UHGV virus genome: UHGV-1384413
Reading direction: 5' to 3' (one strand)
From: a virus
Length of the DNA stretch: 64,000 nucleotides
Numbering within the stretch: the stretch's first letter is position 1; every line of letters starts with the position of its first letter. This document shows positions 1 through 64,000 of this stretch, piece by piece. Below the pieces are notes generated by a model. That model was not told the origin of the DNA. It worked only from the letters and a program-made list of their open reading frames with translations, and searched no databases. The position numbers and the translations under genes were made by a program.

Positions 1-249
1 TTTGTGGAGCGGGAAGTCGCTGTAGTCTTTCTCCAGATAGTCAGCCATCCGGCGTAACGCCTCTGATAAACTGCAATCTGTATACTCGTTACAGTATTTC
101 ATCCAGTATTTAAGCACATACCCTTCAAAGGTATTAGTGCATTGGGACAAAACACCCCTGCAACGACCAGTCAGATGATCATGATCTAAACAAGGCTTAC
201 GAAGTGGTTCGCACAAGATTGGATCAAGACCATCCTGCTCTTCTGACAA
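1..249 (-). CDS. HNH endonuclease-like protein, partial (gene continues beyond window start; start codon uncertain, possibly TTG 247-249)
   Basis: Minus-strand frame open from 363 to the window edge, absent from the ORF track; translation contains PCLDHDHLTGRCRGVLSQCTN, the same DHDHxTGxxRG..C..CN motif as the HNH ORF at 15907-16476; no in-frame ATG upstream of the motif. Confidence 0.4.
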   Translation of the reverse strand, partial: MSEEQDGLDPILCEPLRKPCLDHDHLTGRCRGVLSQCTNTFEGYVLKYWMKYCNEYTDCSLSEALRRMADYLEKDYSDFPLHK

Positions 250-326
250 TTCTTTCCGAAAGTCGGCTATGTCCTTAGAATCTTTTAGCCACCCGCTATG
301 GACGGGGGCTTTGACAGCTTTCTTTC

Positions 327-956
327 TTATTTTACGCTTTGCGATAATCCCTCCAGATGCGCCCTACCTATCCAATAAGCATCTGCGAGATCGGCCTTAC
401 CTTGTACTAAGTTGATCCCATCCAGGAACCCGGGTTCAGATACTTCGCAGGCCTTAACCATCAACTTTTTATCCATCGTAACAGGTTTCTTCACAGTATG
501 CTCTTTACCTGTCCTTTTGTCAAGCTTTTTCTTCTCCTCAAAAGCAAGTTCTTCAGGAAGATGACTACGAGCAAACTTTTTGGCAGTTGTTGGTGTCACT
601 GTGTGAACCTTAAACAGGCCGTCATTTTCACAATCTGCTAAAGCATCCCAAAGCATAACTTCAAGACCGTAAAACAACCCAGCCAGTTCACGTGTGGCAT
701 CTCCTCGCGATCCGAAGGAGAGCCCTTCCATAACCACGGTGTCAACGCCGTGCGTGTGGATATAATATCTAACCTGTTTGCAGATCCAGTCAATACGCTC
801 AGCAGCTGTTGCAAAAGAAACCGTCCCTGGTTTCTTCTCTTTTGCAGATGAGCTTTGTGTGCGTAACACAACCTTATGAACAGGCTTACCATCGTCCCAT
901 ACAACACAGGCTGTGTGGGTAAGAGACTGGTCTATAGACAGCAGTCTTTCTCTCAT
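327..956 (-). CDS. RuvC-like Holliday junction resolvase
   Basis: 209 aa; RuvC-type acidic motifs LSIDQS (Asp), VVMEG (Glu), KADLADAYWIG (Asp..Asp) in the expected order; start overlaps upstream gene stop (ATGA). Confidence 0.6.
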   Translation of the reverse strand: MRERLLSIDQSLTHTACVVWDDGKPVHKVVLRTQSSSAKEKKPGTVSFATAAERIDWICKQVRYYIHTHGVDTVVMEGLSFGSRGDATRELAGLFYGLEVMLWDALADCENDGLFKVHTVTPTTAKKFARSHLPEELAFEEKKKLDKRTGKEHTVKKPVTMDKKLMVKACEVSEPGFLDGINLVQGKADLADAYWIGRAHLEGLSQSVK

Positions 957-1279
957 GCTGTTTCCTCTTCATCTGGAGAATAAGCTTTGTCTTTGAATAG
1001 CACAAGAGAGCAAAGCTTAACGTCTGTTTCCACGCTGGTAAACATGCATAACCGCTCGCCCTCAATCAGCTCGCAATCTTCTTTTAAAACAGCAGACCAT
1101 ACACGATCATCTGCGTAATCATCAGTATACAGGATGTATGCAATAGTGTCATCTTCATACAACCGCCACATACCTGTGGCAACAATAAATGTATTTTTTG
1201 TTTTAAGGGTCCCTGTTGTATGATCATCCTCAAAAACAGCTTCCATAATTGCATTATCTACAGAATTTTTAGTCATCAA
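953..1279 (-). CDS. hypothetical protein
   Basis: 108-aa ORF translationally coupled to flanking genes; no recognisable motif. Confidence 0.4.
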   Translation of the reverse strand: MMTKNSVDNAIMEAVFEDDHTTGTLKTKNTFIVATGMWRLYEDDTIAYILYTDDYADDRVWSAVLKEDCELIEGERLCMFTSVETDVKLCSLVLFKDKAYSPDEEETA

Positions 1280-2415
1280 ATTGCTCCAACATTTCTAAGA
1301 ACGTTAACAAGTTTTGTTTGATCATTGAATGTTCGCTTCATATACAAACAGTCAAAAATTATACTCATCCACTGGCCTACGGAAATCCTACGGTCGATAC
1401 CATTGAAATCGGTATACTTAACAGCACCTTTCGGAAACCATTTTTTATACTGATCAATGATTGTTAACCACATCTCTTTCGGTGTGCTGCACTGGGACAG
1501 CAAGGAGAATGCAGATGCATCTCCAAACTTCCCTTTACCAATAAGACCTTGGTAAGGCTTAATATTGTCAGCTGAGTCACCACACAGCATTTGATAACCG
1601 AAGAACAACATTCCATACCCACCAACATCGCCGTTTGGTTTCATGAATATGTTACCCATACCGTTATCAATGAGCATAGGTGTCTCTCTTACAAAATCAC
1701 CTTTATCGTTCCTCATCGGATCGAATACAAGCCCAGGAAGTGTTCGCTGGTCCTTATCTATAGAGATAATAAACTTGTTGAACTTTCCTGTTTTCTGGTA
1801 GTGGTTCCAACCTTCAAATTGCTGGATAGCTAACCAGTCGTCAGCTTCAATACCGTTGATCACTTGAGCGTTATATTGCTTTTGGAGATACTGTCTTGCA
1901 TCTTCAAGCAACAGTGGTCGAAGAGTATTGTTACGGTTGGCTTTATATCGTTCCGGCATGGGAAGATCTAGTCTGAAATTACCAGTACCCCCAAGCACTC
2001 CTACGCACCGATCTTCAGGAATACCGAGATAGTTAAGGACTGCATTAGCTTTACACTTAATTGTGTGCAAGCAGTTCTCTACAGGATCAGGGGTTTGGAT
2101 ATCCAAGACATCGAAATCTTCTCGTGTCCACGGAATAAACTCCTTACCAGCTTTTTTACATGCAGCTTCACGGTTGGTGTTCTCAGCCTTTAACCAACCA
2201 CCAACTGCGTTCTTCTGTCTCCCCCAAAACTCTGTTCGTGTTTTAAACACCTTCTTACGTCCTGAGGCTTTATGTGTTACCTCAATTGTCCTTTTTTCAC
2301 AACTTGCTGCAGCTTGATATGCAACCTGATCGAAGTCATAATAAACTATAGCGTCAGGTTCAAGAAGATCAGCTAGACAATCTATGGACTCAATAAGCGG
2401 ATATTCTCTACTCAA
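1276..2415 (-). CDS. 5'-3' exonuclease / flap endonuclease (FEN family)
   Basis: 379 aa; motifs GIEADDWLA, SIDKD and GDSADNIKPYQGLIG match the acidic and helix-hairpin-helix signatures of phage and Pol I 5'-3' exonucleases. Confidence 0.65.
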   Translation of the reverse strand: MSREYPLIESIDCLADLLEPDAIVYYDFDQVAYQAAASCEKRTIEVTHKASGRKKVFKTRTEFWGRQKNAVGGWLKAENTNREAACKKAGKEFIPWTREDFDVLDIQTPDPVENCLHTIKCKANAVLNYLGIPEDRCVGVLGGTGNFRLDLPMPERYKANRNNTLRPLLLEDARQYLQKQYNAQVINGIEADDWLAIQQFEGWNHYQKTGKFNKFIISIDKDQRTLPGLVFDPMRNDKGDFVRETPMLIDNGMGNIFMKPNGDVGGYGMLFFGYQMLCGDSADNIKPYQGLIGKGKFGDASAFSLLSQCSTPKEMWLTIIDQYKKWFPKGAVKYTDFNGIDRRISVGQWMSIIFDCLYMKRTFNDQTKLVNVLRNVGAI

Positions 2416-2716
2416 AGACCCTCCTGTTAGTTATTCTGCAAGATGGTTGGATGCTGTAATGGAATGCATCATCACTCTCTGCAATAAGCGACTCAACATC
2501 CCAATATTTTTCAAAAAGGAACGGATTAGACCCCCAGTGGTGGGTTATTTTCATCAAGGAGTCTGGTATCAGATAGCCACAGATCTTAATTACATCGCCA
2601 GGTTGAATGGTGTTTTCATGAAGGTTGCTTGCCTTCTTCAGGATCATACCTTTATGATTCTCGTTTGCATACAACTGGACAATATCTTTATCTTCAACAA
2701 TAAAAATTTTAAGCAT
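2408..2716 (-). CDS. hypothetical protein
   Basis: 102-aa ORF in the co-directional early block. Confidence 0.35.
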   Translation of the reverse strand: MLKIFIVEDKDIVQLYANENHKGMILKKASNLHENTIQPGDVIKICGYLIPDSLMKITHHWGSNPFLFEKYWDVESLIAESDDAFHYSIQPSCRITNRRVFE

Positions 2717-2775
2717 GTCTAGTTCTCCTAGTTTATAAATATCTGACTGATAATATCAGATTAATAGCACTTTTG

Positions 2776-3069
2776 TCAAGACTTTTTAGTCTTTCTTGGA
2801 GAGCCTTTTGTTGATCTTTTCCTTTTGTGGTAGATTCCAAGTGCGGCGTTTTCTTGGGCGCACGTTTTAACAGTTCTCAGACAAGAACTTTCAGCTTTAG
2901 GTAGGTTTAACTCCCACCAACCAAGCCAGTAAAGTTCTGATTCAGACAACTGCTCAGATTCAGCCTTTCGATACAGTGCTTGCATACCTCTGATAATGTC
3001 GTCCAGAGGCGTATCAAATACAAAAGCTGTCTTATCGAATTTCTCTTTTACAGGTTTCTTAGCCATCAA
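2776..3069 (-). CDS. hypothetical protein
   Basis: 97-aa ORF with lysine-rich C-terminus. Confidence 0.35.
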   Translation of the reverse strand: MMAKKPVKEKFDKTAFVFDTPLDDIIRGMQALYRKAESEQLSESELYWLGWWELNLPKAESSCLRTVKTCAQENAALGIYHKRKRSTKGSPRKTKKS

Positions 3070-3562
3070 GGTAACCCTCTATCCACGAAAAGTCAGTCTT
3101 CCATTCTGGAACTTTACTAAGCTCACGCCACTCTGCAAAGCAGTCTCGGTAATACGCCTCTGCCATACCCTTGGTGATCTTATTCACCTTAGCCAACTGA
3201 TTAACTGCCTGAGCATACTTTCCACGGATATTTGCTAACCCAGGATGCACCGATGTGTGACAATCTGGGCACAACGCTATCAGTCCGACAAGCCGGATCA
3301 CTCCCTCTTCGAAAGTGTAAAGTTCATGACACTCCACCGGATGTTTGCTGCCTTTACCACCACACACCTCACAAGTGTAGTTGGCTTCTCTGTAACACTT
3401 CTTACGGATCTTATCCCACTCACTCTTCTTCACAGCGTTTCTGAGGTTATTATACCAAGCTGTCTCCGGGATCAGTTGCACAATAAGCCTGCGTTCAGAC
3501 TTCATTAAACGTCCGTCTTCCATCAGCCCTCCAATTTGACCATACAATGACCATCTTTCCAC
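3059..3562 (-). CDS. zinc-finger protein, possibly HNH-like nuclease
   Basis: 167 aa; CEVCGG..HPVECHE..CPDCH Cys/His cluster; the HNH assignment is weak. Confidence 0.3.
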   Translation of the reverse strand: MERWSLYGQIGGLMEDGRLMKSERRLIVQLIPETAWYNNLRNAVKKSEWDKIRKKCYREANYTCEVCGGKGSKHPVECHELYTFEEGVIRLVGLIALCPDCHTSVHPGLANIRGKYAQAVNQLAKVNKITKGMAEAYYRDCFAEWRELSKVPEWKTDFSWIEGYLDG

Positions 3563-3741
3563 TTAGAAATCGATCTTTCGCCATTAGAGTAATAAACTTC
3601 AAGCTTAGCACGGTCATTCTTGATCTGTATGACCTTCGCTGTTTCTAGGGAACCATAACCGTAGTATACTGCAACAGTATCTCCCACATACACTACACTC
3701 CCGCGATAATCGTGAATATAATCAGTGCCTTCTAAAGCCAT
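3523..3741 (-). CDS. hypothetical protein
   Basis: 72-aa ORF. Confidence 0.3.
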   Translation of the reverse strand: MALEGTDYIHDYRGSVVYVGDTVAVYYGYGSLETAKVIQIKNDRAKLEVYYSNGERSISKWKDGHCMVKLEG

Positions 3742-3751
3742 ATTACCACCC

Positions 3752-3958
3752 TTATTCGAAGAAGTGAGTCCGAGGACAAGATCCAGCCTCGCCTTGTTTC
3801 ACAAGCTCGTAGAGCTCACCTTGGCTTGTTTCATAAAGGCAAATACGTTTACCATTGTCCCGATATACATCTACAAGATACGCTGTTTCACCTGCAAACA
3901 CGACACCACAGGCAAGGCATGCTGCCATGAACAAAATTGCCAACAGAAAATCTTTCAT
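3752..3958 (-). CDS. small membrane or secreted protein (holin candidate, speculative)
   Basis: 68 aa; N-terminal hydrophobic segment FLLAILFMAACLACGVVFAG; lies immediately downstream of the endolysin on the same strand. Confidence 0.35.
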   Translation of the reverse strand: MKDFLLAILFMAACLACGVVFAGETAYLVDVYRDNGKRICLYETSQGELYELVKQGEAGSCPRTHFFE

Positions 3959-4021
3959 GGTTAAACTCTCCTTAACATTTTACTGGGTAACAATACCACA
4001 TCCATGTGGTCATGTCAATGA

Positions 4022-4492
4022 TTAATCTAGAACAACACCGCCTGACTTTTTAAACACCTCGATCAACTTTTCGATCTTCTGTTCGTGCTGACCATACCCT
4101 GCACCGGGGAGGCTTGCCCATCGGGATCTGCAAAGATGGATGGCCTGATGAATACGACCTTCATCAATATCATCGAGCGCCTTGCACTCACGGATCAATT
4201 GTAGTGCGATCTTATCCTGACTGGCAGGGCCAAAATCTGGTAATCCTAACTGTTTCATATAGTGTTTAGCAAACTTCTCCAAAACTTGGTAGCGCCCCGC
4301 AGCAGAGGAGGTAAGTTTAGCATTTAGCTTAACGTACACACCTGGATGCTTACTGTAATCGCTAAACAGCTTGCCACCGACTATGACATCATAGCCCCGA
4401 TCCTTGGTAGGTTGTCTACCATTATCTGTACCTTCTGAATATGCGATCATGTCCAAGAAAGCTTTTCGTTGAACATTTTTATCAAGTCTCAT
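4022..4492 (-). CDS. endolysin, lambda R-like lytic transglycosylase
   Basis: 156 aa; N-terminal NVQRKAFLDMIAYSEGTDNGRQ and C-terminal WASLPGAGYGQHEQ closely resemble phage lambda R as recalled from memory. Confidence 0.8.
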   Translation of the reverse strand: MRLDKNVQRKAFLDMIAYSEGTDNGRQPTKDRGYDVIVGGKLFSDYSKHPGVYVKLNAKLTSSAAGRYQVLEKFAKHYMKQLGLPDFGPASQDKIALQLIRECKALDDIDEGRIHQAIHLCRSRWASLPGAGYGQHEQKIEKLIEVFKKSGGVVLD

Positions 4493-4616
4493 TTTTCATA
4501 CTCTCCAATTTACTCATAACTAACCCGATCAACAACACTGCATAATGTGGTTATGTAGGTGCCAATTGAAAAACCATCATTCAATTGGCTACCGTTACCT
4601 ACTAAACCTTCCTACA

Positions 4617-5900
4617 TCATTCCAGAACCTCCCAAGTGTCAGGGTTAACATTTCGGACGCAGATGCCGACAGGGAATTGGTAGTTGTTGTCTTCTGTCCT
4701 TGCTTGATATTTGAAGGTGACAAACTTGCCGATCATTTCCTGCATCCTGTCATAGCTACGCTCCTCGTGCGTGCCTTTCATCTTCATTTTAACAACGATA
4801 CCTTCCTTGTCAACGCAGATAAGAACACCTTCATCATTCTTATCTTTCTCAACGTCAATAACTTTCACCTCAGCATCGTTGAACTTTTTCCATTTCAATG
4901 CTTCAGATGTTCGCTGACCATATTCATATTTACCGCAGAAGTTACGCATGATAGTACCTTCATATCCTTCGGACATGAATACACCAACAGATTCTTCGCA
5001 ATGATCAACTGTGTACGCAAGCTCTGCGTCAACAACCTTGATATGGTCAAGCATCAGGGTGGTAATGGTATCTTCTGCATCCATAAGATCCTTGCATCGT
5101 CCAGATTCTGTTTCTGGATCCCACCATACCTTGTCACTAGGGATGTCGAAAATATGATACTCTAAGTCATAGCTACAGTACCCTCCGTAACGCAAATCAT
5201 CACGAATAGGCTCAACATCAACAGGAATATCTACCTTATTGAAGTTTTTGTATGTTGATAAGCCTGCCTTAATTGCGGCATGACGGCGTTTTTTATCTGC
5301 CTCGTAGTCTTTATCGATCTCGGCCTGAATCTCTTCCTGTGTGCGCCACCGTTTAGCAAGAGACACTATTTTCTGCAGAGGCAGACCATGAATATAGATC
5401 TCTCCGTCGAGCTGTTTAATCCCGGTGGTGAAGTGGAAAGAACGAAGTTGCTCCAGAAGCTTTCCTTGAATAGGGTAGGACTTATTACCACGGGAAATAA
5501 ATTTAGGCTCACCGTTTTGGAAAACAACCAGTAGACGAAGGCCATCTAATTTACGCAAAATCCAGCAAGGTAATTTAAGTGCCTTTCCACGCTTCAGGTA
5601 GTCATGCACCAACATGGGTAAAAGGTCAACACCCTGCTCGCAATCTTCCATATTTTCAACATATCCCAGACGGACTTGTTTTTCCCACTTACTGATCGCT
5701 TCCAGCTCAGCCTGTTGCTCAGCTGTAGTTTCATTGGCACGACCCACGTTCTTAGGTGTGCAGATCGTCTCTTTGTATTGCAGTTTACCATCAAGCTTGC
5801 CAAACTCTACAATAACCTTATCACCATCCGTGAATACTTTCCACTGCTGGTAGCTGCCATCTTTGTTCAGTGCGTACAGTGTTGTTTTGATCTGATGCAT
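4617..5900 (-). CDS. ATP-dependent DNA ligase
   Basis: 427 aa; adenylation motif I KLDG within ILRKLDGLRLLVVF; length and layout fit T7-type phage ligases. Confidence 0.75.
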   Translation of the reverse strand: MHQIKTTLYALNKDGSYQQWKVFTDGDKVIVEFGKLDGKLQYKETICTPKNVGRANETTAEQQAELEAISKWEKQVRLGYVENMEDCEQGVDLLPMLVHDYLKRGKALKLPCWILRKLDGLRLLVVFQNGEPKFISRGNKSYPIQGKLLEQLRSFHFTTGIKQLDGEIYIHGLPLQKIVSLAKRWRTQEEIQAEIDKDYEADKKRRHAAIKAGLSTYKNFNKVDIPVDVEPIRDDLRYGGYCSYDLEYHIFDIPSDKVWWDPETESGRCKDLMDAEDTITTLMLDHIKVVDAELAYTVDHCEESVGVFMSEGYEGTIMRNFCGKYEYGQRTSEALKWKKFNDAEVKVIDVEKDKNDEGVLICVDKEGIVVKMKMKGTHEERSYDRMQEMIGKFVTFKYQARTEDNNYQFPVGICVRNVNPDTWEVLE

Positions 5901-6169
5901 TACTCAGCCTCTTCCTTAAAAATTTTAAACATCTCTTCTTTGCTCATTACCAACCAGTCTCCCATAAAGTCAACTAACCAATCCCCTTGGTACAAGACCA
6001 GGTTACCAAACGGCTCGACAAGCTCACACATGCGAAGAATATCTCTGGTCCGAACAGGTGACGGTGTAAACACACCTGTATCAATCCACCGTTGTAGATC
6101 AGATACTGATGAAGAGCTTCCGTCAAACTGGTGTGCTTCTACAGGTTTAGCAAGATTAAATAACGGCAT
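5900..6169 (-). CDS. hypothetical protein
   Basis: 89-aa ORF whose start overlaps the ligase stop. Confidence 0.35.
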   Translation of the reverse strand: MPLFNLAKPVEAHQFDGSSSSVSDLQRWIDTGVFTPSPVRTRDILRMCELVEPFGNLVLYQGDWLVDFMGDWLVMSKEEMFKIFKEEAE

Positions 6170-6464
6170 TGCAGTCCTCCTTCTCTAATAAGTCTTTTAT
6201 CGGGTAAACAAGCAGGTGCGGATCGTAATAATTTATAGTTTTATTCTGCCACACTATGAACTTAATTACAACTAAATTTACCACATCTTTATCTCCATGC
6301 AGTCCAACACACAGATTTGTCCATATTTTGTGGTTGAATACTTTGCTGTCGATGTAGATCTTAGTGTCAAACTTATCCTCTATCCTACCTATAAGTTTAA
6401 CCAATTCTTTCATCTGATCCCCAAACACAGCATCGTTTTCAAGATCTCTGGAGTGCTTGTACAT
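6156..6464 (-). CDS. hypothetical protein
   Basis: 102-aa ORF. Confidence 0.35.
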   Translation of the reverse strand: MYKHSRDLENDAVFGDQMKELVKLIGRIEDKFDTKIYIDSKVFNHKIWTNLCVGLHGDKDVVNLVVIKFIVWQNKTINYYDPHLLVYPIKDLLEKEDCNAVI

Positions 6465-6505
6465 AACTTTCTACCTCACTTGCATACTTTCCTAAACAAG
6501 TAAAG

Positions 6506-6526
6506 CCGGGATCGCCCCGGCTATGT
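6506..6526 (-). terminator. GC-rich hairpin between minus-strand genes (possible terminator or attenuator)
   Basis: gccggg..atcgcc..ccggc inverted repeat between the MazG-like gene and the next gene; weak T-tract. Confidence 0.3.
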
Positions 6527-6528
6527 TA

Positions 6529-7242
6529 TTAAATATATTCTGTTACATCCTTGAAGCTTGAAGGCTTCATAATCTTACCTTTACTGTCGAGGAATATGAT
6601 AACTTTATTTCCGTTGTAGAATTCTTCTTTAGCAACAAAACCTTCATAGCGACCATCAAAGCGTCGCTCAAGATCTTTAATCTCCAACTCGATAAGTTGT
6701 TCAGCAGGCATATCTGCACTGGCACCGTGTGAATACCGCAGATGGTTGACGCGTGCAAACTTGCTGTCATTAGATTTTAGAACCTTCCGCATCATCCCGC
6801 ACACATCACCGCGAAGCTGGAACAGCAAAGCTGTTGACAACTCTGCTAAGCGGTAAGCAGACGCTCTTTGCTTAGAGGTATTTTTCGCAGCGATCAGTGT
6901 ATCATAAAATTCACCGATCTTAAACTTAAGACCTCGCGGATTATCAAACAGGTTTGACCACTTTTCATGGTTATCGTTAACAAGATAAGCGGCATAACTT
7001 GTGACAACGTGAAGATCGCAGGCCTCTTTTAGGAGATGATCCCCACCATCACCTTTCTCCAACTCTTCCAAAACTTCATTGAACTCTTCCTCAATGAAAC
7101 TCAGCTGAAGTTCGAATGGTGTGTATGATTTTTTCACTTTAGCTGCTACACGGTTCCAATTTTCCACCCAGTTGGCAGACCAAAGGTAGTTTTCAGGCTG
7201 AGACAGTTTTTCCAAGTTGTCAATCAGTTTAGTATTCAGCAT
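6529..7242 (-). CDS. MazG-like nucleotide pyrophosphohydrolase domain protein
   Basis: 237 aa; EEEFNEVLEELEKGDGGDHLLKEACDL matches the MazG/HisE EExxE..D metal-binding helix pattern. Confidence 0.5.
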   Translation of the reverse strand: MLNTKLIDNLEKLSQPENYLWSANWVENWNRVAAKVKKSYTPFELQLSFIEEEFNEVLEELEKGDGGDHLLKEACDLHVVTSYAAYLVNDNHEKWSNLFDNPRGLKFKIGEFYDTLIAAKNTSKQRASAYRLAELSTALLFQLRGDVCGMMRKVLKSNDSKFARVNHLRYSHGASADMPAEQLIELEIKDLERRFDGRYEGFVAKEEFYNGNKVIIFLDSKGKIMKPSSFKDVTEYI

Positions 7243-7256
7243 TAAAAGGCCTCCGC

Positions 7257-8018
7257 TTACAGTTCCATAAAGTTTTCTACGATGTCAATGAATGTTTTAT
7301 CAGAGAAAGCGTCAACAGCCCCGTTAAACCAAACTGGGATGCCGCGATCCTCATACTGGTAAATGTCACTACGTGAAATGCCATTCTCCCCTAAATGCTG
7401 TGAGTCGTATTTGTTAACGATCAGCAGTTTGGTCCCCTTATTACAGGCAGGGAATAGCTCCCAGTTAAAATTGATAACTGTGTTGGAGCACCCTATAAGG
7501 ATAACCATATCATTGCTCGTCAGAGAAGTCAACAGGTCATACATGTCTGTATACTTTGGAGCTACTTCTCCGAAGAACACGACATTAGGCTTAACCCAAG
7601 TATACTTGCTTGCATCTACCTCAGAGTATCCAATGTCTTTAATGACGTTACTCCCTTCATCATCCTCGTAGACTATTTCTGGCAAATATCCGTGGACATG
7701 TAAAATATCTTCATGTTTTACACCAGCACGCTCCAGCAAATCATCTACATTGGTTGTCAGGTTGATCACGCGACCAGACCAGCGGGAATACCATTCAGCG
7801 ATCCGGAGATGTGCAAGGTTAGGATCAACACTGCCCAGAGCTACACGCCGTGCATTGTAAAAGTCATGAACCTTATAGTAGTTCTTGGCAAAGGTGTGGA
7901 TGTTACACACCTCATCGATGCTGAAATTCTCCCACATTGCAGTGCCACCAGATCGGAAAGTTGGGATACCAGATTCAGCGCTCAAACCAGCACCGGAGAT
8001 AATGATCAGTCGTCGCAT
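7257..8018 (-). CDS. Sir2-family (sirtuin-like) NAD-binding protein
   Basis: 253 aa; GAGLSAESGIPTFR, TTNVDDL, VHGY, KPNVVFFGE, IGCSNTV and LLIVNK match sirtuin motifs in order; no CxxC zinc-ribbon insert. Confidence 0.6.
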   Translation of the reverse strand: MRRLIIISGAGLSAESGIPTFRSGGTAMWENFSIDEVCNIHTFAKNYYKVHDFYNARRVALGSVDPNLAHLRIAEWYSRWSGRVINLTTNVDDLLERAGVKHEDILHVHGYLPEIVYEDDEGSNVIKDIGYSEVDASKYTWVKPNVVFFGEVAPKYTDMYDLLTSLTSNDMVILIGCSNTVINFNWELFPACNKGTKLLIVNKYDSQHLGENGISRSDIYQYEDRGIPVWFNGAVDAFSDKTFIDIVENFMEL

Positions 8019-8026
8019 AAGTGTCC

Positions 8027-8377
8027 TCAGTAGATGTTTTGTTTAATCTCTATTCCAAACTTTTTAAACGAGTCAGCAGCAAGCATGAATTTACGAGCAG
8101 CTGATGGGTTAGAAGTATGCACGAAAATCTTCACGTTGTCAACTACAGGAGGCTTACCAAATATAAATTTTTCCTCCAGCATAGATAGGCAATCGTACCC
8201 TTCAAATACCTCTCCAAGGTCGTTGTCCATGTGCCACTCAGAAACGCGCCTGTAGAGCTTTCCCTTATCGTTAATAAAATCCATAAACTCAGAGGAATTC
8301 TTTAGCCAAAGAGCATCTGGGAGCCCATAATTTGACGGATCTCTCAAGTCATCCAGCCACACAATCAACTTCTTCAT
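8027..8377 (-). CDS. hypothetical alpha/beta protein, receiver-domain-like pattern (speculative)
   Basis: 116 aa; MKKLIVWLDDLRD..HTSNP..K pattern; translationally coupled (ATGA overlap) to the RNA ligase gene upstream. Confidence 0.35.
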   Translation of the reverse strand: MKKLIVWLDDLRDPSNYGLPDALWLKNSSEFMDFINDKGKLYRRVSEWHMDNDLGEVFEGYDCLSMLEEKFIFGKPPVVDNVKIFVHTSNPSAARKFMLAADSFKKFGIEIKQNIY

Positions 8378-9288
8378 TGCATATAGTCCTCGTTGTGGAA
8401 ATAGTAGTCAAGTATCTCACGACGTTCTTGCTCCAGGAGGCAGTTCCACACATCTTCTGTGTAATTGCTACGAATGAAGTTTACCATGCCATAAAACTCT
8501 TCGTCAACACGTTTAAAGATATCATCATCCCAAATCTTCCAAGCTTTACCCCTCATTACGGCCTTCCGTGCCAAATAGTATGGAGACTTGATCTTCAGCT
8601 GCAAATCATAAGGGTAGTAAGGCTTACGAATCATATACCCTTCACCTCTTGTTTCTGCAGCTAATTCTTTTGCATAGCTGAACGGAATTTCACGCACAGT
8701 GTGAGGACGTTTTGCACCAAGGTATTTGGCAATCCCATCTAAAGCTGCTTCTGGTAGCATTATTCCAGAATCATTATATCTGCAACCTATCAAATATGCG
8801 CCATGATCTTCCTGAACAATATGCGGATCTGAAGGGTGGCAAATTTCAAACATGAATGTCATGTTTTCATGGCCCATAACCCTCTTGATAAGATCTAAAT
8901 TACCACATTGCTCCTGGATTGTTTCTTTTGCGAGGTTACAATATGGAGAATCAAGAGACCCGGTTGTTGAGAACAATAGTTCACCTTTATGAGATGATAC
9001 CACACCAAGGAATCCGTTCTTTTTCTCTACCGCCGTCACAAGTTTATTGTCAGGCAGGTTGGTGGAATTTTCTCCCAAGTTAAACACTTTTGTGAAGGGC
9101 CATGCCACAACATTTCCTTCATTACCGACAACAATGCCTCGGCACTCCAGCAAACGAGGAGACAAATGCCATAAATTGTTGTAGAATACTTTTCTGGCAT
9201 ATTTATAGATCTTTAACCCAAGATCCGGGTAATATCTGCTGGTTACAAGACCTTTGTCAACTAGGTCGTCTGCATTAAAATACTTCAT
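8374..9288 (-). CDS. ATP-dependent RNA ligase-like nucleotidyltransferase (Rnl2-like)
   Basis: 304 aa; motif I EKKNG (Kx[DN]G), motif IV-like EGYMIRKP and motif V-like LKIKSP, as in T4 Rnl2-type ligases recalled from memory. Confidence 0.6.
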   Translation of the reverse strand: MKYFNADDLVDKGLVTSRYYPDLGLKIYKYARKVFYNNLWHLSPRLLECRGIVVGNEGNVVAWPFTKVFNLGENSTNLPDNKLVTAVEKKNGFLGVVSSHKGELLFSTTGSLDSPYCNLAKETIQEQCGNLDLIKRVMGHENMTFMFEICHPSDPHIVQEDHGAYLIGCRYNDSGIMLPEAALDGIAKYLGAKRPHTVREIPFSYAKELAAETRGEGYMIRKPYYPYDLQLKIKSPYYLARKAVMRGKAWKIWDDDIFKRVDEEFYGMVNFIRSNYTEDVWNCLLEQERREILDYYFHNEDYMQ

Positions 9289-9352
9289 TATACATTCCTC
9301 ATTTGTTATTTTGTCCCTTTATCCTGCCACACAAATAACTTGGTGTCAACAC

Positions 9353-9381
9353 TTGAAATTAACAAAACAGTTAGGTATACT
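9353..9381 (+). promoter_or_regulatory. sigma70-like promoter upstream of kinase gene
   Basis: TTGAAA, 17 bp, TATACT; about 30 bp upstream of the 9410 start. Confidence 0.45.
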
Positions 9382-9409
9382 ATCATTAAAATTAAAACGG
9401 AGAGTTACT

Positions 9410-9820
9410 ATGTCTAAAATGCTATATATCGTGCGTGGTCTACCAGGGTCTGGCAAATCAACACTGGCAAATGCGCTATCTTTAGAAGGTCTGTATCCAC
9501 ATTTTGAGAACGATATGTTCTGGTACGACGATGACGGCAATTACAATTGGGATGCAAGTAAAGTAACACTTGCAGCAAAATGGTGCAAAGATAACGTAGA
9601 AGATATGATGCGTATGGGCTACGACCGTATCGTGGTAAGTAATACGTTTACAAAAGAAAAATATGTGCAAGAATATATTGACATGGCGATCAGTCATGGA
9701 TATAGTTATACCGTGATCGTGGTTGAAAACCGCCATGGTAATAAAAGCATTCATGATGTTCCAGACAGGGTTGTGGATCGTATGGAACGCCAGCTTAAAA
9801 ACTGCATTAAACTTAAATGA
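9410..9820 (+). CDS. polynucleotide kinase (P-loop)
   Basis: 136 aa from ATG 9410 with RBS acggagag; Walker A GLPGSGKST at the N-terminus; the track start 9254 is rejected. Confidence 0.6.
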   Translation: MSKMLYIVRGLPGSGKSTLANALSLEGLYPHFENDMFWYDDDGNYNWDASKVTLAAKWCKDNVEDMMRMGYDRIVVSNTFTKEKYVQEYIDMAISHGYSYTVIVVENRHGNKSIHDVPDRVVDRMERQLKNCIKLK

Positions 9821-9827
9821 GGAATGT

Positions 9828-10382
9828 ATGAAATACTTTGTAACAAGCGACACACACTTTCTCCACCAGCGGGTAATGGAGTTCGACTCATGTCAAAAAC
9901 ACAGATCTCAGTATGATCACAATCTTGACAGTATGAATGCGGGAATCATCACCAAGTGGAACTCTGTTGTGTCACCTGCAGACACTGTGTTTCACTTGGG
10001 GGATATTGCGTGCACTAATGATAAGAATATCAACAAATTGCTTCCAGATGTTCTAAATATGTTGAACGGACATATTATTCTTGTTCGTGGTAACCATGAC
10101 ACAAGGACGACTGTCAGAATTATGAAAGAGTTCGGTCATGAGGTTGTAGATTATTACGAGCTTCGCCACAACAAGAATTTGATCTGTATGAGCCATTACC
10201 AGTTTGCAAAGTGGAACAGAAAGCCTCACGGATCAGTCCAACTGTTCGGTCATGCTCACGGAACCACACAGCAGTTGTTTGGCAGGCAGTTTGATGTCGG
10301 TTGGGATGTGTGGGGGAGACTCTTACCATTAGAAGAGGCATACCGTATTGCAATGAGTCTTGCTATTGACAGCGGGGAGTAA
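9828..10382 (+). CDS. metallophosphoesterase (calcineurin-like), candidate RNA 3'-phosphatase / 2',3'-cyclic phosphodiesterase
   Basis: 184 aa from ATG 9828 with RBS gaggaa; complete MPE signature SDTHF, HLGDI, GNHD, GHAHG. Confidence 0.7.
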   Translation: MKYFVTSDTHFLHQRVMEFDSCQKHRSQYDHNLDSMNAGIITKWNSVVSPADTVFHLGDIACTNDKNINKLLPDVLNMLNGHIILVRGNHDTRTTVRIMKEFGHEVVDYYELRHNKNLICMSHYQFAKWNRKPHGSVQLFGHAHGTTQQLFGRQFDVGWDVWGRLLPLEEAYRIAMSLAIDSGE

Positions 10383-10429
10383 TCCCTGCTATTTTAAAGA
10401 AAATTGCCACACAAGGAGAATCAGGAGAT

Positions 10430-10780
10430 ATGAAAGATGGGGATAAGCTGCTATATCTTAAAGTCCCCCTTGAAATACTGTCTATGTCAAAAGTTTTGAA
10501 TGACACAACTGGGGAGGTTGTTGTTCTTGACTTATATGACAAGATCGTATACTGCTACCTGCACAACTGGTATAAGCTTGGAGAAAATTCACGCTTCACA
10601 CCCAGCACAAGGAAAATTGCAGCAGATGTTGGGATAAAGAAAACAAAAGCAGCAGCGTGCGTTAAAACTTTAGAATGTGCAGGAGTGGTTGAAATATCCA
10701 CACAAGGGAGAGGTAAAAGATGCACATTTTCCAAAGTTTTGCCACCAGAAGAAGTTATTCGAATGTCAACAACTGGTTAG
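10430..10780 (+). CDS. winged-helix DNA-binding protein (possible iteron-binding regulator or initiator)
   Basis: 116 aa; helix-turn-helix-like STRKIAADVGIKKTKAAACVKTLECAGVV; sits directly upstream of the palindromic repeat array. Confidence 0.4.
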   Translation: MKDGDKLLYLKVPLEILSMSKVLNDTTGEVVVLDLYDKIVYCYLHNWYKLGENSRFTPSTRKIAADVGIKKTKAAACVKTLECAGVVEISTQGRGKRCTFSKVLPPEEVIRMSTTG

Positions 10781-10855
10781 ACCAGTAAAAACTTAAACAT
10801 CTGTACTATAAGGATTTGTATGTTTTATGTTCACTCTGGAACAGAGGTTAGTAAC

Positions 10856-10936
10856 TGTCCGTGATACGGACACTACTGTCCGTCACGCGGACACATCTGC
10901 CCGTAGTACGGACACTAACTGTCCGTGATACGGACA
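10856..10936. repeat. array of four imperfect palindromic iterons, GTCCG-N5-CGGAC, on a 21-22 bp period
   Basis: Half-site starts at 10857, 10878, 10899 (gcccg variant) and 10921; units 1 and 4 are identical (taactgtccgtgatacggacac). Confidence 0.8.
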
Positions 10937-11075
10937 CATAAAGAATATAACTAAAATAACTAAATAATAAAAATAAAAGATCTAGCACTTATGGTACTAA
11001 AGTACATATACTTAACTTATGTAGAATATACTAGATCCTAAGTACCATGTTTTAAATTTATTACTTATTACTTAT
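10937..11075. other. AT-rich tract with short direct repeats (possible DNA unwinding element)
   Basis: ataactaaaataactaaataataaaaataaaag and ttattacttattacttatta; no ORF on either strand. Confidence 0.4.
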
Positions 11076-11300
11076 TATGGGTAGTGTCGGCCCTTCATTG
11101 GCACTCGCCTACGAGGGGCGAGATGCCGGGCCTCCGTAGTGCACACAATAACAGAAGTGCATACATGCAGGACTGTTAACATGTGTGGGAGCGAAGCGAT
11201 AGCGCAGGCCAAAGGCCGAGCACTAATGTGGATCACCGACGAAAGCTTGCCAGCGCCGGAAGGAGTCGGTTGAGAGCCTCCCGCGCGAGTTCTGATAAAG
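11076..11300. other. GC-rich ORF-free segment with multiple hairpins (candidate structured RNA or cis-element)
   Basis: Local inverted repeats ctcgcc..ggcgag and ggcc aaa ggcc; composition contrasts sharply with the flanking AT-rich DNA; no ORF of 60 aa or more. Confidence 0.3.
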
Positions 11301-11447
11301 TTTATGTGTGGAAACTGACAAGAAGGCTCCTAAATCGCTCCACAGCTATATAAACTATACCAAGTAAGGCAATCGCACCAGTTTGATAGAAAAGCTCGTT
11401 ACAAAGCGATACAGTGAGTTTTTCTATAACTTGAAGAGGAGGCTGCT

Positions 11448-12026
11448 ATGAGTTCACGCAAAGATGCCCGTGAAAAGATTGCAAAACGTTATCAGGATGA
11501 AGAACAGATGGAGAAAACTTTCAAGTGGAAGCCAGGTTTCCAGCGTAATCATTCTAACGCCCGTGATCGTAAGCATCCTGATAAGTGGCTAACACCGCCA
11601 AATGATGGCATGCAGGTTGGTGATGAGAAGGAGCTATCACCTGGAAAAGATGGCAACTACATTCGCACTAAGGACGCCAGTCCAAAGGATGACAGCTATC
11701 TTGTAGATAAGGTTCTTGATGGTATTGATGTAGATGTTGACACTGCACGAAACCTTTTTCTTGGTTGGTATCGTACAGGGTTTTTCGACATCAAGGCTAT
11801 TCGTCGTGTTTGTGATATTAAAAAGTCTGCATATGATGACGACTCGTTACATCGCACCCTGAGACAATATTCAGAAAGATATGGTCATCCGGTTATCACT
11901 CTTGACGATGTTAACGAAGTGATGTATCATGCAGAGGTTGTTGCAGGCAGATTTGGTGATGCATATCTTGATATCCTTTCTGCAAACGATGAGGTAATGT
12001 TGAATAAGATTTACTATGAACGTTGA
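11448..12026 (+). CDS. hypothetical protein
   Basis: 192 aa; RBS gaggagg upstream of the ATG. Confidence 0.45.
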   Translation: MSSRKDAREKIAKRYQDEEQMEKTFKWKPGFQRNHSNARDRKHPDKWLTPPNDGMQVGDEKELSPGKDGNYIRTKDASPKDDSYLVDKVLDGIDVDVDTARNLFLGWYRTGFFDIKAIRRVCDIKKSAYDDDSLHRTLRQYSERYGHPVITLDDVNEVMYHAEVVAGRFGDAYLDILSANDEVMLNKIYYER

Positions 12027-12225
12027 GGAGAGCTTAATGAACAATCCGGTAGCAAAGAACTGTAATAAGTTCAACAAGTCTGCAATTCACACCGACAGGA
12101 AAAAGAGCTGGTCACCGGACATTGACGAGGAGCTTGAGAATTACTTTGAAGATCTAGTCACCAATGCAGGTGAGGTTGCGATTAAAGAATACGCAGACAG
12201 GAAGGATAAGGCCGGAATCTGTTGA
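12016..12225 (+). CDS. hypothetical protein
   Basis: 69-aa ORF overlapping the preceding stop. Confidence 0.3.
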   Translation: MNVEESLMNNPVAKNCNKFNKSAIHTDRKKSWSPDIDEELENYFEDLVTNAGEVAIKEYADRKDKAGIC

Positions 12226-12272
12226 CAAAAATAATGTTACCTGATAAGATCTGCAATATGATGTGATACAAT
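12222..12272 (+). promoter_or_regulatory. promoter region (TTGACA-17-TAAGAT, plus downstream TGATACAAT extended -10)
   Basis: TTGACA 12222-12227 and TAAGAT 12245-12250; TGATACAAT 12264-12272 is identical to the motif at 30669. Confidence 0.4.
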
Positions 12273-12301
12273 TTTAACTTACGAGGTCTACAGGTAATGC
12301 T

Positions 12302-12544
12302 ATGTTTAAGGTTAAGCTCGTTTTCCGTTCCATGAATGAGGATTATTTAGAAGATGAAGGTGAATTTCGTGCACTAGATGATGCAATAGATTTTGCCAAC
12401 GACTTAGCTTGTATGAATACTGGTTATGGTTTATGTTGTTGGGATGGTGGTGTTCAGATTGGTGATAGCAAGATCTTCTACTTCTACCCTGAGCCCGATA
12501 ACAAACAAATTAAGTATGTTTTATTTATTTGTGCTTTACAATAA
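12302..12544 (+). CDS. hypothetical protein
   Basis: 80-aa ORF. Confidence 0.4.
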   Translation: MFKVKLVFRSMNEDYLEDEGEFRALDDAIDFANDLACMNTGYGLCCWDGGVQIGDSKIFYFYPEPDNKQIKYVLFICALQ

Positions 12545-12832
12545 GGTTGTTTTCGTGTATCATGATGAATATCCAATTTAAAGATGAGTTTGATGGCTTT
12601 ATCTCCGGATGCTTTGAAACAGGGTTCGGAGAAGACTGAGTTCCCCTTAGAGGGCTTGATAGTGCACCACACTTAAAATGGTAGGGGCAGCCAGCACATG
12701 ACGATGTGACCCCAGCCAACCTGTAATAAGGTCGAGCCAGAGCGCGGTAATGGGTATCTGGTAACCCACTTGTTGGGTCTTGCTGGTCCAGGACGCTGGG
12801 CAAGTCGCAGGGAATACCACCCTGCGGCGAAC
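12545..12832. other. GC-rich non-coding island (candidate structured RNA)
   Basis: No plus-strand ORF; all three minus frames stay open with Pro/Arg/Ser-rich low-complexity translations (track ORFs 12484-12954); perfect hairpin cgcaggg-aatacca-ccctgcg at 12806-12826. Confidence 0.35.
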
Positions 12833-12861
12833 TTGACAATCAGTATTTGCCGTGATAAAAT
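12833..12861 (+). promoter_or_regulatory. consensus sigma70 promoter with extended -10
   Basis: TTGACA 12833-12838, 17-bp spacer, TGaTAAAAT ending at 12861. Confidence 0.55.
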
Positions 12862-12889
12862 CCACCTATCACGTGATAATGGAGGAAAC

Positions 12890-13228
12890 ATGGCGGATAC
12901 AACTAAAAAGCGTCGCCGTAGAGGCAGACCTCTGAAAGAGGAGTCCAACGCCATTCAGCTAGAGAAGAACATTCTTGATATGAAGGAATCTTTTATAGCG
13001 ATGGTTCCAGAAGCTCACAAAGTTTTAAGAGAGCTGATGTTGGACCCGAAAACCAAACAAAATATTCGTCAAAGCATTGCAGAGTATGTTCTTGATAAGG
13101 CAGACCGAATGCAGGAAGAATATGATGAGATGTTTGGTGAAGAGGAAGAGGTGGTAGTAGAAGAGGCTGAAAAACCAGCACCTTTTATGCCATTTACCAC
13201 AGAAATACAGCCTGTTGGCAATAGTTAA
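12890..13228 (+). CDS. small DNA-binding-like protein with basic N-terminus and acidic C-terminus (terminase small subunit candidate, speculative)
   Basis: Start moved to ATG 12890 (RBS ggagga, promoter at 12833); MADTTKKRRRRGRPLK AT-hook-like N-terminus; track start 12770 lies in the GC island. Confidence 0.4.
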   Translation: MADTTKKRRRRGRPLKEESNAIQLEKNILDMKESFIAMVPEAHKVLRELMLDPKTKQNIRQSIAEYVLDKADRMQEEYDEMFGEEEEVVVEEAEKPAPFMPFTTEIQPVGNS

Positions 13229-13237
13229 AATATTTTC

Positions 13238-13266
13238 TTGACAAACTTTGCTTAACAGTGTAATAT
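13238..13266 (+). promoter_or_regulatory. sigma70-like promoter for the tRNA cluster
   Basis: TTGACA 13238-13243, 17 bp, TAATAT 13261-13266. Confidence 0.5.
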
Positions 13267-13324
13267 TGTAAACATGGTCTCCCACCTTTTCTGGCGGCTC
13301 AGGTGTAAAAGAAAGCCACCCAGT

Positions 13325-13399
13325 GCCCTGTTAGCTTAGTGGATAAAGCAGCGGCCTTCTAAGCCGTTGACACTGGTTCGAGTCCAGTACGGGGTGCCA
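13325..13399 (+). tRNA. tRNA-Arg (anticodon TCT)
   Basis: Manual cloverleaf: acceptor gccctgt/acggggt, D stem gctt/aagc, anticodon loop cuUCUaa, T loop ttcgagt, CCA encoded. Confidence 0.7.
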
Positions 13400-13403
13400 A
13401 ATT

Positions 13404-13490
13404 GGGGAGTTATCCCGTAGAGGTAGCGGTGTAGACTGTAAATCTATTGTCATTGCGACTCGGGTGGTTCGACTCCACCACTCCCCACCA
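13404..13490 (+). tRNA. tRNA-Tyr (anticodon GTA), long variable arm
   Basis: Acceptor ggggagt/actcccc, anticodon loop cuGUAaa, variable arm tgtcattgcgactcg, T loop ttcgact, CCA encoded; D stem imperfect. Confidence 0.65.
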
Positions 13491-13604
13491 AATTTACATT
13501 TTTAAATGCATAAATTATACAGATAATGACATTGATATTTATCGTCGTTTATACTAGTCACTAACTGCTCGAAAATCAGTGTCATTATCAGTGTAATTTA
13601 TAAA

Positions 13605-13695
13605 GGAGAGTAGGGAGCAATGGTGCTCAAGCGGTCTTGAAAACCGTCCCATTGAGGACGACTTGATGATGGTTCGATTCCATTACTCTCCGCCA
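13605..13695 (+). tRNA. tRNA-Ser (anticodon TGA), long variable arm
   Basis: Acceptor ggagagt/actctcc, anticodon stem gcggt/accgt with loop cuUGAaa, 20-nt variable arm, T loop ttcgatt, CCA encoded. Confidence 0.65.
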
Positions 13696-13793
13696 TATTG
13701 TTAACCTTGTAATTAAGCGAAAGCCGGAAGCAGAACCGGATTATCAAATGTTACAGTCGTCATCGCCGACTAGCAACATGGTTAACATTATTC

Positions 13794-13890
13794 GCTAGGT
13801 AAGCCCTTTGGCAAGGGCGAGGATTTTTAATCCTGAAAATAGACGAGGTAGTCGTTGAATACATAGGTGGTTCGATTCCATCACCTAGCA
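13794..13890 (+). tRNA. atypical tRNA-like gene (best fit anticodon TTT, Lys-like) with ~30-nt variable region
   Basis: Perfect 7-bp acceptor gctaggt/acctagc and canonical T arm ggtgg-ttcgatt-ccatc, but the anticodon arm is 4 bp plus a G.G pair around loop uuUUUaa, followed by a 30-nt stem-loop region; no CCA. Confidence 0.4.
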
Positions 13891-13896
13891 CCTTTT

Positions 13897-13972
13897 GCTG
13901 ATGTAGCACAATTGGCAGTGCAATTGATTTGTAATCAATAGGTTGCAGGTTCAAGTCCTGCCATCAGCACCA
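13897..13972 (+). tRNA. tRNA-Thr (anticodon TGT)
   Basis: Acceptor gctgatg/catcagc, anticodon stem attga/tcaat with loop uuUGUaa, T arm gcagg-ttcaagt-cctgc, CCA encoded. Confidence 0.7.
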
Positions 13973-13973
13973 T

Positions 13974-14048
13974 GGCCCTGTAGCTGGAAGGTTCAAGCAA
14001 GCGACTCATAATCGCCAGACGGTGGTTCAATTCCACCCAGGGCCACCA
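13974..14048 (+). tRNA. tRNA-Met or tRNA-Ile2 (anticodon CAT)
   Basis: Acceptor ggccctg/cagggcc, anticodon loop cuCAUaa, T arm ggtgg-ttcaatt-ccacc, CCA encoded. Confidence 0.65.
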
Positions 14049-14059
14049 AATAATAAATA

Positions 14060-14136
14060 CTCCGCGTAGCTCAGCTTGGTAGAGCGCCTGATTTGGGATC
14101 AGGAGGTCGAGTGTTCGAATCACTCCGTGGAGACCA
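14060..14136 (+). tRNA. tRNA-Pro (anticodon TGG)
   Basis: Acceptor ctccgcg/cgtggag, D arm gctcagcttggtagagc, anticodon stem cctga/tcagg with loop uuUGGga, CCA encoded. Confidence 0.7.
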
Positions 14137-14182
14137 CCTTTAGTTATACTTTAAATATATACACACAAAAGGAACCTTTAAA

Positions 14183-14452
14183 ATGTATACACTTAAAATT
14201 GTAGAACGTGTAAATCCAACCCATACTTTAGATCTTCGTGACGATTTCAACCCTCTTGCTGTAAATCTTCGAGAGTCGTATCATGAACTAAGCTGCGATG
14301 CAGTTGTGGTCTTCTTTGAAGACAACTCTGAAGGGGCAGTAGCTTGTGTTGTTGATAGCGAGCAGAAGTTTTATATTTACAGAGATGTGGATGCTTACTT
14401 GATGAATGAGAATGCGGTTACTGTCAGAATCATCCACCGAGTGCCTCGATAA
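14183..14452 (+). CDS. hypothetical protein
   Basis: 89-aa ORF with RBS aaaggaacc; followed by a hairpin terminator. Confidence 0.45.
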   Translation: MYTLKIVERVNPTHTLDLRDDFNPLAVNLRESYHELSCDAVVVFFEDNSEGAVACVVDSEQKFYIYRDVDAYLMNENAVTVRIIHRVPR

Positions 14453-14505
14453 GTATTAGTCTCCTTTTAGTTAGTTTCGATCTATTTAGGTTACTCAATT
14501 TTAAC

Positions 14506-14540
14506 CCGCCCCGTTAGCTGTATAGCTGCGGGGTTTTTTC
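14506..14540 (+). terminator. rho-independent terminator
   Basis: ccccg..cgggg stem followed by TTTTTT. Confidence 0.5.
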
Positions 14541-14558
14541 GTTTCTGGAGCCTTAAAA

Positions 14559-14957
14559 ATGATTTCAGTTTTAACATTGATGAGTAAACACAGAGGGATC
14601 ATAAAAGGTTTAGTTTTTGCAGCGGCTATAGGCATGGCTTATCTTGGGGCCGTGTATTGGTTTAACTCTAAGCTCAATGATGCTTATCAAGAAGGTGTGT
14701 TAGCAACAGAGTTAAAGTGGGAACGGATCCTTGACCAACAACAAAAGCAGGCCGACAAAATTAAAATGGGCCACGCAGAGGAGGTTAAAAACCTTGAAAA
14801 ATCTCTTTCTGATCTACAGGATAAATTAAATATGGCTGAGAAGGCAGGTAAAGAAAAGCAGATTATCTACCTCCAATCTCCTGAAGGTAAGAAGTCAACA
14901 CTTCCTGATCAGCTAATAGATATTTATAATGAGAGTATCAATCAGGAGGTTCGATGA
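14559..14957 (+). CDS. i-spanin-like protein (inner-membrane anchored, coiled-coil)
   Basis: 132 aa; N-terminal TMD GLVFAAAIGMAYLGAVYWF then charged helical periplasmic region; stop overlaps the next start (ATGA). Confidence 0.5.
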   Translation: MISVLTLMSKHRGIIKGLVFAAAIGMAYLGAVYWFNSKLNDAYQEGVLATELKWERILDQQQKQADKIKMGHAEEVKNLEKSLSDLQDKLNMAEKAGKEKQIIYLQSPEGKKSTLPDQLIDIYNESINQEVR

Positions 14958-15241
14958 GAGTTACTGCACTGGTTGTTTTGTGCTTGTTATTGTGTGGGTG
15001 TGCAACCAGCGTTGAGAGAGAATACAAGATTGACCCTCCGGATGTAGGAAGGTTGATTGTTAAACCTCCCGAGGGTGCTATGAAACCACCTGCTAAAGCT
15101 ATCCCTTTGAAGAAAGGTGCGCCAGATGCGGTGAATTCTGGCATTATGAGGGATAATAACCTGTCTTGTAGTAATGATAGGGCTAAATTGATCATTTTGC
15201 AAGACTATATAAGAACACTGTTTCCAAAGGAGAGAGGTTAA
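14954..15241 (+). CDS. o-spanin-like lipoprotein
   Basis: 95 aa; signal peptide ending in lipobox-like LLCGC, proline-rich mature part; coupled to the i-spanin gene. Confidence 0.5.
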   Translation: MRVTALVVLCLLLCGCATSVEREYKIDPPDVGRLIVKPPEGAMKPPAKAIPLKKGAPDAVNSGIMRDNNLSCSNDRAKLIILQDYIRTLFPKERG

Positions 15242-15666
15242 TGTCTAAGATTTACGGACCGTGTTCTGAAAAGCAGAAGATGATCCTAGAGAACGATGCA
15301 GATATTTTGGTGATCGGAGGTGCAGCTGGGTCTGGCAAGTCGTTCCTCTTGCAGCTAATGCCGCTTAAAATTATTGATGACCCGCACAGCTCTGTGGTTA
15401 TGTTCCGAAGAACAACTCCCCAGTTGGAAGGTGAGGGTGGGCTATGGCCTAAAGCAGTAGCTATTTACAGTGATCTGCCTGAAAACATTAAACCAAAGTT
15501 CAGAGAGAAGGATCATAAGTTTATTTTTCCACGGTTTGATCCGAGCACTGGCAAGTGGGATAGGAGCAAAAAGGGGGCCGTTGTAAAATACTGCCACATG
15601 GAGTATGTCCAAGATAAGCTTAACCATCAAGGCCTTGAGTACACCATGGTTTGCTTCGATGAGGGT
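15241..15666 (+). CDS. terminase large subunit, ATPase N-terminal part (exon 1)
   Basis: Walker A GGAAGSGKS; ORF ends straight after Walker B MVCFDEG with TAA at 15667. Confidence 0.7.
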
Positions 15667-16550
15667 TAATTTGTAGCTCTCGTAAAACCTCCCTAATTGC
15701 GGGGAAATCTTTATTATTGACACCACCAACCTGTCATGGTAACATGATAGAGGCTTCGAAGAGAGATCGAAGGTATGGTAACAGTGTGTTAATTTAGATA
15801 ATCCGCAGCGAAGCATCCGAGAGGATGAACGTTCAACGACTAGTCGAAAGACGTAGAATCAAGCGATTCGAAACGGGAGGGTGAATGTGTAATACTAAAA
15901 AAATGTATGGATTGCCAAAGAGTTCTGCCTCTTGATGATTTCTTTTTATCATCTAAGAGCAAGGATGGATACTCAGGTACATGCAAGGAATGCTATATGT
16001 ACTACAGGAAGAATGGATCTCGTAGAAACAAAAATATGGTTAAGAGAGATGATGCAGCATCTTTTGTTCAAGACTTGCTGAAGAAAGGTGAGCTTTTTGA
16101 ATGTAAATCTTGTCATGAAAGTATGCTTGCTGATAGTTTTTACACAAAGCGTGACTATGGTAAAGTGTATCTGGTTACGAACAGGTGTAAGATGTGTGAA
16201 AAGTTTTATCAGATTGAGAAGAAATTTCACATAACAAAAGATGAATACTATCGTTTACTCTCAGATCAAGATCATAAGTGTGCCATTTGTAGAATATCTC
16301 TTGATGAGTATAGGACGCAAGGGTACAGAGATTTCTTTTGTGTTGATCATGACCATAAAACTGGTGCTGTAAGAGGGTTGCTTTGTGATAAATGCAACAG
16401 AGCTTTAGGGTTCTTCCAAGAGGATGAGGAAACCATTCTTAGAGCAGCAGAGTATTTGCACATTCATAAGATATAGTCTGGTCTGCATGGAGACATGCAG
16501 CTGCCTGAAAATGGCGGGGCAAGACTAGCGACCTTGCCCGAACATAAACG
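15667..16550 (+). mobile_element. probable group I intron (boundaries approximate) carrying an HNH homing endonuclease ORF
   Basis: Interrupts the terminase reading frame right after Walker B; ORF-free flanks 15667-15906 and 16477-16550 contain hairpins such as gggcaag/cttgccc; stop at the 5' junction, candidate omega-G at 16550. Confidence 0.5.
15907..16476 (+). CDS. HNH homing endonuclease
   Basis: 189 aa; several CxxC pairs and canonical FCVDHDHKTGAVRGLLCDKCNRALG HNH core. Confidence 0.75.
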   Translation: MDCQRVLPLDDFFLSSKSKDGYSGTCKECYMYYRKNGSRRNKNMVKRDDAASFVQDLLKKGELFECKSCHESMLADSFYTKRDYGKVYLVTNRCKMCEKFYQIEKKFHITKDEYYRLLSDQDHKCAICRISLDEYRTQGYRDFFCVDHDHKTGAVRGLLCDKCNRALGFFQEDEETILRAAEYLHIHKI

Positions 16551-17672
16551 ACGCAATTCGAATGGGAGCAGATAGACTACCTGATGTCTCGTTTGCGATC
16601 TCAGTCAAAGTATCCATCAAGAATGGTTATCAGCTGTAACCCCGACTCAGAACACATGCTTGCCAAACTGGTTAGGTGGTGGTTGGACGATGAAGGGTAT
16701 CCAGATCCGGAGAAATGTGGTAAGAAAAGATATTTTATCCGACGCGACGGTGAATTTATTTGGGGAGACTCTAAAGAAGAGTTAATAGAGAAATACACCA
16801 CGGTTAACGGACTGGGTGTGGAGATCAAGCCAAGACCGTTGTCATTCTCGTTTATAGGCGCAACAATTTTCGATAATCCTGTCTGCTTGAGAGACAACCC
16901 AGAATACCTTGCTTTCCTTGAAGGTCTGCCAGAGCTTGAAAAAGCCCAGCTTCTTCATGGAAACTGGTTTGCCAAACCTGAGGGTGCAAACTATTTCCAA
17001 AGATCTTTCCTTCGGGATGCCGATAGAGTACCTCTTGGATCAGTATCTTGCAGGGCATGGGATAAGGCAGGAACCGAGAGAACTTCCGGTAATAAATTTC
17101 CTGACTTTACTGCCAGTGTTAAGGTAAGTAAAGATAGCGACGGCTTTTATTACCTGTCCGGGGATTATTGTCCTGAGAACGTGGATGACGGTAGGTATTC
17201 CACAGGTCTGGAAGGAAAGTTCTGTAAAAAGGCTGGGGAACGAGATGTGATCATCAGGAAACAGGCGCAGTTTGATGGAGATGATTGCATAATCGTATTT
17301 TCTGTGGACCCCGGTCAGGCAGGTAAGAGTGAGTTCTTAACCTCGTCCAGATCCTTGCTCGCCGAAGGGTTCAGGGTTGAAGAAGATCCAATGCCTTCCA
17401 ACAAATCTAAGCTGACAAGGTTCTCACCTTTTGCCAATCTTGCCCAACAAGGAATGGTGAGGATTGTAAAATCCAGTTTCCATCCTGACACTCTGGAAGC
17501 ATTTCTGACTGAACTTGAAAAGTTCAACGGGGAAAGATCAACATTTAACAGAAAAGACGACTGGGCCGACTGTGTAGCTTCTGCGATTAATTTCCTGGAG
17601 AAAGAGGAGGTAGCGCTGCCTTGTGTGATTCCATCAATCTCATCACCTTCTATGTTCAAGCGTTTTATCTAA
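16551..17672 (+). CDS. terminase large subunit, nuclease C-terminal part (exon 2; 5' boundary approximate)
   Basis: Frame open from 16548; TQFEWEQIDYLMSRLRS..VISCNPD continues the ATPase C-motif region, then a nuclease-domain-like region FSVDPGQAGKSEF. Confidence 0.6.
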   Translation, partial: TQFEWEQIDYLMSRLRSQSKYPSRMVISCNPDSEHMLAKLVRWWLDDEGYPDPEKCGKKRYFIRRDGEFIWGDSKEELIEKYTTVNGLGVEIKPRPLSFSFIGATIFDNPVCLRDNPEYLAFLEGLPELEKAQLLHGNWFAKPEGANYFQRSFLRDADRVPLGSVSCRAWDKAGTERTSGNKFPDFTASVKVSKDSDGFYYLSGDYCPENVDDGRYSTGLEGKFCKKAGERDVIIRKQAQFDGDDCIIVFSVDPGQAGKSEFLTSSRSLLAEGFRVEEDPMPSNKSKLTRFSPFANLAQQGMVRIVKSSFHPDTLEAFLTELEKFNGERSTFNRKDDWADCVASAINFLEKEEVALPCVIPSISSPSMFKRFI

Positions 17673-17774
17673 GTGTTGCCAATCTTAATTAGATGTGGTA
17701 GAATAGAGTAATCGGAGATACTGGCCCTCTGACACGAGGGCTATTTTGTTATACTGTTTTGAGGGGTAAAGCTT

Positions 17775-19331
17775 GTGTCCAAAAAGAACCGCAGGAAACA
17801 CAACGCCACAGCCAAAACTGTGAATAAATCTGGGAACGCAGGCGCACCAACTCATAATGTTCGTATGAGTGAGATCGGTTCTGGCGCACTTTCCCAAATT
17901 ATGGCAGAATCACAATCTATGATGGTTGAGGAATTGCGTTGGCCTCAACTGATTGCCACAGTGGAGACTATGAAATGTGATTCCACAGTTGCTACTGCCT
18001 TAGATACAAAATATGTTTTCATCACGAAAGCATTCAATGATTTTAAGATCCTTTATAATGTTAAAAGTGAAGACTCTAAGAAAGCCGCCGAGCTTATAGA
18101 GTATTCTTTGCGTAATTTGGCAAACCAACAAACTCTTCGAGATATTGCAAGAAGCGCAGCTACCTTTAACGAGTATGGTTTTTCACTGTTTGAGAAAGTA
18201 TACCGCAGAGAGAAAGAAGGTAAATACGCCGGGATGCTTCTTATTGATAAGATTGCGTTCCGACCACAGGCCAGTTTGTCCAGATCAGAGCCGTTTGTCT
18301 TTGACAAGAATAGTAGAACACTGACAGGTATTTATCAATCACCTAATGCATTTCTAAACACGCAGAATGCACGCTGGGCTGGTCCTCTCGCTGCAATGCC
18401 TTCAAAAGGCTTTAATGAGCCTGAAATTTTCATCCCTGCTAAAAAGCTTATGCTCATGACTCTGTCAGGAACAGAATCTAACCCTGCAGGTGTGTCACCG
18501 ATGATAGGTTGCTACAGATCTTTCCGTGAGAAAGTTTTGATTGAAAACCTTGAGGTTGTTGGCTGTTCCAAAGACCTTGGTGGTGTTCTTGAGCTGAAAA
18601 TTCCTTCCAATATTTTGAACAAGGCCAGTATTGACCCGAATTCAATGGAAGGGAGAATGGTTGCAGATCTTATGCTTGACGCAGCAAACGCCCATAGTGG
18701 GGAGCAAAGTTTCTTTATACTTCCGTCTGATAGAGATAAGTCTGGTAAAGAGCTTTACTCCATGACCCTGAAGGGGGTTGATGGTATGGGTAAGCAGTAT
18801 TCCACTAAAGATTTGATTGATGCCCGTAAGAAGGCGATTCTTGACCGTTTCGGTGCTGGCTTTATTAACCTTGGTAACGATAACGTTGGATCCTTCTCTC
18901 TGTCTGAGTCAAAACAATCTATTCATGGTCATTTTGTTCAGCGTGATATAGATATTATCACTGAGGCCTTCAATAAAGATCTTATTCCACAGCTTCTGGC
19001 ATTGAATGGTATCATCCTTGAAGATGATGATATGCCTAAACTGAAACCTGGTCTGATTGAAGAAGTGGACATGGAGAGCTTCTCCAAGTTTGTCCAGAGG
19101 ATCGGTGCTGTAGGTTACTTGCCAAAAACTCCTGCAGTAATTAATAAGATTCTTGAAGTAGGTGGGTTTGATGAAAGATTTGACGAGGACATGGATCAGG
19201 AAGAGCTAATGAAGCTCTTGGGCCAGGACATCAGCAGGGCTGGCGATGGAATGGCTGCAGGATCCACTGGCAACGGCACTTCTAAGATGTCATCAACCAG
19301 AGATAATTCCATATCCAACATGGAAAATTAA
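17775..19331 (+). CDS. portal protein (putative; GTG start)
   Basis: 518 aa directly after terminase and before scaffold and capsid; acidic C-terminus; call is by position and size. Confidence 0.5.
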   Translation: MSKKNRRKHNATAKTVNKSGNAGAPTHNVRMSEIGSGALSQIMAESQSMMVEELRWPQLIATVETMKCDSTVATALDTKYVFITKAFNDFKILYNVKSEDSKKAAELIEYSLRNLANQQTLRDIARSAATFNEYGFSLFEKVYRREKEGKYAGMLLIDKIAFRPQASLSRSEPFVFDKNSRTLTGIYQSPNAFLNTQNARWAGPLAAMPSKGFNEPEIFIPAKKLMLMTLSGTESNPAGVSPMIGCYRSFREKVLIENLEVVGCSKDLGGVLELKIPSNILNKASIDPNSMEGRMVADLMLDAANAHSGEQSFFILPSDRDKSGKELYSMTLKGVDGMGKQYSTKDLIDARKKAILDRFGAGFINLGNDNVGSFSLSESKQSIHGHFVQRDIDIITEAFNKDLIPQLLALNGIILEDDDMPKLKPGLIEEVDMESFSKFVQRIGAVGYLPKTPAVINKILEVGGFDERFDEDMDQEELMKLLGQDISRAGDGMAAGSTGNGTSKMSSTRDNSISNMEN

Positions 19332-19398
19332 AAATTATCAACACAGGGGGTTGCAAAACCTCCTTTGGCGTGATAAAATAATCCACATGGGGAATAAG

Positions 19399-19818
19399 AT
19401 GCCACAGGAAGAAATGATTTCCTACGAAATCATCTACGAACCGGACACTAAAGACGCTCACGGTGAGTGGATGAGTAAAGACACCATCAAAAAGGCTAAA
19501 GATAATTGGGACGCAGCATACGCCGCAGGCCTAGTTTCTGAAAACCTTTTCCACTTGACCTCTACAGATGCTTTCACTATTGAAAAGACGTGGATTCAAG
19601 AAGAGTTTGATGTTGTAGTAATTGGCACTGAGCAGGTCATCAAGGCTGGCTCTTGGGTTGCTAAAGTTAAATACAATAATCCTGAATTATGGGAAGCTAA
19701 GAAGGCTGGCATTGTTGGTGGCCTAAGCATTCAGGCAACAGGTAATGTTGATGAAGAAACTGGTGAAATTACCAACGTAAACTTCGGGATCAGTGTTGTA
19801 GAAGAGGGCAATGAATAA
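19399..19818 (+). CDS. head morphogenesis protein (in the position of a prohead protease)
   Basis: 139 aa from ATG 19399 (RBS gggga); track start 19246 overlaps the portal gene and is rejected. Confidence 0.3.
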   Translation: MPQEEMISYEIIYEPDTKDAHGEWMSKDTIKKAKDNWDAAYAAGLVSENLFHLTSTDAFTIEKTWIQEEFDVVVIGTEQVIKAGSWVAKVKYNNPELWEAKKAGIVGGLSIQATGNVDEETGEITNVNFGISVVEEGNE

Positions 19819-20795
19819 TGTCTGAAAAAACGATTACTATTAAAGAGAAGGGGATTGCCCTGTGCCATAAGGCGCAAGGCTATAGCGCTAACAACAGACC
19901 TGTATCTCTTTTGATGAAGAGTGATCTTCAGCCTGAGCAGTTGACAGACGATATTGTTAAGGCACTTCGCCAAGTTACTGTGGAGCTGAGTTTTGAAGAA
20001 TACCTGCGTCGTTTCTTCGATATGTGGTATGATGATGCCAAAGCACTTGCACACATGCTTGGTTTTGAGATTGAAGAGGAAGCTTGGGCTAAAGAGCATC
20101 CTGATTGGGAATGGGCACAAGCTGACGCAGAGTCTTGCATTGCATGGCTGGAAGAGCGTTGTGATAACGTGACCATTCATAAAGCTGCAAAAGAAGGCAA
20201 GCAGCTTAGTGTGGTAGATCAGTACAGTCTGTTAAAAACACAACAGATTTTTGAACAAGTAACCGCTGATCTCTTCGATAAAGAAGGGAACCTGATCAAG
20301 GCGGTACAGGAACCTACTGAGGTGGATAAAACTACCGAGGTGGATGATGTTGCAAAATCCGCAAATACCGAGGAGAATCCGGTGGACGTAACCAAAACTA
20401 AAGAGTATCTGGATCTGCTGAAGCAAGTAGAAGAGCTGAAAGCAACCCAGAGTAAAGCTGAAGAAATCATCAAGGCCCAGGTTGAAGTTGAAAAAGCTAA
20501 AATGCTGGCTAAAGCTCAAGCTTTAAGCTTTGTTGGTGAAGAAGATCATGCAACCCTGGTTGACTTCATGCTGGAAAAAGCTAACGAACCTATCGTAGCT
20601 ATGCTGGAGAAAGCTCAAGCCAAAATTAAAGAGCTGGAAGCAGAGGTGCATAAAACCAAAGAAGAGTTTGCCACCACTGAACATGGTAATGATGGCGAAC
20701 CTGTTGTGGATGATATTGCAAAATCCGCAGAAGAAATTCTTGCTGAAAACGTTGCAAAAGCACTTGCTCGTGCACGTGCAGAATCTACCAAATAA
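19818..20795 (+). CDS. scaffolding protein
   Basis: 325 aa, acidic, helical/coiled-coil character (AKALARARAESTK); located between portal and capsid genes. Confidence 0.5.
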   Translation: MSEKTITIKEKGIALCHKAQGYSANNRPVSLLMKSDLQPEQLTDDIVKALRQVTVELSFEEYLRRFFDMWYDDAKALAHMLGFEIEEEAWAKEHPDWEWAQADAESCIAWLEERCDNVTIHKAAKEGKQLSVVDQYSLLKTQQIFEQVTADLFDKEGNLIKAVQEPTEVDKTTEVDDVAKSANTEENPVDVTKTKEYLDLLKQVEELKATQSKAEEIIKAQVEVEKAKMLAKAQALSFVGEEDHATLVDFMLEKANEPIVAMLEKAQAKIKELEAEVHKTKEEFATTEHGNDGEPVVDDIAKSAEEILAENVAKALARARAESTK

Positions 20796-20815
20796 GACAT
20801 TAACGGGGGAAATAA

Positions 20816-21202
20816 ATGATTACCGCTCAATATTCTGATATCGTGCTCGGCAAAGTTGATTCTAGCGATGCTGGCTACAATTTTAAAGAAATCAAGGTAA
20901 CACTGACAGAGCATCACCACGCTGGTACTGTTGTAACAAAAACTGGGACCATCGCTAACGCAGACGGTTCTGATGTGTACGGCGTTCTTGTTGACCGTGC
21001 TCTTGTCAAAGATGCTGGTACGGTTCATCTTGCAAAACCGTTAGAAGTTGGTCAATCCTATAACCTGGTTGTTGCCGTTCACGGTGTTACCTTTGCAAAA
21101 GACATGCTGTTAGGTGCAGATGGAGCTAAAGCAGACCAAAGAATTCTGGATAAGTTGGAAGCTTTAGGTAACAAAGTTCACGTCCAAACTGTTGGTGAAT
21201 AA
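20816..21202 (+). CDS. head decoration protein candidate
   Basis: 128 aa immediately upstream of the major capsid gene, as in lambda D-E order; no motif. Confidence 0.3.
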   Translation: MITAQYSDIVLGKVDSSDAGYNFKEIKVTLTEHHHAGTVVTKTGTIANADGSDVYGVLVDRALVKDAGTVHLAKPLEVGQSYNLVVAVHGVTFAKDMLLGADGAKADQRILDKLEALGNKVHVQTVGE

Positions 21203-21252
21203 TAAGCCCTAAATTGTTCGGGAAATATTTAAGTTTTACTTTGGAGAAATAA

Positions 21253-22263
21253 ATGATTACTCGTAAAGATGAATTTGGCATTGTCGATTTAGGTGCTACT
21301 CTGGACCTTGTTCCGCGCCAATTCCGACTGATTACCGGTATGGATCTGTTCGAAACCCGTCTCGGCACCTCAACAATTGCTCAGATCGAGCGTGTTGATG
21401 AAGTTGTAACCGACATTCCGGCACGCCGTCGTGGTGGTGAGCGTAACTATGTTGGTAGTGAACGTGCTCAGGTTAAAAACCTGAACATCCCGTTCTTCCC
21501 TCTGGACAAAGGCATCACTGCTGCAGATGTTCAGAACTTCCGTCGTTACTTCACCCCTGATGCTCCGAAAACTGTTCAGGATGTAGTAACCCGCGTTGTT
21601 CGCCGTATCCGTGTTTCTCATGAAGCACTGCGTGAGAAAGCGCTGTTCCAGGCTATTCTGGGTAAATCCTATGCGCCTGGTGACGCTACCTGCCAGTATG
21701 ATTACTACACTCTGTGGGGTGTGTCTCAGAAGTCTGTTGAGATCGACCCTGCAAAAGCAGATCAGGATCCTATGGAGGTTCTGGAAGAAGCTCGTCTGCA
21801 CATCGCACTGCAAGCTGGTGATAACGCAGCTGGCTATCGTATTGTAGCTCTGTGCTCACCAGAGTTCTTCAGTGCTATTACCCATCACCCGCTGGTAGAA
21901 CTGGCATACACCTATTACGGCTCTGCTCAGGAACCTCTGCGTCGCCGTCTGGGTGCTGGCGGTCAAGACAGCGTATACCGTGTGTTTGAGCATAAAGGTA
22001 TCACCTTTATCGAAGATATCTCTGGCAATATTCCTAAGAAAGAAGCTCGCATTCTGCCGATGGGTATTGATCAGATGTTCCAGCTGCACTTTGCTCCGGC
22101 AGACGATGTTAACGAAGCAAACACTCCAGCACAGGAACTGTACATGTGGTATAAACACTCTGCATACCTGCGTGAAGAGAAGATTGAATCTGAAACTTCT
22201 ATGCTGGCAGTTAACACCCGCCCAGAGCTGGTTGTTAAAGCAACTCTGAAAAACGGTGACTAA
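21253..22263 (+). CDS. major capsid protein
   Basis: 336 aa; strongly biased codon choice typical of a highly expressed gene; strong terminator follows; position after scaffold. Confidence 0.65.
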   Translation: MITRKDEFGIVDLGATLDLVPRQFRLITGMDLFETRLGTSTIAQIERVDEVVTDIPARRRGGERNYVGSERAQVKNLNIPFFPLDKGITAADVQNFRRYFTPDAPKTVQDVVTRVVRRIRVSHEALREKALFQAILGKSYAPGDATCQYDYYTLWGVSQKSVEIDPAKADQDPMEVLEEARLHIALQAGDNAAGYRIVALCSPEFFSAITHHPLVELAYTYYGSAQEPLRRRLGAGGQDSVYRVFEHKGITFIEDISGNIPKKEARILPMGIDQMFQLHFAPADDVNEANTPAQELYMWYKHSAYLREEKIESETSMLAVNTRPELVVKATLKNGD

Positions 22264-22286
22264 TCACTAAGGTGATTCATCCCATA

Positions 22287-22318
22287 TGGGGAGGGGGTTC
22301 TCCCCCTCCCCTTTTTTA
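22287..22318 (+). terminator. rho-independent terminator
   Basis: ggggaggggg-ttct-ccccctcccc followed by TTTTTT. Confidence 0.8.
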
Positions 22319-22345
22319 TTTATTAGGGTTTAACAGGAGTGTCCC

Positions 22346-23200
22346 GTGAAGAGAGCCGTATATCCAGTTGAGTATGATCCTCTATTAAGAGTTTTCAACA
22401 ATCAGTTAAGTTTCTATCAATTTTTAGCACAATATAACCCAGAAATCAATGTTGGTTTATCAGCCTTGCTGCCACCAACAGAATTCGTTATTGGCAGTGT
22501 TCACTATCCATGTAGAACTATTGTAGACTTCTTCGAGAAGATTGCAAAACATACAGGCCTGCCAATTGATACTGGTATTTCAACCATCCGTATGGGTGTT
22601 ATTCTTCTGTTCTTCACAGAGAACCTTGATGAAAGCACTTTAACACTGCAAAGCGGTGATGTCAATATCACACTCACCCCGTCAGTGTTTAAAGAGGTAG
22701 ATGCCGCTTTCAAAGTTTCAGTGGCAGAAGGTCATCTGTGGGACCCTGAAGGGATGCCCAAAAAAGTGACCATAAACGATGAGCAATGCGATGTTGCTTA
22801 TGCAGAAGATACCCAAACTTTCACCATTGAGTGGCCTAAGAAACGTTCTCAGGTTGTAAATCTTGGGCTGACTTCTACAGTAGCCCCAGAACCTGAACCA
22901 GAGCCGGAGCCACCTGTAGGCCCTACTGAACCTGGTGGTGGCAGTGAGGAATCACCAGGTCCGACCGCACCGGATGGTACGGAAGGTACTGAGCAGGATC
23001 CTGAACAGGCACAAGAATCAAGATCTTCTCACGGCGATGTTGATGCCATACTGCACCAAGCCGCAGCTCTTAACAACGAAGAGGACAAGAGTGGTTCAAA
23101 AGATGCACTCCAAACCTTCGCTAAAGAGTACGGTGTTACCTTAAGTAAGGCAAAAACTTTCCAAAATATGATGAAAGATTTTGAGGCTGCACTGGCATAA
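22346..23200 (+). CDS. structural protein with Pro/Glu-rich linker
   Basis: 284 aa from GTG 22346 (RBS aggag); PEPEPEPEPP linker and acidic C-terminal region. Confidence 0.35.
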   Translation: MKRAVYPVEYDPLLRVFNNQLSFYQFLAQYNPEINVGLSALLPPTEFVIGSVHYPCRTIVDFFEKIAKHTGLPIDTGISTIRMGVILLFFTENLDESTLTLQSGDVNITLTPSVFKEVDAAFKVSVAEGHLWDPEGMPKKVTINDEQCDVAYAEDTQTFTIEWPKKRSQVVNLGLTSTVAPEPEPEPEPPVGPTEPGGGSEESPGPTAPDGTEGTEQDPEQAQESRSSHGDVDAILHQAAALNNEEDKSGSKDALQTFAKEYGVTLSKAKTFQNMMKDFEAALA

Positions 23201-23208
23201 TTTTGTTA

Positions 23209-23245
23209 AGGCCCCTTCCAAATCAGGAATGGGGCTTTATTTTTA
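23209..23245 (+). terminator. hairpin terminator
   Basis: ggcccc..ggggc stem then TTTATTTTT. Confidence 0.4.
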
Positions 23246-23259
23246 CGAGGTATTTTCAA

Positions 23260-23880
23260 ATGGCATGGTATGAAGATGAAGAGATTATCCCGTCACCGCC
23301 TAACCATGATGGTGTAGTCGATACCCCAGAAGAACCACCAAAAGAAGATCCTGTGCCTCCGGAACCTGATCCAGACCAACCTCTTATTGATATTATGAGG
23401 TTATTGCTTGGCAATGTTGACGAGGAAACACTCCCTGATGAGGTAATTAAAACATTCCTTGACATGGAGAAGCTGAAACTAAATTATCCGGCAGACCCTG
23501 ATAAGCTACCCCTGCTTAAGTACAATGTGCTTGTGCAGCTTGTGCGGTGGCTGATGATGCAGGAAGTTTCCAGCGGTAATGCAAGTATAACTTCTCGTCT
23601 GGAAAAAATAGGTGATGAGACCATAGAGATTCGTGGTGGATCTTCCTACGCTCAGTGGAAAGATTTTCTTGATTGGCTGCTGGCACACCCAGATTATGTA
23701 GACTCTGAGCTAGATGCTTATAGCAGAATGATTATCATTGGTGGTGTTCGTGTAGACGAAGGAATTCGGGTTAAATTTAATGAAAACAGTAACGGCCCGT
23801 TCGATGTTCAGGGGATTACACCTATTAGTGGTCTAAATAATCAACCTCCTCGCCACCCAAGACGCAAACGCAGTTTTTAA
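23260..23880 (+). CDS. head-tail joining protein (putative)
   Basis: 206 aa from ATG 23260; track start 23203 overlaps the terminator. Confidence 0.35.
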   Translation: MAWYEDEEIIPSPPNHDGVVDTPEEPPKEDPVPPEPDPDQPLIDIMRLLLGNVDEETLPDEVIKTFLDMEKLKLNYPADPDKLPLLKYNVLVQLVRWLMMQEVSSGNASITSRLEKIGDETIEIRGGSSYAQWKDFLDWLLAHPDYVDSELDAYSRMIIIGGVRVDEGIRVKFNENSNGPFDVQGITPISGLNNQPPRHPRRKRSF

Positions 23881-23906
23881 AAATTGTTGCTTTTGATGTA
23901 TCTTTG

Positions 23907-23916
23907 TGGTAAAATA
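23907..23916 (+). promoter_or_regulatory. extended -10 promoter element TGGTAAAATA
   Basis: Identical 10-mer recurs at 27428, 41570 and 47388 in front of structural operons. Confidence 0.45.
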
Positions 23917-23933
23917 CATTAGTGAGGAATATA

Positions 23934-24392
23934 ATGCTAAAGGTTAAATGTCAAACAAGGTTCAACCTAAAGCGTTTAGATCGCTTTTATAAAGACCTTG
24001 TGAAACTTGAAAGCAAAACAATAACCTACGGCTTTTATGATGAACCTCACCCGTCAGGCTTAAATATGGCAACATTGGCAGCTATTCACAACTTCGGTTG
24101 GAACGGGCTGCCTGTTCGCAATTTCATGGAGACGGCCTTTGCATTTCACAGCACGCAACTACAGACCTTGACAGAAAAATTGTTGAGAGCTATGGCTAGA
24201 GGATCAAGTGCAGAGGCTGTTCTTAGGCAGATGGGGGACACAGGGGCCAAAGCTATCCAGTTTGTTATTGAGGCTGGTCAGTTTAGTAACCCTACTGTTA
24301 GTGAGCAGTGGGCACAAGAGAAGGGCTTCAACGAGGCTATGCGGCATTACGATGTGCTGCTTGAATCTGCAACCTTTAAAATTGGACAGTAA
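23934..24392 (+). CDS. head-tail connector or tail completion protein (putative)
   Basis: 152 aa from ATG 23934 with RBS gaggaa. Confidence 0.35.
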   Translation: MLKVKCQTRFNLKRLDRFYKDLVKLESKTITYGFYDEPHPSGLNMATLAAIHNFGWNGLPVRNFMETAFAFHSTQLQTLTEKLLRAMARGSSAEAVLRQMGDTGAKAIQFVIEAGQFSNPTVSEQWAQEKGFNEAMRHYDVLLESATFKIGQ

Positions 24393-24407
24393 AAATAAGG
24401 GGGTTGA

Positions 24408-24833
24408 GTGGCAGCAGGTTATAAGCTGATAGGAAAGAACAGGCTAATACCTCGTAAAACATTCAAAGGTCGCCACAGAGTGTATAACAAAACAGTTGGT
24501 GGTCCTTTTGCTAACGAGGGGTTAGAACTTGAGTATGAAGAGTTTGATGTCTTAGAGTGTGTTGTGCAGCCGTTGACAGGAAGGGCAGCTAAAGATTACT
24601 CCTCTCAAATAAATCCTGAGGGTGACAGACAGTACGAGGCTTTTACAGTTTACTCCTCAACCAAGTTGTATAGTCCAGACGAAGGAACATATGCAATGGC
24701 TGATCAAATTCAACTGCCTGACATCCGTGGTGACCTGAAGTGGTTTACCGTTTTAAAATGTGATGCTTATGTCACGTCTGGTGGTGGAAGATATAGATTT
24801 TTTGTGGTAGAAGAGCCTGAAGGAGAAAACTGA
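24408..24833 (+). CDS. structural protein
   Basis: 141 aa; GTG start with RBS aagggggttgag. Confidence 0.35.
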   Translation: MAAGYKLIGKNRLIPRKTFKGRHRVYNKTVGGPFANEGLELEYEEFDVLECVVQPLTGRAAKDYSSQINPEGDRQYEAFTVYSSTKLYSPDEGTYAMADQIQLPDIRGDLKWFTVLKCDAYVTSGGGRYRFFVVEEPEGEN

Positions 24834-25384
24834 TGGAAGCTTTCGAAAAAGTTTTTTCTGATCTTGAAACAACCATCGCTAAGCTTGTCAAGGTTGCCAC
24901 AGGAAGAACTGTAGTTCTGGCAGAAAGCTCTACCATACCGAAGCCGGAAGGTGAGTTTGTACTTTTGCAAACCCTGGCGATCAATCCCACCACTTGGGAA
25001 GATAATGAGTTTCAAGATGCGGAGGGTAATGCTTACGTCACCCACAGTTACACTGTTACTTATCTGTTAACAGCTTATCGCGGCAGGGCATATGCTGCAC
25101 TTAGCAGAGTATTGCAAGCAATAAACCTTCCAATGTTTTATGACAAGTATTTCCCTCTGGGATCGTGCTTTGCCTACTCTAACAATTCAACAATCTCACC
25201 TCAAAGAGTACCGTTGAATAAGCAGACGTATGAAAATAGAGCCACGGTAATGCTGACATTTAACGTAAGGTTTGTTGAGACAGACATTGGGGCTTTTGAG
25301 GATCTTCAGGGAATTAAGGCTGAAATAACCACACACTTCCCTTCACCCAATTCTGATAAATCGGTTACAGACAGTGGTCAGTAA
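24833..25384 (+). CDS. structural protein
   Basis: 183 aa; start overlaps the previous stop. Confidence 0.35.
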   Translation: MEAFEKVFSDLETTIAKLVKVATGRTVVLAESSTIPKPEGEFVLLQTLAINPTTWEDNEFQDAEGNAYVTHSYTVTYLLTAYRGRAYAALSRVLQAINLPMFYDKYFPLGSCFAYSNNSTISPQRVPLNKQTYENRATVMLTFNVRFVETDIGAFEDLQGIKAEITTHFPSPNSDKSVTDSGQ

Positions 25385-25456
25385 TCGTTATAATTGTGTA
25401 GTGTAATGATTACACTGCGTGTTTGATATCCGTGCACAGATATTAAGAGGAAACAA

Positions 25457-26833
25457 ATGCCATATTTAGATAAAGTGGTAGATGTTACAGTTAACCTCGG
25501 AACCCAACCTATTGACACTGTAGGTTTCGAAACTCCCCTGTTCATCGCTATCCACAACAACTTTACTGAGCGAGCTCGCGTATATGCGGAGCTGGATCAG
25601 ATGGTGGAAGATGGTTTCGCACAAGGCTCTGCAGCGTATGAGTTTGCAGCAAAAGCTTTTGGTGGTGTATTCCCTCCACAATATGTTATGATCGGCAGAC
25701 AGGCCAAAGAAAAAACCACTGTAGATTTTAAAGGTATTGCTGCCGCAGCTGATACCGATGTCGTAATGACCATTGCAAAAGGTGGCTACAATACTTCTTT
25801 GATAGTCCCTATCTCTGGTGGAACAGGTGCAACTCAGATTGCAGAGTCTATGAAGACTAAGATCGAAGAAGATGATAGCTTGGATGGTATCTCTGTAGAA
25901 GCTGCCGATGGTGTTATCACCATCACTGGTGACTGTACTGTTGGTTATCATACTGGTAACTATACAATCAAAAATATCGCCAATTCTGAAAAACCTTCTA
26001 CAGTAGTTGATAAGATCAATGCTGAGCGGGACAATTGGTACTTCCTGTGCCATGAAGACCACACCGACATTGAGGCATGTGCTAAGTGGGCTCAGGCCAA
26101 CTACAAGCTGCACGTCTACTCTACTGCAGAAGATGTGACTGGCAAAGATAGTAACATCGCTACCAAACTGAAAGCTGCACAATATGACAGTGTTGGCATG
26201 TACGATCCTCGCGCAGATAAGGACTTCCCGGAGGGTGGTATCATAGGTGCTATGGCATCCAACGATCCGTCCTACGGTGACAGCTTGCACTTAAAACAGA
26301 TGCCAGGTGTGATTGCACCATCTCTGACTTTAACTCAGCGTATGGCGATTTGGGAAAACCACGTTAACTTCTACAGAATGATTAACGGTGTTGGAGCTTT
26401 CTGGGAAGGTAAGTGTGCTTCAGGTCAATATGCAGACGCTATTCGTTTTGCACACTGGATCAAGTTCAGATCTGAAGAATCCATGTTTGGGTACATGCAT
26501 CGCCGCTCCAATATGGGTTTAAGCATGAAGATGTCTGATGATGATCTTCCGGTTATCAAGTCTGTTCTGATGAACAACCCGATCAATACTGGCATTAAGA
26601 ATGGCGCGATCCTGACAGGTTTTGACGAAGACAACAATGTGTTCTACGACCCGATCATTACAGTTCCTAAACGTGCAGAGATCCCAACCAATCAGTTGGC
26701 TGCTCGTGTTCTGGAAGGTGTGAAAGTAGAACTGGTGTATAACAACGCCCTGCACTTCGTTCGTATCCGGATCAACGTCCTCCTGGACAAAGTTGGTTCT
26801 AAATCCACCAATGCTGTTGCAATGACTGAATAA
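25457..26833 (+). CDS. tail sheath protein (alternatively a major tail protein)
   Basis: 458 aa followed by a 157-aa tube-sized gene, chaperones and tape measure; C-terminal region resembles sheath proteins; gp25-like and V-like baseplate genes downstream support a contractile tail. Confidence 0.45.
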   Translation: MPYLDKVVDVTVNLGTQPIDTVGFETPLFIAIHNNFTERARVYAELDQMVEDGFAQGSAAYEFAAKAFGGVFPPQYVMIGRQAKEKTTVDFKGIAAAADTDVVMTIAKGGYNTSLIVPISGGTGATQIAESMKTKIEEDDSLDGISVEAADGVITITGDCTVGYHTGNYTIKNIANSEKPSTVVDKINAERDNWYFLCHEDHTDIEACAKWAQANYKLHVYSTAEDVTGKDSNIATKLKAAQYDSVGMYDPRADKDFPEGGIIGAMASNDPSYGDSLHLKQMPGVIAPSLTLTQRMAIWENHVNFYRMINGVGAFWEGKCASGQYADAIRFAHWIKFRSEESMFGYMHRRSNMGLSMKMSDDDLPVIKSVLMNNPINTGIKNGAILTGFDEDNNVFYDPIITVPKRAEIPTNQLAARVLEGVKVELVYNNALHFVRIRINVLLDKVGSKSTNAVAMTE

Positions 26834-26843
26834 GGAAGACTAG

Positions 26844-27317
26844 ATGGAAACTCAAATTTTAACTCCTTATGCTTATGACCCTAAAAAGGTCAAACTGTAC
26901 CTGATGCAGCAGCGTGTCACTGGCTTCGCTGCTGACACCAAGATCGTTGTTTCAAGAAACGAAGACAACATCTACCCTCATGTTGGTGTGGATGGCGAAA
27001 TGTCTGCAGCCCTGTCTCGTAACCAATCTGGTGTTATGACTGTGTCTTTGCAGAACACTTCTGTATGGAACGCCTACCTTTCTGACTGGCAGAAACAGGC
27101 ATCTATTACTGGTCTGGTATTCTTCCCGGTTCTGCTGGAAGGTAGCCAGGGTCCTGGTATTGCTACAATCGGTTGGATCCAAAAACAGCCAGACCTCACT
27201 TACGGAACCGAAGTAGGTCAGCTGGACTGGGATATCGGTATTCTGGATGCATGGCTCAACCGTGACAACATCACTGGTGCTCTCACTGGCCTCGCAGGTC
27301 TTGCAGGTATTATCTAA
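26844..27317 (+). CDS. tail tube protein (putative)
   Basis: 157 aa directly after the sheath candidate; terminator follows. Confidence 0.4.
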   Translation: METQILTPYAYDPKKVKLYLMQQRVTGFAADTKIVVSRNEDNIYPHVGVDGEMSAALSRNQSGVMTVSLQNTSVWNAYLSDWQKQASITGLVFFPVLLEGSQGPGIATIGWIQKQPDLTYGTEVGQLDWDIGILDAWLNRDNITGALTGLAGLAGII

Positions 27318-27335
27318 GGGCACACTTTAGTATAA

Positions 27336-27366
27336 GCCTCACCTTCGGGTGGGGCTTTTTGCTTTT
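27336..27366 (+). terminator. rho-independent terminator
   Basis: gcctcacc-ttcg-ggtggggc then TTTTTGCTTTT. Confidence 0.7.
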
Positions 27367-27407
27367 ATGGTTTTGACAAACTCTTTTGGATTGCTTGAAA
27401 GGTTAAA

Positions 27408-27437
27408 TTGACAATGCACCATAATCATGGTAAAATA
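27408..27437 (+). promoter_or_regulatory. sigma70 promoter with extended -10
   Basis: TTGACA 27408-27413, 17 bp, TGGTAAAATA 27428-27437. Confidence 0.55.
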
Positions 27438-27479
27438 CACAAATATGGTGCACAACATGACTAATAAGGATGCTATAAA

Positions 27480-27953
27480 ATGGCTATAAACTTTAGACCT
27501 ACAACAGAGATTGATTTAGCAGGGCACAACTTTGTGATCACCCACTGGGGACCGATGAAAGCAATGAAAAACATGCCTAAAATCGGTAAGATTGTAGCTG
27601 TCCCGCTAGGAGCTGTCGGCGGATCTATTCTCTCAGGTGGTCAGAATATGGCAGAGGTCCTTCCTACAGCCCTGGCTTACCTGTTTCAAGAACTTGATGA
27701 TAACTCTATTGAAGAGTTATTTAAAATCTTGTTCGAAGATATTACCGTGGATGGTGTGGATAAGCTTAACCCTGATGTTGTGTTTGCAGGGCATCTGCTG
27801 GAGATGATTAAGCTGGCAGGTAAGGTTCTGGAGGTTAACTACGGCTGTTTTTTCACACAAGACGGTTTAGGAAGCCTTCTGGAGATGTTACAGCAGATGG
27901 GTATGATCCAGCAGGTGAACAATCTGGATCAGGCTCCGGAAGAGCAGGAATAA
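27480..27953 (+). CDS. tail assembly chaperone
   Basis: 157 aa immediately upstream of the tape measure gene; acidic C-terminus; contains slippery heptamer T TTT TTC. Confidence 0.45.
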   Translation: MAINFRPTTEIDLAGHNFVITHWGPMKAMKNMPKIGKIVAVPLGAVGGSILSGGQNMAEVLPTALAYLFQELDDNSIEELFKILFEDITVDGVDKLNPDVVFAGHLLEMIKLAGKVLEVNYGCFFTQDGLGSLLEMLQQMGMIQQVNNLDQAPEEQE

Positions 27954-28213
27954 GCAAGGTTGTTGTGAGGGCCAGTGAGTGGGCAGCCAAGAACAGTTCA
28001 CTTAACTGGTTCGACTTTCTTTGGTGCAGGGTGCTCAAGAATTTCAAAGGGGAAAATTTTGAATCGCTAAATCTTGCAGATATGGCGTATTTCCTGAAAC
28101 TCTGTGAGTATCTTGATATCGAAGAATTCCTAGATACCGTCCAAAACAGGGAAATGGAGCGGGAGCAGAAGGCTGCCGCAGCTGCTGCGAAAGCTAAGCG
28201 CAGGAGAGGATAA
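27848..28213 (+). CDS. -1 frameshift extension of the tail assembly chaperone (G/GT-like product)
   Basis: -1 frame open from 27824 to 28213, overlapping the 3' end of the 27480 ORF; slippery site 27848-27854 in the zero frame; ends in an Ala/Lys/Arg-rich tail. Confidence 0.4.
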   Translation, partial: FFHTRRFRKPSGDVTADGYDPAGEQSGSGSGRAGISKVVVRASEWAAKNSSLNWFDFLWCRVLKNFKGENFESLNLADMAYFLKLCEYLDIEEFLDTVQNREMEREQKAAAAAAKAKRRRG

Positions 28214-28218
28214 TCTAA

Positions 28219-28253
28219 GGGCCGGATTCCTTTTCTGGGATCTGGCCCTTTTT
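28219..28253 (+). terminator. hairpin terminator or attenuator
   Basis: gggcc..ggccc stem then TTTTTATT. Confidence 0.4.
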
Positions 28254-28267
28254 ATTATGAGGAAAGC

Positions 28268-30604
28268 ATGGCTACAAACAAAATAGTTGCCACAACAGTC
28301 AACAAGATTGGCTTTGAGATAGAGAACTCCTCCTACAAAAAAGCTGTAGAGAAAATTCGCAGTATTGGGAGAGAGTTCAGGAAACTGGGCGAGGATTTTA
28401 ACTCAGCCAACCCAATGAGTAGATGGCAGGCAGTGGCTGTTAAAACCCAGCAAACAATGCAGCGGGTTGCCAGACAGCAATCTCAGGCAAATGCTAAATT
28501 GCACAGGGAGAGCGTAACACAAGCCAAGAAAGAGGCTGCAGTAAGGGCTGCAATAGAACGTAGGGAGAACGCGAGACGTAAACAAGCTGTAGGTAATCTT
28601 ACCGCTAAAAATCCAGAAATGGCTAGGATGCGTAAGTTCTACCAGCAGCAAGCTAAAGAGGCCAAAAAGGCTGCCAAATCTGCACCAGTGTCTTACGGAG
28701 GTTATAAGGCACCTAAGGCAAGAGTTTTGGCTAATGCCAAATCTTTCAAATATATCCCCGGTAACCCTAACATGGGTGGTGTGGCTTCCGACCCTAATCT
28801 TGTGAAAGCTCAGACAGCGGCTATGAACCGTTACCATAGGCAGCTAAGAAGGGACAGTAAAGCTGGTATGGATAATAGGCTTATGTCGGATCGTGAGGCA
28901 AGAAGAACCCACCTCTACAACTCTGCGATAAGACTTTCTGCCAAGTATGGGGCTGGATTCCGTGGAAGCTTGCCAGGATACTCAGAGTTAGAGTCCAGGT
29001 TTGCTCGCGGAGAGATGAAAAAGTCAACCTTTAACGCCCACCTGTCAGCTCTGCAGTCTGGGTTTAAAAGCGCCACCAGCCAAACGCTTACACTAGGCGA
29101 TGCCCTGAGAGACTTACGTAGATCTGTTATTAATGCAACAGCTGCGTATACAGCTTTTTCTGGATTTGCTGCGGTGAACAGATCCGGTCACATGATGGAG
29201 GGGGCAAGTGCTGCTCTTACTGCTGTTACTGGAGATCCAAACAAAGCCAACAGTGAAGTTGCGTTTGTCCAGCAGGAGGCTATGCGTCTTGGTTTTGATC
29301 TCAAATCTGGTCTTCAGGGTTATTCTCAGATGGCGGTGAACGCCAAAAATCAGATGACGAACCAAGAGGTCCATGAGCTATTCTCTGCATACTCACAGTA
29401 TGCTGCTGCTTATGGTGCCGATGAGGTAAAATACCAGCGCGGTATTATGGCAATCCAGCAAATGCTCGGTAAAGGGCAGGTAATGTCAGAAGAACTTAAG
29501 CAACAGCTTGCTGAGGCGTTACCTGGGGCATATGAACCTTTCATCAAGGCCACCAAAGAGGCTTTTGGTCTTTCTGAACTCTCCATGGATCAGTTCATGG
29601 ACATGATGAAGAAAGGTGAGGTTAAAACAGCCAAGATCATGAAGTATGTGGCTAAGTACATGAACGAGGCATCTGCAGCTGGTTATGAGAGAATGCAGAA
29701 GTCTAACGTGCTGGCAGAAAACAGACTGAAAACCTTCATCGAACTGTCCCGTCAGAAACTGTTCACCCGTTGGGCTGACGAACTAACAGAGTTCTATTAT
29801 ACACTGATTCGCACTGGTGAGACTTTGCAATTTGTGTGGGATGCCTCTGGTGATTTTGTTAGCGGGTTTGTGAGAGGTCTCAACTGGGTAGTTGGTGAAC
29901 TAAACAATACCATAGTCAAGATCCGCCTGTTTTTCCTTGAATGGGGGATTAAATGGGGATTCATAACAGCTAAGACGAAGGAATATTCTGAAGAGCTTCA
30001 TGACACCTTTAGTTATGCTAAATGGGCAGGGTTTGCTGCTGCCATCATGCTGGTCGTCAACGCCCTAACAAAAGGTTTTGTCATGGCATCTATGCTTGTA
30101 AAAACCTTTAAATTCCTTAGCTCTATAAGAGGCGCAGCTGGAGCAGCAGGTGCAGCTACTGCAGAAGGATCTGGTGGTGGTGGCGCGGCAGGAAAAGGTG
30201 GAGGTGGCCTCAAGACACCTGGTGGTAAAGTTGGCCTGCTTGGTAAGCTGGGTATTATCGGTACAATATTGAGCGCCGGGGAGTTATTTAATGACCGTTT
30301 CAACCCACTGAGTGAGAGAAATCAGCAACTGGATACTATCAGCGATATGATTCGCAAAGATATCATATCTGGAGGTAACGGGTTTGTTGATCCTTTGGAC
30401 ACCTTACCGGGCGGTACTCTTCCGTTGCCGGGTGGCCCTGGTTTTGCTTCTCAATTAAGAACTATGGAAATGCTCCCTTTAGAGATTAGTGATGGGAAAA
30501 TCACGATTTCAATAGATGAGGGTGAGTTTAGCAAAATACTTGATGCAAAACTTGAGTGGGAGAACAACAAAGATATTAACTTTATGTCAACAGATCTTTG
30601 GTAA
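28268..30604 (+). CDS. tail tape measure protein
   Basis: 778 aa, Ala/Gln/Lys-rich helical N-terminal half, Gly-rich hydrophobic segment AAGAAGAATAEGSGGGGAAGKGGGG; follows the chaperone pair. Confidence 0.6.
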   Translation: MATNKIVATTVNKIGFEIENSSYKKAVEKIRSIGREFRKLGEDFNSANPMSRWQAVAVKTQQTMQRVARQQSQANAKLHRESVTQAKKEAAVRAAIERRENARRKQAVGNLTAKNPEMARMRKFYQQQAKEAKKAAKSAPVSYGGYKAPKARVLANAKSFKYIPGNPNMGGVASDPNLVKAQTAAMNRYHRQLRRDSKAGMDNRLMSDREARRTHLYNSAIRLSAKYGAGFRGSLPGYSELESRFARGEMKKSTFNAHLSALQSGFKSATSQTLTLGDALRDLRRSVINATAAYTAFSGFAAVNRSGHMMEGASAALTAVTGDPNKANSEVAFVQQEAMRLGFDLKSGLQGYSQMAVNAKNQMTNQEVHELFSAYSQYAAAYGADEVKYQRGIMAIQQMLGKGQVMSEELKQQLAEALPGAYEPFIKATKEAFGLSELSMDQFMDMMKKGEVKTAKIMKYVAKYMNEASAAGYERMQKSNVLAENRLKTFIELSRQKLFTRWADELTEFYYTLIRTGETLQFVWDASGDFVSGFVRGLNWVVGELNNTIVKIRLFFLEWGIKWGFITAKTKEYSEELHDTFSYAKWAGFAAAIMLVVNALTKGFVMASMLVKTFKFLSSIRGAAGAAGAATAEGSGGGGAAGKGGGGLKTPGGKVGLLGKLGIIGTILSAGELFNDRFNPLSERNQQLDTISDMIRKDIISGGNGFVDPLDTLPGGTLPLPGGPGFASQLRTMEMLPLEISDGKITISIDEGEFSKILDAKLEWENNKDINFMSTDLW

Positions 30605-30617
30605 CAAACAGCACACA

Positions 30618-30641
30618 GGGGGCTCCGGCCCCCTTTATTTT
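30618..30641 (+). terminator. rho-independent terminator
   Basis: gggggc-tccg-gccccc then TTTATTTT. Confidence 0.7.
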
Positions 30642-30668
30642 ATCGGTGTTGTAAAAACGGCTATTTTA

Positions 30669-30677
30669 TGATACAAT
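30669..30677 (+). promoter_or_regulatory. extended -10 promoter element TGATACAAT
   Basis: Identical 9-mer at 12264; about 35 bp upstream of ATG 30711. Confidence 0.35.
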
Positions 30678-30710
30678 ATTTAGATGGTATCGGAGTGTCC
30701 TGGAGAGGTT

Positions 30711-31595
30711 ATGCCAAGCAATATAGTTGATGAAAAAGACCTGTACAAGCCTCAAGAGGTTAAATCTCCAAAGGCTGAAAAGGCAGAGCAGCAAACTGAA
30801 AGCGATGTAAAGTACACTATGTTTGTCAGCGGTCTTAACTATGGTGGTCGCAATACGGAGATGAAGGGTAAAAACTTTACTAACGATCTTGCCATTATCT
30901 TCGATCAGGTTGAGAACTACTCTTTCAAACATTCTGTTGATAAAACTGGTTTTGCAGTGGAAGATAAATCTACCATGTCAGACCACGCTGTAATTAAAGA
31001 TGGTGTATTTTCTTTTACTGGTAGAGTAAATACATCTCCACATATAATTTATGAGCAAAACTACATTGATAGGAATACTGACTCTAAAAACCCTGCAGCA
31101 TCTATGCGACCAGGCGCTGCATTGGAGGCTTTGACTGAGATTATCAATAAGCGACAGTTGGTTTCTTTGGTTACCGAGGAGAGACTCCTTGAGAACTACA
31201 TCATAACCAGTCTTTCTGCCAACAAGTCTGCTGGTGAAGGCGCTGCAATGGTGTTTGATGTAGAGCTTACAGAGTTCCGCACATTCTACTTGAATAAGGT
31301 TGTTAATGCAACTGTATACAGCAATCCTAAGAAAGTAGGCAAGACCCAGCAAAAAGGCGCTGTCAACGATTGTAAGAATGGCAGTAACGTGGGTAACAAA
31401 AGGGACACAGGAGCATTTGCAGACACTGCATCCACAAATGCCGCAGAAGAGTGGCAGCCATACAAATCTATGATGTGGACAGATGAAAACGGTGTCACCC
31501 AATCTGCTGCGGATTGGTACTATCAGGAGTATGGAAGACCTTCTACCATAGTCCCATCTGAGCAGGGAAACTACAACAAAGTTAACGGAAAATAA
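30711..31595 (+). CDS. tail/baseplate protein
   Basis: 294 aa from ATG 30711 with RBS ggagagg; track start 30684 rejected. Confidence 0.4.
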   Translation: MPSNIVDEKDLYKPQEVKSPKAEKAEQQTESDVKYTMFVSGLNYGGRNTEMKGKNFTNDLAIIFDQVENYSFKHSVDKTGFAVEDKSTMSDHAVIKDGVFSFTGRVNTSPHIIYEQNYIDRNTDSKNPAASMRPGAALEALTEIINKRQLVSLVTEERLLENYIITSLSANKSAGEGAAMVFDVELTEFRTFYLNKVVNATVYSNPKKVGKTQQKGAVNDCKNGSNVGNKRDTGAFADTASTNAAEEWQPYKSMMWTDENGVTQSAADWYYQEYGRPSTIVPSEQGNYNKVNGK

Positions 31596-31606
31596 GGGGG
31601 CGTGCA

Positions 31607-31987
31607 ATGGAGCTTAAAGATTGGTGCATAATCACCTTTGTGTGGGACATTGACGGCTTTCCTGATCAAACCATGCGTGTTGTTTTAGACAATGAAACAT
31701 ATGAAATGCGTATGCAATGGAATGAGAGGGATGAGTCTTGGTGGTTATCCCTTGGTCCGGTAGGTGACAGCCCTTTAGTAACCAGAAAAGTAACAGCTTG
31801 TCAAGATATCTTAGACGGACTGCATTACAGAGACGATTTACCGAAAGGTAGATTGATGGCGCTGTCGTTTAAAGATGATCAATATTGGGGCAGGGTTGGA
31901 AGATACAACCTTGGAGCAAGATCCGAGCTACAGCTTGTATACGGCACCCCAGTTGATCTTTACAAGGAACAGCAAGGGTTAGAATAA
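31607..31987 (+). CDS. baseplate or tail protein
   Basis: 126 aa, coupled to neighbours. Confidence 0.35.
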   Translation: MELKDWCIITFVWDIDGFPDQTMRVVLDNETYEMRMQWNERDESWWLSLGPVGDSPLVTRKVTACQDILDGLHYRDDLPKGRLMALSFKDDQYWGRVGRYNLGARSELQLVYGTPVDLYKEQQGLE

Positions 31988-32985
31988 TGGCAGAGTACAG
32001 ACGTAGAACATGGCGATTATTATTTGGTCGTCCTGTAGAACATGGCGGTAAATCAAAAACCAATATCCCAAAATCTGTTGAAAAGAAAGGAGAGAGTGAT
32101 TCCGGAGTTTATGAGATTAGCTCTGACACTGGTGCTGCCAATATCGAGTTTGACATACAAAAGGACAATACCAAAGAGCCAAACAAAGGCTATGTGACAG
32201 TTTACAACCTGTCTGACGATACAGTTAACTATTTAGATATGCATCAAGCTGATGCTCTTGCAGTTATGTTTGAGGCTGGCTATGATAATGAGAACCAGTT
32301 GATATTCTCCGGAACTGTAGAGTTTGTTGAGGACAGATGGGAAGGTCCGACCAGAAAAACTAAGTTCATCTTTGGGGATGGTACTGAGAACATCATTAAG
32401 TGCCAAAGCACAAGGTCTTATCAGAAAGGCACACCTCTGAACTCTGTGCTTAATGACCTGCTGAAGGATATGAACTTGCCAAAAGGTAGGGTTGTTGGTT
32501 TTGGAAACCAGACTTTACAATACTCTATGGCTTTCTCTGGGAACACTGCAGAGAACCTCCGCAGGTTTGCAAGGCTGACAAACTCAACATTCAGCGTTCA
32601 GGACGGTGCTCTATATTGGACCAAGGTTGGAAAAAGGTTCAAGGACTCTGTATTTGAAATAAGTGCAGAGTCTGGGATGCACGGATCACCCACACCTAAA
32701 AACCCAGAACCTGCTAAAAAACGAAAAGCTAAAGCTGCTGCGAAAGGTGGCACAAGTAAGAAAAAGAAAAACCCGAGAGAGGATGTTGGTCTTACTGTAA
32801 CCACATGTCTTAACGGAGCTATCCTCCCAGAGTCCACCATTTATCTTAAAAGCAGGCAATACACAGGCTTCTATAAGGTGATCACAGTCCATCATAAGGG
32901 CACCATAGAAGGTGGTGATTACACTACAGAGCTTGGCCTTGGGGAAACAATAGGTGGAGTTGTTGACAAAACTGAGGAGGTATAA
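31987..32985 (+). CDS. baseplate hub-region protein (putative)
   Basis: 332 aa; Lys-rich flexible linker PAKKRKAKAAAKGGTSKKKKNPRE; position between tape measure and spike. Confidence 0.4.
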   Translation: MAEYRRRTWRLLFGRPVEHGGKSKTNIPKSVEKKGESDSGVYEISSDTGAANIEFDIQKDNTKEPNKGYVTVYNLSDDTVNYLDMHQADALAVMFEAGYDNENQLIFSGTVEFVEDRWEGPTRKTKFIFGDGTENIIKCQSTRSYQKGTPLNSVLNDLLKDMNLPKGRVVGFGNQTLQYSMAFSGNTAENLRRFARLTNSTFSVQDGALYWTKVGKRFKDSVFEISAESGMHGSPTPKNPEPAKKRKAKAAAKGGTSKKKKNPREDVGLTVTTCLNGAILPESTIYLKSRQYTGFYKVITVHHKGTIEGGDYTTELGLGETIGGVVDKTEEV

Positions 32986-33662
32986 TGGCAATAAATAGGA
33001 AAGATGCTGCTGTAAGATCCTTTATAGAAAAAATAATGAGGGACTACCACACCAGTATCAGGGCCAGAGTTGTCAGTGTAGATTACAGTATCCCTTCTGC
33101 AGCCGTGCAGCCGATAGCTGAAACCACGTTTGATGACGGAGATGTTGAGAGATACCCTCTTATCTATGATGTTCCAATCCAGGTGATGTCTGCAAACAGT
33201 GGGAAGGCAAGGTTAACACTACCAATTAAGGCTGGGGATGTTGTAGGGTTGCAGTTTTCAGAGAGAAATGAAAACAATAACGATGATCAACAAACTCACG
33301 GCCTATTTCCAGGGTGGGCAATAACCTCTGTTCATTCAGACTCGAATGCTTTGCAGATCGATCCTGATAATGTAGAGTTATGGAATGATAGGGTTTATTT
33401 TAAGCTAACACCCTCTGGTGATTTTGAGCTTCAAACACCTGGTGGGACATTACGGTGCGACAGTAGCGGGGAGTTTTCTTTCACCAACGGGGCTGCCAAT
33501 TTACGAGCTGCTGTGGATGGAAATATTAGAATGAATGGTGCCACAATAGACCCATCAGGTAGAATTATAACGGCTGCTGGTGTGGATTTGGACTCATTCT
33601 ATGCAGAATATAAAGGTCATACCCACTCTTGCCCTGATGGCGAGACAAGTGGACCGCACTAA
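32985..33662 (+). CDS. baseplate spike protein (P2 gpV / Mu gp45-like)
   Basis: 225 aa; C-terminal apex motif YKGHTHSCPDGETSGPH resembles the His-containing tip of gpV-type spikes. Confidence 0.6.
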   Translation: MAINRKDAAVRSFIEKIMRDYHTSIRARVVSVDYSIPSAAVQPIAETTFDDGDVERYPLIYDVPIQVMSANSGKARLTLPIKAGDVVGLQFSERNENNNDDQQTHGLFPGWAITSVHSDSNALQIDPDNVELWNDRVYFKLTPSGDFELQTPGGTLRCDSSGEFSFTNGAANLRAAVDGNIRMNGATIDPSGRIITAAGVDLDSFYAEYKGHTHSCPDGETSGPH

Positions 33663-33674
33663 TAGAGGGCTTGA

Positions 33675-34391
33675 ATGGCTACGCTTTATAGTGATATATT
33701 GATGGACCCACAGACAGGTGATTTGGCGATAGACAAAGGTCTTGAGTTGATAGATTCAAACCAAGTAAGTCTGCGCCAGCGCCTGTGGATGAGGTTTAAT
33801 ACATGGAAGGGGAGCTGGTACTTTGATGAGTTGTTTGGCTTCCCTTATATGGACTTTCTCAGTAAGAAGGTCATGAAGACTGTTCTTGATAACAAGATTA
33901 TGGAAGTGGCAAGACAAGAGCCAGATGTGCTAAACATCATAAACTTCCAGTCTACTATGGATCGAAGATCGAGAACATACCAAGCGTTCTTTGAGGTTGT
34001 TACCAAGGAGAACGAGATTGTAAGGCTGGCTTTCGTAGGTCTTGATCAGTTTACCTACCCACAGCCTGATGACGGGGCAACCTCTCTTTGTGATGATGAA
34101 GGTTGGATTAAGTGGGCTAATAAACTGTACTACCTGATCAACTTCAGATTGCCTAGAACTGGAGATGCTACGTGGTGGAACCAGTATGCTGGTCCTGAGA
34201 TGGAAAACCCGATCCCTGTAGGTTCTCTGTTGACTCAGGATAAAGATCTGCTGATGACTGATGCAGAACAAACCATTAACCGCAATACCTGGACGCTTGC
34301 TCCAGATGAGCGCGAATATTCTGGTGTTATTGCTACCTCTAATGATGAGGCTATTGCCAACCAGTCTGGTCGTGCTATTGATGTTAACTAA
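33675..34391 (+). CDS. baseplate wedge protein with gp25/gpW-like N-terminal domain
   Basis: 238 aa; N-terminus MATLYSDILMDPQTGDL..GSWYFDELFGFPY parallels T4 gp25 (LYSDIDPE..FDPEFG) as recalled from memory. Confidence 0.55.
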   Translation: MATLYSDILMDPQTGDLAIDKGLELIDSNQVSLRQRLWMRFNTWKGSWYFDELFGFPYMDFLSKKVMKTVLDNKIMEVARQEPDVLNIINFQSTMDRRSRTYQAFFEVVTKENEIVRLAFVGLDQFTYPQPDDGATSLCDDEGWIKWANKLYYLINFRLPRTGDATWWNQYAGPEMENPIPVGSLLTQDKDLLMTDAEQTINRNTWTLAPDEREYSGVIATSNDEAIANQSGRAIDVN

Positions 34392-34400
34392 GGAGAAATC

Positions 34401-35069
34401 ATGGCTGTAGCTTATCCTACAATACCAATCCCAGATCTTGAAGATGCAGAAACAGTCTTGAGTGATGACTTCTTGGTTGTCAACCAGACTGACGGGACAA
34501 GAAAGGCTAAGATTGATGATGTTGTCAATGATCTTAGCATTACTAAAATAGTTTATTTCACAGAGGGCGGTTATCTTAAGAGCAAGAAGGATTTTGCTTA
34601 TGATCCGGAAACTAAGCGCTACTACACATGGAATGGAGATTATCCTAAAATAATCCTCCCAGATTCCACTGTAGAGGGTGCCGGAGGTGTGTCTGCAAAA
34701 GCATGGTCTGTTTTTGGAGAGCTTGCTGCAACTTCTTCAGGTAGGATAGTTGATTACGGCTCTATTGGTGGTCAACTTGACATGGATCTTGACGTTGCAG
34801 ACACGTTTAAAGTTCGGCTCACTTCAAACACCACAATCTCTTTTGAAAATCAAACAGAAGGGCTCGACGGAGTGGCAAGAACTATAACTGTATGCATAAC
34901 GCAGACCTCTGGTGGTAACAAAGTTTATTGGCCTGACAATGTTAAATGGGCCTACGGAAGAGATCCTATCCTAACATTTACAGCTGGTGCAACAGACATT
35001 TTCAAGTTGGAAACATATGATAATGGACTAACTTGGTACGGGGCACTGATCATCGCAGGAGCTATCTAA
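34401..35069 (+). CDS. tail fibre or adaptor protein sharing the N-terminal anchor domain with the 37704 fibre
   Basis: 222 aa; N-terminal DDFLVVNQTDGTRKAKIDDVV..FTEGGYL..DFAY parallels DDYLVVQQPDLTRRVKIGDVV..FKEGGKL..DFAY of the 37704 ORF. Confidence 0.45.
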   Translation: MAVAYPTIPIPDLEDAETVLSDDFLVVNQTDGTRKAKIDDVVNDLSITKIVYFTEGGYLKSKKDFAYDPETKRYYTWNGDYPKIILPDSTVEGAGGVSAKAWSVFGELAATSSGRIVDYGSIGGQLDMDLDVADTFKVRLTSNTTISFENQTEGLDGVARTITVCITQTSGGNKVYWPDNVKWAYGRDPILTFTAGATDIFKLETYDNGLTWYGALIIAGAI

Positions 35070-35070
35070 G

Positions 35071-37668
35071 ATGCGTATTCAACACAACATTGATAACGTA
35101 TTTCAGATGATCGAGGGGCACAGGAAGTGCCTCGATAATAACACAGGTATTACCAATCTTCCTACACAGAACAAACTGGTAAACCAGGATGGACTTATAG
35201 CGTCAGGTTGGTCAGGGAGTAAGATAAATAATGATTGGGCAATGCATGAGTCCCAAGCTGTGTTGATTCTGGGATACATTGAGGCATACAGGGCATCAAA
35301 AAGCGATTTTTATCTAGACAGGGCCAAAGAGGCTTGGGAAGCCTACAACAGTCATCTTCTGGGCGTATATGCAGTAGAAAGTAAAATGCAAAGATTGTCC
35401 CACTACCCGTTATCCACAGATGGGGTTCCATCGCATGGTGGGTTTAAAGATGTGGTTGTGTCTTTTAACAAAGGTAGAGGAAAAATCCCAGCGGGATCCC
35501 CGACATGGGGAGAATACTTAGACAAGGCTTTTCAGGCGTATAACGGTGTTTTAGGAAGAAACACGGTAGACTCTGATGTTTACGGCGGCACAGATGCTAA
35601 TCCTAATTGGACAACTTCCGGATTAAGTTGGTGGGTTGAGTGGTATATAGCATGGGATGGTAACCGCTATTGGGCCAACGGTAGCATAGCCGACAGTGGT
35701 CATACGTCTGCAGAGTTCGGCACAATCCAACTGCAAGATAAGGGTGTTACAGGCAACCACAAGGTTACCTATTGTGTGAGATTGCCTCAAGAGCAGGGCG
35801 GATCGGTGATACCTGCTGGATCCCCTGTAATTGTAAACCCTATAAACGTGGTTGCAGACAATCAAGCCCCAGAGTTAGACGGAGAAGAGATGTGGTGTGA
35901 CGCTTGTTATCAACTCTATACCTTAACAGGCGAGGAAAAGTATTACACCGCGTTTAAACAGTCTTACAATAAGTTGCTTAATTTCAGCGATATAAACGCC
36001 TACGACAAGCTGTTCAGAAAGACCACGTTGATTAAGGCACCGTTCACGGATGGTACTTGTCTCGTCGCAGGAACAGTTCCTGTCATGAGCAGGGACAGTG
36101 ACGGGTATATCAATTTTAGAATGAACGCTCGCCAGCCTTGCGAAATAATCCAAAAAGGGACTACATACAAAATAGGCAGAGATGCTGAAATTGTTATGAA
36201 TTTCGGAGGAGAAGGGGTTCTGTTCCAGCCACATTTCATCCTTAATGATGGCAACAATAACAAAAAACAGTACAGAATAGGTGTCCCTTTTGGAGGAGCA
36301 GAGGTAACAGAAACAGTTGCCAAGGTTACTGATTTTGTAGAGGTGGTTGGTAAAGACGGTAACCCATATCTCTTGCCAAAAGAGGAAAACATTGCCGTAA
36401 GCGGTGGCGCTAGTGTTAGTATGCAGTATGATACCGACATTTACAACCACTCTGACAACTTCACCCGTTGCAACATAGTAAGAGGCAAGGTAACTTTCAA
36501 TTTTGGAAGAGAGATTTCTTTAAACTCAGTAACTTATCGATCAGATGATGAAATGGTAAGGGTCAAATTTCTTGACAAAGACCGTTGGTTATGGTATGCT
36601 GATCTATATGCCACTAATGGACAATGGATAACAGAAACTCTTACTCTGGGGGATTTTAAACTAGACCCTACACAACCTCATCACACCGAAGAGGAGATTA
36701 AACCTTTCTTTGCTAACACCAAAGGGATCACCTCTGTGGATTTCAGTCTGAGCGACAGGCAGATAGGCAATGGCTTGTTTGATCTGTATTGCGTCAACAC
36801 GCTACCGCAATTTTATGTTGCAGATAGAGATGCTTACCTAATTTGGTTTAGTGTATGGATGGCAAGCAAGACAGAATCAACCGCTAAGGTTGGCGATTGT
36901 TATGTCAGAAACTACAAGCAAGGTGCATACAGGCACACGCCCGGTGTGTTCCCTGCCGGAAAGGTGATAGATAAGGAAAATTATCTCTTAGAGGAAAGGC
37001 CAAGTTGGCCCTATCCTGGTATGCAATACCCAGCAGTTTACTGCATGGGTGCAGAAAACATAGACCGCCATAGATTGTCAAATACAATAGGCTTTCTGTA
37101 TGACTCTCAAGCCTGGTATAACAATACATTTAAGACAGAGGGTCCAGTTGCCTCACGTTATGTATGGCAGAGAGGTAATGAAGGGTTGACTGGTTGGTGG
37201 GAGATGGTAGATAACTCTAAACTCCAGTCAAGATCTTTTGTTGCTGCGTGCCGCACAATATATGAGCTCAAGAAACATAAAGAGCCTGTTGATGAAAGAC
37301 TATTCCTGTTCTGCCAGAAATGGGCATGGTTCCTCAACAGATTCCAGTCATCCCATTCAGGAAATTTGCCTACAGACTTTAACACCTCTGGTGGATACTC
37401 TTATCAAGATAGGGGAGATAGGATGTGGGTGGTAGGTGAATGGCTTGCAGGTTGCTGCTGGCTAGGTCTTTGCGGGTATTCAGAGACAATACCTCAAATA
37501 GATATTGTTGTAGAAGCCTGTATGAAGCTACTGCAAAAGCACCACTTTATTAATGGGGATAATGTTTTAAATGGCTGCTGGGCAGTTTCTGATCCGGTAG
37601 GCTATCACTCTGGCGAAATCCTTCGCGGTCTGGGCCTTTATGCTCAATACCGTGGATTGTACCTTTAA
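35071..37668 (+). CDS. large tail-associated protein, Trp-rich (possible carbohydrate-active tailspike)
   Basis: 865 aa; Trp/Tyr-rich segments such as WWVEWYIAWDGNRYW; no catalytic motif assignable by eye. Confidence 0.35.
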   Translation: MRIQHNIDNVFQMIEGHRKCLDNNTGITNLPTQNKLVNQDGLIASGWSGSKINNDWAMHESQAVLILGYIEAYRASKSDFYLDRAKEAWEAYNSHLLGVYAVESKMQRLSHYPLSTDGVPSHGGFKDVVVSFNKGRGKIPAGSPTWGEYLDKAFQAYNGVLGRNTVDSDVYGGTDANPNWTTSGLSWWVEWYIAWDGNRYWANGSIADSGHTSAEFGTIQLQDKGVTGNHKVTYCVRLPQEQGGSVIPAGSPVIVNPINVVADNQAPELDGEEMWCDACYQLYTLTGEEKYYTAFKQSYNKLLNFSDINAYDKLFRKTTLIKAPFTDGTCLVAGTVPVMSRDSDGYINFRMNARQPCEIIQKGTTYKIGRDAEIVMNFGGEGVLFQPHFILNDGNNNKKQYRIGVPFGGAEVTETVAKVTDFVEVVGKDGNPYLLPKEENIAVSGGASVSMQYDTDIYNHSDNFTRCNIVRGKVTFNFGREISLNSVTYRSDDEMVRVKFLDKDRWLWYADLYATNGQWITETLTLGDFKLDPTQPHHTEEEIKPFFANTKGITSVDFSLSDRQIGNGLFDLYCVNTLPQFYVADRDAYLIWFSVWMASKTESTAKVGDCYVRNYKQGAYRHTPGVFPAGKVIDKENYLLEERPSWPYPGMQYPAVYCMGAENIDRHRLSNTIGFLYDSQAWYNNTFKTEGPVASRYVWQRGNEGLTGWWEMVDNSKLQSRSFVAACRTIYELKKHKEPVDERLFLFCQKWAWFLNRFQSSHSGNLPTDFNTSGGYSYQDRGDRMWVVGEWLAGCCWLGLCGYSETIPQIDIVVEACMKLLQKHHFINGDNVLNGCWAVSDPVGYHSGEILRGLGLYAQYRGLYL

Positions 37669-37671
37669 CAT

Positions 37672-37692
37672 AGGGGGCTGTTTGCCCCCTTT
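37672..37692 (+). terminator. hairpin terminator
   Basis: gggggc-tgtttg-ccccc then TTTC. Confidence 0.5.
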
Positions 37693-37703
37693 CAGGAGAA
37701 AGA

Positions 37704-40700
37704 ATGGCTGATATTAAAGTTGTCAGAATTGAATCTCTTCCTGCCACTACCGCAGTGACAGAGGATGATTACCTGGTTGTTCAACAACCAGACCTGACCC
37801 GTCGTGTAAAAATTGGCGATGTTGTCCATGTTGATGGGACTGTTTCTCATGTAATCTCCTTTAAGGAAGGTGGTAAGTTAAACGGCCCAATGGATTTTGC
37901 CTACTTCGAAGAGGAAGACCTCTACCTGCGTTGGAAAGGCGAATTTCCACACACTGTCCCTGCACTGTCTTCACCATACTCTGACGGTGGGATTACTGAC
38001 GCTGCATGGATGGTGTATACAGACCCGTCATTAAGGGAGGAGCTGGAGTCTACCATTGGTGCGTCTATGATTATGACAGCCGAAGGGCAGTCTGTCCAGG
38101 ATGTAATGGATGTTACTGTTCAGACAGCCAACGATGCTAAAGCACTTGCACAGCGGGTAGATTTTGGCACAGTGCATACTGTAGGCGATGTTATTCACCT
38201 TGTCAACTTTGTTGGTCCTGCAGTTATTGAAGAGGGAAGAACTACTAACTACCCTTCTGAAGCAGCTGGTGAAAAATTTCTGAACGGTGTGGTATCTCGT
38301 CGTGATACTACAACTGTTGATGGCATTTTCCGTGGCGCTACCTCCGGAGCTATGTATACCATTGCAGTAACCAACGGTGTAGCAACAACAAAAAGAATAG
38401 CACTTCGTGACGAATTTAAACGCCTGGAGGCAAACAACCCAACAAGAACAGTTATCCGTGCCGGAGATGATTTAAACACGGCAGGGTACTTGCAGCTTGA
38501 TGCAACAGGCCGTTGGGGTATGTGGAACCAACAAACAGCCTCGTGGCAACCTCTTGCTATAGAGCAAGGCGGTACAGGAGCCAGAGATGCCGCAGGTGCA
38601 CGCATTAACTTAGGGGCTTTCTATAAGCAACGTGCAGCCCTTGAGGCAAATTTCAATATCAATAACTTAACTGGTAATCAGGATGGTGTATACTACCAGC
38701 CGATGACTGCTAATGCAACTGAGGCAAATGGTTACCCTGCGGGTTCTGGTGCGGGTCACTTGATTGTTTGGCAGAACAATGCTAACGGCGGTACAGGTTG
38801 TCGTCAGGAATACTATCCATTCTCTAACGTAGATGTTTGGTATTTGAGAACCTATCAGGCCAACACAAATCAGTGGACTGCATGGCAGCCGATGGTCAGA
38901 CCTCGTAACGATGATACCTTTAGAGCGCACATCGGTCTCGGGTCTAGAAATTCCCCTACCTTCGGGCACCTTTACCTGTCTCAAAGTTCTGCTGATGTTA
39001 AGTCAGCATCAGGTATTGTTAACGGGGACAAATACAACGCTGACGGTGTCCTTGAGCATGGTTATAGGATCTACTCTGAGGTAAGAAACGACAATAAAGC
39101 TTGGTTGACAATCCACCTGCACAAAGGTGCAAAAGGATCTGAAACTCACAGATATTTAGGTTTCCGCGAAGACGGAGTATTAGACTGCCCTAAATATATG
39201 CAGGTTGGTGATCTGAACGGTCAGCTGGCAAACTGGGGACTTGGAGAATGGATCCGCAGTTCAGGGGCAGAAAGAGGTTTCTGGGGATCTAAGAAAGCCG
39301 CCAAGATGGTCATCTGGGATGGCGGGATGGACGAATCCGGTAACGGCAGTTTGGAATGGGGTGTTTATAACACCCGGAAAGCTAAATGGGAACCACTGCC
39401 GATAGCTTGTGGTGGTACCAGTGCCAGGACTGTAGGGGATGCTCAAGCACAATTCAGAATCCCTCTGGCAGCAGGCGCTAGACCCTATGTAAACCTGCCT
39501 AGAACTGCAGCTATGCAGGACGGTAAGTATTATCCTATTATCGTCAGAACTGACCCCAACTTTGCAGCAACTATCGGGACAGATTTGACCATTGTCACCA
39601 GATCTTCTTCTGGCGGTGACCCAATGAACTGTGCTACACTACAGTGTCACTACAGAACTGGTGGCTGGACAGACAGAGGTGATTCTTTCCAAGGGGTTAT
39701 TAATTTCTACCAAAACGAGAGAGCAATCCTCGGATGTGTATCTCCAACCAGAGGTAAGCAGGAGTATGTTGCATTCTATGTAGAGGCACGTGCATTCCCT
39801 GTTACAGTATATGCTGGCGCTACTGTAATAGAAGTGTCAACCAGGGAGGCTGATTGGCAAGTAGGCAACGTGACAGGTAACCAAGATGGTGTCAAGTTCT
39901 GTGCTCCTCTGGAATCTGCAGATTTGAGTCTTGCAATCAAAGGTGATGATGTAACAAACACCAGACCTCTGGTTGAGTTCAAAGGAACATCAGGTTTCTA
40001 CACTGGTGGTGGAACTATGTGGCACTACCTGGGGACTCCTGAACGCTATGCAGTGATGAGCAAAACGAACATGCCTAAAGTCGAGCTGTGGGCAGACGGT
40101 CTTGACTATTTGTGCTACGGCAGTCCTAGAAAGGCATTATTCTCTAACGCGGGATTCCAGTGTGCATCTGACGGAACAGAGGATCTAACTAACGGCACGT
40201 TTACCTCTAAATGTGGTAATGGTGCTGGCCTTAAAGGCCAAGCAGAGTTCAGGTCTACTCCAGAAGCTGGTCAAGTTATTGTTCGAGATGTTGTGGGAAC
40301 AGCTCATAGATTCTACAACTTCAACAAAGATGGTACTTTCTCAGCCCCAGGTGGTTTTGTATGTCATACTGGTGGAGACTGGAACAACCAGTTCGGGCCT
40401 AATAACCCGTCAAAAATAATGGCTGGCAACGTCAACGGACCAGAAGGTTCGATGGTTGTTGGTGGACTGTCTGTGGCGTTTTCTGGAAACTATGCTTTCC
40501 AAATGGCTGGTCGCCTTGATCAGTTATACACCAGATCTATTGAGGGTGGTAACCACAGGGCGTGGAACAAAGTTATTCAGCACCGTGGTCAAGGTCTGGG
40601 GACAGAAGACCTTAATGACTACGATGGTAGCCGTGAAGGTTTCTATCACCAAGGTTCAAACGCTGACGCACTTGTAATAGATCGCCACTACCCTGCTCCA

Positions 40701-41510
40701 TACGCTGGTACACTGCTTGTTTACAAAAACACAGCTAACAGACCTCAAGGTTGTGTGCAGGAATATATCACCTATTTTGGTGACAGATATACTCGTGCTG
40801 GTAACTACGTTGGCGATGTCTTTACTTGGGAAGAATGGAGACACGATGCTGGTAAGGGCATTCAGTTAAGACCTAATTACACTTTCGGTGAAACCAGTAA
40901 TCAACTGGAAATTCATGTCGGTTCTAATAGTCTTTCTAGCAACGCCGATAACTTACCCACCAATACAGGTAGAATGTTCTATTGGGGAAACACAGCCAGG
41001 AAGAATGTGCTTGAGTTTCAGATAAACGACAACGCTGCGTCTGCTGGTTGGGTATTCCACTGTGGTGCTAGGTCAGACGAGGCTAAGTCAAGATATTTTG
41101 CTGTCAACGGTGTAGTAGAGTGCACCACTGTAAGCCAGAGCTCTGATAGAGACCTGAAGGATAACATAGAGGTTATTCCTAACGCGCTGGAAGCTATCCG
41201 TAAGATGAAGGGCTATACCTACACTTTAAAAGAGAATGGTATGCCTCACGCGGGGGTAATTGCTCAAGAGGTCATGGAAGCATTGCCAGAGGCAGTAGGG
41301 TCTTTCGTGAAAAGGAAGGAAATCCCAAACCCTGATCAAGATGGGACTCCTTTGATAACAGAAGAAAGGTTCTATAACGTTGACTACGCAGCTGTAACAG
41401 GCTTGCTTGTCCAGGTTTGCAGGGAACAGGACGATAAAATAACCGCCCTTGAGGAGCAGGTTAAAAAATTGACAGAGGTTGTTACTGGGTTGCAAGAGAA
41501 ACTGAAGTAA
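37704..41510 (+). CDS. long tail fibre with C-terminal intramolecular chaperone domain (peptidase S74-like)
   Basis: 1268 aa; two GG[TS]GA..AR.NLG-type hinge motifs (IEQGGTGARDAAGARINLG, IACGGTSARTVGDAQAQF); C-terminus SDRDLKDNIEVIPNALEAIRKMKGYTY plus coiled coil, typical of auto-cleaving chaperone domains. Confidence 0.65.
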   Translation: MADIKVVRIESLPATTAVTEDDYLVVQQPDLTRRVKIGDVVHVDGTVSHVISFKEGGKLNGPMDFAYFEEEDLYLRWKGEFPHTVPALSSPYSDGGITDAAWMVYTDPSLREELESTIGASMIMTAEGQSVQDVMDVTVQTANDAKALAQRVDFGTVHTVGDVIHLVNFVGPAVIEEGRTTNYPSEAAGEKFLNGVVSRRDTTTVDGIFRGATSGAMYTIAVTNGVATTKRIALRDEFKRLEANNPTRTVIRAGDDLNTAGYLQLDATGRWGMWNQQTASWQPLAIEQGGTGARDAAGARINLGAFYKQRAALEANFNINNLTGNQDGVYYQPMTANATEANGYPAGSGAGHLIVWQNNANGGTGCRQEYYPFSNVDVWYLRTYQANTNQWTAWQPMVRPRNDDTFRAHIGLGSRNSPTFGHLYLSQSSADVKSASGIVNGDKYNADGVLEHGYRIYSEVRNDNKAWLTIHLHKGAKGSETHRYLGFREDGVLDCPKYMQVGDLNGQLANWGLGEWIRSSGAERGFWGSKKAAKMVIWDGGMDESGNGSLEWGVYNTRKAKWEPLPIACGGTSARTVGDAQAQFRIPLAAGARPYVNLPRTAAMQDGKYYPIIVRTDPNFAATIGTDLTIVTRSSSGGDPMNCATLQCHYRTGGWTDRGDSFQGVINFYQNERAILGCVSPTRGKQEYVAFYVEARAFPVTVYAGATVIEVSTREADWQVGNVTGNQDGVKFCAPLESADLSLAIKGDDVTNTRPLVEFKGTSGFYTGGGTMWHYLGTPERYAVMSKTNMPKVELWADGLDYLCYGSPRKALFSNAGFQCASDGTEDLTNGTFTSKCGNGAGLKGQAEFRSTPEAGQVIVRDVVGTAHRFYNFNKDGTFSAPGGFVCHTGGDWNNQFGPNNPSKIMAGNVNGPEGSMVVGGLSVAFSGNYAFQMAGRLDQLYTRSIEGGNHRAWNKVIQHRGQGLGTEDLNDYDGSREGFYHQGSNADALVIDRHYPAPYAGTLLVYKNTANRPQGCVQEYITYFGDRYTRAGNYVGDVFTWEEWRHDAGKGIQLRPNYTFGETSNQLEIHVGSNSLSSNADNLPTNTGRMFYWGNTARKNVLEFQINDNAASAGWVFHCGARSDEAKSRYFAVNGVVECTTVSQSSDRDLKDNIEVIPNALEAIRKMKGYTYTLKENGMPHAGVIAQEVMEALPEAVGSFVKRKEIPNPDQDGTPLITEERFYNVDYAAVTGLLVQVCREQDDKITALEEQVKKLTEVVTGLQEKLK

Positions 41511-41515
41511 CTGTT

Positions 41516-41547
41516 TTGCCCTCGCTTCGGCGGGGGCTTTTTGTTTG
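41516..41547 (+). terminator. rho-independent terminator
   Basis: gccctcgc-ttcg-gcgggggc then TTTTTG. Confidence 0.75.
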
Positions 41548-41569
41548 TATTGCGTATTAACTCAAAATC

Positions 41570-41579
41570 TGGTAAAATA
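41570..41579 (+). promoter_or_regulatory. extended -10 promoter element TGGTAAAATA
   Basis: Same 10-mer as at 23907, 27428 and 47388; 30 bp upstream of ATG 41610. Confidence 0.45.
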
Positions 41580-41609
41580 ACTATCATGATTGTTTAACCT
41601 GGAGGCACA

Positions 41610-42200
41610 ATGTTTTTATGGGAAAGGCCTAGATATCTTCCAGATATTAGATTGGAGTTGCTGGCAGATATTGTTACGTTTAAAAGCCCGTTTACAGGTA
41701 AGACGCAAAAAGTAACCTATGCCACGCCCAACTGGAAAGGAACTTTGACGGTTTCCAATATAAGTGAGTCCCAGCTATTGGAGCTTAAAAGTTTTGTTGA
41801 TCAGGTGTATAAAGATGGGAACATCTTTCTTATTAAAACGTACGGTCACTCAGTAACAGCTAATGAGCCAATCGCCCTTGGGCCTACTGGTAACGACGAT
41901 TTTTTGAAGACGGTCGGATGGGAGCCAAACAGAGACATAGCCAGAGCTGGGGATAAAATATCTGTCAATGATGAATTGAAAGTGGTAACAGCTCCAGTGC
42001 GCAGCGATGGTGTTGGGTCTGCTGTCATAAGCATATCCCCAAGACTTAGAAAACCTATTGCTGCAGGGGACACTATGAAGATAATAACTCAATCCCCAAA
42101 GGGTAGGTTTCATATCAGAGATATTTATAAAATTAAGCAAAAAGTCGATGCTATGCAAAAAGGTGATAATATAGTTATCAACTTCTTTGAGGATTTCTAA
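41610..42200 (+). CDS. tail-tip-associated protein
   Basis: 196 aa; first of three coupled genes preceding the J-like fibre gene. Confidence 0.35.
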   Translation: MFLWERPRYLPDIRLELLADIVTFKSPFTGKTQKVTYATPNWKGTLTVSNISESQLLELKSFVDQVYKDGNIFLIKTYGHSVTANEPIALGPTGNDDFLKTVGWEPNRDIARAGDKISVNDELKVVTAPVRSDGVGSAVISISPRLRKPIAAGDTMKIITQSPKGRFHIRDIYKIKQKVDAMQKGDNIVINFFEDF

Positions 42201-42753
42201 GATGATTAGAGCGCCATTAGATAATTTATTTCTTGAAAAGCTGGAGCTTGATAGTGTTGAGATCTTAATTGCTGCAAAGCTAGAGCTACCAACAGGGACT
42301 GTCAGGGTGTGCTCAGGAACTGGTGTTGTGGTGATTGAGGGGCAACATTTTATAGGGATAGGTGGATCAGCAACATTGACTGCTGTGTCTGAGAAAGATG
42401 CCACCAACTTCGGATCTGTGGTAGCAACATTGAACGGATTTGATCCCAAGTATGTAGGTGATCTGCTGAAGACAGAGTATTCGGGTTGTCGTGCCACGTT
42501 GTATATCACAGCTATGGAGAATGGTTTACCTGTTACAACCAATGGCTTGTTTGACGGCCTTATAACAGACATGGCTATTCAGACAGGGGAGAATAGTGCT
42601 TTGTCCATATCCATATCTTCCATCTTCAACAGCTGGTTAAGAGGTTTTCCTTATCGATACACAGAGGAGAGCCATAGCTCAAGAAACGATAATGACAGAT
42701 TTTTTAAATATGTGGATCAGGTGGCAAGCCGCCCGATCATTTGGGAGGTTTAA
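42187..42753 (+). CDS. tail-tip-associated protein
   Basis: 188 aa; overlaps both neighbours. Confidence 0.35.
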   Translation: MRISKMIRAPLDNLFLEKLELDSVEILIAAKLELPTGTVRVCSGTGVVVIEGQHFIGIGGSATLTAVSEKDATNFGSVVATLNGFDPKYVGDLLKTEYSGCRATLYITAMENGLPVTTNGLFDGLITDMAIQTGENSALSISISSIFNSWLRGFPYRYTEESHSSRNDNDRFFKYVDQVASRPIIWEV

Positions 42754-43178
42754 TGAGCACACACCCTCGTTTAGTGGACTGGCAAGAAAGATTGTGGAAA
42801 GTGTTTGACGAAGAAGCCACCGTCCCGTTTGAATGGGGATTCCACGATTGCTGCACTTTTGCGGCTAAGTGTGTTGATGCCCAATACGGAACAGATTTTC
42901 TTTCTAACTTTGAAGGAACGTATAAAACAGAGTTGGAAAGCAAGAGATGGTGCATGCTTCGTTTCAAAACCACACATCTGCCTACTATTTTTGATCTCTT
43001 TTTGACTCGACTGGATACTCCTAAACAGGTTCAGCGTGGGGATATTGTTATTTTCGAAGGTCTGAACGGGCTCACCGCTGGTGTGTTCTGGAACAACCAG
43101 ATTTGGGCGAAAGGTGATAAAGGGATCTTTATGTTTGACATGAAAGATTCTATCGTTGTTGATGTCTGGAGGTATTAA
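42741..43178 (+). CDS. tail-tip-associated protein (possible gpK-like Cys-containing domain)
   Basis: 145 aa; WGFHDCCTF Cys-containing motif; stop overlaps the J-like start. Confidence 0.3.
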   Translation: MGGLMSTHPRLVDWQERLWKVFDEEATVPFEWGFHDCCTFAAKCVDAQYGTDFLSNFEGTYKTELESKRWCMLRFKTTHLPTIFDLFLTRLDTPKQVQRGDIVIFEGLNGLTAGVFWNNQIWAKGDKGIFMFDMKDSIVVDVWRY

Positions 43179-46100
43179 TGCCAATTGCAATGATTGATAA
43201 CATCGTTGCTTCTGCAAGATCTTCGAGCTATGACTGGAACGCATCCAAGGCAGCTCTGGCTGACAGCCTGAACACTGTTACCACCAGAACCTTGGATAAG
43301 ATTTTCGAAGGCAACAAATCTTACAGAAGTCAGCAAGATAGACAAAAGCTCCTCAGATCTTCTGCTGCACCTTGCTCTGTAGTGTATGGGAAGACACGCA
43401 CATCTGGATTGCTTGCGTTTTTGGAGCAGGACAGGGACAGAACCCTTCATTGTGCTATTGTTCTTGCCAATCACCCTCTGGAAGGTGTAGAAGATATACT
43501 TATCGACGGTAATCCTATTTCCTCATATGGAGATTTGGTATCTTGGGAGCTACATAACGACAGAAAAACCTCTGATCCTTTCATGGGCACACACTGCCCT
43601 TCGTGGTCACCAGACATGATAGGTAGAGGGATCAGTTGGCTACGTGCCAGCTTTAAGTTTGACCCTAACAAGTTTCCTTTTGGGTTGCCGAACGTTACAC
43701 TCGTCAAAGTTGGTAAAAAATGTTATGATCCTCGTATCAGTAAAGAGGTGTATACCAATAACGCTGCCTTGGTGATTCTGGACTATCTAAGAACGTACCT
43801 TAAATGTCCTGACGAAACCATCAACTGGGAGTCCTTCAAGGAGGCTGCCAACATATGCGACGAGGCTGTAAGAAACGCAGACGGAACCAGTGAGCGTCGT
43901 TACACCATTAATGGAGAGTTCGACATGGATGAAGCACCAGCAAGCATTATGGCAGAAATGCTGAAAGCTTGTGGTGCAGATCTTAGCTATGTAGCTGGCA
44001 AATATGGTCTGCTGGTAGGTGCATATTATGGCCCGGCAACAATGACACTGAGTGAGGACTGTGTTTGCGGTGAGGTTAAGATCTATCCGGAAGCCTCTTT
44101 CGACAAGAGATCGAACACAATAACTGGCAGATTTACTAGTCCAACCAAAGGGTATTCTGAAACAGATTTTCCATCAGTGTTTGTCCCAGAGTGGATAGAG
44201 AAGGATGGAGAAAGAAAGATAATCGATATAGATTATCGCTTTGTTACCAGCCCTTATCAAGCTCAGCGTGTTTCTGCAATCTTCTTAAGACGTGCCCGAG
44301 CTGGCAGGATTATTGAAGTAACCTGCAATATGCGAGGTTTTAAATTTAAACCTGGGCGTTACGTTACGATGAATCTTCCAAGTATTGGTATAGTGGGCCA
44401 AGAAATGAGGGTTCTTGAGTGGGAGTTCACCAAAAAGGGAGGTGTCAAGGTAAAACTTCGTCAAGATGCCAAAGAGTGGAACGATGCCACAGGACAACTT
44501 CCGGATTCTGGAGATGTAGATATTCCGATATCTCCATCCGGCGTAGCTCAACCGCAAAACTTCAGATACTCTGTTCTTCAAGCTGGAGAAGTAACTCACG
44601 GTGTTTTGGCTTGGGACAACGTTGGAACTTATGCTCAAAATATTGTGCAGGTAAGAAAGAACGGAGAGATTATTTGGACAGCACAAACAGTAGAGCAGTT
44701 TGTCCGTGTAGAAGGATTGACCAAAGGGTCATACACAGCAACCGTGGTTGCAACATCTTATAAAGGTGGTGTATCTCCAGAAGCGTACTGCGAGTTTAAC
44801 ATTCAGGCACCTGAAGCTCCGGTTTCTGTAGAAGTTAAGCAGGGATACTTTGCTATCACCTTGATTCCGCACAGCAGGGACTTAGCAAGTGTAAGCACCC
44901 AGTATGACTTTTGGACATCTGGTATGACAAGGTTGCCAGACACAAGTGATGCAACCGTTACTTCAAAAGCCACTCGTATGGGTGTTGGTTCAACTTGGAC
45001 ATCTGAAGGTCTGCAGAACGATAAGATCTATTATTGGTATATTCGAACCACAAACGCTTTTGGTAGTTCTCAGTTTATAGAATGCGCTGCACGCTGCTAC
45101 ACCTCTATTGAAGATTTGATGCCTCAGATAGATGCTGAATTTAAAAAGACAGAAACTTATAAAGAGTTGATGAGCACTTTAGATTCCTCTATCGAAGAGG
45201 TTGAAAATCGTGTCACAGAACTTAACAGGTACATGGATGGTAGAGTTGACGAGGCTTTTGACCACATGGAAGGTGAGTTCTCTAGAGTAGACAAGCTGTA
45301 TGCTCAGTTGGGGGATAGGGTTGGAATATTCATCCAAGAAACCCACGACAACTTCCAGGACGTTAATGGAACGCTTACCACTCTAGACCAGAAACTGGTA
45401 GCCACTCAGAACAAGTTTGCAGATGATCTTTCTAAAGAAAGTGGTAAGCTGACTTCTCTAATACAGACCACTAACAAAGCTACAACCGATCTGTTAAATC
45501 AGAAAACTGAAGCTTTGGACGAGAAGATTTTTTCAACAAGGGGTGAATTGGAAGATGCTTTGGCACAGGAAAGCTCTGAGCTGAACTCTCTGATTGTTTC
45601 AACCAATAAAACGACTACAGATCTCCTTAATCGGAAAACCGAGGCTTTAGACAATAAGCTGACAGCAACGAAAGGTGAGTTGACCAACAACCTGCAGAAT
45701 GAGAGTGCTAAACTATCATCCTTAATTGAGTCAACCAACAAATCCACCACTGATCTTCTTAATAAGAAAACAGAGGCGTTGGATGAAAAACTGGTTGCTG
45801 CACAGGGCGAGTTGACTGAGCAGATCGGAGATGTTGAAAAAGGCTATCTGGCTGGTGATAAGAGCCTAGAGGGCAAGTTGAATACTCAAAGATCTGAGTT
45901 GGATGCGAGCATTCTGAGCACTAACCAGGCCACTGTGGACTTGCTGAACAGAACTTCTGAGACTCTTGACCAGAAGATTAGCCAGACCAACGCCACAGTG
46001 TCCAAAAACTACACCACGCTTGATGGTAAGATAAACACCGCCAAGTCTGATCTTAATACGTTGATTTCTACCACCAACAAGGCCACAACTGACCTATTGA

Positions 46101-47323
46101 ATCAGAAAACGGCAGCTTTGACTGAGCAGTTAACCACTGCTAAAGGGCAGATTACAACCAACACCAATAACATTACCGGGTTGGATAATAAGCTGACTCA
46201 GACTAAGAAAGAATTGTCTGCGAATATTTCTGAAACTAATAAGTCTACTGTTGACCTTATTAATGGCACAGCGTCAGCTATTCGTCAAGAACTTGCTGTT
46301 GCTAAGCAGGAGATTATTGATGATGTTGGAGATGTGACCGAACTCAGAGCTGCAGTGGCTACAACATCTAAGGCTGTGACCGACTTAGAGGGCAAAGTAA
46401 ATGCTCAATGGGGCACAAAAATACAGGTAGACTCTGCAGGGAATAAGTATGTGGCAGGTATCCAGTTAGGCATGGAAGGCTCTGGAGGCCAAGTTCAGTC
46501 ATATTTCATGGTTAGCGCAAACAACTTTGCGGTATACAACCCAGGCAATGGAACAGCAACCCTTGCTTTCGCAATCAAGAACAACCAAGCGTTCTTGAAA
46601 GACGCTTTTATAGAGAACGGCACGATCTCTTCTGCCAAGATCGCGCAAGAAATTTCGTCAAACAACTACGATGGCAACGGGTACCACAAATACGGTTGGT
46701 ATATTAACAAGAACGGGCACGCCCAGTTTATGGATGTGTGGGTGAAAGGTAACATCAACGCTAGTGCAGGTAACTTCACAGGGGCAGTTAACGCCACCAG
46801 TGGTACCTTCCGTGGAGATGTTTATGCCAACAATGGTAGCTTTAGAGGGACCATAGATGCAACAGGAGGTACATTCCGTGGACGTGTAGAAGCTTCCGTT
46901 ATCCGTGCTAACCAGTTCGAAGGTGCGATTGTTGCACACAGGACTTACGGAGATTGTGCTCCAGTATATAACTCGCAGCAAAGGGTTTGCCGTTGGAGGT
47001 GGAGATATGTGGACAACGTGCAAGGCCAAGGTAAGAACGTAACATTCTTCTTTAAACTGAATGGTACTCTTGCCAGCTCCCAACTGAATGCATGGATAGC
47101 TGGTCATCAGATCCTTGCTGGCAAGAAGTATTTTAACGACAACAACGGCATGTGTGCGGTAGGGATAACAGGTCTGGGTGAACAAACTATAGACATTGTT
47201 ATCGAGATTTACACACCGTGGTCAACGTCCAGCGTGACAGGTGTCACAATCTCCTGTCCCACTGTGATCGTTAGTCGTTCTAACTCAAGCTTCCAGGGAC
47301 CTTGGAACGAGTCTCACGACTAA
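43178..47323 (+). CDS. central tail fibre, lambda gpJ-like, with inserted coiled-coil repeat array
   Basis: 1381 aa; QGYFAITLIPH..YYWYIRTTNAFGSSQFIECAA and C-terminal KYVAGIQLGMEG..NAFLKDAFIENG parallel lambda J (PGYFQITATPH..YYFYIRSVN; HYVAGIGLSMED) as recalled from memory; about six tandem ~40-aa repeats STNK[AS]TTDLLN.KTEALD.KL. Confidence 0.65.
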   Translation: MPIAMIDNIVASARSSSYDWNASKAALADSLNTVTTRTLDKIFEGNKSYRSQQDRQKLLRSSAAPCSVVYGKTRTSGLLAFLEQDRDRTLHCAIVLANHPLEGVEDILIDGNPISSYGDLVSWELHNDRKTSDPFMGTHCPSWSPDMIGRGISWLRASFKFDPNKFPFGLPNVTLVKVGKKCYDPRISKEVYTNNAALVILDYLRTYLKCPDETINWESFKEAANICDEAVRNADGTSERRYTINGEFDMDEAPASIMAEMLKACGADLSYVAGKYGLLVGAYYGPATMTLSEDCVCGEVKIYPEASFDKRSNTITGRFTSPTKGYSETDFPSVFVPEWIEKDGERKIIDIDYRFVTSPYQAQRVSAIFLRRARAGRIIEVTCNMRGFKFKPGRYVTMNLPSIGIVGQEMRVLEWEFTKKGGVKVKLRQDAKEWNDATGQLPDSGDVDIPISPSGVAQPQNFRYSVLQAGEVTHGVLAWDNVGTYAQNIVQVRKNGEIIWTAQTVEQFVRVEGLTKGSYTATVVATSYKGGVSPEAYCEFNIQAPEAPVSVEVKQGYFAITLIPHSRDLASVSTQYDFWTSGMTRLPDTSDATVTSKATRMGVGSTWTSEGLQNDKIYYWYIRTTNAFGSSQFIECAARCYTSIEDLMPQIDAEFKKTETYKELMSTLDSSIEEVENRVTELNRYMDGRVDEAFDHMEGEFSRVDKLYAQLGDRVGIFIQETHDNFQDVNGTLTTLDQKLVATQNKFADDLSKESGKLTSLIQTTNKATTDLLNQKTEALDEKIFSTRGELEDALAQESSELNSLIVSTNKTTTDLLNRKTEALDNKLTATKGELTNNLQNESAKLSSLIESTNKSTTDLLNKKTEALDEKLVAAQGELTEQIGDVEKGYLAGDKSLEGKLNTQRSELDASILSTNQATVDLLNRTSETLDQKISQTNATVSKNYTTLDGKINTAKSDLNTLISTTNKATTDLLNQKTAALTEQLTTAKGQITTNTNNITGLDNKLTQTKKELSANISETNKSTVDLINGTASAIRQELAVAKQEIIDDVGDVTELRAAVATTSKAVTDLEGKVNAQWGTKIQVDSAGNKYVAGIQLGMEGSGGQVQSYFMVSANNFAVYNPGNGTATLAFAIKNNQAFLKDAFIENGTISSAKIAQEISSNNYDGNGYHKYGWYINKNGHAQFMDVWVKGNINASAGNFTGAVNATSGTFRGDVYANNGSFRGTIDATGGTFRGRVEASVIRANQFEGAIVAHRTYGDCAPVYNSQQRVCRWRWRYVDNVQGQGKNVTFFFKLNGTLASSQLNAWIAGHQILAGKKYFNDNNGMCAVGITGLGEQTIDIVIEIYTPWSTSSVTGVTISCPTVIVSRSNSSFQGPWNESHD

Positions 47324-47329
47324 CTTTTA

Positions 47330-47356
47330 AAGCCCCGCTTCGGCGGGGTTTATTTT
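47330..47356 (+). terminator. rho-independent terminator
   Basis: agccccgc-ttcg-gcggggtt then TATTTTTAT. Confidence 0.75.
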
Positions 47357-47366
47357 TATGCTCAGA

Positions 47367-47397
47367 TTGACTATTGTTACAAAATTTGGTAAAATAC
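47367..47397 (+). promoter_or_regulatory. sigma70 promoter with extended -10
   Basis: TTGACT 47367-47372, 17 bp, TGGTAAAATA 47388-47397. Confidence 0.55.
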
Positions 47398-47428
47398 CTT
47401 GTAGAGATTTTCATACCGGAGGAGTGAC

Positions 47429-48919
47429 GTGGCTAAGTATGGATTGACAGAGGCTGGTTTCGTTATACCAACCCTAAATGACCTAATCGTTGAAACTAAG
47501 CAAAGCCTGATCCGTGCTTTTGGCGAAAACTTCAACGTACAGAGTAACTCCGTTGCAGATAAGCTGACCACTATCTTCAACGAGCGAGAGTATCAACTTA
47601 TTCTTATGGCAGCATCTGTATACGCATCGCAGACGCTGTATGGGGCAGAAGGTATTTACCTGGATGAGCTTCTTGGAAGACAGGGTATTTACCGAAGAGG
47701 CCGTTCTAAATCATCAGGTACCTGCCAGTTGACAATCAACACAACTGTGCCGTACAATATGATTTATGATTCCAAAACTTATACACTGGACAGTGGCAAC
47801 TTTGTTCTTAGCAACGATGTGCAGGTGGCGGGAAATCTTATTGCTCACAGAATAAACGCTCCAGACCTAAGAATTGGGAAATACAACTTTCAAATTACCA
47901 ACCAGACAGACGGAAGTATCAAAACAAAAAGTCTGGTTTTAACAGATAAGGCTCTGGACTCTTCTGATTTGCCAAGCTTTTACGGCGAGATTAAGCAATT
48001 CATTGTCGATAATACAACCCTGCTGAATGATGATTTAATTCAGATAGATATGTTGACAGGGACGTTGTGGATAGGGTACAATTCGAATCTTGATCAAGTT
48101 GGACTTAATAGTAGGGTAGATTTCAGAGTATCCCCGATTGTAGGGGAAAGAACTATCACCCTAGATGTTATCGCTAACGAGGCTGGTGAGCTGTCAAGAG
48201 AGGCAGAAACCGTGACAACAATGTCACCTACTCCCAGCGGATTTATCAAGCTTACCAACCGAGAAAGATTCAATGAGGGCAGGGATGTTGAGAAAGACTC
48301 TGAGTATCGCCTAAGAGCTTCCAGCACTAAGCAGTTAACATCTAAAGCTACCCGCCCTGCAATTCTTAGCGCTGTAAGCGAGGTGAAAGGTGTTGAGAAA
48401 GTAAGAGTGTTCTCCAACAACACCGATAAAACGGATGCGAAAGGTATACCACCTTATAAGTTTCAAGTGGTGGTGTTTGGTGGTGCAACAGAGGATATCT
48501 GTCAGGCGCTGTATCAAACCATAGCTTGCACAAACAGAACTTATGGGAATATCTTCTACGATATTACCACATCAGACGGTCAAACTGAAAGGATTTATTA
48601 CTCCAAGGCAAATACCTACCGCCTAGATGTAAGAATTACCTACTCAGGTGCTGCGCTTTCCACAACCGAAAAAGATGCCATTGTAGAGGCTCTTTTGCAG
48701 GTTGTTAACGGACTGGATGTTGCAGATACGTTGTACAATATCCAATTGGTTGGTGCTGCATCAGCTGCTGTGTCAATAGGCAGATTTAACAGACTTGTAA
48801 TTCAAGTCAAACCTGTGGGGGCCTCTGATGAAGCTTACACTACAAACGATATTGTTGCAAACATGACTGAGGTGTTTGACCTAGACGAAAGTAATATAAC
48901 TTTCCAACAAACTATTTAA
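47429..48919 (+). CDS. baseplate J-like wedge protein (P2 gpJ / T4 gp6 family; GTG start)
   Basis: 496 aa; N-terminal region and C-terminal AKGIPPYKFQVVVFGG..YRLDVRITYSGAA resemble Baseplate_J proteins. Confidence 0.5.
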   Translation: MAKYGLTEAGFVIPTLNDLIVETKQSLIRAFGENFNVQSNSVADKLTTIFNEREYQLILMAASVYASQTLYGAEGIYLDELLGRQGIYRRGRSKSSGTCQLTINTTVPYNMIYDSKTYTLDSGNFVLSNDVQVAGNLIAHRINAPDLRIGKYNFQITNQTDGSIKTKSLVLTDKALDSSDLPSFYGEIKQFIVDNTTLLNDDLIQIDMLTGTLWIGYNSNLDQVGLNSRVDFRVSPIVGERTITLDVIANEAGELSREAETVTTMSPTPSGFIKLTNRERFNEGRDVEKDSEYRLRASSTKQLTSKATRPAILSAVSEVKGVEKVRVFSNNTDKTDAKGIPPYKFQVVVFGGATEDICQALYQTIACTNRTYGNIFYDITTSDGQTERIYYSKANTYRLDVRITYSGAALSTTEKDAIVEALLQVVNGLDVADTLYNIQLVGAASAAVSIGRFNRLVIQVKPVGASDEAYTTNDIVANMTEVFDLDESNITFQQTI

Positions 48920-48930
48920 GGCGGTGAGAT

Positions 48931-49617
48931 ATGGCAGAGATTAAGTCGGATGTCAACCACATCCACACTCTGCCAGATTTTGTTCAGGGAGGTCTTGATT
49001 ACCTGCCTGGGGATTTTCTGGCTGAGAAGGTTAATTTAGTCACATTCTTAACCGTGTACCTTAAAAGGTTGGAGAATGTTGATAAGATGCTGGTAGGTTT
49101 GGCTGAAGGAAGATTGCTTAACAATGCCAGCGGAAGATACCTTGATGAAGTTGGTAATCAACTTGGTATTCTTAGGAATGGGCTTTCAGATGCTGATTTT
49201 CGTGCTACGCTGATTATTCAGCAGGCAGCATCATCAAGAGGTGGTACTCGCGAAGATGTCATCTCCACCTTACGGCAGTTGTTCGGAAGAGACAATTTCG
49301 ATACGTGGAAAGGTGACAACTTCAGATTTGACATAAATATTAGAAAAACTTGCTTCGACATATTACAGTCCATCGATCAAATCTTAGATATGCTACCATT
49401 ACCTTGTCATTTGCGTCTTACAGAGTCGCAAGGGCAAGCTTTTGGTTTTGAAGGGGACTCTACAGCTCTCGGCTTCGGGTCGGTGTGGGAAGAAAACCAG
49501 TTCGGTGTCGGTGGGTTGGCTACTTTGTTATATGTTCCTGACGTAAGACCTGATTGGGATACCACAACTATTTATTGTGAAAGTATTACAGTAAACGCAA
49601 CTAGACAGGAGGGTTAA
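48931..49617 (+). CDS. baseplate protein, P2 gpI / Mu gp48-like
   Basis: 228 aa immediately after the J-like gene; ..LDYLPGDFLAE.. N-terminal pattern and gene order match tail protein I. Confidence 0.45.
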   Translation: MAEIKSDVNHIHTLPDFVQGGLDYLPGDFLAEKVNLVTFLTVYLKRLENVDKMLVGLAEGRLLNNASGRYLDEVGNQLGILRNGLSDADFRATLIIQQAASSRGGTREDVISTLRQLFGRDNFDTWKGDNFRFDINIRKTCFDILQSIDQILDMLPLPCHLRLTESQGQAFGFEGDSTALGFGSVWEENQFGVGGLATLLYVPDVRPDWDTTTIYCESITVNATRQEG

Positions 49618-51689
49618 TGGCAACAGCTGTTTTTAAACCTTACCGTGATTACTCTACAATGGCTGCACGGTTTCATTACCGCACAGTTCAGGATACTGCA
49701 GTTCCGGGTAGGGATTATGATCATGTTGAGGGCGATGTAACTATCCCGGTTGGGGCAACCAGTATTGAGATCCCTGTAGAAATTGTTGACAAATTGCCAA
49801 ACAGGTTGCCAAGAAGCTTCTTTATGGAGTTTTCATCAAACTCCCAAGGGGTTATGATTGGAACACAAAGAGCGAAATGTACAATAGTTTCAGATGAGAA
49901 TCTTGACAGAATATCTTGGGATACCGTTGAGGAGAGAATGTTTCACCCAAGATACTGGGTTACAACCACACAGCAGACTGAAAGCACCTGTATTGTTGCG
50001 GATAATAACTGCTGTATTAACCGTTTAGTGTCAAGAACATATGGAGGCATGGCTGGGTGCATTTGGGAAACAGTTGACAAGTATGACCATTTCGGCATTG
50101 GATTTGATGATCACTACGAGATGAGAAACACCAAGCTTTGGTTCAGAATGTCAATAACCAATGCCAGCAACTTCTCCACCCCTGAAAAGATGATTATGAC
50201 TGTAGACCTTGTTGATGGTACAATCATCTATGTTCCTTTAGCTCAATATGCTGTCAGCATCTCAGAGGATAAGAATGTTGCAGAAATTCATATTGATTTC
50301 GAGGACTGCGTCGGGATGGACCAGAACAACAACATGATGGGTGTTGATCCTCGGCAGGTGAGAAGGATTTTAATACCGCTTATGCCTAAAGATTGGGTAG
50401 GTAATAGCACAGACCCGAGAACGGAAAATGTAGAATGTGAGTTGCGTCTAGATCTTCTTCAGCCAGACACAGGCTGGAAAATGATGCAACTTAACAATAT
50501 TCAGGTGAAAGAACACGATGTTGGGATCTGCACAGCATATGACGATATGTGGAACGTATCCCCTTTAAGGGTGTTGAGTAATATCAAGCGTCTGGGCTAT
50601 ACAGGAACCATAAACCATTATGTTGGTATGAGCCATTATTATGACTACACATGGTCAGGAACCCAATGGTCTATAAACAAAACAGGAGCTCTAAACGCTG
50701 CAGCTTATAAATGGCATGATGATTTTATGTACAATGCCAAACGGCATGACTTCGACGTTATGCAGTCTGTAAGCTTTGAGCTTTATAGCGATGCCTGTCC
50801 GTTGGAATGGACCCAGAGAGACTGGAACGATAACTATGCTAAAACAGGCTATACGCCTTGCAGTTACCTCCTGTCTCCAACCATTGAAGAGGGCATGAAT
50901 TTCCTTACTGCAGTATTTAAGAATTTTGCATCAGCCGCTATAAGAAACAACCTGCCAGTGATTATGCAGATTGGTGAACCGTGGTGGTGGTTCAATACCG
51001 ATACCCGTAAGCCTTGTATTTATGACTACCCTACAAAGCAGGCGTTTTATGATGAGACTGGTGAATATGCACTAGACATTGGGACTATTGACGATCCTAA
51101 AACTGGCGGTGTTTATGACAAGTATGTAGCATTTTGTCGTGGTAAGCTTGGCGCTCGTATTGCAGCTATTTCAAAGGCAATAAAAGCACACGCTGCATCA
51201 GCTCAGATGACAGCTTTACTGTTTTTCCCCACTATTATGGAAACCGAGCTTACGCAAAAACTGAACCTTGCTGACCAATATAAAAAGGAAGCAGGTGCTC
51301 TTGATTTCTTCTGCACTGAGTGCTACGATTGGGTGATGCAGGGAGGTATTGAAAAGGCAAAAGAGTCTGTAAACATACCTATCGTTAAGTTAGGTTGGAA
51401 ACCGTCTGAAATACAATACCTTGCAGGGTTCGTTCCTAGCAAAGAGCTTGCTCCGGTATATGGCTACGACCCAACCAGGAATTACCAAGAATTTTTATGG
51501 AGATGTATTTGCGGAAACATGGCAACCATAGAGTATAGATACCCTGAGGTAAAACAGTATGTGTGGGCATACCCGCAAGTAATGTCTGACAGCATCACTG
51601 TTACCGCCAGAGATTCTACTGTTCTGCATATGGGGCAGGTTGCTCTGAAAGGGTATGTAGAAGATGTTGTTCCGCCAGACTTCTCATAA
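49617..51689 (+). CDS. tail fibre or spike with N-terminal Calx-beta-like domain
   Basis: 690 aa; GRDYDHVEGDVTIPVGATSIEIPVEIVD fits the Calx-beta pattern; Trp-rich C-terminal domain (IGEPWWWFN) of unknown, possibly enzymatic, function. Confidence 0.4.
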   Translation: MATAVFKPYRDYSTMAARFHYRTVQDTAVPGRDYDHVEGDVTIPVGATSIEIPVEIVDKLPNRLPRSFFMEFSSNSQGVMIGTQRAKCTIVSDENLDRISWDTVEERMFHPRYWVTTTQQTESTCIVADNNCCINRLVSRTYGGMAGCIWETVDKYDHFGIGFDDHYEMRNTKLWFRMSITNASNFSTPEKMIMTVDLVDGTIIYVPLAQYAVSISEDKNVAEIHIDFEDCVGMDQNNNMMGVDPRQVRRILIPLMPKDWVGNSTDPRTENVECELRLDLLQPDTGWKMMQLNNIQVKEHDVGICTAYDDMWNVSPLRVLSNIKRLGYTGTINHYVGMSHYYDYTWSGTQWSINKTGALNAAAYKWHDDFMYNAKRHDFDVMQSVSFELYSDACPLEWTQRDWNDNYAKTGYTPCSYLLSPTIEEGMNFLTAVFKNFASAAIRNNLPVIMQIGEPWWWFNTDTRKPCIYDYPTKQAFYDETGEYALDIGTIDDPKTGGVYDKYVAFCRGKLGARIAAISKAIKAHAASAQMTALLFFPTIMETELTQKLNLADQYKKEAGALDFFCTECYDWVMQGGIEKAKESVNIPIVKLGWKPSEIQYLAGFVPSKELAPVYGYDPTRNYQEFLWRCICGNMATIEYRYPEVKQYVWAYPQVMSDSITVTARDSTVLHMGQVALKGYVEDVVPPDFS

Positions 51690-51701
51690 TCAGGAGATAA
51701 A

Positions 51702-52742
51702 ATGTCAAAACCTAGTTTTCCATTAGAGATTTGGGCAGAGGAGGATCAGGTTCTGCCTAACACCCACAGACAGAACAGGCTACGCCCGATTGATGATTTG
51801 TGGAGAAAAGGTTGGGATCTTGGTCAAAAGCCGTCATGTGAAGAACTTAACTATATTTTCAATATGCTCGGGACTTGGGCAAAATATATTGCTGACGAGC
51901 AGATCCCTGCCCAAGAGGGCCGTTATCTGGTACGTGATAATAACCTGAGCGATCTTTTGAACATTCCTGTTGCCCGTAGAAACCTTGGGATTATTACTAA
52001 GGAAGAGGCAGACGCCAGGTATGTAAAAGTTACAGGCGATACAATGACAGGCCCCTTAGGTTTGCAGCGTATCAACTTTAAAGCTGCCGAGACAGATAAG
52101 GCTTGGATAGAGACAACTATTGGTCCAGATAAGACAACTCTCGACTTTGGGTTAAGTGATAACACTGGGGCGTTTGATGATGGTGGCACATCTACAGTAG
52201 ATGCGTTTCGTTGGAGATTCCAGCCAACTCAGCCAGACATTAATCCAGAGTTCACTTTGATGTACCTGAACGCGATCACGGCTAACCGTGCGCTGTTGAA
52301 AGTGGTAGGTAATGTTGAAGTTGTCGATAACATGCGGTGTAACAACCTTACCATTAGCAGCACAGCAACATTCACCAACTGTAATGTGGCTAGTCAGTTG
52401 ACAGCTGGGTCCGTATATGTTAATGGCGGCGCAAGTTGTGACAGTATGGTTGTAAGAAGCCAGCATTGTGTTGTCGGTAACAGGAATGTGGTGCGCTCTG
52501 TGAATGGAGTGACGGCTAACGGTAACGGAGATGTAACGATCACCATCCCGCAGACAGGGGTACAGGATATCAGAATCGGTGCAAGACTTGTTGATGGTGT
52601 TTCTGAATCTCCAGTTCGCAACGGCTACGTTGTCACAGGTTGGCATTTTGGTGATAAAAAAGAGATGCGTGGTTCAACCTACTGGGCAGGACCTTTACAA
52701 AAACTTGTAAATGGTCAATGGATCACTGTTAATTATGCGTAG
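51702..52742 (+). CDS. tail fibre / receptor-binding protein, paralogue A
   Basis: 346 aa; conserved N-terminus (SFPLEIWAEEDQVLPNT) and C-terminus (LQKLVNGQWITVNYA) shared with the 53755 ORF, divergent middle. Confidence 0.45.
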   Translation: MSKPSFPLEIWAEEDQVLPNTHRQNRLRPIDDLWRKGWDLGQKPSCEELNYIFNMLGTWAKYIADEQIPAQEGRYLVRDNNLSDLLNIPVARRNLGIITKEEADARYVKVTGDTMTGPLGLQRINFKAAETDKAWIETTIGPDKTTLDFGLSDNTGAFDDGGTSTVDAFRWRFQPTQPDINPEFTLMYLNAITANRALLKVVGNVEVVDNMRCNNLTISSTATFTNCNVASQLTAGSVYVNGGASCDSMVVRSQHCVVGNRNVVRSVNGVTANGNGDVTITIPQTGVQDIRIGARLVDGVSESPVRNGYVVTGWHFGDKKEMRGSTYWAGPLQKLVNGQWITVNYA

Positions 52743-52756
52743 ATCGGAGGACTAGC

Positions 52757-53341
52757 ATGAAAATACTTCAAGAGTTTAAACTTTACCAGCCGGGATCTGG
52801 CGAATACTACACCAACAAGGAGACCAAGGAGCTGACTCCTCAGGAGGTTGAGGATTACACAGCATACACTGGATATTTTTTACGTAATGATGATGGCGAT
52901 TGGTATGTGCAATCACGAACACTGCGACAAGAAAATCCAGGCTGTATCTTCCTACTTGTTGACGAGAAGGGTATTCTTAAGACATCTACAGAAGAACCTG
53001 ATGCCTTGTGGCCTGCTCCAGGTCTTCGTGTGGTTATCGCCAAAAAAGAAGAGGTACCAGAAAACATTATGCTCCACCACGACGCTTTGCGTTTAGTTGG
53101 TGATGAATTTGTCACAGACAATGAATTCTTTGTTCAACAGGCAGAGGGTGTCATAGAGACAGAACTTGCTTGGGCTACTGCTAGAATTGGTGCCTATCAA
53201 GACATGATTGACCTTGAATACGATCTTACTGATGACCAAAAACGCAACATCAGAGATTTGAAAATGTACAGGGTAAAACTTCTTGAAATAGATACATCTA
53301 AAGCCCCTGACATTTTCTTCCCGGAACGACCTACCCTCTAA
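52757..53341 (+). CDS. tail fibre assembly protein (Tfa-like chaperone)
   Basis: 194 aa; C-terminal YRVKLLEIDTSKAPDIFFPERP matches the conserved Tfa C-terminal motif. Confidence 0.6.
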   Translation: MKILQEFKLYQPGSGEYYTNKETKELTPQEVEDYTAYTGYFLRNDDGDWYVQSRTLRQENPGCIFLLVDEKGILKTSTEEPDALWPAPGLRVVIAKKEEVPENIMLHHDALRLVGDEFVTDNEFFVQQAEGVIETELAWATARIGAYQDMIDLEYDLTDDQKRNIRDLKMYRVKLLEIDTSKAPDIFFPERPTL

Positions 53342-53352
53342 GAGGAGGTGTT

Positions 53353-53667
53353 GTGGAGTTGGATTTGGCGGCATTGTACGGTATCTGCATGGGTACCGTT
53401 GTCCCGATCTGTGTATGGGCTTTCAACCAGTGGCACACCAAATGGAAAGGCATTTCCAAGAGGTTGGATGAGCTGGAGAAAGACCTCATCTTAGTGAAAA
53501 ATAGCATGGTTACAAAAGATAGACTTGATTCCATTATCGAGACCCGGTTAAGTAAGCTAGAGGCCGATATTAACGACCTTAAGCAAGATGTCAGGACAGA
53601 TGTCTCCGGTATCAGAGCTGATGTGCAAAAGATTTTACACATGCTTGTAGAGCATAGTAAAAGGTAA
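53353..53667 (+). CDS. small membrane protein with coiled coil (function unknown)
   Basis: 104 aa, non-ATG start with RBS aggagg; one N-terminal TMD LYGICMGTVVPICVWAF then charged helical region. Confidence 0.35.
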   Translation: MELDLAALYGICMGTVVPICVWAFNQWHTKWKGISKRLDELEKDLILVKNSMVTKDRLDSIIETRLSKLEADINDLKQDVRTDVSGIRADVQKILHMLVEHSKR

Positions 53668-53675
53668 ACAAAGGT

Positions 53676-53710
53676 CAGAACGGCAAGGATGCCGTTCTTG
53701 CATTTTGTTC
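53676..53710 (+). terminator. rho-independent terminator
   Basis: cagaacggc-aagga-tgccgttctt then TGCATTTTG. Confidence 0.6.
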
Positions 53711-53717
53711 TCTAAAG

Positions 53718-53726
53718 TGTTAAAAT
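53718..53726 (+). promoter_or_regulatory. extended -10 promoter element TGTTAAAAT
   Basis: Variant of the recurring TGnTAAAAT motif; about 30 bp upstream of ATG 53755. Confidence 0.35.
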
Positions 53727-53754
53727 AGTCCTTAAGGAATTTTCTCAGGAGAAC

Positions 53755-54801
53755 GTGATGACTAAACCAGTTATCCCTCTTGATATTTGGGCCAATCAGG
53801 ATGTTGTGCTTGAAAATACAGGAGAGTTGAACAAATCTCAACCGAACAAAGAAGAGAGATTGAAAGGTTGGGATATGACACAAAGGATAGCATGTGAAGT
53901 TGTTAACTTTGAACTCCACATGCTTTCTGCGTGGCTAAAGCATTTAACAGAAGATGTTGTCCCTGGATGGGATAATAGATTCTTAAGGGTCACTAATAAT
54001 CTGGCAGATGTTCCAGACAAAGCTGCTGCACGTAAAGTTCTCAATGTATACTCGCCTGAAGAAATGGATGACCTGTATGTTGACAAGACTGGGGACACAA
54101 TGACCCAGACTCAAACTTTAGGTCTTCAAAGAATCGAGTTTGCATCCGCGTCAACAGACAATGCGGCGATATATACCACCATAACTCCAGACAAGACGAT
54201 GATGGATTTCTGGATTATGGACAACATCGGCGGTGCTGACGGCACGGACCTTGATGATCCTTCTCACCAAATAGACGGTTTCCGTTGGAGATTTCAACCC
54301 TCTGGTGGGCAGCCTGTGTTTTCGGCTATGAAGCTCAATGCTATAACTGCCAACCGTGCAAGACTGGCTATCCAAGGAAATCTTGAATGCAATGATGCAA
54401 AAAGCTCCTCTGCAAATGCTAATGCGGTAACGATACCAAGAGCCACTGTTAATGGACAACAATCCTGCGGCAGCGCTCAAATAGGTGGAAGAGTAGATTG
54501 TAACGATAAAACCGCCAGGGGTCAATATGCAACAGTTGGTGGGAGAAACGTTGTCCGCAGGGTAAATGGTAGTAGCGCAGATAGCAGTGGTAACCTTACT
54601 ATCCCTATGCCTAGTAGGGGTGTTGAAGATGTAAGGATAGCAAACCGCTTCAGAACCACCTACAGAGAATCAAGAGTATACCCTGGGCATGTAATGTGCT
54701 CCGGCAATTACGCCTATAAACACCCGTATCAAGGTGACTATTGGACTGGTGCTATTCAAAAATTTGTAAACGGTCAATGGATCACTATATCTTATGCTTA
54801 A
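53755..54801 (+). CDS. tail fibre / receptor-binding protein, paralogue B
   Basis: 348 aa; N-terminus PVIPLDIWANQDVVLENT and C-terminus IQKFVNGQWITISYA parallel the 51702 ORF. Confidence 0.45.
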   Translation: MMTKPVIPLDIWANQDVVLENTGELNKSQPNKEERLKGWDMTQRIACEVVNFELHMLSAWLKHLTEDVVPGWDNRFLRVTNNLADVPDKAAARKVLNVYSPEEMDDLYVDKTGDTMTQTQTLGLQRIEFASASTDNAAIYTTITPDKTMMDFWIMDNIGGADGTDLDDPSHQIDGFRWRFQPSGGQPVFSAMKLNAITANRARLAIQGNLECNDAKSSSANANAVTIPRATVNGQQSCGSAQIGGRVDCNDKTARGQYATVGGRNVVRRVNGSSADSSGNLTIPMPSRGVEDVRIANRFRTTYRESRVYPGHVMCSGNYAYKHPYQGDYWTGAIQKFVNGQWITISYA

Positions 54802-54810
54802 AGAGGGTAA

Positions 54811-55077
54811 ATGAAATTAACTCAGTTTTTATGGGGGTTGGTTGCGGCATCTGATGACCCTACGAAAGTGTCCCAATCTAAGCTATGGTCAAACATAGGC
54901 ATGGCAGTGATGACTGGGGTGTTTATTCATATGGGGTACAATGATACGCTTCCTGAATGGTATGCGTGGATATACGCACCTTCGGTAGCTTGCCCCCAGC
55001 TTATTAGCAAATTCATCTCGCTCCGGTGGGGTTGCCAACACCCTGACCACGTTAAAAACGAAGAGCAAAAAGCTTAA
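54811..55077 (+). CDS. small hydrophobic protein (function unknown)
   Basis: 88 aa with two hydrophobic stretches (FLWGLVAA, IGMAVMTGVFIHMGY). Confidence 0.3.
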   Translation: MKLTQFLWGLVAASDDPTKVSQSKLWSNIGMAVMTGVFIHMGYNDTLPEWYAWIYAPSVACPQLISKFISLRWGCQHPDHVKNEEQKA

Positions 55078-55086
55078 GGAGAAATC

Positions 55087-56832
55087 ATGGCGCAAGACAT
55101 GACAAGCTTCGAGCAAGCGGTAGATCAAGTAATTGTTGATTCTGAACGTTTGCACTTGATTGTCAACGGTAACGCTGTGGATGAAGTTGTCGTAGAGGAT
55201 GGGACCACTATCCCTACGGTACGAAAAGCCATGCTTGACACCCTTTATTTTAAAACGCCACCAATCCCTTGGGCGTATGGTGCATCCACAACAGTTTTTA
55301 ACCAGTTGTACGAGTTTAAAGGGGATACAGGCACTCAGTGGTGGTACGCCCCAGCAGCATCAAAATCTAACCCGGTTAGGATGCCAGCAGATCCTTCACA
55401 ATCTCCGAACTGGAGATTATACACCGATTCTGCAGTAATGGCAAAATACTACGCAAAACTTAACAGCCCAAGGTTCGAAGGTGACCCGAGAGCACCTACA
55501 CCTCCAATGGATGATAAGTCTGAGTCTATAGCAAACACAGAGTTTGTTGTTGACTATGTGGATAGCATATTTAAAGCCATGGAGGGGATGAAAGTTACTG
55601 TAGGATCTTTGGTGGTAAAAGGTCTTACAGAACTTGCTAACACTATAGTTGGGGGCACCCTTACCTTACACGGACCTGTTAATGGAGCAGATTCTACTGC
55701 ACGCTTCAGGAACCTAATCCTTACGGCAAATACTTCTACACTGACTTTTGCGTGGAGCGATCCTAAGCATGCAGACTGGAGAAGCACAGAGCTGCAACCT
55801 CATGAAGTATCAACTCACAGAGTTATAGCTGACACTATAACTTCTGGGAAACCAGTGGCTAATAACAACGATGTGCATTTTGATGGTCTAGGTAATAACT
55901 TTTTTGACTACGTGTACATTCGCGGTAATGCCATGAAGGCAGCCACCGAACCGACATTGCAGGTTGATGGGACCACCAGGGTTAAGAACCTTGAGGTGAC
56001 AGGGACCGTTACAGGGATAACCTACTCTGTAGATGGCACCATGATCTACCCTAGCTATATTGAAAGCACGGGAGATGCACTGATCAATGGGGATTTAGAG
56101 GTTGGCGGATCTATAGTCATTCGTGGCACAGCATCTGTCCAGAACATATCTTTAAATACTCTGAGGGTGAATGAGCGTGCCACTTTTGAAGGAGAAGGGC
56201 TTACAGCCAACAAAGGTGCAATTACCGAGCTGACAACCACCACTCTAACTGCAACAACTGCAAACTCTGAAAACTGCAACGTTACCAGAAACTTGCAGGT
56301 AAATGGAGATGTTAGTTTAAACGCAGCAGGGACGGGCACCACCTACCTTCACAACCTTGAAATATCAGGTACAGTGACTGGGTGGCTGCCAGACTTCTCT
56401 AATGTCAACTTTGTCTGTAACGGCATTAACTCCAGTGGCAAGATAACCACCTCTCAAGAAATTGAAGCTGGTAAAACTATTACTGCCCCTGCTTTCCATG
56501 CAGGGAAGGTGGAGTTTGACTTAGAGGAGGCTGACGCATCTGGTGGGACATGGACACCTAACGGGCAGGCCAATATGTATGTTGTCCACGCGAAAGGGGA
56601 TTTTACAATAGGGCCATGGCCTGGAACATCGGCTGAAGATAAACCTTACCCGTTCACTGCAATCATCTATGTCATTCAGGATGCTGTAGGCCACAACGTG
56701 ACTTTACACGATAAATATGCCATACTGTCGGCTACTCCTGTTATTAACAACAAAGCCAACAGCGTCACTTTGCTACAATTGACATATTGTGGTGTTGGTG
56801 ATATTGTGGATGTGGTTATTGCACAACGTTAA
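55087..56832 (+). CDS. tail fibre protein
   Basis: 581 aa; Thr/Gly/Asn-rich beta-strand repeats; terminator follows. Confidence 0.45.
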   Translation: MAQDMTSFEQAVDQVIVDSERLHLIVNGNAVDEVVVEDGTTIPTVRKAMLDTLYFKTPPIPWAYGASTTVFNQLYEFKGDTGTQWWYAPAASKSNPVRMPADPSQSPNWRLYTDSAVMAKYYAKLNSPRFEGDPRAPTPPMDDKSESIANTEFVVDYVDSIFKAMEGMKVTVGSLVVKGLTELANTIVGGTLTLHGPVNGADSTARFRNLILTANTSTLTFAWSDPKHADWRSTELQPHEVSTHRVIADTITSGKPVANNNDVHFDGLGNNFFDYVYIRGNAMKAATEPTLQVDGTTRVKNLEVTGTVTGITYSVDGTMIYPSYIESTGDALINGDLEVGGSIVIRGTASVQNISLNTLRVNERATFEGEGLTANKGAITELTTTTLTATTANSENCNVTRNLQVNGDVSLNAAGTGTTYLHNLEISGTVTGWLPDFSNVNFVCNGINSSGKITTSQEIEAGKTITAPAFHAGKVEFDLEEADASGGTWTPNGQANMYVVHAKGDFTIGPWPGTSAEDKPYPFTAIIYVIQDAVGHNVTLHDKYAILSATPVINNKANSVTLLQLTYCGVGDIVDVVIAQR

Positions 56833-56841
56833 TATATCTGA

Positions 56842-56866
56842 CCGCTCCTGACGGGGCGGTTTTCTT
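56842..56866 (+). terminator. hairpin terminator
   Basis: ccgctcc-tgac-ggggcgg then TTTTC. Confidence 0.5.
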
Positions 56867-56880
56867 ATCTGGAGAACACA

Positions 56881-59800
56881 ATGCTTCCAATCCCTTTGCT
56901 AAAACTTGGTCGTCATTTCCTCGATAAGAGGGGTGGAGTTAAGGAACTTGCTGTTCTGTCATACCCAATAGACAACAGTGACGGTACAAGCACTACAGTA
57001 GCTTATGTAAACAGCTTAGCTATACTTTTTGACGATGGTCAGCTTAATATTACTGGCTATAACAAGTTCGGAGAGTGTCGCACTGGGGATCGTAGCCCTA
57101 TAAACTACCCGAGCGAGACAGCTTGGAATGTTGATCATGTGTGGAGAGCAGACCGTGCGTTTGTGATCCGGACTTTTGATAACCAGTTTTTCTACATCGG
57201 CTGCACTGCAGGTCTTATCGGATCCACTGCGGCAGGTGGTAACGATGTTTGCGTAAACGAGTGGACACCTCTTCCTGAACAGATTGTTAAAGGGTTACAC
57301 CTTGACACGCACCCAGAGCGCCTTGTTGAGGTGATGGGTGGTATTAACAACACTGTTTGGGTTATTGCAGAGGCAGAAGGCACTGGCATACTGAACTTGT
57401 ATGGATCTGGTAACAACACCTACGGATCTTTGCATGTAGATAAAAACCAGCATGCAACTCCTGTAAAGATTGGTGAAACATCAGAAAATCCTGAAACAGG
57501 CCCTTGGAAAAACCCAAGCATTAACTGCGAGGTGCATGATAACTCTGTTATTTTCGGTGGGCCTAGAGGTTTTTGGATTGCTGGATACGACTTTCTGAGA
57601 AACAACAGTAGAAACGACCTTGTTTGGCCCCCTGCTCAGATTACTCGCAACGATTTGAAAGGCATTCCTGCAGATGAGGAGTGGAAAGGATTCATGTGTG
57701 GTCCGAACGGGGCGATAATTGCAACGCAGAGGATGCACAAGCCTAATGATCAGCAGCTTGTTAACGTATTCTACGGGCAAGATGTCTGGGGAGATGATAC
57801 ATGGCGTTCCTTAAATATTACCTACACCCATGAAGTAATAATGGCTCGTGGGTACGGAACAAGTGGCATTTTCTTCAATAATGGCACTAAGCAGTATCGC
57901 GGATTCTCTCGCAACTTATGTAATGATATTGGCGCACAATCTGCAAACAATAACCCTAGGGCCAATTTTATCCACTATCAAGCTCTTGCCACAGCCAAAT
58001 ACGTTGAGCAACGCCTCCCAGTTAGCTGGACAGAGAGTGTTTATTTCCAAGGCATTCACAGAGAAGGTTTTTTAGGGACCTTTACTGTTGTTAATGGTAA
58101 ACTTTGGTGGTCAGGTATCCCAAGGGGAAGTTTTGCAGGTTCTAATAACCTGTTTGGCGGCAGACTTAATAGTCAAGGGTTCACAGAGGTTCCTGAGAAT
58201 TGGTATAAAAATGTCCCAGTAGACAGTTGGGGTGTTGATGATATTTTTGACGTTAACGGTGTTAGCAGTGTTAGCAATATTTACATTGGTGACACGGTCA
58301 AGATGAAATTGAAGCCTCAGCCAGAGGGGGCTACGTTCATTATTGACAAGATTGAACTGGTAAATGCTGCGGGTACGGTTGTTACAGATGCAAATTACCA
58401 ATTCTCCACCAACTGGAACCACGGCGGGGCCAACGAAGTTGTTGTTACACAGTATAACAGGAATGTTAACAGACGTGGCCTGTACTCTGTAAAAATAACC
58501 TATCACGACAAGCATGGCACAGGTAGAACGCACACGACAAGGACTTTGAACTGGAACACCATAGTTCCTGCGTATCCTTCTGACGGTAAGTGGCATACTG
58601 TCGGTAGAAACAAACAGTTCCATGTTAATGACACTGTATACTTCGGGTTGAATGGGACTCAGCCTGCGGTAGAAGGAGATACATCGTACATGGTCCGACT
58701 CCACAGAATGGATGCTGGATCAGTAACTTATGATGTTACCCAAGAGATTTATAATCAGCGACGGAATACCTATAATAACTTGGTGCAGACACAGGCCTTA
58801 TGGGAGTTCAACCCAAACGGTAGAGGTGGTAAAATGCTGCAGGTCAACGAACAAAACGGAACGTCGTTGACTGTCCACGAACACCCAGACCCTTGGCCTG
58901 ATCCTGGAAAACCTCACCCAGGTGCTCGTACACTGAAAATTGTCAGCCATGATGCAGGATATTTCGGAATACGCTGGGAAGCCACAGTAAGATATGCCGA
59001 CGGGACAACAAACAACATAGGGATTACACTCGGCGGTACTAGTGAGGATAACTCGCTGAAAATTGCCTACACCCCTAGAGGTATCTCTGTTGATAATATG
59101 GATGTTGTTCGCAATGGTTACGGCGATGTGAATGTCAAAGTTACTCTTGGCGAACATCTTGGTGGGGAAAGGATCATTATGTATGCCTTTGATCATGACC
59201 CACGAACCGATGGAACTTATGCAAATCAGGCATGGAGTTACCTGATAAATGCACCTGAGCCGAATACTAAAGAGTTCTACTACGGTATGAAGCGAGATGC
59301 GTGCAAGAAAACAGGAACACATGACTGGATTGCTATCTGCGTTAAAGATGAGCGCACAGCTTGGGATGAGCCTGTTAACAGATGGTTCATAGGTATTCCT
59401 ACCCGGAGTGATAAGTATGTCGCAGAGTATATTGTATGCATGGGCGGTACCAACCTAAACATGTGTTGGAACGAAGATGCAAACAAATACTCTGATTATG
59501 ACTATATGAGAGATTACTCTTGTAATCAGTGGTTTAACCAATCAACAGGGTATCCTCCACGTCAGGCGAGAGTAAACCCTGCAATCTTTACAGATACGCA
59601 GGTTTTCTTGACAAAACAGGCCAATGAGGTTCAGACCTTCAAGAACAAATATGACCCTAACAAATGGTTTTATAACTGTTATGGCGCATTTTTCTGGGGT
59701 CCTGGCGAACTGCCTAATGGAGGATCTTGCTTCGAGGCTGCAACTTACGCCAGTGATTACATCATGGGCCAGGTTAAGAAGTATAAGATAATTCCAGGTC

Positions 59801-62508
59801 CTGAAACTCTTGGTAATGCCGTTGACCCTTATATCATCATGACTGCGCTGAGATCAAACATGGACGGGACATCCATGTCTATGCAGATTCCAGTAACAAA
59901 TGGGTACAAACGTGTTGTGATGATTATTAAGTGTGACTTAATAGGTAAACAAGTCCTTGCAGAAAACGGGACCTCCACACATCCTTTTGAGATTGCTCTG
60001 CACTATCAGTTTGCTGACTCACCCTTTTCAGGGGATAAGAGAATATCTGATACAGATGCGCAGCGTTGTAAGAAGGTATTGTTGGGTGCAGGTTGGTGGT
60101 GGTATGAATTTGATTTAACAGACAAATTCACCGACACGTCAAAAGTTGTAACAGGGCTTCGTCTAGACCTTGGCGAGAACATGCACAAAGCTGTTTGTGA
60201 TGGCACCTATGGTGACCCTACAGTATATCTGAAGTATGTCTCTTTTGAGCATCCGGAAGATGTTGTTTACGGTCCAAAACTGAGATTGTTTGGCAGTTGG
60301 ATTGCAAAAGACAGGGTAGGCATGGGTAAAAAGGTAAGAGGGTTCTTAGTTGATGCAGGAACAGAAGACATGCTGGTTAATGCAGTATGGCCTGAATTAC
60401 CTGGGACTCAGTGGAATAACTCAGCCAAGTCTATAAACTGGTTCAACATTCACAGAGCTATGTGGACCACTAACTGCTACTTGTGGAGAGAGCTTAACGA
60501 TCAGGCTTTTGGCTTCGGTAACGGCAGAAGGATGGCGATCATTTGCTGGACAACGCTGCAAAGATGCTATGACCATGATTACGAGATTGGTGGTAGGGCA
60601 TGGAAAAATATCAGGGATAGAATCATAACCAATTTTGCAGACGACAACGGCGGTGGAGCACATAACTTTGGCACAAGCCGACTTATCCATTTGAACGGAT
60701 CCTCAGCCTACAAGAAAGAAGGTTACTCTGGGTCTATGATTGAGTGGGGTTTGGTGAAAGATGCTCGCGTATTGATGGGTCAACAACTTGCTGCTGCAAT
60801 AGGTCCTAACGCAGTGCAGTCTGTTAAGCCAGCGTGGTTCGATATACCAATATGGTCATCTGGAACACCGGGAACTGCGGCAATCAACCCTACCACTGGG
60901 GATTTGGAAATCTCTTGGGAGGACTTAAAGCAGGTTGGCGGCTGGGATAAGACAGGGTACCAGGTGCAATGGTGGAGATCTGACGGATCGTTAGCAGCTG
61001 ATGAGTTTGTTAAGGACAATTTCTACACCATGTCCTCTGCAAAAGCCCAGCAATTGTTTGGTCAGGCCACTCCGTCAACGATCACTATGTCTATGTGTTG
61101 TAAAGACAACAGAACTGGAGCTTTGGGACCAAGGGTTGCTAAAGTTTTCTCAGGTATTAAATGGAATCTCCCTGTTCAAAGTGTTTCATGGAAGCAAATA
61201 GGTGATAACAAGCTACTGGTTACTCCTGCCTGCCAGTTCAACGCAACCCTCAACGTTGATCCGGCTGTTGCAGCAAACTCAGCTAAAGCTTCTGACTTCT
61301 CTGTGTCTAACACTGCTATGGCAGATGTGAGAAAGATTGACACACTGAATGCCAGAATTACCTGTAAAAACACTTATGGCACATTCCAGATCATCAACAA
61401 CTTCACAGATGCTGATTCTAAGGTAGTGAGGACAGCAAGCCAGACTATGCAGTTGGGAACTCTGGCATACTCTGCCTTGATCACTGAACAATCTCCTACC
61501 CTTCAGGGTGGGGGTGTTGGTAAGTTGATCACAACACCTGTGTGGAAGCCAAATGAGTGGGTTGTGTTTGATTTGACTGTAGACTTCTCCAGTGACAATA
61601 ACTGGACATGGGTAAGGAATTGCTTGTCACAGTTGATGGGTGGTCCAAGCTCTGTTAGTGATAGCCACGACTCTACTGACCCGAGCGTGTTCCAGGTGGG
61701 TAAAACTCACCCAGAAACTGGGGCACAGTTGCCTGACAGGAAGTATGCTTTGGTTTGCATCTCCAACGGCAAGGCAGATGTAACCTTCTCAGGGACACAC
61801 ACATATAACGGCACTTACAACTTCTCTAAAAAGTACAGCCTCAAGGCAGGTAACATTGTAGATGAAGTTGGTGCGTTGTATAATCCAGGTAACGGCATAG
61901 GGATTGTGGGCGGTAAACTGCAGATGCAGGAACCTTCTATAACCCCAGCCAACGTGCCTGGTATCAGAAAAACTTGGGAAAGTAGCAATACCAATATTGC
62001 AACAGTGGATGCTACCACAGGACTGGTAACATTTAAGGCTACCGAGAATGTCACCATAAGGTTTGTAGTTACAGATGATGCAGGCCGCAAAACGTCTTCA
62101 ACATCGTTTACTGTCAAACAGATGGCACCTCAGTGGTTTATTTGGGAAGGAAATCCTCTTGACGGGGCTTACCCTAGACCTGCAGGAACGTCTAATATGA
62201 GGGTCTTTACCGGTCCAGTCATGGACAATCCAACCACAACCACCAACCCTGCATTTTTTGGTGCTTACATACCTGAAATTATTGGCCTACCAAGGAACCA
62301 AATACAATTGCTTTTCGGGGCAGGCGTTGATGGTCTAGCCACTTTCGGGTACAGTGACAACATTGATGCAGCCAGAAGCTCCGGTTGGATTGGATTTAAG
62401 TTCCAGTGGAACCCTGGTGGTAGAACATTAGGTCTCGCAAGTATAGGTGTTATGCTGCCTGGCAACCAGCAATACCATCTCGAAGCTTATACAAACTTCC
62501 CTAGTTAA
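56881..62508 (+). CDS. giant tail fibre / adhesin-like protein with Ig-like (Big_2-type) domain
   Basis: 1875 aa; N-terminal Gly/Asn-rich repeats (LYGSGNNTYGSLHV) suggestive of a beta-propeller; Big_2-like segment TWESSNTNIATVDATTGLVTFKATENVTIRFVVTDDAGRKTSSTSFTVK. Confidence 0.5.
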   Translation: MLPIPLLKLGRHFLDKRGGVKELAVLSYPIDNSDGTSTTVAYVNSLAILFDDGQLNITGYNKFGECRTGDRSPINYPSETAWNVDHVWRADRAFVIRTFDNQFFYIGCTAGLIGSTAAGGNDVCVNEWTPLPEQIVKGLHLDTHPERLVEVMGGINNTVWVIAEAEGTGILNLYGSGNNTYGSLHVDKNQHATPVKIGETSENPETGPWKNPSINCEVHDNSVIFGGPRGFWIAGYDFLRNNSRNDLVWPPAQITRNDLKGIPADEEWKGFMCGPNGAIIATQRMHKPNDQQLVNVFYGQDVWGDDTWRSLNITYTHEVIMARGYGTSGIFFNNGTKQYRGFSRNLCNDIGAQSANNNPRANFIHYQALATAKYVEQRLPVSWTESVYFQGIHREGFLGTFTVVNGKLWWSGIPRGSFAGSNNLFGGRLNSQGFTEVPENWYKNVPVDSWGVDDIFDVNGVSSVSNIYIGDTVKMKLKPQPEGATFIIDKIELVNAAGTVVTDANYQFSTNWNHGGANEVVVTQYNRNVNRRGLYSVKITYHDKHGTGRTHTTRTLNWNTIVPAYPSDGKWHTVGRNKQFHVNDTVYFGLNGTQPAVEGDTSYMVRLHRMDAGSVTYDVTQEIYNQRRNTYNNLVQTQALWEFNPNGRGGKMLQVNEQNGTSLTVHEHPDPWPDPGKPHPGARTLKIVSHDAGYFGIRWEATVRYADGTTNNIGITLGGTSEDNSLKIAYTPRGISVDNMDVVRNGYGDVNVKVTLGEHLGGERIIMYAFDHDPRTDGTYANQAWSYLINAPEPNTKEFYYGMKRDACKKTGTHDWIAICVKDERTAWDEPVNRWFIGIPTRSDKYVAEYIVCMGGTNLNMCWNEDANKYSDYDYMRDYSCNQWFNQSTGYPPRQARVNPAIFTDTQVFLTKQANEVQTFKNKYDPNKWFYNCYGAFFWGPGELPNGGSCFEAATYASDYIMGQVKKYKIIPGPETLGNAVDPYIIMTALRSNMDGTSMSMQIPVTNGYKRVVMIIKCDLIGKQVLAENGTSTHPFEIALHYQFADSPFSGDKRISDTDAQRCKKVLLGAGWWWYEFDLTDKFTDTSKVVTGLRLDLGENMHKAVCDGTYGDPTVYLKYVSFEHPEDVVYGPKLRLFGSWIAKDRVGMGKKVRGFLVDAGTEDMLVNAVWPELPGTQWNNSAKSINWFNIHRAMWTTNCYLWRELNDQAFGFGNGRRMAIICWTTLQRCYDHDYEIGGRAWKNIRDRIITNFADDNGGGAHNFGTSRLIHLNGSSAYKKEGYSGSMIEWGLVKDARVLMGQQLAAAIGPNAVQSVKPAWFDIPIWSSGTPGTAAINPTTGDLEISWEDLKQVGGWDKTGYQVQWWRSDGSLAADEFVKDNFYTMSSAKAQQLFGQATPSTITMSMCCKDNRTGALGPRVAKVFSGIKWNLPVQSVSWKQIGDNKLLVTPACQFNATLNVDPAVAANSAKASDFSVSNTAMADVRKIDTLNARITCKNTYGTFQIINNFTDADSKVVRTASQTMQLGTLAYSALITEQSPTLQGGGVGKLITTPVWKPNEWVVFDLTVDFSSDNNWTWVRNCLSQLMGGPSSVSDSHDSTDPSVFQVGKTHPETGAQLPDRKYALVCISNGKADVTFSGTHTYNGTYNFSKKYSLKAGNIVDEVGALYNPGNGIGIVGGKLQMQEPSITPANVPGIRKTWESSNTNIATVDATTGLVTFKATENVTIRFVVTDDAGRKTSSTSFTVKQMAPQWFIWEGNPLDGAYPRPAGTSNMRVFTGPVMDNPTTTTNPAFFGAYIPEIIGLPRNQIQLLFGAGVDGLATFGYSDNIDAARSSGWIGFKFQWNPGGRTLGLASIGVMLPGNQQYHLEAYTNFPS

Positions 62509-62520
62509 CAGGAGGCAAAT

Positions 62521-62550
62521 AAAAAGGGGCCGTTTGGCCCCTTTCTTTTA
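62521..62550. terminator. bidirectional hairpin terminator between convergent genes
   Basis: aaaaaggggcc-gttt-ggccccttt flanked by A- and T-tracts on both sides. Confidence 0.7.
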
Positions 62551-62553
62551 TAA

Positions 62554-62754
62554 TTAGTAATATTCCCAACACGACCCATCTTCAGACGGCTGGACACGCT
62601 TACCTTTGTAGTCAACATAGGTGTAACCACAACCTTCGCAGATAACAGGTGCTGCATAGCCTTCCTTCCACTGATCCTCAGTGATCAGACCTTCAAAATC
62701 TTTGCAGTCAAAGCCAAATAACTCTTCAGAGCAATCTTTACAAAAATCAGCCAT
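62554..62754 (-). CDS. small zinc-ribbon protein
   Basis: 66 aa; CKDC..CEGC Cys pairs. Confidence 0.35.
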   Translation of the reverse strand: MADFCKDCSEELFGFDCKDFEGLITEDQWKEGYAAPVICEGCGYTYVDYKGKRVQPSEDGSCWEYY

Positions 62755-62757
62755 TTC

Positions 62758-63240
62758 TCAGTCCTCGCATTTAACAAATTTTTCTACAGATCCACCAAGC
62801 ACAGCTTGTTGTTTGATGGCACTTTCTTCATCATAGTGGATAGACTTATGTTCCGTACCTCCAAACTTGCCTGTGTGGAAGGTGTGCACCCAAATCTCTT
62901 TAGGAAGGGATTTATTCTCTTCTTCCACCAACTCCCACATTCCCCATAAGTGATCTGTGATATCTCTGATGAAATATCCCTCGCCGAGGTTTGTATTCAC
63001 ACTGTAGGCCGATTCGTGATCTCCGCAAATATAACGGAAGGCAGTGTACTCTTTCCCTGGCGTGAAGTGGGTATCCATTAGTATGGCTGTTAAAGAATTA
63101 GGGTCTCGAAATCCCAAAAACTTTAGTTTAACAATTTCGACGTTCACACTTGCAAGATTATCCATGACAATCTCCTCTGCTTGGTTGATGAGATAATCAT
63201 ATATAAATCTGGTGTTGATGTCAAGCTTAATTTTAAGCAA
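62758..63240 (-). CDS. hypothetical protein
   Basis: 160-aa ORF; first gene of the next minus-strand block. Confidence 0.35.
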   Translation of the reverse strand: MLKIKLDINTRFIYDYLINQAEEIVMDNLASVNVEIVKLKFLGFRDPNSLTAILMDTHFTPGKEYTAFRYICGDHESAYSVNTNLGEGYFIRDITDHLWGMWELVEEENKSLPKEIWVHTFHTGKFGGTEHKSIHYDEESAIKQQAVLGGSVEKFVKCED

Positions 63241-63328
63241 TTTGAGAGGGTATTTTATTTAGAGAGGTAATCACACAGAGGTAGGTAGTTTATGAAGGCA
63301 CAGGCCTCGTTTGAGGCCTTAAAACAGA

Positions 63329-63709
63329 TTATGACGATTTGACGTAGCGCTCTGACAAAGCTGGGAAGCCAAAAGCAGCACCTACACTACCGTACGCTAT
63401 CCACCATTGAAGTTCATCGTGACACCATTTTCCGATCAGAAAGGTGCTGGGGTAGCGAGTTAATATTTTGGCATAAGCTTTAGGGTCTGCATCCTCTGGG
63501 ATAATGATGCTTGGAACATCTTTGTTATGACCACAGCAGCAGTTTAGAGTTTTCAATCCTGCCGCCCATAGGCTCATGATAGGCTTAGCCATGCACTTAT
63601 CAAGGCACACACGTTTTTTGCCGTCACGGAGCTTTTTAGGCACATCAACGATAACATTTTGATGCTTGGCACCTTTCACTTTCCAATTATAGGATTTACA
63701 CTTGCACAT
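63329..63709 (-). CDS. Cys-rich hypothetical protein
   Basis: 126 aa with CKCK, CLDKC and CCCGHN clusters. Confidence 0.35.
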   Translation of the reverse strand: MCKCKSYNWKVKGAKHQNVIVDVPKKLRDGKKRVCLDKCMAKPIMSLWAAGLKTLNCCCGHNKDVPSIIIPEDADPKAYAKILTRYPSTFLIGKWCHDELQWWIAYGSVGAAFGFPALSERYVKSS

Positions 63710-64000
63710 TTAATCAGTCTCCATCTAGAAAGCAATACTTTACTTAAAATCTTTGTCACCTATTACGATTGCACGAATCCACTCATTGTGATGTTCAATG
63801 GCGGTAAGGTGTAACATAATGCAGTGATTGTCATTACTAAACACGGTACGGTAAGCTTTAGCAGCACCATGATATAACTTCCACATTAAGTAATGATACC
63901 TTCGTTTCATGGCTCTTTCTCCGGTTCAGGATCTGGGTAATCTTCAATAATAAAAGGCCATCCATTACGCTTTGCGTCAGACTTATATTTAATCTCCTTC

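Follow-up and report, generated by a model that had tools for sequence, protein, structure and literature searches.

The replication origin of bacteriophage lambda consists of about four phased dyad repeats of 18–19 bp, an AT tract that melts, and a subsequent GC-richer palindromic segment. The lambda O protein is a winged-helix initiator, and among related phages, changes in its specificity accompany changes in the repeats. DnaA boxes are present in many, though not all, iteron-type origins. The oriV of IncQ plasmids such as RSF1010 combines iterons and an AT tract with the hairpins ssiA and ssiB, which are read by a dedicated primase, and signals of the G4 type are related to these. Other origins depend on a transcript, as known from RNA II of ColE1, oriF and oriG of T4, the primary origin of T7, and the Inc18 plasmids (pAMbeta1). 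The fold of RNA II is conserved through compensatory changes, and ColE1 has neither an initiator nor iterons.

Folded sequences also occur in phages in other contexts. Stable non-tRNA phage RNAs are found near tRNA genes, such as the RNAs C and D of T4 and the large GOLLD and ROOL RNAs. Satellites share cis-acting sequences with their helpers, such as the cos site in the case of P4 and P2, or sequences shared by PLE with ICP1. A pac site is usually part of the small terminase gene or adjacent to it. The rV5-like phages are widely isolated and used in biocontrol and therapy work on E. coli, and to our knowledge their replication origin has not been located. The window analysed here, a stretch of 64 kb (64,000 nucleotides), belongs to a Vequintavirus, an rV5/FV3-like coliphage, and contains a gene-free locus that shares aspects with several of these systems.

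Results

The longest gene-free stretch contains both compositional extremes of the window

The original prediction described about 500 bp without ORFs at 10937–11447, with an abrupt switch from AT-rich to GC-rich sequence and local inverted repeats. Indeed, the ORF list for both strands had no entry of at least 60 aa in this range. The stretch is gene-free, but its extent had been underestimated, as it covers 667 bp (10781–11447) and is the longest ORF-free stretch within the 64 kb, followed by a tRNA cluster with 474 bp. The AT-rich tract at 10937–11075 has a GC content of 20.1%, compared to a mean of 44.0% (sd 4.3%), and only 0.01% of all 139-bp windows in the whole 64 kb are as GC-poor; the lowest value (19.4%) belongs to the window that starts at 10938. 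The GC-rich part at 11076–11300 reaches 57.3%, a value that no 225-bp window in the 64 kb exceeds (maximum 0.573, start 11070). The biggest GC step between neighbouring 100-bp windows in the 64 kb is located at 10938. The abrupt switch and the atypical composition were thus borne out, with both tracts being compositional extremes of the 64 kb, and an inverted-repeat search recovered local inverted repeats in the region.

The cumulative GC skew has its minimum in the 8–10 kb interval, 1–3 kb from the repeats and AT tract described below, but this turn coincides with a switch of the transcription direction at ~9.3 kb, and the skew signal is therefore confounded. In the rV5 genome paper, skew analysis likewise gave only transcription-linked turns (PMC3606486).

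Phased repeats, an AT tract, and an initiator-like gene are exchanged together

Repeat and inverted-repeat searches identified four tandem iteron-like repeats at 10852–10937, each with the 17-bp palindrome TGTCCGTnnnnCGGACA (10856–10872, 10877–10893, 10898–10914, and 10920–10936). The start-to-start spacing of the four copies is 21, 21, and 22 bp, and the repeats are thus phased with the DNA helix. The palindromes (10856–10936) are situated just left of 10937 and had originally been missed; an interpretation of the AT tract needs to include them. By themselves, the four palindromes could also be operators. The AT tract (10937–11075; 139 bp, 20% GC) contains two GATC sites (10979 and 11034).

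Upstream of the repeats, outside the coordinates considered originally, the plus strand encodes a winged-helix protein of 116 aa (10430–10780). It matches the PHROG phrog_12838 'replication initiation protein' (2e-79) and, more weakly, three further initiator PHROGs, and it has Pfam matches to DUF6945 and HTH_36, both about at cut-off. In the records of relatives, the homologues are labelled 'replication initiation protein' or, in many cases, 'transcriptional regulator'. Family names and near-threshold HTH-domain similarity therefore make it a candidate origin-binding initiator. A search among solved structures recovered only an uncharacterised 120-aa protein (4ro3) as a relative, and the same search recovered no relatives of the 192-aa protein that is encoded by the next gene after the gene-free stretch (start 11448). 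Within the phage collection, both proteins are confined to Vequintavirus. A P-like loader was not identified.

We also compared the locus with a divergent Vequintavirus (L011). The gene that precedes the initiator gene is 88% identical, after which the identity drops to ~50–55%, which is the level of unrelated sequences, over the initiator gene, the repeats, and the AT tract, and returns to 86% from 11083 onward. The L011 counterpart of the 116-aa protein is only distantly homologous, with 27% identity and an E value of 3e-6, five unrelated 20-nt copies replace the four palindromes, and the sequence of the AT tract is not conserved, yet an AT/A-rich tract is found at the equivalent place. As judged from this alignment, the initiator gene, repeats, and AT tract are swapped as one module in L011, with an edge at the GC-rich part. 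The repeats also differ between phage clades whose downstream genes are near-identical. In other genera of the Vequintavirinae, which we tracked via the phosphoesterase gene, the gene order differs and no comparable module is found beside this gene.

In summary, several features of iteron origins are present: phased repeats, an adjoining AT tract, and a neighbouring initiator-like gene that co-varies with the repeats. Because of this layout, the AT tract is a candidate unwinding element. That the region could hold a DNA unwinding element had originally been proposed, and for its AT half, the phased dyad repeats, the winged-helix gene, the module exchange, and the plasmid layout described below now support this option by context. 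By eye, we noted a DnaA-box-like sequence, TGTGGATCA at 11227–11235, which agrees in 8/9 positions with the complement of the consensus box, TGTGGATAA. Most relatives read TGTGGACCA at this position, which is a 7/9 agreement, and the site is within the folded element and outside the AT tract.

The GC-rich part is a conserved multi-hairpin element

The GC-rich element is a plus-strand multi-hairpin structure of ~205 nt (11083–11287), present in one copy per phage genome and composed of a 5' hairpin, a variable hairpin, and a terminal domain. The fold of the plus strand at 11070–11310 has a predicted energy of -89.7 kcal/mol (z = -2.58), and 2/200 dinucleotide shuffles were as stable. This folding signal of the single sequence is modest, and the comparative evidence is much stronger.

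The 5' hairpin domain (11083–11134) has an outer stem GGCCC/GGGCC and an inner stem GGCACUCGCC/GGCGAG(A)UGCC, spanning 11089–11132, and all three substitutions that are found in this domain among clade-1 phages are in loops (11094, 11112, and 11114). The variable middle hairpin (11135–11181; AACAG...CUGUU, 11150–11177) has dense substitutions and an 18-nt deletion (11145–11162) in the phages L020 and L021. The terminal domain (~105 nt, 11182–11287) begins with TGTGTGGGAG (11182–11191) and ends with CTCCCGCGCG (11278–11287). It contains the junction AATGTGGA (11225–11232) and the terminal helix ACCGAC/GTCGGT (11235–11240 with 11265–11270), which encloses the core CGAAAGCTTGCCAGCGCCGGAAGGAG (11240–11265). 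The core loop varies between GGAA and GUAA at 11259, and a C to U exchange at 11256 still permits pairing with G. The proposed closing helix UGUGUGGGAG/CUCCCGCGCG, which has three G-T pairs in 10 bp, is nearly invariant and hence unproven by covariation, and its 5' strand could not be put in register across lineages by MAFFT. A short motif, GGCTCCTAAAT, follows at 11325–11335, 38 nt past the terminal domain, and it also follows the element in the plasmids described below, where it reads GCCCC(C)TAAAT.

The stems are kept by compensatory changes. In the terminal helix, 3/6 pairs are changed on both sides between phages (ACCGAC/GUCGGU) and plasmids (GCUGCC/GGCAGC), type-2 plasmids have a third version (GUCCGGAU/AUCCGGAC), and L011 and L019 have G-U in place of an A-U pair; every cell of the alignment is paired, compared to 12–57% with slid partners. 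In the 5' hairpin, the 16 pairs are formed in 100% of the cells across 7 sequences, compared to 34–51% with slid partners, and 2/16 pairs are changed on both sides in the plasmid L003, from GC to UA. In the hairpin cassettes of the plasmids, 9/12 pairs are compensatory. Exchanges of C to U opposite G and of A to G opposite U keep the pairs solely on the plus strand, and the plus strand is more stable than the minus strand in 10/10 members with RNA and DNA parameters alike. The fold and its covariation across relatives, although drawn from only three or four independent lineages, thus indicate that base-pairing of the plus strand is under selection. The same sequence data fit RNA and single-stranded DNA, and the hairpins may act in either form.

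Rfam searches gave no match to a catalogued family, with the models for SRP RNA, 6S RNA, tmRNA, and ribozymes covered as well. With Rfam 15, the range 10700–13300 had only a chance match to rli43 at E values up to 10 (20.7 versus a 100-bit threshold), and at gathering thresholds no family matched the element in the whole 64 kb, including GOLLD and ROOL. The structured regions of the plasmid-type members L014 and L027 had no Rfam match either, and RNA I/RNA II matched neither the phage element nor the plasmid-type members. Outside the group, no similarity to the element was found in other phages in a collection of 50,697 records. When IMG/VR, GTDB genomes, and metagenomes were searched with a 20–21-mer of the core, this added one phage, one metagenome phage contig, and two plasmid-like contigs, with the remaining matches being chance matches in coding DNA of high-GC organisms, and the gapped pattern TGTGTGGG...AATGTGGA...CCGCGC gave only chance matches in IMG/VR. 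The TGTGTGG motif had no telling enrichment elsewhere within the 64 kb.

Some resemblances were considered and rejected. A likeness of the core (...CAGCGCCGGAAGGAG...) to helix 8 of SRP RNA, noted by eye, had no Rfam SRP match, and the similar-looking 3' side in the plasmids is a covarying stem that has another sequence in the phages. An RfaH ops-like GGTAG at 11080–11084 is not conserved in close relatives. An origin from REP/ERIC-like repeats of the host was dismissed, as matches in 5,426 complete E. coli genomes were found in plasmids only and never in chromosomes.

The element is shared with satellite-like plasmids

Roughly a dozen E. coli plasmids or contigs of ~13.5 kb, such as NZ_CP020521.1 and NZ_CP035869.1, contain the two conserved ends of the element. 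Besides a capsid gene, these plasmids carry genes for rV5-like tail proteins, with tape-measure, neck, and baseplate genes, and three of their proteins match phage structural genes with 50%, 44%, and 26% identity. Outside the structural genes, the hairpin element is the sole notable DNA similarity between plasmids and phage, and with the plasmid L003 the homology begins at 11083. At the middle position, the plasmids have between one and four exchangeable hairpin cassettes with TGTGTGGG between them, and one cassette is inverted in the plasmid L027. As type-2 plasmids do not have the 26-nt core, the core cannot be a universal recognition site.

The order in the plasmids is 3–6 repeats of 21–36 nt, then an AT-rich stretch, and then the homologous element. 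There is only one iteron array with an AT tract in these plasmids, namely the one beside the element, and their winged-helix proteins have weak matches to initiator or lambda-O-like PHROGs. For both phage clades and both plasmid types that were examined, the element adjoins an iteron array and an AT tract, even though the sequences of these differ. Strong sigma-70-like promoters are found in the plasmids between the element and the next gene. A capsid gene is present, no terminase was recognised, and no primase is encoded. With their capsid and tail genes, these plasmids look like satellites of rV5-like phages, and we infer the helper link only from the shared tail-protein homology and the shared element. 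Our literature search found no description of such capsid- and tail-encoding satellite-like plasmids, and we know of none.

Discussion

A candidate origin followed by a folded element

We propose that the locus has two parts, an iteron origin (10852–11075 together with the gene at 10430–10780) and a subsequent folded element with an origin-linked role, and we give this complete proposal an about even chance. In this proposal, the winged-helix protein of 116 aa binds to the four phased palindromes of 17 bp and opens the adjoining tract of 139 bp and 20% GC, which would be the unwinding element. The folded element would work together with this origin on one of two routes: a transcript that leaves the unwound region could activate or prime leading-strand synthesis, or hairpins on the exposed lagging-strand template could direct a primase. 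Which replicon fires would depend on the initiator and iterons of each lineage, whereas the conserved hairpin element would be read by a factor that phage and plasmids have in common, such as the replisome of the phage or an enzyme of the host. For the plasmids, we tentatively suggest that satellites keep their own initiator and iterons and copy the folded element of the helper, so that the replisome or packaging machinery of the helper accepts the plasmid as phage DNA. These functional assignments, from the binding of the repeats to the form in which the element acts, are inferred from comparative sequence data. Literature searches on a Vequintavirus satellite, the rV5 origin, the transcriptome, and a mapped pac site gave no description of the locus, with the transcriptome query being poorly framed.

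In L011, the exchanged module ends precisely where the element begins, and the element is therefore separable from the origin and possibly an unrelated neighbour. It could thus be a free-standing, trans-acting stable non-coding RNA that belongs to a cluster of stable RNA genes upstream of the tRNA genes and has no link to replication, with the plasmid copy being a mimic or sponge. We regard this as possible, though not as the favoured explanation. The selected plus-strand pairing with its GGAA/GUAA loop variation and U-G pairs, the large size, and possible long-range helices would suit such an RNA. Seven tRNA genes are encoded 2 kb downstream on the same strand (13325–14136), and there is a second conserved GC-rich non-coding segment at 12590–12880, which is 92% identical in L011 and has an MFE of -99 kcal/mol. 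As there is no terminator between the upstream gene and the element, the plus strand is very likely transcribed. However, we did not find a conserved promoter or terminator flanking the element, Rfam families do not match, and a constant abutment to an iteron array and AT tract would be unexpected for an unrelated gene. Of the structured non-coding RNA that had originally been considered for this region, the selected pairing and the non-coding nature are thus supported, whereas no conserved promoter or terminator was found that would point to a discrete transcript.

With a lower probability, the hairpins could act as single-stranded DNA and serve as a priming signal of the IncQ or G4 type for a primase or primosome. 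The plus strand is the lagging-strand template that would be exposed by a fork moving rightward, right beside the candidate unwinding element, its greater stability also holds with DNA parameters in all ten members, and the occurrence of one shared hairpin block with different initiators in each lineage is reminiscent of IncQ oriV. There is a GCGAAGC at 11192–11198, and C-GAA-G loops are found in the plasmid cassettes; according to Hirao and colleagues, such motifs are reportedly unusually stable DNA mini-hairpins. The inverted cassette of L027 would also be more easily tolerated in a DNA signal. On the other hand, the closing helix with its three G-T pairs in 10 bp would be weak in DNA, a multi-domain element of 200–450 nt exceeds the known signals of this type, and the other phages among the 50,697 records have no similar sequence. 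In addition, rV5 encodes its own T7-like primase-helicase (PMC3606486), which is a further argument against such a signal.

It is unlikely that the region is regulatory only, with the winged-helix protein as a transcription regulator, the palindromes as its operators, a promoter and an UP-like element in the AT tract, and a structured 5' leader of the gene for the 192-aa protein in the GC-rich segment. The 'transcriptional regulator' annotation in many records and the palindromes, which are typical of operators, would agree with this, as would the 81% conservation in L011 of the spacer between the element and the next gene. A sigma-70-like site, TTTAAA-16-TATTAT, is present at 11051–11078, but it is weak (9/12 score), its putative -35 element is 115 bp past the end of the last palindrome, and a 7-nt indel in close relatives breaks its spacing. 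The plasmid promoters between element and next gene imply that the element is not simply a leader, and the plasmids need an origin, for which the sole iteron array with an AT tract is found here.

The packaging site that had originally been considered as another option is also quite unlikely, and the only positive indication for it is that the element is shared with satellite-like plasmids. Genomes of Vequintavirus are circularly permuted and headful-packaged (PMC3606486, PMC8407724, PMC13211470), which implies a pac site for the headful terminase, and the large terminase gene starts ~4 kb downstream (15241). Capsid-encoding plasmids without a recognised terminase would need a packaging signal that is compatible with the helper, and they might have copied the element, which is the main non-coding similarity to the phage, for this purpose. 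However, compensatory changes that keep stems would not be expected at a site that is read as double-stranded DNA, the otherwise invariant core is missing in type-2 plasmids, a small terminase gene was not recognised among the neighbours, and the repeats differ between clades that share near-identical downstream genes.

That the GC-rich segment codes for small 'hypothetical proteins' of 31 and 56 aa is very improbable: the ORFs (11084–11179 and 11183–11353) exist, some records of BASEL phages annotate them, and the deletions in relatives (18 nt and 3 nt) are multiples of three, but most records have no annotation here, third codon positions are not preferentially substituted (6:5:4, 7:10:7, and 6:7:6), the longest open frame varies in strand and frame among members with none common to the lineages, and the stem changes between phages and plasmids would be radical amino-acid changes.

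The two-part proposal offers a concrete origin candidate with a named putative initiator and named candidate binding sites. The element ties a strictly lytic myovirus to small satellite-like E. coli plasmids and matches no catalogued RNA family. If the more tentative suggestion on the satellites is also true, this would be the first origin assignment for Vequintavirus, the folded element would be a cis-acting recognition signal of a new class, specified by its structure, and the plasmids would be a previously unrecognised family of plasmid-borne satellites that exploit virulent rV5-like phages. If the link between plasmids and phage holds, the replication and mobilisation of a satellite of a virulent coliphage would become experimentally accessible, as would the role of a structure-specified shared signal and a possible interference of such plasmids with therapeutic phages.

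Comparison with known systems

As in ori-lambda, phased dyad repeats are followed by an AT tract and a GC-richer palindromic part, and the candidate initiator is a winged-helix protein. In ori-lambda, however, the repeats are within the O gene, whereas the phage repeats described here follow the stop codon of a much smaller protein of 116 aa. Lambda O recruits P and the host DnaB, whereas no P-like loader was identified here, and in place of the 28-bp palindrome of lambda, a conserved multi-hairpin element of ~205 nt follows the AT tract.

By analogy, the locus also resembles IncQ oriV, which likewise combines a lineage-specific initiator, iterons, and an AT tract with neighbouring short stable hairpins on the exposed strand. 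There is no sequence similarity to IncQ, though, the plasmids do not have a primase, and the element is larger, modular, and apparently one-stranded. A comparable analogy may be drawn to transcript-dependent origins, in which a structured or origin-crossing transcript beside an AT-rich unwinding region activates or primes the synthesis of DNA; in T4, however, the unwinding element is downstream of the promoter, whereas the conserved fold of the phage is downstream of the AT tract.

Like the RNAs C and D of T4, GOLLD, and ROOL, the element is a conserved, folded, non-coding segment on the strand of a tRNA cluster, 2 kb upstream of it. It differs from these RNAs in that it matches no Rfam model, those of GOLLD and ROOL included, that satellite-like plasmids have it as well, and that an iteron array is always next to it. 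The plasmids are reminiscent of P4 with P2 and of PLE in that a small element with few or no enzymes of its own for replication and packaging keeps a short stretch that is almost identical to the helper while the rest is unrelated, and they have their own initiator and iterons like PLE. They differ from these satellites in that they are plasmids and not integrated islands, and in that the shared stretch evolves as a folded single strand and not as a duplex site.

Genomic context of the locus

In the 1.5 kb around the locus, 120 records of rV5/FV3-like coliphages of the genus Vequintavirus match at 90-99% identity. On the + strand, a polynucleotide-kinase-like gene and a phosphoesterase gene precede the gene of a 116-aa winged-helix protein (10430-10780), and the ORF-free stretch is followed by a 192-aa gene with no known function (11448-12026), three small genes and seven clustered tRNA genes (13325-14136); just ahead of this run, the opposite strand carries an RNA ligase gene. 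The large terminase gene (15241-17672) is split by a group I intron (15657-16500, Rfam match) with an HNH endonuclease ORF inside (15907-16476), which agrees with the introns reported for the terminase gene in the rV5 genome paper (PMC3606486). The portal gene starts at 17775, and no small terminase gene was recognised from the origin-like module to the large terminase gene.

Some neighboring features deserve mention in their own right. A second non-coding GC-rich segment (12590-12880, 56%), with the second-highest GC content of all 225-bp windows, is 92% identical in L011, a divergent Vequintavirus, and lies upstream of a 112-aa gene and the tRNA cluster; its + strand is predicted to fold at -99 kcal/mol. 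It has no Rfam match, is absent from the plasmids described below and is probably another structured RNA. The 112-aa protein (12890-13228; phrog_3330, function not known) has an acidic C-terminus and an N-terminal KKRRRRGRP that resembles an AT-hook or arginine-rich motif. A tRNA-like gene of 97-99 nt (13794-13892), named tRNA-OTHER or tRNA-Lys in other records, was assigned a four-base anticodon (atcc) by ARAGORN and only 35.5 bits by Rfam; it may contain an insertion, an intron or an unusual anticodon loop. Eighteen GenBank records of a "Campylobacter phage" (MG0656xx), with Campylobacter jejuni given as host, share 95-96% identity with this region of an E. coli Vequintavirus and seem to be coliphage genomes that were mislabelled or are contaminants.

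ORFs of at least 60 aa are absent from 10781 to 11447; no other such stretch in the 64 kb is as long as these 667 bp. The original prediction, which let the feature begin at 10937, was accurate in describing it as ORF-free, but its left boundary cut off four repeats that are the most informative neighbor. The described change from AT-rich to GC-rich was also correct: 10937-11075 has 20.1% GC versus a mean of 44.0% (sd 4.3%), essentially the lowest of all 139-bp windows, 11076-11300 has with 57.3% the highest of all 225-bp windows, and the change in composition is the sharpest in the window. The locus is a real and extreme feature. The + strand fold of 11070-11310 (-89.7 kcal/mol, z = -2.58) is unremarkable on its own.

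An exchangeable module with the layout of an iteron origin

Immediately left of the AT tract, a 22-nt unit occurs four times in tandem, each time with the 17-bp palindrome TGTCCGTnnnnCGGACA (starts at 10856, 10877, 10898 and 10920); the spacings of 21, 21 and 22 bp correspond to two helical turns. The 116-aa protein matches the PHROG "replication initiation protein" (2e-79) and, more weakly, three other initiator PHROGs as well as Pfam HTH_36 and DUF6945.

The build of the region is settled by comparison with the more divergent L011, a 137-kb metagenome contig. Identity to L011 is 88% in the phosphoesterase gene, about 50-55% (unrelated) across winged-helix gene, repeats and AT tract, 86% from 11083 onwards in the GC-rich element, 81% in the spacer to the next gene and 83% in the 192-aa gene. 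Gene, repeats and AT tract, all unrelated between flanks of 81-88% identity, thus behave as a single unit of specificity that is exchanged as a whole and that ends on the right where AT-rich changes to GC-rich. The L011 counterpart is a 143-aa protein, a distant homologue (27% identity, E 3e-6) that also matches an initiator PHROG, and L011 has five 20-nt repeats unrelated to those of the window, plus its own A-rich tract.

At the level of sequence, the module has the layout of an iteron origin, and the left half qualifies as a candidate for such an origin. With this architecture, the AT tract would be the unwinding element of the phage origin; the original idea of an unwinding element is thus retained for the AT-rich half but not for the GC-rich half, which is a separate folded element. 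In the rV5 genome paper, a skew-based search for the origin yielded nothing but turns that follow the direction of transcription (PMC3606486). In the window, the cumulative skew minimum lies in the 8-10 kb interval, near the module and also at a strand switch.

Satellite-like plasmids share the GC-rich element

A BLAST search with 11070-11310 in complete E. coli genomes and plasmids gave no chromosomal match; among the matches were small circular plasmids of 13.2-13.7 kb, in unannotated DNA. One of them (NZ_CP043822.1), assembled at 39.6 kb, appears to be a trimer. Metagenomes added contigs of 13.9 and 15.5 kb, and a second, more divergent plasmid type was also found; all types taken together, there are about a dozen plasmids and contigs. 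The plasmid family (L004, which is NZ_CP020521.1, also L005-L008, L014, L016 and L027-L030; ~13.2-13.9 kb) encodes a major capsid protein, a tape-measure protein (26% identity to window 28280-30127), a neck/tail-completion protein (44%, 23940-24362), a baseplate-like protein (50%, 30774-31397) and several helix-turn-helix proteins. The plasmids carry their own iteron array, and no polymerase, helicase, primase or terminase was recognised in their gene content. They resemble rV5-like phage satellites maintained in plasmid form, a link that raises the locus considerably above a mere composition anomaly. A PLSDB entry of another kind, the "E. coli plasmid" CP057073.1 (137,565 bp, pooled cattle faeces), aligns with the GC-rich segment over 100% of its length and with 95% identity; as its size matches a complete Vequintavirus genome, this record probably represents a phage that was submitted as a plasmid, through a carrier state or contamination.

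Anatomy and pairing of the element

The GC-rich half is a separate and conserved element with a predicted fold on the + strand, starting at 11083, where homology to the plasmid L003 begins, and ending at 11287. The 5' hairpin occupies 11089-11132 and the variable hairpin in the middle 11150-11177; the terminal domain follows at 11182-11287, all on the + strand. This domain opens with TGTGTGGGAG and closes with CTCCCGCGCG; between them are, in this order, a hairpin region that varies, the junction AATGTGGA and a helix of 6 bp with a 24-nt loop. The 26-nt core CGAAAGCTTGCCAGCGCCGGAAGGAG consists of the loop and a stem base on either side. Plasmids carry, in place of the middle part, one to four cassettes that each comprise two or three short hairpins, are separated by the repeat TGTGTGGG and are combined differently among plasmids. 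Most plasmids have a different 5' domain, rich in G/C runs; one plasmid, L003, has the phage-type 5' hairpin, which indicates exchange between phage and plasmid lineages. Each phage genome has one copy. The element was not found beyond Vequintavirus and these plasmids in the collections searched, and no Rfam family matched the phage or plasmid-type members tested; the right half is outside every catalogued RNA family.

In plasmid CP134895.1 (L027 2620-2690, minus strand of the record), one three-hairpin cassette is inverted and flanked by CCCACA/CCACACA, the complement of TGTGTGGG, which suggests inversion between short repeats. Phages and plasmids also have a motif GGC(C/T)CCTAAAT after the element (window 11325-11335; ~45-60 nt past the terminal domain in plasmids). 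CCTAAAT-like motifs occur twice more in plasmids ahead of strong sigma-70-like promoters (TTGACAAT...), and the motif may be a phage-specific promoter or processing signal.

All 16 pairs of the 5' hairpin form in 7/7 distinct sequences, including L003 with two double changes from G-C to U-A, whereas pairing falls to 34-51% when the partners are slid; the three substitutions among close phages are all in loops. The terminal helix is ACCGAC/GUCGGU in phages (GCCGAC, with a G-U pair, in two) and GCUGCC/GGCAGC in type-1 plasmids, with three of the six pairs changed on both sides, and it pairs in every cell versus 12-57% with partners slid. Type-2 plasmids have a third version, GUCCGGAU/AUCCGGAC, at the same place between the same AATGTGGA junction and the 3' end. 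Plasmid cassettes show compensatory changes in 9/12 pairs; the covariation is drawn from three or four independent lineages only. Among phages, the four-base loop of the core is GGAA or GUAA, and at 11256 a U in place of C still forms the closing pair with G. The proposed closing helix UGUGUGGGAG/CUCCCGCGCG stays unproven because it is almost invariant; the sole variant, L011, is changed on both strands with pairing kept. Conserved in L011 and the plasmids, and with compensatory pair changes in 5' hairpin, terminal helix and cassettes, the GC-rich half shows signs of selection on pairing; the original idea of a structured non-coding RNA is partly right for this half, as a structured nucleic acid, and not for the AT-rich half.

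The + strand is more stable than the - strand in 10/10 members, by 0.6-19 kcal/mol with RNA and 0.9-8.3 kcal/mol with DNA parameters. Single-sided changes that keep a pair (C to U opposite G, A to G opposite U) work only on the + strand.

Possible role of the element

An iteron array and an AT tract immediately precede the element in every lineage, despite arrays, tracts and initiator-like proteins that are unrelated in sequence between lineages and an initiator gene that is upstream of the element in phages and downstream in plasmids. This constant position, together with the finding that phage and plasmids have no substantial non-coding sequence in common except the conserved parts of the element, favors a composite explanation with an origin-linked role, to which we give an even chance; the likelihoods of the explanations overlap and need not sum to one. 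Choice and opening of the replicon would fall to the specific initiator and its repeats, and a common factor would use the conserved folded element to begin DNA synthesis. Either a transcript leaving the origin would activate or prime synthesis, or the element would be a single-strand priming signal.

The sequence is compatible with activity as RNA and with activity as single-stranded DNA. RNA would fit the size and multi-domain build of the element, its GNRA-type loop variation and the G-U-rich closing helix. In addition, the + strand is very likely transcribed, as there is no terminator between the upstream gene and the element. A discrete RNA gene is less well supported: no terminator was found for it, and the spacing of the sole sigma-70-like site before the element (11051-11078, 9/12) is not kept in close relatives, as the 7-nt unit ATTACTT is present twice in the window (11060-11073) and once in all close relatives examined. 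DNA hairpins would lie on the strand exposed by a rightward fork leaving the AT tract; in their favor, GCGAAGC and C-GAA-G loops, unusually stable in DNA, are present, and one plasmid cassette is inverted. An independent stable RNA that merely adjoins the origin is doubtful as an explanation, and DNA hairpins as a distinct mechanism are slightly less likely still. A pure operator, promoter or leader region is improbable, and the pac signal, originally considered as a packaging site, slightly more so. Small proteins can practically be dismissed, as substitutions spread evenly over the codon positions of the small ORFs annotated in some records (6:5:4, 7:10:7, 6:7:6) and the longest open frames are on different strands and in different frames in different members.

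In the literature searched, we found no description of the locus, a Vequintavirus origin or the plasmids as satellites; as coverage was incomplete, their novelty is provisional. Ori-lambda has four dyad-symmetric repeats, an AT-rich tract and then a GC-richer palindromic segment, a layout closely parallel to the repeats, AT tract and GC-rich segment of the window. An activating or priming transcript would follow the logic of ColE1 RNA II, T4 oriF/oriG and the T7 primary origin, and a single-strand priming signal that of the IncQ ssi sites. The likeness of the element to primer RNAs, ssi signals, phage stable RNAs and sites shared by satellites and helpers is one of functional analogy, not of membership.

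Follow-up and report, generated by a model that had tools for sequence, protein, structure and literature searches.

In the window (the whole stretch of 64,000 nucleotides that was analysed, which belongs to a Vequintavirus, rV5/FV3-like, with E. coli as host), the plus strand between positions 12640 and 12832 very probably encodes a functional structured RNA, a representative of a widespread phage family for which no annotation was found. This RNA family occurs in many unrelated phages of enteric bacteria, T4 among them, usually beside their tRNA genes. The first-pass annotation, made on the letters of the window, had pointed to a GC-rich stretch in this area and had favoured a structured RNA over a gene. 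Both statements have been substantiated: the GC content of 12640-12832 is 0.565, against 0.439 for the whole window, and the interpretation as an RNA is supported by compensatory changes in its helices, by the exclusion of coding and by the consensus promoter (TTGACA-17-TATACT) that immediately precedes the element in A2, a less closely related rV5-like lineage.

Architecture of the predicted RNA

The boundaries of the element were drawn from the alignment with lineage A2, in which promoters lie on both flanks, and the choice of the strand is based on the fold z-score (-2.2 for the plus strand and -1.2 for the minus strand) and on the G-U pairs of the covarying helices, which are compatible with the plus strand only. 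The parts of the RNA, together with the surrounding promoters, are collected in Table 1. The fold common to the lineages comprises the outer stem PaO, whose internal loop pairs with a stretch downstream of the core to form the pseudoknot helix PK. The Pc hairpin with its ACCU/AGGU stem, the P3' helix closing a C-N-N-N-G-N hexaloop and the single-stranded GGUAA that comes after it are always present, and the inner hairpin PaI is usual. Seen from the PK helix, the layout is cloverleaf-like, with a closing helix, three arms and one crossing helix. The core consensus, ACCU-hexaloop-AGGUC-GA-GC[CNNNGN]GC-GGUAA, corresponds to 12719-12750, and the nhmmer profile of the core matches 12716-12758 with an E-value of 2.8e-15, this being the only copy that the profile detects in the window.

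Table 1. Coordinates of the predicted RNA, its parts and the neighbouring promoters in the window.
Feature	Position	Strand	Description
Promoter P75	12222..12250	+	sigma-70, TTGACA-17-TAAGAT, 10/12 match; annotated in rV5 (DQ832317)
Weaker promoter-like site	12535..12563	+	TTTACA-17-TATCAT, 10/12 match; ~75 nt upstream of the element
Leader hairpin	12603..12631	+	CUCCGGAU...GUUCGGAG; MFE fold; lineage-specific; overlaps the end of ORF 12562-12639
Whole structured RNA element	12640..12832	+	193 nt
5' domain	12644..12673	+	rV5-like phages only; two small hairpins, H1 and H2
H1	12644-54	+	CCCU[UAG]AGGG, in the 5' domain
H2	12661-73	+	AGUG[CACCA]CACU, in the 5' domain
Pa domain	12684..12713	+	PaO, internal loop CAGCCAG (5' side) and PaI
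PaO	12684-87 : 12710-13	+	GGGG : CCCC, outer stem of Pa
PK, 5' strand	12690..12694	+	GCCAG, in the Pa internal loop; pairs with 12758-12762
PaI	12695-12708	+	CACAU[GACG]AUGUG, inner hairpin of Pa
Pc hairpin	12719..12732	+	ACCU[GUAAUA]AGGU; stem fixed in all members, loop variable
Conserved core	12733..12751	+	C-GA, P3', GGUAAU (12746-51)
P3'	G12736-C12737 : G12744-C12745	+	2-bp stem around hexaloop CAGAGC
PK, 3' strand	12758..12762	+	CUGGU, partner of 12690..12694
Ambiguous region	12751..12778	+	two mutually exclusive hairpins (predicted)
P5 + P5a	12779..12804	+	CUUGC-UGGU-CCAG[GACG]CUGG-GCAAG; MFE fold
P6	12806..12826	+	CGCAGGG[AAUACCA]CCCUGCG, perfect 7-bp hairpin; lineage-specific
Promoter P74 (for ORF74, 12890-13228)	12833..12861	+	sigma-70, -35 TTGACA (12833-38), -10 TAAAAT (12856-61), 11/12 match with TG extension; annotated in rV5

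The 5' domain is missing from the T4-like and other members of the family, and it provides no covariation test because it is nearly invariant between lineages A and A2. Further upstream, the position of the leader hairpin is occupied by a promoter in the sister lineage A2. The PK pairing is lengthened to GCCAGC:GCUGGU in the natural variant L064. As for the helices 3' of the core (12751-12804), they are given as predicted placements only. In the ambiguous region, UGGGU (12751-55) might pair with ACCCA (12764-68) or, alternatively, ACCCA (12764-68) with UGGGU (12774-78); the natural variant L091 lacks 12769-12778 and retains the first of these pairings, and lineage A2 has a CCC[AUAGA]GGG hairpin where the window has the second. 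At the position of P5/P5a, lineage A2 presents GCUGG[GGACGGA]CCAGC, whose different register leaves these helices without a column-wise test, and in rV5 the innermost P5 pair is broken (C-A). The perfect 7-bp hairpin that had been singled out before, P6, is located exactly where it was described, but it is a lineage-specific appendage and not the conserved heart of the RNA: it is missing from the nearest relatives and from lineage A2, and its sole variation is a change from U to C in the loop.

Covariation of the helices

MAFFT did not place the outer stems of different lineages in the same columns and misplaced one gap between lineages A and A2. Covariation was judged within lineages or groups and between lineages. 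The comparative analysis for compensatory base changes, one of the checks proposed by the first-pass annotation, gave a positive result, several helices being kept paired both between and within lineages. The flanking helices (PaO, PaI, P3' and PK) diverge in sequence yet retain their pairing across lineages. From lineage A to lineage A2, six double changes are found in Pa, four of them in PaI, whose stem becomes CUACG/CGUAG, and two in PaO, which becomes GGAAC/GUUCC. PaO also covaries inside other lineages, where it appears as AAAGG/CCUUU, AAAGC/GCUUU and AAAGA/UCUUU, as GGGAA/UUCCC and GGGAG/CUCCC, as UGAAUG/CAUUCA and UGAGUG/CACUCA, or as GCAA/UUGC and GCGU/ACGC. In single sequences, a 4-5 bp helix such as PaO is to be expected by chance, and PaO is not significant per sequence in comparison with shuffles, so only column-wise covariation was relied on.

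Regarding the pseudoknot, the aligned columns of T4-like phages read CCG:CGG, CAC:GUG or CGC:GCG, being 100% paired and showing double changes in two of the three pairs, and the pairing takes the forms GAGG:CCUC, CGGA:UCCG, GGGUA:UUACC and CUCCGG:CCGGAG in other lineages. A complement to the PK 5' strand was found in all the lineages tested except the natural recombinant L007. Given a per-type null of 0.1-0.95 and a rough product near 2e-4, its presence across the groups is only moderately unlikely by chance, with firm column-wise support only in the T4-like group B2. Taken as a whole, the T4-like alignment A4 has 99% of its cells paired (24-50% when the partners are slid) and double changes in four pairs, and its covariation score was reached by none of 500 shuffles.

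Within the core, a P3' pair changes from C:G to U:A in five distinct sequences of three lineages with no mismatches, the tally of 43 GC..GC and 5 GU..AC including three cores with 5-nt loops that were re-parsed by hand. The hypervariable positions N1-N3 and N4 are located in the P3' loop. The Pc stem is identical in 49 of the 49 distinct cores collected and, as its sequence never varies, it offers no covariation test, whereas its loop appears as GUAAUA, GUAAAA, GUAGCA, AUAAUA, GUGAAA, GUAACA, GGAAUA or GUGAUA. The search patterns partly fixed the Pc stem sequence and the collection scans required GTCGAGCC...GCGGTAA or ACCT...AGGTC...CGGTAA; part of the invariance of the core is therefore due to ascertainment, because these scans missed members with a changed core.

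Two other pairings were considered and set aside. A longer helix, P3, proposed by RNAalifold as GAGCC(C):GGGUU(Y), presents one-sided changes only; it conflicts with the covarying P3' as well as with the second position downstream of GGUAAU, which is variable, and it is kept only as an alternative. The pairing of CCAGA (12737-41) with UCUGG (12757-61) was rejected because its 5' strand falls in the hypervariable loop positions, whose changes are uncompensated.

Distribution among phages

All 119 matching Vequintavirus records contain the element with a coverage of 80% of the query or more, and about 700 T4-like genomes have the 45-nt core with an identity of 88-95%. T4 itself carries the element (NC_000866, ~64819-64938, minus strand) between denV and vs.8. 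The core is also present in the N4-like Klebsiella phage KpCHEMY26, in a viral (jumbo) contig of 359,777 bp and in numerous further contigs of viral or metagenomic origin. No match to the element was obtained in 5,426 E. coli genomes, the single "plasmid" match corresponds to an rV5-like phage genome, and among 185,579 species genomes the pattern matched only GC-rich coding sequence by chance. The loop variants CAAGU, CAAGC and UGAGC are common to rV5-like and T4-like phages and a hybrid, L007, exists, which suggests that the module is exchanged between co-infecting phages. There are, in addition, tandem copies in L114 and in the B3 T4-like phages, and some phages show repeated basal stems around neighbouring modules.

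Genomic context and transcription

In the window, seven tRNA genes were identified by ARAGORN at 13325-14136, the element lying 490 nt upstream of the tRNA-Arg gene on the same strand. In approximately 11 of 17 lineages, tRNA genes with the orientation of the element are found within 1 kb of it, and in several of these lineages it sits between tRNA genes; the closest spacings are ~21 nt (L098) and ~52 nt (L108). In five lineages no tRNA gene is present in the DNA examined, and in T4-like phages the distance to the tRNA cluster is ~6 kb. The orientation of the element is always that of the neighbouring genes and tRNA genes. The immediate contexts are heterogeneous: the element stands upstream of a promoter (in the window, A2 and L138), upstream of or between tRNA genes (a tRNA gene comes next in C, D, F, L108 and L118), before an intrinsic terminator (L040 and L127) or, in T4-like phages, in the 5' leader of vs.8. 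No neighbouring protein family that could represent an RNP partner is shared across lineages according to Pfam and PHROG and, since the neighbours have no common family, the RNA gives the impression of a self-contained module.

Transcripts running through ORF75 into the element in the lineage of the window would most likely come from P75, and the scan reported no terminator-like site between this promoter and the element. The weaker promoter-like site, which has no annotation in rV5 and whose -10 hexamer is changed in L087, is a possible second transcription start of uncertain role. The promoter that had been noticed directly after the island, P74, was confirmed; it adjoins the 3' end of the RNA, and the tRNA cluster is located further downstream. 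No terminator or recognisable processing site was detected at the 3' end of the element in the window (terminator scan over 10700-14300). The hairpin P6 is followed by GCGAACUUGACAA, it is not reported by the same scan and, due to the lack of a U tract after it, it is not an intrinsic terminator.

Comparison with known RNA classes

The Rfam scan that had been recommended as a check produced no match for 12545-12832 at gathering thresholds. With the 4227 models of Rfam 15, nothing was obtained at E<=10 over 10800-13400, nor at E<=1 on seven T4-like loci containing the element. In the full-text literature, searched with the core sequence included, no description of the motif was found, leaving aside the 10,006 unnamed candidates of a large phage structured-RNA screen (PMC10690425).

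The element resembles tRNAs in that it has a closing helix and three arms in cloverleaf order and in that it is situated among tRNA genes. Nevertheless, the sizes of its arms are wrong for a tRNA (a 4-bp stem and a 2-bp stem, each with a 6-nt loop), it has neither a T-loop/D-loop signature nor a CCA end, and it contains an extra crossing helix, PaO. It is not called as a tRNA or tmRNA by ARAGORN, and RF00005 does not match it at E<=10. GOLLD and ROOL are structured RNAs of phages and prophages, of unknown function and often located near tRNA genes, but they are ornate molecules of 500-800 nt with Rfam models of their own, 4-6 times larger than the element, with which they have no motif in common.

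The known RNAs with a comparable location are rnaC and rnaD of T4 (species 1 and 2), small (119-139 nt), stable, non-coding RNAs of a virulent coliphage, for which, to our knowledge, no function has been known since their discovery. Their genes are in and beside the tRNA cluster and on the same strand, and the element is placed likewise in the window and in ~11 of 17 lineages, but not in T4-like phages or in the five lineages in which no tRNA gene was seen. There is no sequence similarity between them: homology was rejected, as the Smith-Waterman scores (12-14) are below the mean of the shuffles (~15). Moreover, the element constitutes in T4 a third, separate locus ~6 kb from rnaC/rnaD, and it lacks the tRNA-like T arm and acceptor end with which rnaC finishes.

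Mimicry of the 530 loop of the 16S rRNA was also considered and dropped: the core of the window aligns with CGUGCCAGCAGCCGCGGUAAU, but this score was reached by 11 of 300 shuffles and is not significant in other lineages. Separately, CsrA-type GGA hairpins can be observed in T4-like phages (GCCAAGGAAUGGC), without being general.

Possible function and alternative explanations

What this RNA might do can be outlined as follows. It would be transcribed early by the host sigma-70 RNA polymerase from P75, and perhaps also from 12535-63, and it would then be cut out of a longer transcript, or else read through towards ORF74 and the tRNA genes, given that there is no terminator. The ends, stability and abundance that we infer for it would be those of a stable species that accumulates, like rnaC and rnaD of the T4 tRNA cluster. 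It might then act in trans, with the near-invariant core as the surface recognised by a factor that is conserved in enterobacterial hosts. Since the element is habitually found among phage tRNA genes, a plausible candidate for this factor would be an enzyme that binds tRNAs or a defence nuclease directed against tRNAs, and the RNA would occupy or divert it. Phage tRNA clusters have attracted interest as a response to host defences that act by depleting or cutting tRNAs. The argument for a decoy comes from the location of the element, and the trans-acting mechanism is offered as tentative and somewhat unlikely; the explanation as a whole, blending it with the very probable structured RNA, is held with moderate confidence. 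The element would represent a third, far more widespread RNA of the rnaC/rnaD kind. Its defined fold and near-invariant core make clean mutants possible, and its presence in the best-studied model phage, T4, means that genetics, RNA-seq and pull-downs can begin immediately.

It is conceivable, but doubtful, that the element defines a new RNA class, i.e., a pseudoknotted cloverleaf-like module of ~110-190 nt with an undescribed task, exchanged by virulent phages of Enterobacteriaceae and kept near tRNA genes. If that were the case, its carriers would include T4-like, rV5-like, N4-like and jumbo phages, its task could be that of a decoy against a tRNA-directed host defence or enzyme, a new ribozyme or a ligand sensor, and T4 would possess, between denV and vs.8, a non-coding RNA gene that has escaped notice and is partly covered by vs.8 as annotated from a wrongly set start codon.

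An improbable alternative is a role in RNA processing, in which the element would be a self-cleaving ribozyme of a new kind or else a structured site, recognised by an RNase or acting as an insulator, that assists in cutting or stabilising polycistronic transcripts containing tRNAs. Its position inside or beside tRNA clusters, with spacers of 20-50 nt in L098 and L108, its tandem copies (L114 and the B3 T4-like phages) and the repeated basal stems around neighbouring modules would fit such a role, as would the order of its strands (stem 1, stem 2, hairpin, stem 1', hairpin(s), stem 2'), which is that of HDV-like ribozymes. The theta subgroup of these ribozymes, found in gut phages, processes phage tRNAs (PMC10879173), and its members are, like the element, phage-encoded, tRNA-associated and pseudoknotted. 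However, theta ribozymes are minimal, cleave at most 5 nt from the tRNA 3' end and have the catalytic C at the first J4/2 position (PMC10879173), whereas the element has 110-190 nt, is at least 20 nt away from any tRNA (~21 nt, ~52 nt and 490 nt in L098, L108 and the window, respectively) and never comes within 5 nt of a tRNA 3' end. The joiner between the core and the PK 3' strand, before the second strand of the outer pseudoknot helix, has no conserved C, but starts with A or U or is absent (GGGU-AAAUA-CAG, GGGUUU-ACAUA-CGG, GGGUAU-CUGG and G(G/A)GUU-CCG). Between the PK 5' strand and the 3' strand of the outer stem, where HDV-like ribozymes have P3/L3, the inner hairpin is missing in groups C and D, and the conserved nucleotides of the element fall where the HDV-like P4 is variable. 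Furthermore, no Rfam ribozyme model matched, and in T4-like phages ~6 kb separate the element and the tRNA cluster.

A cis-acting leader, comparable to a riboswitch or an attenuator, whose core would bind a small ligand or a protein and control the read-through or the translation of the sequences after it (in the window, ORF74 and the tRNA genes; in T4-like phages, vs.8), appears quite improbable. Like riboswitch aptamers, the element has a compact pseudoknot whose junction nucleotides are nearly invariant, and its peripheral helices vary and show covariation; in T4-like phages it ends ~25 nt before the vs.8 start codon, and in L040 and L127 it is followed by an intrinsic terminator and then by an ORF with an SD sequence, a classic attenuation layout. 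A switch is also conceivable because GGGU (12752-55) has two alternative partners. Against this, a strong promoter separates the element from the next gene in the window, A2 and L138, several lineages have it between tRNA genes with no ORF downstream, and the downstream genes do not belong to a common family. The element is thus not the 5' leader of a coherent set of genes and has no consistent expression platform, often being followed by a promoter or a tRNA gene, and no Rfam riboswitch model matched it even at E<=10.

That the element acts as DNA (as a recombination or homing target or a protein-binding site), or that it is a compositional accident with an incidental fold, is highly improbable. 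In its favour, unrelated phage families with common hosts share an almost identical 40-nt core, and the loop variants common to rV5-like and T4-like phages and the hybrid L007 point to exchange. Against it, compensatory changes in at least four helices are not to be expected of a site that works as duplex DNA, the covarying G-U pairs would be A-C on the other strand, the orientation always follows that of the neighbouring genes and tRNA genes, and dedicated promoters and terminators flank the element in some lineages.

Open frames and annotation of the locus

There is no protein gene in the gap on either strand, and the idea that the region codes for a protein, be it through an open minus-strand frame (e.g., 12525-12839, 104 aa) or through a small plus-strand peptide (the 33-aa ORF annotated in some T4-like genomes or the N-terminal extension of T4 vs.8), is almost certainly wrong, in spite of the ORFs annotated over the element in T2, G4500 and T4 and of a 168-nt stretch free of stops in all the minus frames: lineages A, A2, B3, D, E, E2 and part of B2 and C lack a start codon in the frame that crosses the core, the second frame is invariably closed by a stop in the Pc loop, no start is conserved in the third, indels of 1, 2 and 7 nt, and not in multiples of three, separate genomes that are 95-99% identical, substitutions track base pairing and not codon position, and the minus-strand translations are of low complexity, as had been stated.

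The minus strand had been described as open in its three frames over 12545-12832, which is true for 12674-12841 (168 nt) but not for the full interval, where stops interrupt one frame at 12562, 12580, 12601 and 12649 and a second one at 12675. This run is the longest of its kind in the 64-kb window, the runner-up being one of 160 nt at 20627-20786, and it is unusual for its own dinucleotide composition, since dinucleotide shuffles gave a mean longest stop-free run of 69 nt and a probability of ~0.001 of reaching the observed length. The first ~95 nt of the interval (12545-12639) are AT-rich and fall outside the GC-rich island. They contain a small plus-strand ORF (12529/12562-12639), annotated in some genome records, and therefore the claimed absence of plus-strand ORFs holds only above ~36 aa. 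In T4, vs.8 is probably annotated 40 codons too long, and the small "hypothetical proteins" that hundreds of genome records call over the element are corrected by the present analysis.

Locus and composition

The 551 bases around the element, a putative structured RNA, are 95-99.6% identical to 119 phage records, all of them rV5/FV3-like E. coli myophages of the genus Vequintavirus. The rV5 record has no annotation over the island, and some records annotate a small CDS on its AT-rich 5' flank. The first-pass annotation had treated 12545-12832 as a single GC-rich island; its first 95 nt are in fact AT-rich and part of a small ORF and leader, and the rest is GC-rich as stated (0.565 at 12640-12832 vs 0.439 in the window). 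Likewise, the three minus-strand frames said to be open throughout are so only for 168 nt (12674-12841), with stops in two of the three further 5'. That run is nevertheless the longest in the 64-kb window, and when the island is shuffled with its dinucleotides kept, one as long arises about once in 1000 shuffles; the runner-up, 160 nt without stops in all three minus-strand frames, lies at 20627-20786. The 7-bp hairpin was found exactly where it had been placed (12806-12826), and the promoter after it is an 11/12 sigma-70 match (12833-12861).

A tiny plus-strand ORF (12562-12639) ends just 5' of the RNA and reads MMNIQFKDEFDGFISGCFETGFGED in the window. In a sister lineage (L039, L070, L079), the tiny ORF upstream of the element is only MKDEFDGF, with a good Shine-Dalgarno. 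The shared KDEFDGF suggests a real micro-peptide or its remnant.

Coordinates of the element, its pseudoknot and neighbouring features
Feature	Coordinates	Strand	Remark
Element	12640-12832	+	193 nt; core ~12719-12750
Pseudoknot helix in the window	GCCAG 12690-94 : CUGGU 12758-62	+	complementarity
ORF75 (rV5 naming)	12302-12544		upstream neighbour of the interval in rV5
Promoter P74 and ORF74 (rV5 naming)	ORF74 12890-13228		downstream neighbour of the interval in rV5
tRNA cluster	13325-14136		interval just upstream
Element in T4	~64819-64938	minus	between denV and vs.8
Start region of annotated T4 vs.8 (219 aa, start 64912)	NC_000866 64790-64938 (L030 3291-3439)	minus	start within the RNA element

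A pseudoknotted fold

The element is a conserved, pseudoknotted, non-coding RNA on the plus strand, common to unrelated phages and habitually found with tRNA genes. Its common core reads A-ACCU[6-nt loop]AGGU-C-(G/A)A-GC[C-N-N-N-G-N]GC-GGUAA. The ACCU/AGGU stem of the first hairpin (Pc) is invariant and its loop freely variable, although part of the core was set in advance by the patterns of the collection scans, which limits the evidence for invariance. Positions N1-N3 and N4, variable even among near-identical genomes, are the loop nucleotides of a 2-bp stem (P3'), whose inner pair, C:G elsewhere, is U:A in five distinct sequences of three lineages and mismatched in none (three cores with 5-nt loops were re-parsed by hand for this tally).

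An outer stem (PaO) precedes the core in every lineage with a different sequence in each, although a 4-5-bp stem of this type is expected by chance in any single sequence. Covariation is seen wherever the sequences align without ambiguity, in five sets: AAAGG/CCUUU, AAAGC/GCUUU, AAAGA/UCUUU; GGGAA/UUCCC, GGGAG/CUCCC; UGAAUG/CAUUCA, UGAGUG/CACUCA; GCAA/UUGC, GCGU/ACGC; GGGG/CCCC, GGAAC/GUUCC. Most lineages also have an inner hairpin (PaI), which differs at four of five pairs between the window and the sister rV5-like group A2 and keeps its GACG loop.

The 5' internal loop of PaO, usually just 3' of a C-A-(A)-G motif, is complementary to a stretch a few nt 3' of GGUAA-NGGG, and because the resulting helix crosses PaO, the fold is a pseudoknot. 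RNAalifold proposed this helix unprompted in the T4-like group B2, with CCG:CGG, CAC:GUG and CGC:GCG in the same columns. The complement recurs across other lineages (GAGG:CCUC, CUG:CAG, CUGG:CCAG, CGGA:UCCG, CGGUU:AGCCG, AACCA:UGGUU, GGGUA:UUACC, CUCCGG:CCGGAG), a recurrence whose improbability by chance is only moderate, and has no counterpart in the recombinant L007. In the T4-like alignment, the full proposed structure pairs 99% of cells, vs 24-50% with slid partners; four pairs show double changes, and none of 500 shuffles reached the covariation score. The compensatory changes that had been proposed as a check are thus present, in this alignment, between the window and group A2 and in other lineages, and together with the non-coding evidence they bear out the original suggestion of a structured RNA rather than a gene, in a far more specific form.

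Helix assignment is ambiguous at 12751-12804. Two hairpins of the 5' domain (12644-73) and two on the 3' side (12779-12826) are confined to rV5-like phages, and the last of them, the 7-bp hairpin, is absent even from group A2.

Distribution among phages

Sensitive blastn with the island retrieved 119 full-length Vequintavirus copies and a 35-49-nt match (88-95% identity) in some 700 T4-like phages of Escherichia, Shigella, Klebsiella, Yersinia, Salmonella and Citrobacter. There the match is oriented as the flanking genes and falls in a ~150-nt non-coding gap, with an internal-head-protein gene or denV on one side and vs.8 on the other. Further carriers turned up when viral, metagenomic and genome collections were scanned by pattern: more distant rV5-like phages (group A2), the N4-like Klebsiella phage KpCHEMY26 (Schitoviridae), contigs of ~46 kb whose ParB-like gene matches 44-48-kb Klebsiella, Shigella and Salmonella phages, a jumbo contig of 359,777 bp and some ten more lineages from metagenomes only. 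The core pattern had no match in E. coli genomes and only chance matches, in GC-rich coding sequence, in bacterial genomes. An nhmmer core profile set true members (E<1e-11) apart from chance matches and found a single copy in the window (12716-12758). Since rV5-like and T4-like phages have hexaloop variants in common (CAAGU, CAAGC, UGAGC), and there are also hybrids, the sequences suggest that the element is exchanged between co-infecting phages.

Some T4-likes (group B3) carry a second, degenerate core ~110 nt downstream of the first (L045 9139-9179, L095 481-521, L007 1643-1679, L043), and in contig L114 two good copies are separated by 86 nt (837-868, 923-953). Eighteen records named 'Campylobacter phage' (MG0656xx) and the PLSDB E. 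coli 'plasmid' CP057073.1 (137,565 bp) are 96-98.5% identical to the window region, of E. coli rV5-like type; the former are probably mislabelled, and the latter is probably mislabelled or a phage genome.

Genomic context

In about 11 of 17 lineages the element lies within 1 kb of same-strand tRNA genes, with such genes on both sides in L076, L098, L115, L118 and L119 and a tRNA gene ending 52 nt upstream in L108. The T4-likes are the exception (~6 kb from the tRNA cluster), and five lineages have no tRNA gene in the DNA examined. No Pfam or PHROG family is common to the proteins encoded next to it in the different lineages.

Of its two strands, the plus strand folds better (z -2.2 vs -1.2 for the minus strand) and is the only one that fits the G-U pairs in covarying helices. 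In group A2, a consensus TTGACA-17-TATACT promoter ends ~6 nt 5' of the element and the next promoter lies directly 3', the layout of an independent gene of ~175 nt, as read from these signals. In the window the position of the A2 promoter is occupied by the small-ORF end and a leader hairpin; transcripts would likely come from P75 (12222-50) and from a weaker site (12535-63), and no terminator follows the element in a terminator scan. L040 and L127 have a strong intrinsic terminator 3' of the element; L138 has a promoter there, as in the window.

In Klebsiella-type phages of group C (L061, L067, L085, L103; KpCHEMY26 gap 3368-4372), the element belongs to a run of several structured modules beside tRNA genes, each enclosed by near-identical basal stems (GUGCUCUUxCCGUUGUG ... 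CACAACA..GGUAAGAGCAUUG), with different interiors in the other modules; the arrangement resembles a small-RNA cassette system.

Possible roles

The element is a genuine, conserved feature and, to the extent that can be determined, undescribed: none of the thresholds tried gave a match to an Rfam 15 family, and the full-text literature, searched also with the core sequence, yielded no description, the unnamed candidates from a large computational screen lying outside this coverage. Neither ARAGORN nor the Rfam tRNA model calls it. The closest known RNAs in kind, T4 rnaC and rnaD (small RNAs of unknown function from a phage tRNA cluster), have no similarity to it. A likeness to the 530-loop of 16S rRNA was not significant.

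That it is a functional structured RNA is highly probable. How it acts can be proposed only tentatively: host RNA polymerase would transcribe it early, the compact fold would free or stabilise the RNA, and the near-invariant core would act in trans, with a factor shared by enterobacterial hosts as its target; a tRNA-binding enzyme or a tRNA-directed defence nuclease is a plausible candidate. The element is of interest for how widely it occurs, for being carried by T4 and for its direct testability.

A processing element or new ribozyme seems unlikely. The strand order resembles that of HDV-like ribozymes, including the tRNA-associated theta ribozymes, but their hallmarks (the catalytic C, the obligatory P3/L3 and adjacency to a tRNA 3' end) are missing.

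A cis-regulatory leader is a doubtful reading as well, and a riboswitch does not fit the genomic context.

A role at the DNA level is very improbable: the G-U pairs of the covarying helices are compatible with the plus strand only.

A protein-coding function is scarcely credible. Among the three plus-strand frames followed through the core in 18 representatives, one has no start codon in most lineages, the second always stops within a hairpin loop and the third has no conserved start; indels of 1, 2 and 7 nt inside the island, between group A genomes 95-99% identical, exclude an ORF on either strand. By these comparisons the region is not protein-coding. The T4 annotation starts vs.8 at an ATG inside the element; in close relatives the same frame hits a stop after 33 codons, and vs.8 begins at a downstream ATG with its own Shine-Dalgarno (T4 64792), for a product of 179 aa. 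The start annotated in T4 is probably wrong, and so, probably, are the small 'hypothetical protein' CDSs that T2, G4500 and other records place over the element.

Other features of the window

A second GC-rich non-coding island (11080-11330, plus strand; GC up to 0.58) follows a promoter-like TTTAAA-16-TATTAT (11051-78) and has a long closing helix, UAGUGUCGGCC...GGCCGAGCACUA (z -3.2; a fold this good is reached by 0 of 200 shuffles). The island is confined to the 119 Vequintavirus records (88-98% identity), and the doubtful rV5 ORF78 (56 aa) is annotated within it. Rfam gives no convincing match, the sole weak one being rli43 on the first bases (20.7 bits vs a gathering score of 100). It may be another small RNA gene.

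Directly 3' of a GntR-like regulator gene (rV5 ORF79, 10430-10780), the palindrome TGTCCGTGATACGGACA occurs on the plus strand in three to four copies with variants (10856-10935), which look like an operator array. Within the tRNA cluster, ARAGORN calls a 99-nt plus-strand tRNA with a four-base anticodon (AUCC) at 13794-13892 (35.5 bits with the Rfam tRNA model), which is tRNA-Lys (97 nt) in one genome record and unannotated in rV5; it may contain an intron or be otherwise unusual. An Rfam group I intron match (15657-16500, plus strand; 50.9 bits vs a threshold of 50) falls within the large terminase gene, which the rV5 annotation joins from three pieces.

Follow-up and report, generated by a model that had tools for sequence, protein, structure and literature searches.

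A conserved tRNA operon of rV5-like coliphages: probable codon supply and a tRNA-like RNA that cannot decode

Judged by its sequence, the cluster analyzed here corresponds to the conserved operon of tRNA genes found in rV5-like coliphages of the genus Vequintavirus, a locus already known and not new. Our preferred reading, to which we assign a probability of roughly three in four, is that the operon mainly supplies scarce decoders and that its tRNA-Tyr probably acts against PtuAB besides. The only unpublished item in the locus is an atypical element lying between tRNA-Ser and tRNA-Thr, here called element X.

Organization of the operon

The window (the whole 64,000-nt stretch of viral DNA that was analyzed) comes from a Vequintavirus and shares 97-99% DNA identity with many GenBank records bearing the same tRNA annotation. 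The six tRNAs, the codon-usage argument and an identical promoter ("PtRNA") were all presented in the 2013 rV5 paper (Kropinski et al., PMC3606486), where the locus and the order of its six tRNAs match those found here; the PtRNA sequence is identical to the entry in Table S4 of that paper. The CAU tRNA is named "Met" there, element X and the structured spacers are not described, and there is no discussion of UCA/UCU or AUA codons, nor of defence. Annotation of the locus already exists in well over a hundred genomes, and as a finding it adds little. Errors are present in these records: the AUA-reading tRNA-Ile2 is labelled tRNA-Met, and element X is variously called tRNA-Lys, tRNA-OTHER, tRNA-TERM or pseudo-tRNA.

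ARAGORN identified seven tRNA-type genes, all on the plus strand between positions 13325 and 14136 (Table 1), bearing out the first-pass annotation of six tRNAs and one atypical element in a single orientation. Six of the seven score above the gathering cut-off of the Rfam tRNA model (29 bits), only tRNA-Ser falling below it. With several covariance-model tRNAs on one strand, separated by short spacers, the locus has the make-up of a phage tRNA cluster. All six tRNAs have an encoded CCA end and the same identity elements as the corresponding E. coli tRNAs, so that charging by host synthetases and modification by host enzymes is to be expected.

Table 1. Features of the tRNA operon (window coordinates)
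Feature	Position	Strand	Evidence or description
Predicted sigma-70 promoter PtRNA	13238..13266	+	-35 TTGACA (13238-13243), 17-nt spacer, -10 TAATAT (13261-13266)
Leader of presumed precursor transcript	13267..13324	+	Position after predicted promoter
tRNA-Arg(UCU), reads AGA/AGG	13325-13399	+	ARAGORN; Rfam 67.8 bits
tRNA-Tyr(GUA), class II	13404-13490	+	ARAGORN; Rfam 29.9 bits
Tyr-Ser spacer hairpin	13510..13601	+	26 bp, almost perfect, 38-nt loop; MFE -30.2 kcal/mol, z = -5.5
tRNA-Ser(UGA), class II	13605-13695	+	ARAGORN; 40.5 bits to Rfam tRNA-Sec model, as class II tRNA
Ser-X spacer RNA, about 89 nt	13699..13787	+	8-bp closing stem, two invariant internal hairpins; z = -2.9
Element X, non-decoding tRNA-like RNA	13794-13892	+	ARAGORN "tRNA-???"; Rfam tRNA 35.5 bits
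tRNA-Thr(UGU)	13897-13972	+	ARAGORN; Rfam 77.1 bits
tRNA-Ile2(CAU, presumably lysidine-modified), reads AUA	13974-14048	+	ARAGORN Met/Ile-cat; sequence determinants
tRNA-Pro(UGG)	14060-14136	+	ARAGORN; Rfam 66.4 bits

Host RNA polymerase with sigma-70 would initiate at PtRNA and produce a single precursor of about 0.87 kb, from which RNase P and host 3′-trimming enzymes would free the six tRNAs, the 5′ end of tRNA-Arg presumably being cut by RNase P. In a consensus scan, PtRNA matches at 10 of 12 positions, the -35 hexamer being perfect and the -10 hexamer matching at 4 of 6; the site had been termed a consensus promoter and is better described as near-consensus. It is unchanged in two divergent relatives (L012 and L013). 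Promoter-like sites are not rare in the window (12 observed vs 7.0 ± 2.8 in shuffled sequences), and the predicted PtRNA carries weight because of its placement, in the 96-nt gap that separates an ORF stop (13228) from tRNA-Arg. The leader shows no significant fold (z = +0.9).

On the upstream side the cluster is flanked by small ORFs without known function, each with a comparable sigma-70-like site ahead of it. The downstream side holds an 89-aa ORF followed by the i- and o-spanins, after which comes the terminase large subunit gene, split by a group I intron, an order that places the lysis spanins between the tRNAs and the packaging genes. The location originally proposed, between early genes and the packaging module, thus holds roughly: the spanins intervene, the upstream genes are early by presumption, and "inserted" is doubtful because the tRNA cluster with element X is also present in sister genera. 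Three to five kb upstream are genes for a gp63/Rnl1-type RNA ligase, a Pnk-like kinase and a phosphoesterase, assigned from Pfam and PHROG matches, which may be parts of a T4-style tRNA repair pathway. PDB sequence searches with these three proteins returned nothing useful.

The individual tRNAs resemble those of the host to varying extents. tRNA-Arg is identical to host argU at 57 of 77 positions and has the same anticodon loop; tRNA-Ser shares its anticodon loop with serT and has G73; tRNA-Pro has C1-G72, A73 and the loop of proM; and tRNA-Thr matches thrU at 54 of 76 positions, with a loop that differs only at nucleotide 32 and retains U36AAUCA41. With host-type modification of U34, an assumption made here for all three, tRNA-Ser would read UCU in addition to UCA/UCG, tRNA-Pro CCU in addition to CCA/CCG, and tRNA-Thr ACU in addition to ACA/ACG. 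The CAU gene, which the first-pass annotation had left as Met or Ile, is 76% identical to ileX, whereas its identity to metT is 60% and to metZ 58%. The TilS determinants, C4-G69 and C5-G68, are present; the TmcA determinant C27-G43 and initiator features are absent (determinants as in PMC2500205). These signatures identify it as tRNA-Ile2, a reader of AUA with presumed lysidine, and not as a tRNA-Met.

Codon supply as the probable main role

The anticodons of the set fit codons that are commoner in the phage than in the host. Enrichment in phage over host, measured against an E. coli table of 61 genes from six K-12 loci and with crude ORF calls on both sides, is 5.0-fold for AGA, 4.1-fold for ACA, 4.0-fold for AGG, 2.9-fold for TCT, 2.3-fold for CCT, 2.2-fold for ACT and 1.9-fold for ATA, the tRNA-Tyr codons being barely enriched (TAC 1.4-fold, TAT 1.3-fold). 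When 40 anticodons are ranked by phage-over-host demand, the six rank 1, 3, 5, 7, 10 and 25 (rank-sum permutation P = 0.002). Arg-UCU occupies the first rank, the three highest-ranked of the six are Arg, Ile2 and Thr, and Pro-UGG comes only 25th with CCG counted. Genes downstream of the cluster are richer in the relevant codons than those upstream: per 1000 codons, AGA occurs 18.0 vs 11.5 times, TCT 23.1 vs 17.3, CCT 20.0 vs 14.1 and ACT 21.4 vs 12.6.

The codon-supply half of the first-pass annotation is thus well supported as the main explanation. That annotation had also named an outcome that would count against a defence role, namely a tRNA set mirroring the codons over-represented in late genes, and this is largely what was found, in that the downstream structural genes over-represent the codons concerned. 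Codon supply accounts for most of the set, as a correlation. Five decoders that are scarce in the host would become more plentiful through the operon: Arg-UCU, Ile2-CAU (lysidine), Thr-UGU, Ser-UGA and Pro-UGG. The codons that these would serve (AGA/AGG, AUA, ACA/ACU, UCU/UCA and CCU/CCA) are two to five times commoner in the 44%-GC phage than in E. coli, with the excess greatest in the downstream structural genes. In E. coli, these five U34 or lysidine decoders are low-abundance tRNAs, encoded by one gene each or, for Ile2, by two.

Natural variants of the operon fall in line with the demand ranking. Deletion variants retain exactly Arg, Ile2 and Thr, the three members of highest demand, and Tyr, Ser, X and Pro are each absent from some viable isolates. 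tRNA-Ser is lost in V18 and in typing phage 4, both of which carry recombinant Tyr/X chimeras. tRNA-Pro is broken by insertion of an HNH gene in VB-EcoM-WM and YP-6 and scarred in V18.

tRNA-Tyr, defence and competing explanations

Because it is poorly explained by codon bias, tRNA-Tyr stands apart from the rest of the set. It is identical to the tRNA-Tyr of T6 at 84 of 87 positions (97%) and to that of T2L at 83 of 87. With T5 tRNA-Tyr it has identical variable and T arms in common. The variable arm, unlike that of host tyrU, is the same as in the T6 allele as well; GUC48A49, the site where Septu cuts the T6 copy, is retained. The allele is matched in 611 phage records from several unrelated families. 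Experiments have shown that the T5/SP15 and T6 alleles counter PtuAB-type nucleases, T5 tRNA-Tyr neutralizing Retron-Eco7 and T6 tRNA-Tyr countering Septu by dosage (PMC11555353, PMC12673091, PMC13096335); T6 tRNA-Tyr is itself cleaved by Septu (PMC13096335). The gene is a widely exchanged allele with the variable arm by which T5-family tRNA-Tyr escapes and neutralizes the PtuAB of Retron-Eco7; at extra dosage, the same allele rescues T6 from Septu. The proposed defence role of tRNA-Tyr draws its support from this homology (84/87 with T6; variable and T arms with T5), which points most likely to an added role in sustaining Tyr decoding when a PtuAB-type nuclease destroys host tRNA-Tyr. In published screens, Vequintavirinae are restricted by Retron-Eco7 and by the tRNA-cutting Eco2. 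Retron-Eco7 restricts the Vequintavirinae phage HZA56, which may or may not carry tRNA-Tyr, and, in another laboratory, T5-like phages as well; carrying tRNA-Tyr is therefore not always sufficient.

Signs of exchange extend beyond tRNA-Tyr. The T-even phages (T4/T2/T6), which belong to an unrelated family, have in common with this cluster the anticodons Arg-UCU, Ile-CAU, Thr-UGU, Ser-UGA and Pro-UGG, along with Tyr-GUA in T2 and T6. Identity amounts to 95-97% for Tyr (T2L, T6), 99% for the CAU tRNA (74 of 75 positions, to T2L "tRNA-Met(CAU)") and 82% for Pro (T4, T2L). The T-even clusters likewise have small stable RNAs embedded among the tRNAs and have been invaded by homing endonuclease genes. 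They differ in including Gln, Leu and Gly tRNAs, missing here, whereas CCA is encoded in all six tRNAs of the present set; moreover, element X and the spacers are not homologous to rnaC/rnaD, and the endonuclease found in relatives of the present phage is of the HNH type rather than GIY-YIG like the T-even homing endonuclease SegB. The T5 tRNA region also has tRNA-like RNAs (RNA1, RNA2 and RNA3) and HNH genes among its tRNAs, with promoters before sub-clusters, but comprises 23-24 tRNAs covering nearly all amino acids, as opposed to six here; its Lys and Thr tRNAs are substituted at the AriB site, unlike the tRNA-Thr of the present cluster. The 97-99% identity of Tyr and Ile2 across unrelated phage families suggests recent exchange.

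An explanation that we regard as unlikely makes the whole cluster chiefly an anti-defence kit, in which each tRNA would replace a host tRNA destroyed by a nuclease (PtuAB or Septu for Tyr, PARIS AriB for Thr and Lys, or Eco2, PrrC or VapC-type enzymes) and the codon match would be secondary. The set does contain isoacceptors of nuclease-targeted host tRNAs, Tyr(GUA) and Thr(UGU) being cut by defence nucleases (PMC11555353, PMC13096335, PMC12409363), and phage copies of these proven targets rescue T5, T6 and apparently T4. The presence of the tested Tyr allele, the tRNA-repair-type genes nearby and the near-identity of Tyr and Ile2 between unrelated families speak in the same sense. Against this, the anticodon loops of all six tRNAs equal the host loops, apart from nucleotide 32 of tRNA-Thr, and tRNA-Thr keeps the AriB site U36AAUC|A41, which is altered in the T5 (U39G) and T4 (C40G) copies. 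Ordinary tRNA-Lys or tRNA-Asn, required for PARIS rescue, is missing, and Vequintavirinae are restricted by the tRNA-cutting Eco2 and by Retron-Eco7. Furthermore, the set follows codon demand, and its always-kept members are those in top demand, not Tyr. The suggestion that tRNA-Arg stands in for a colicin D target finds no support, its anticodon loop being that of host argU and colicins not being known as phage defences. Evasion by anticodon-loop mutation, the model of van den Berg et al. 2023, was rejected as the loops are the same as the host loops. Support for defence evasion is accordingly limited to tRNA-Tyr.

Another explanation, quite unlikely in our estimate, is that the tRNAs mainly compensate for host tRNAs that are lost when the phage shuts off host transcription and RNA is turned over late in infection. 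This "degradation of host translational machinery" model was reportedly put forward by Yang et al. in Cell Systems in 2021. Low-abundance decoders would then be exhausted first, and the strongest codon bias is indeed seen in late structural genes; however, this model and plain codon supply are indistinguishable at the sequence level, the window has no identified function for degrading host tRNAs, and the sharing of tRNA-Tyr across phage families is left unexplained. That the cluster is largely selfish or neutral cargo of little benefit, moved by homing endonucleases and recombination, is very improbable: the HNH insertions in tRNA-Pro, the Tyr/X chimeras, the near-identity of Tyr and Ile2 to T-even alleles and the homing endonucleases lying within the tRNA regions of T4, T6 and T5 agree with it, but at least 80% of the cluster is retained in 114 of the matching records, all stems are intact with compensatory changes, and the choice of anticodons departs from random when compared with codon demand.

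Element X and the structured spacers

Besides the six tRNAs, the operon would yield the non-decoding element X and two structured spacer RNAs. Element X has a 7-bp acceptor stem, a D arm, a 5-bp "anticodon" stem with a 5-nt loop, a 31-nt variable region that includes a hairpin, and a T arm. All 220 cells of the pairing alignment are paired, with 9 of 22 pairs changed on both sides, as compared with 31-44% pairing in slid controls. Among these nine is the tertiary elbow pair G19:C56, which changes to U:A among orthologues; acceptor, D, anticodon and T stems together with this elbow are those of an L-shaped RNA. The same MFE fold was obtained with eight of eight distinct sequences, and a covariance model built on X gives X sequences 106-128 bits, whereas no ordinary tRNA exceeds 28 bits. 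The "anticodon" loop has 5 nt (UUUUA/UUAUA) in Vequintavirus and 6 nt (CAUCCA/CAGCCA) in Seunavirus and Mydovirus, its closing pair shifting from U-A to C-G between genera. The discriminator and the 3′ CC(A) also vary among orthologues, and neither a 7-nt loop with U33 nor a conserved anticodon is present. By covariation, then, element X is an L-shaped tRNA-like RNA that cannot decode.

Several other identities for X were considered and discarded. The ARAGORN model, with a four-base anticodon "atcc", an 8-nt loop and an ATTTT/AAAAT stem, requires a stem absent in sister genera; the alternative stem is preferred because AGGAT/ATCCT vs AGGTC/GACCT covaries. Neither an ordinary tRNA-Lys (BASEL annotation) nor a suppressor ("tRNA-TERM" in JLBYU08) finds support as the conserved function, given the lack of a conserved anticodon, loop length or discriminator; a Lys-like role confined to Vequintavirus is considered below as an improbable case. 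A tRNA-Sec, for which a 6-bp D arm with a 4-nt loop can be drawn, lacks support from a UCA anticodon or an 8-bp acceptor stem, and is disfavoured also because the G19:C56 covariation favours an open D loop. An antisense regulator acting through the invariant GAAUACAUA was rejected as the window shows no excess of the complementary sequence (11 occurrences vs 16.6 ± 3.9 expected).

Searches of IMG/VR and metagenomes and motif scans of 185,579 genomes found no element X outside Vequintavirinae, save three chance matches (L010, L018 and L037). Rfam searches with X and the spacers gave no family beyond tRNA apart from junk miRNA-like matches on the hairpin. The X covariance model had no match on T4 rnaC/rnaD and scored at most 9.4 bits on T5 RNA1; homology between X and T5 RNA1-3 is not detectable. 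X resembles the stable RNAs of T4 and T5 in type, as a tRNA-like RNA located within a tRNA cluster, rather than as a member of the same family.

The two long spacers are likewise conserved structures, as their alignments indicate. In four distinct sequences of the Tyr-Ser hairpin, 99% of cells are paired and three pairs are changed on both sides (slid controls, 20-55%). This spacer also contains a weak promoter-like site, ATGACA-18-TATACT, at 13526-13555. As a guess, the hairpin might be an RNase III-type processing site. The closing stem of the Ser-X spacer reads TGTTAACC/GGTTAACA here, TGTTGACC/GGTCAACA in nomo and GAGGATCA/TGATCCTT in L013, four of the eight pairs being changed on both sides and 98.5% of cells being paired. 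The spacer has no Rfam match.

As to function, in Vequintavirus element X carries C41, corresponding to the A41C change that weakens cleavage by PARIS AriB, and A73, the discriminator for LysRS. One may imagine a subfamily-wide, tRNA-shaped, non-decoding chassis whose loop is retuned in each genus, a reading to which we give slim odds. It takes two forms: X might act as a decoy, titrating anticodon nucleases with Lys specificity (PrrC and PARIS, for example), or it might decode Lys as an unusual tRNA that resists nucleases and has an anticodon stem of 4 bp. If this were true, X and the adjoining tRNA-Thr(UGU) would cover two of the three PARIS targets.

rV5-like phages are common candidates for therapy and biocontrol, and they carry a tRNA-Tyr allele that beats Retron-Eco7 and Septu in T5 and T6; isolates without it, V18 and O157 typing phage 4, offer a ready test of its effect on host range. 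Element X, for its part, joins the "stable RNAs of unknown function" of T4 and T5, which have gone unexplained for some 50 years. Its small size, strong covariation support and restriction to a single subfamily make it a workable case for learning what tRNA-like RNAs of this kind do.

The tRNA operon and its surroundings

ARAGORN identified seven tRNA-type genes in the window, all on the plus strand, in agreement with the first-pass annotation, which had described six canonical tRNAs and one atypical element (here, X) in a single orientation. Six of the seven, X included, score above the curated threshold of the Rfam tRNA model; tRNA-Ser was seen by Rfam in a permissive search only, as a class II tRNA. 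Each of the six ordinary tRNAs has an encoded CCA end and, as judged by eye, the expected identity elements.

Coordinates and attributes of features at the locus
Feature	Coordinates	Strand	Remarks
Sir2-like gene pair	6529-8018	-	Sir2-like (NAD-dependent deacetylase family), 7257-8018; adjoining gene with nucleotide-pyrophosphohydrolase match, 6529-7242
RNA repair set	8374-9288; 9254-9820; 9723-10382	-; +; +	T4-like
Sigma-70-like sites	12222-12250; 12535-12563; 12833-12861	+	10-11 of 12 positions
PtRNA	13238-13266		TTGACA-17-TAATAT; predicted
tRNA-Arg-tct	13325-13399	+	A20
tRNA-Tyr-gta	13404-13490	+	A73, long arm
Tyr-Ser spacer	13510-13601	+	hairpin
tRNA-Ser-tga	13605-13695	+	G73, long arm
Ser-X spacer	13699-13787	+	closed by stem
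X ("tRNA-???")	13794-13892	+	Rfam tRNA, 35.5 bits
tRNA-Thr-tgt	13897-13972	+	G1-C72, C2-G71
cat tRNA	13974-14048	+
tRNA-Pro-tgg	14060-14136	+	C1-G72, A73
Terminase exons	~15241-15669; 16584-17672
Group I intron	15657-16500	+	Rfam, 50.9 bits
Intron ORF	15907-16476		endonuclease VII/HNH-type

The genes had also been placed behind a consensus promoter. The site, PtRNA, is present between tRNA-Arg and an ORF ending at 13228 and has a perfect -35 hexamer, but its -10 matches at just four of six positions. Sites of this kind are statistically unremarkable here (12 in this stretch, against 7.0 ± 2.8 in shuffles), which makes its role as a promoter no more than plausible. Upstream lie small ORFs without known function, and a comparable sigma-70-like site precedes each of them; two of the three such sites in the table carry a perfect TTGACA -35 hexamer. 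PtRNA has the look of one member in a series of early-type promoters.

Over the 1-kb region, identity to more than 100 Vequintavirus (rV5-like) genomes is 97-99%; B9-1, the BASEL phages and nomo are among the near-identical ones and have the same tRNAs annotated. The rV5 genome paper already reported six tRNAs, made a codon argument (AGA, 5.1% to 26%; ACA, 14.6% to 35%; CCA, 19% to 29%) and listed an identical promoter in its Table S4, "PtRNA TTGACAAACTTTGCTTAACAGTG TAatAT" (PMC3606486). The observation as originally worded had therefore been published: the cluster is the rV5-type tRNA operon, real and ordinary. Eighteen records named "Campylobacter phage" (MG065646-MG065677, ~128-141 kb) are 95-100% identical to the locus; their host label is probably wrong.

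Sister genera have larger tRNA clusters, with tRNA-Thr(UGU), tRNA-Arg(UCU), tRNA-Tyr(GUA) and X in common. This makes it a long-standing locus of the subfamily, with contents that turn over, and speaks against a recent insertion. Downstream lie an 89-aa ORF and two spanins, then the gene for the terminase large subunit, which is split by a group I intron, and the portal gene.

Codon supply and the CAU tRNA

Codon usage was compared in crude ORF calls, 54 from the window and 61 from six E. coli K-12 loci. Phage-over-host enrichment is highest for AGA (5.0-fold), ACA (4.1-fold), AGG (4.0-fold), TCT (2.9-fold), CCT (2.3-fold) and ACT (2.2-fold); for ATA it is 1.9-fold. Codons were pooled by the 40 E. 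coli anticodon species reading them, under decoding rules that assume host-type modification of U34. Demand ranks Arg-UCU first, Ile2 third, Thr-UGU fifth, Ser-UGA seventh, Tyr tenth and Pro-UGG 25th (rank-sum permutation test, six phage anticodons, P = 0.002). Ranks 2, 4 and 6 fall to Arg-CCU, Ser-GGA and Pro-GGG, whose codons the phage U34 tRNAs can also read, so that five phage tRNAs account for everything at the top of the list. Downstream structural genes show this bias more strongly than the upstream genes do (per 1000 codons: AGA, 18.0 vs 11.5; TCT, 23.1 vs 17.3; CCT, 20.0 vs 14.1; ACT, 21.4 vs 12.6). These findings bear out codon supply, which is the main explanation of the tRNA set. 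For five of the six tRNAs the set mirrors codons over-represented in late genes, a pattern named beforehand as one that would refute a defence role.

The cat gene had been entered as Met/Ile; the isoleucine half of that label holds and the methionine half does not. Its product is 76% identical to E. coli ileX (elongator metT, 60%; initiator metZ, 58%) and shares with ileX the anticodon loop and four of five anticodon-stem pairs. C4-G69 and C5-G68, which act as positive determinants for lysidine synthetase (TilS), are present; the sequence lacks initiator features and C27-G43, the key determinant for tRNA-Met acetyltransferase (PMC2500205). These features identify it, at the sequence level, as a tRNA-Ile2, which should read AUA, consistent with the codon data. 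On the same grounds the "tRNA-Met" label of the rV5 paper and most records is a mis-assignment.

Natural variants agree with codon supply. In V18 (L031:950-1047) and O157 typing phage 4 (L030:600-822), recombination joining tRNA-Tyr to X within the variable arm or the T arm has deleted tRNA-Ser, X and a functional tRNA-Tyr and left Tyr-5′/X-3′ chimeras, which makes these isolates natural knock-outs. tRNA-Pro is broken in three phages: in VB-EcoM-WM (L002:2361-2760), and likewise in YP-6, a 342-bp HNH-endonuclease ORF replaces part of the anticodon arm and destroys the gene at a point aligning to window 14085-14094, and V18 has a scar at the same place. All four phages retain the Arg, Thr and CAU tRNAs, the three top-ranked in demand.

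Possible defence evasion

Evasion of tRNA-cutting defences, the second function proposed, is not upheld for the set as a whole; for tRNA-Tyr it is supported by sequence identity to alleles that have been tested experimentally. Mutation of target sites as a means of escape is unsupported, because the 7-nt anticodon loops of the six phage tRNAs are those of the host (with a single difference, at nt 32 of Thr), tRNA-Thr keeps the PARIS AriB site U36AAUC|A41 (PMC12409363), unlike the tRNA-Thr of T5 (G39) and T4 (G40), and comparison of tRNA-Arg with the host tRNA revealed no feature protective against colicin D.

tRNA-Tyr is the member that codon bias explains least. It is identical to T6 tRNA-Tyr at 84 of 87 positions, and across the 31 nt of the variable and T arms it matches T5 tRNA-Tyr exactly; 611 phage records contain the allele, from Vequintavirus, Tequatrovirus, Karamvirus-like and T5-like phages. 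The T5-family tRNA-Tyr is left uncut by Retron-Eco7 PtuAB and neutralises it, for which the longer variable loop is needed (PMC11555353, PMC12673091). Septu EcB88 cuts T6 tRNA-Tyr at C48; amplified T6 tRNA-Tyr rescues infection, and deletion of its tRNA region sensitises T6 (PMC13096335). By homology, tRNA-Tyr here most likely renders the same anti-nuclease service. The role has limits, however: in another study Retron-Eco7 restricts a Vequintavirinae phage as well as T5-like phages, and the tRNA-cutting Eco2 restricts Vequintavirinae.

Grouped together 3-5 kb upstream of the tRNAs are a gp63/Rnl1-type RNA ligase, a P-loop kinase that matches polynucleotide kinase (Pnk-like) and a calcineurin-like phosphoesterase, parts of the T4-style tRNA healing-and-sealing pathway. 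As context, their presence is consistent with a lineage that has faced tRNA nucleases. The Sir2-like gene pair lies just beyond the ligase.

Element X and the structured spacers

Unannotated homologues of X occur in Seunavirus and Mydovirus. Among ten distinct sequences, 220 of 220 cells of the cloverleaf are paired (slid controls, 31-44%) and both sides change in 9 of 22 pairs, among them the tertiary elbow pair, where G19:C56 is replaced by U:A. All eight distinct sequences folded gave the same minimum-energy structure. The variable hairpin differs in sequence from genus to genus. The "anticodon" stem is 5 bp long and closes with a pair that changes from U-A to C-G. Its loop measures 5 nt (UUUUA, or UUAUA in the Av-05 type) or 6 nt (CAUCCA, CAGCCA), and there is variation in the discriminator (A or U) and 3′ CC(A) as well. 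A paired, covarying L-shape with a varying loop and discriminator indicates that X is a selected, L-shaped tRNA-like RNA rather than a decoder whose anticodon is conserved.

Two single-stranded motifs, GAAAAUA and GAAUACAUA, are invariant. A covariance model of X gives X sequences 106-128 bits and no tRNA more than 28 bits, and found no match to T4 rnaC/rnaD or T5 RNA1-3. By motif scanning, X occurs in Vequintavirinae only, with no instance among 185,579 bacterial genomes. Nearest in kind are T4 species 1 RNA and the T5 "tRNA-like stable RNAs with unknown functions". In the Vequintavirus X, U33-C40 (UUUUAAUC) is the same as in E. coli tRNA-Lys(UUU), and A73 is present, as is C41, a change reducing AriB cleavage; this likeness is a long-shot lead. 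GenBank labels for X are inconsistent (tRNA-Lys, tRNA-OTHER, tRNA-TERM, pseudo-tRNA or none).

The Tyr-Ser spacer forms a 26-bp hairpin (z = -5.5), 99% paired, with both-side changes in three pairs among four distinct sequences. The Ser-X spacer would give an RNA of ~89 nt closed by an 8-bp stem, whose sequence is wholly replaced in a divergent relative (L013) with complementarity kept; both sides change in four of eight pairs. Neither matches an Rfam family. The four distinct sequences lend modest support to conserved structures with compensatory changes in both long spacers, which may represent additional small stable RNAs or sites of processing. What is new at this locus comes down to corrections and incidental findings: that the CAU tRNA is an Ile2, that X is a conserved tRNA-like RNA that does not decode, that the spacers are structured, and that natural deletion and insertion variants exist.
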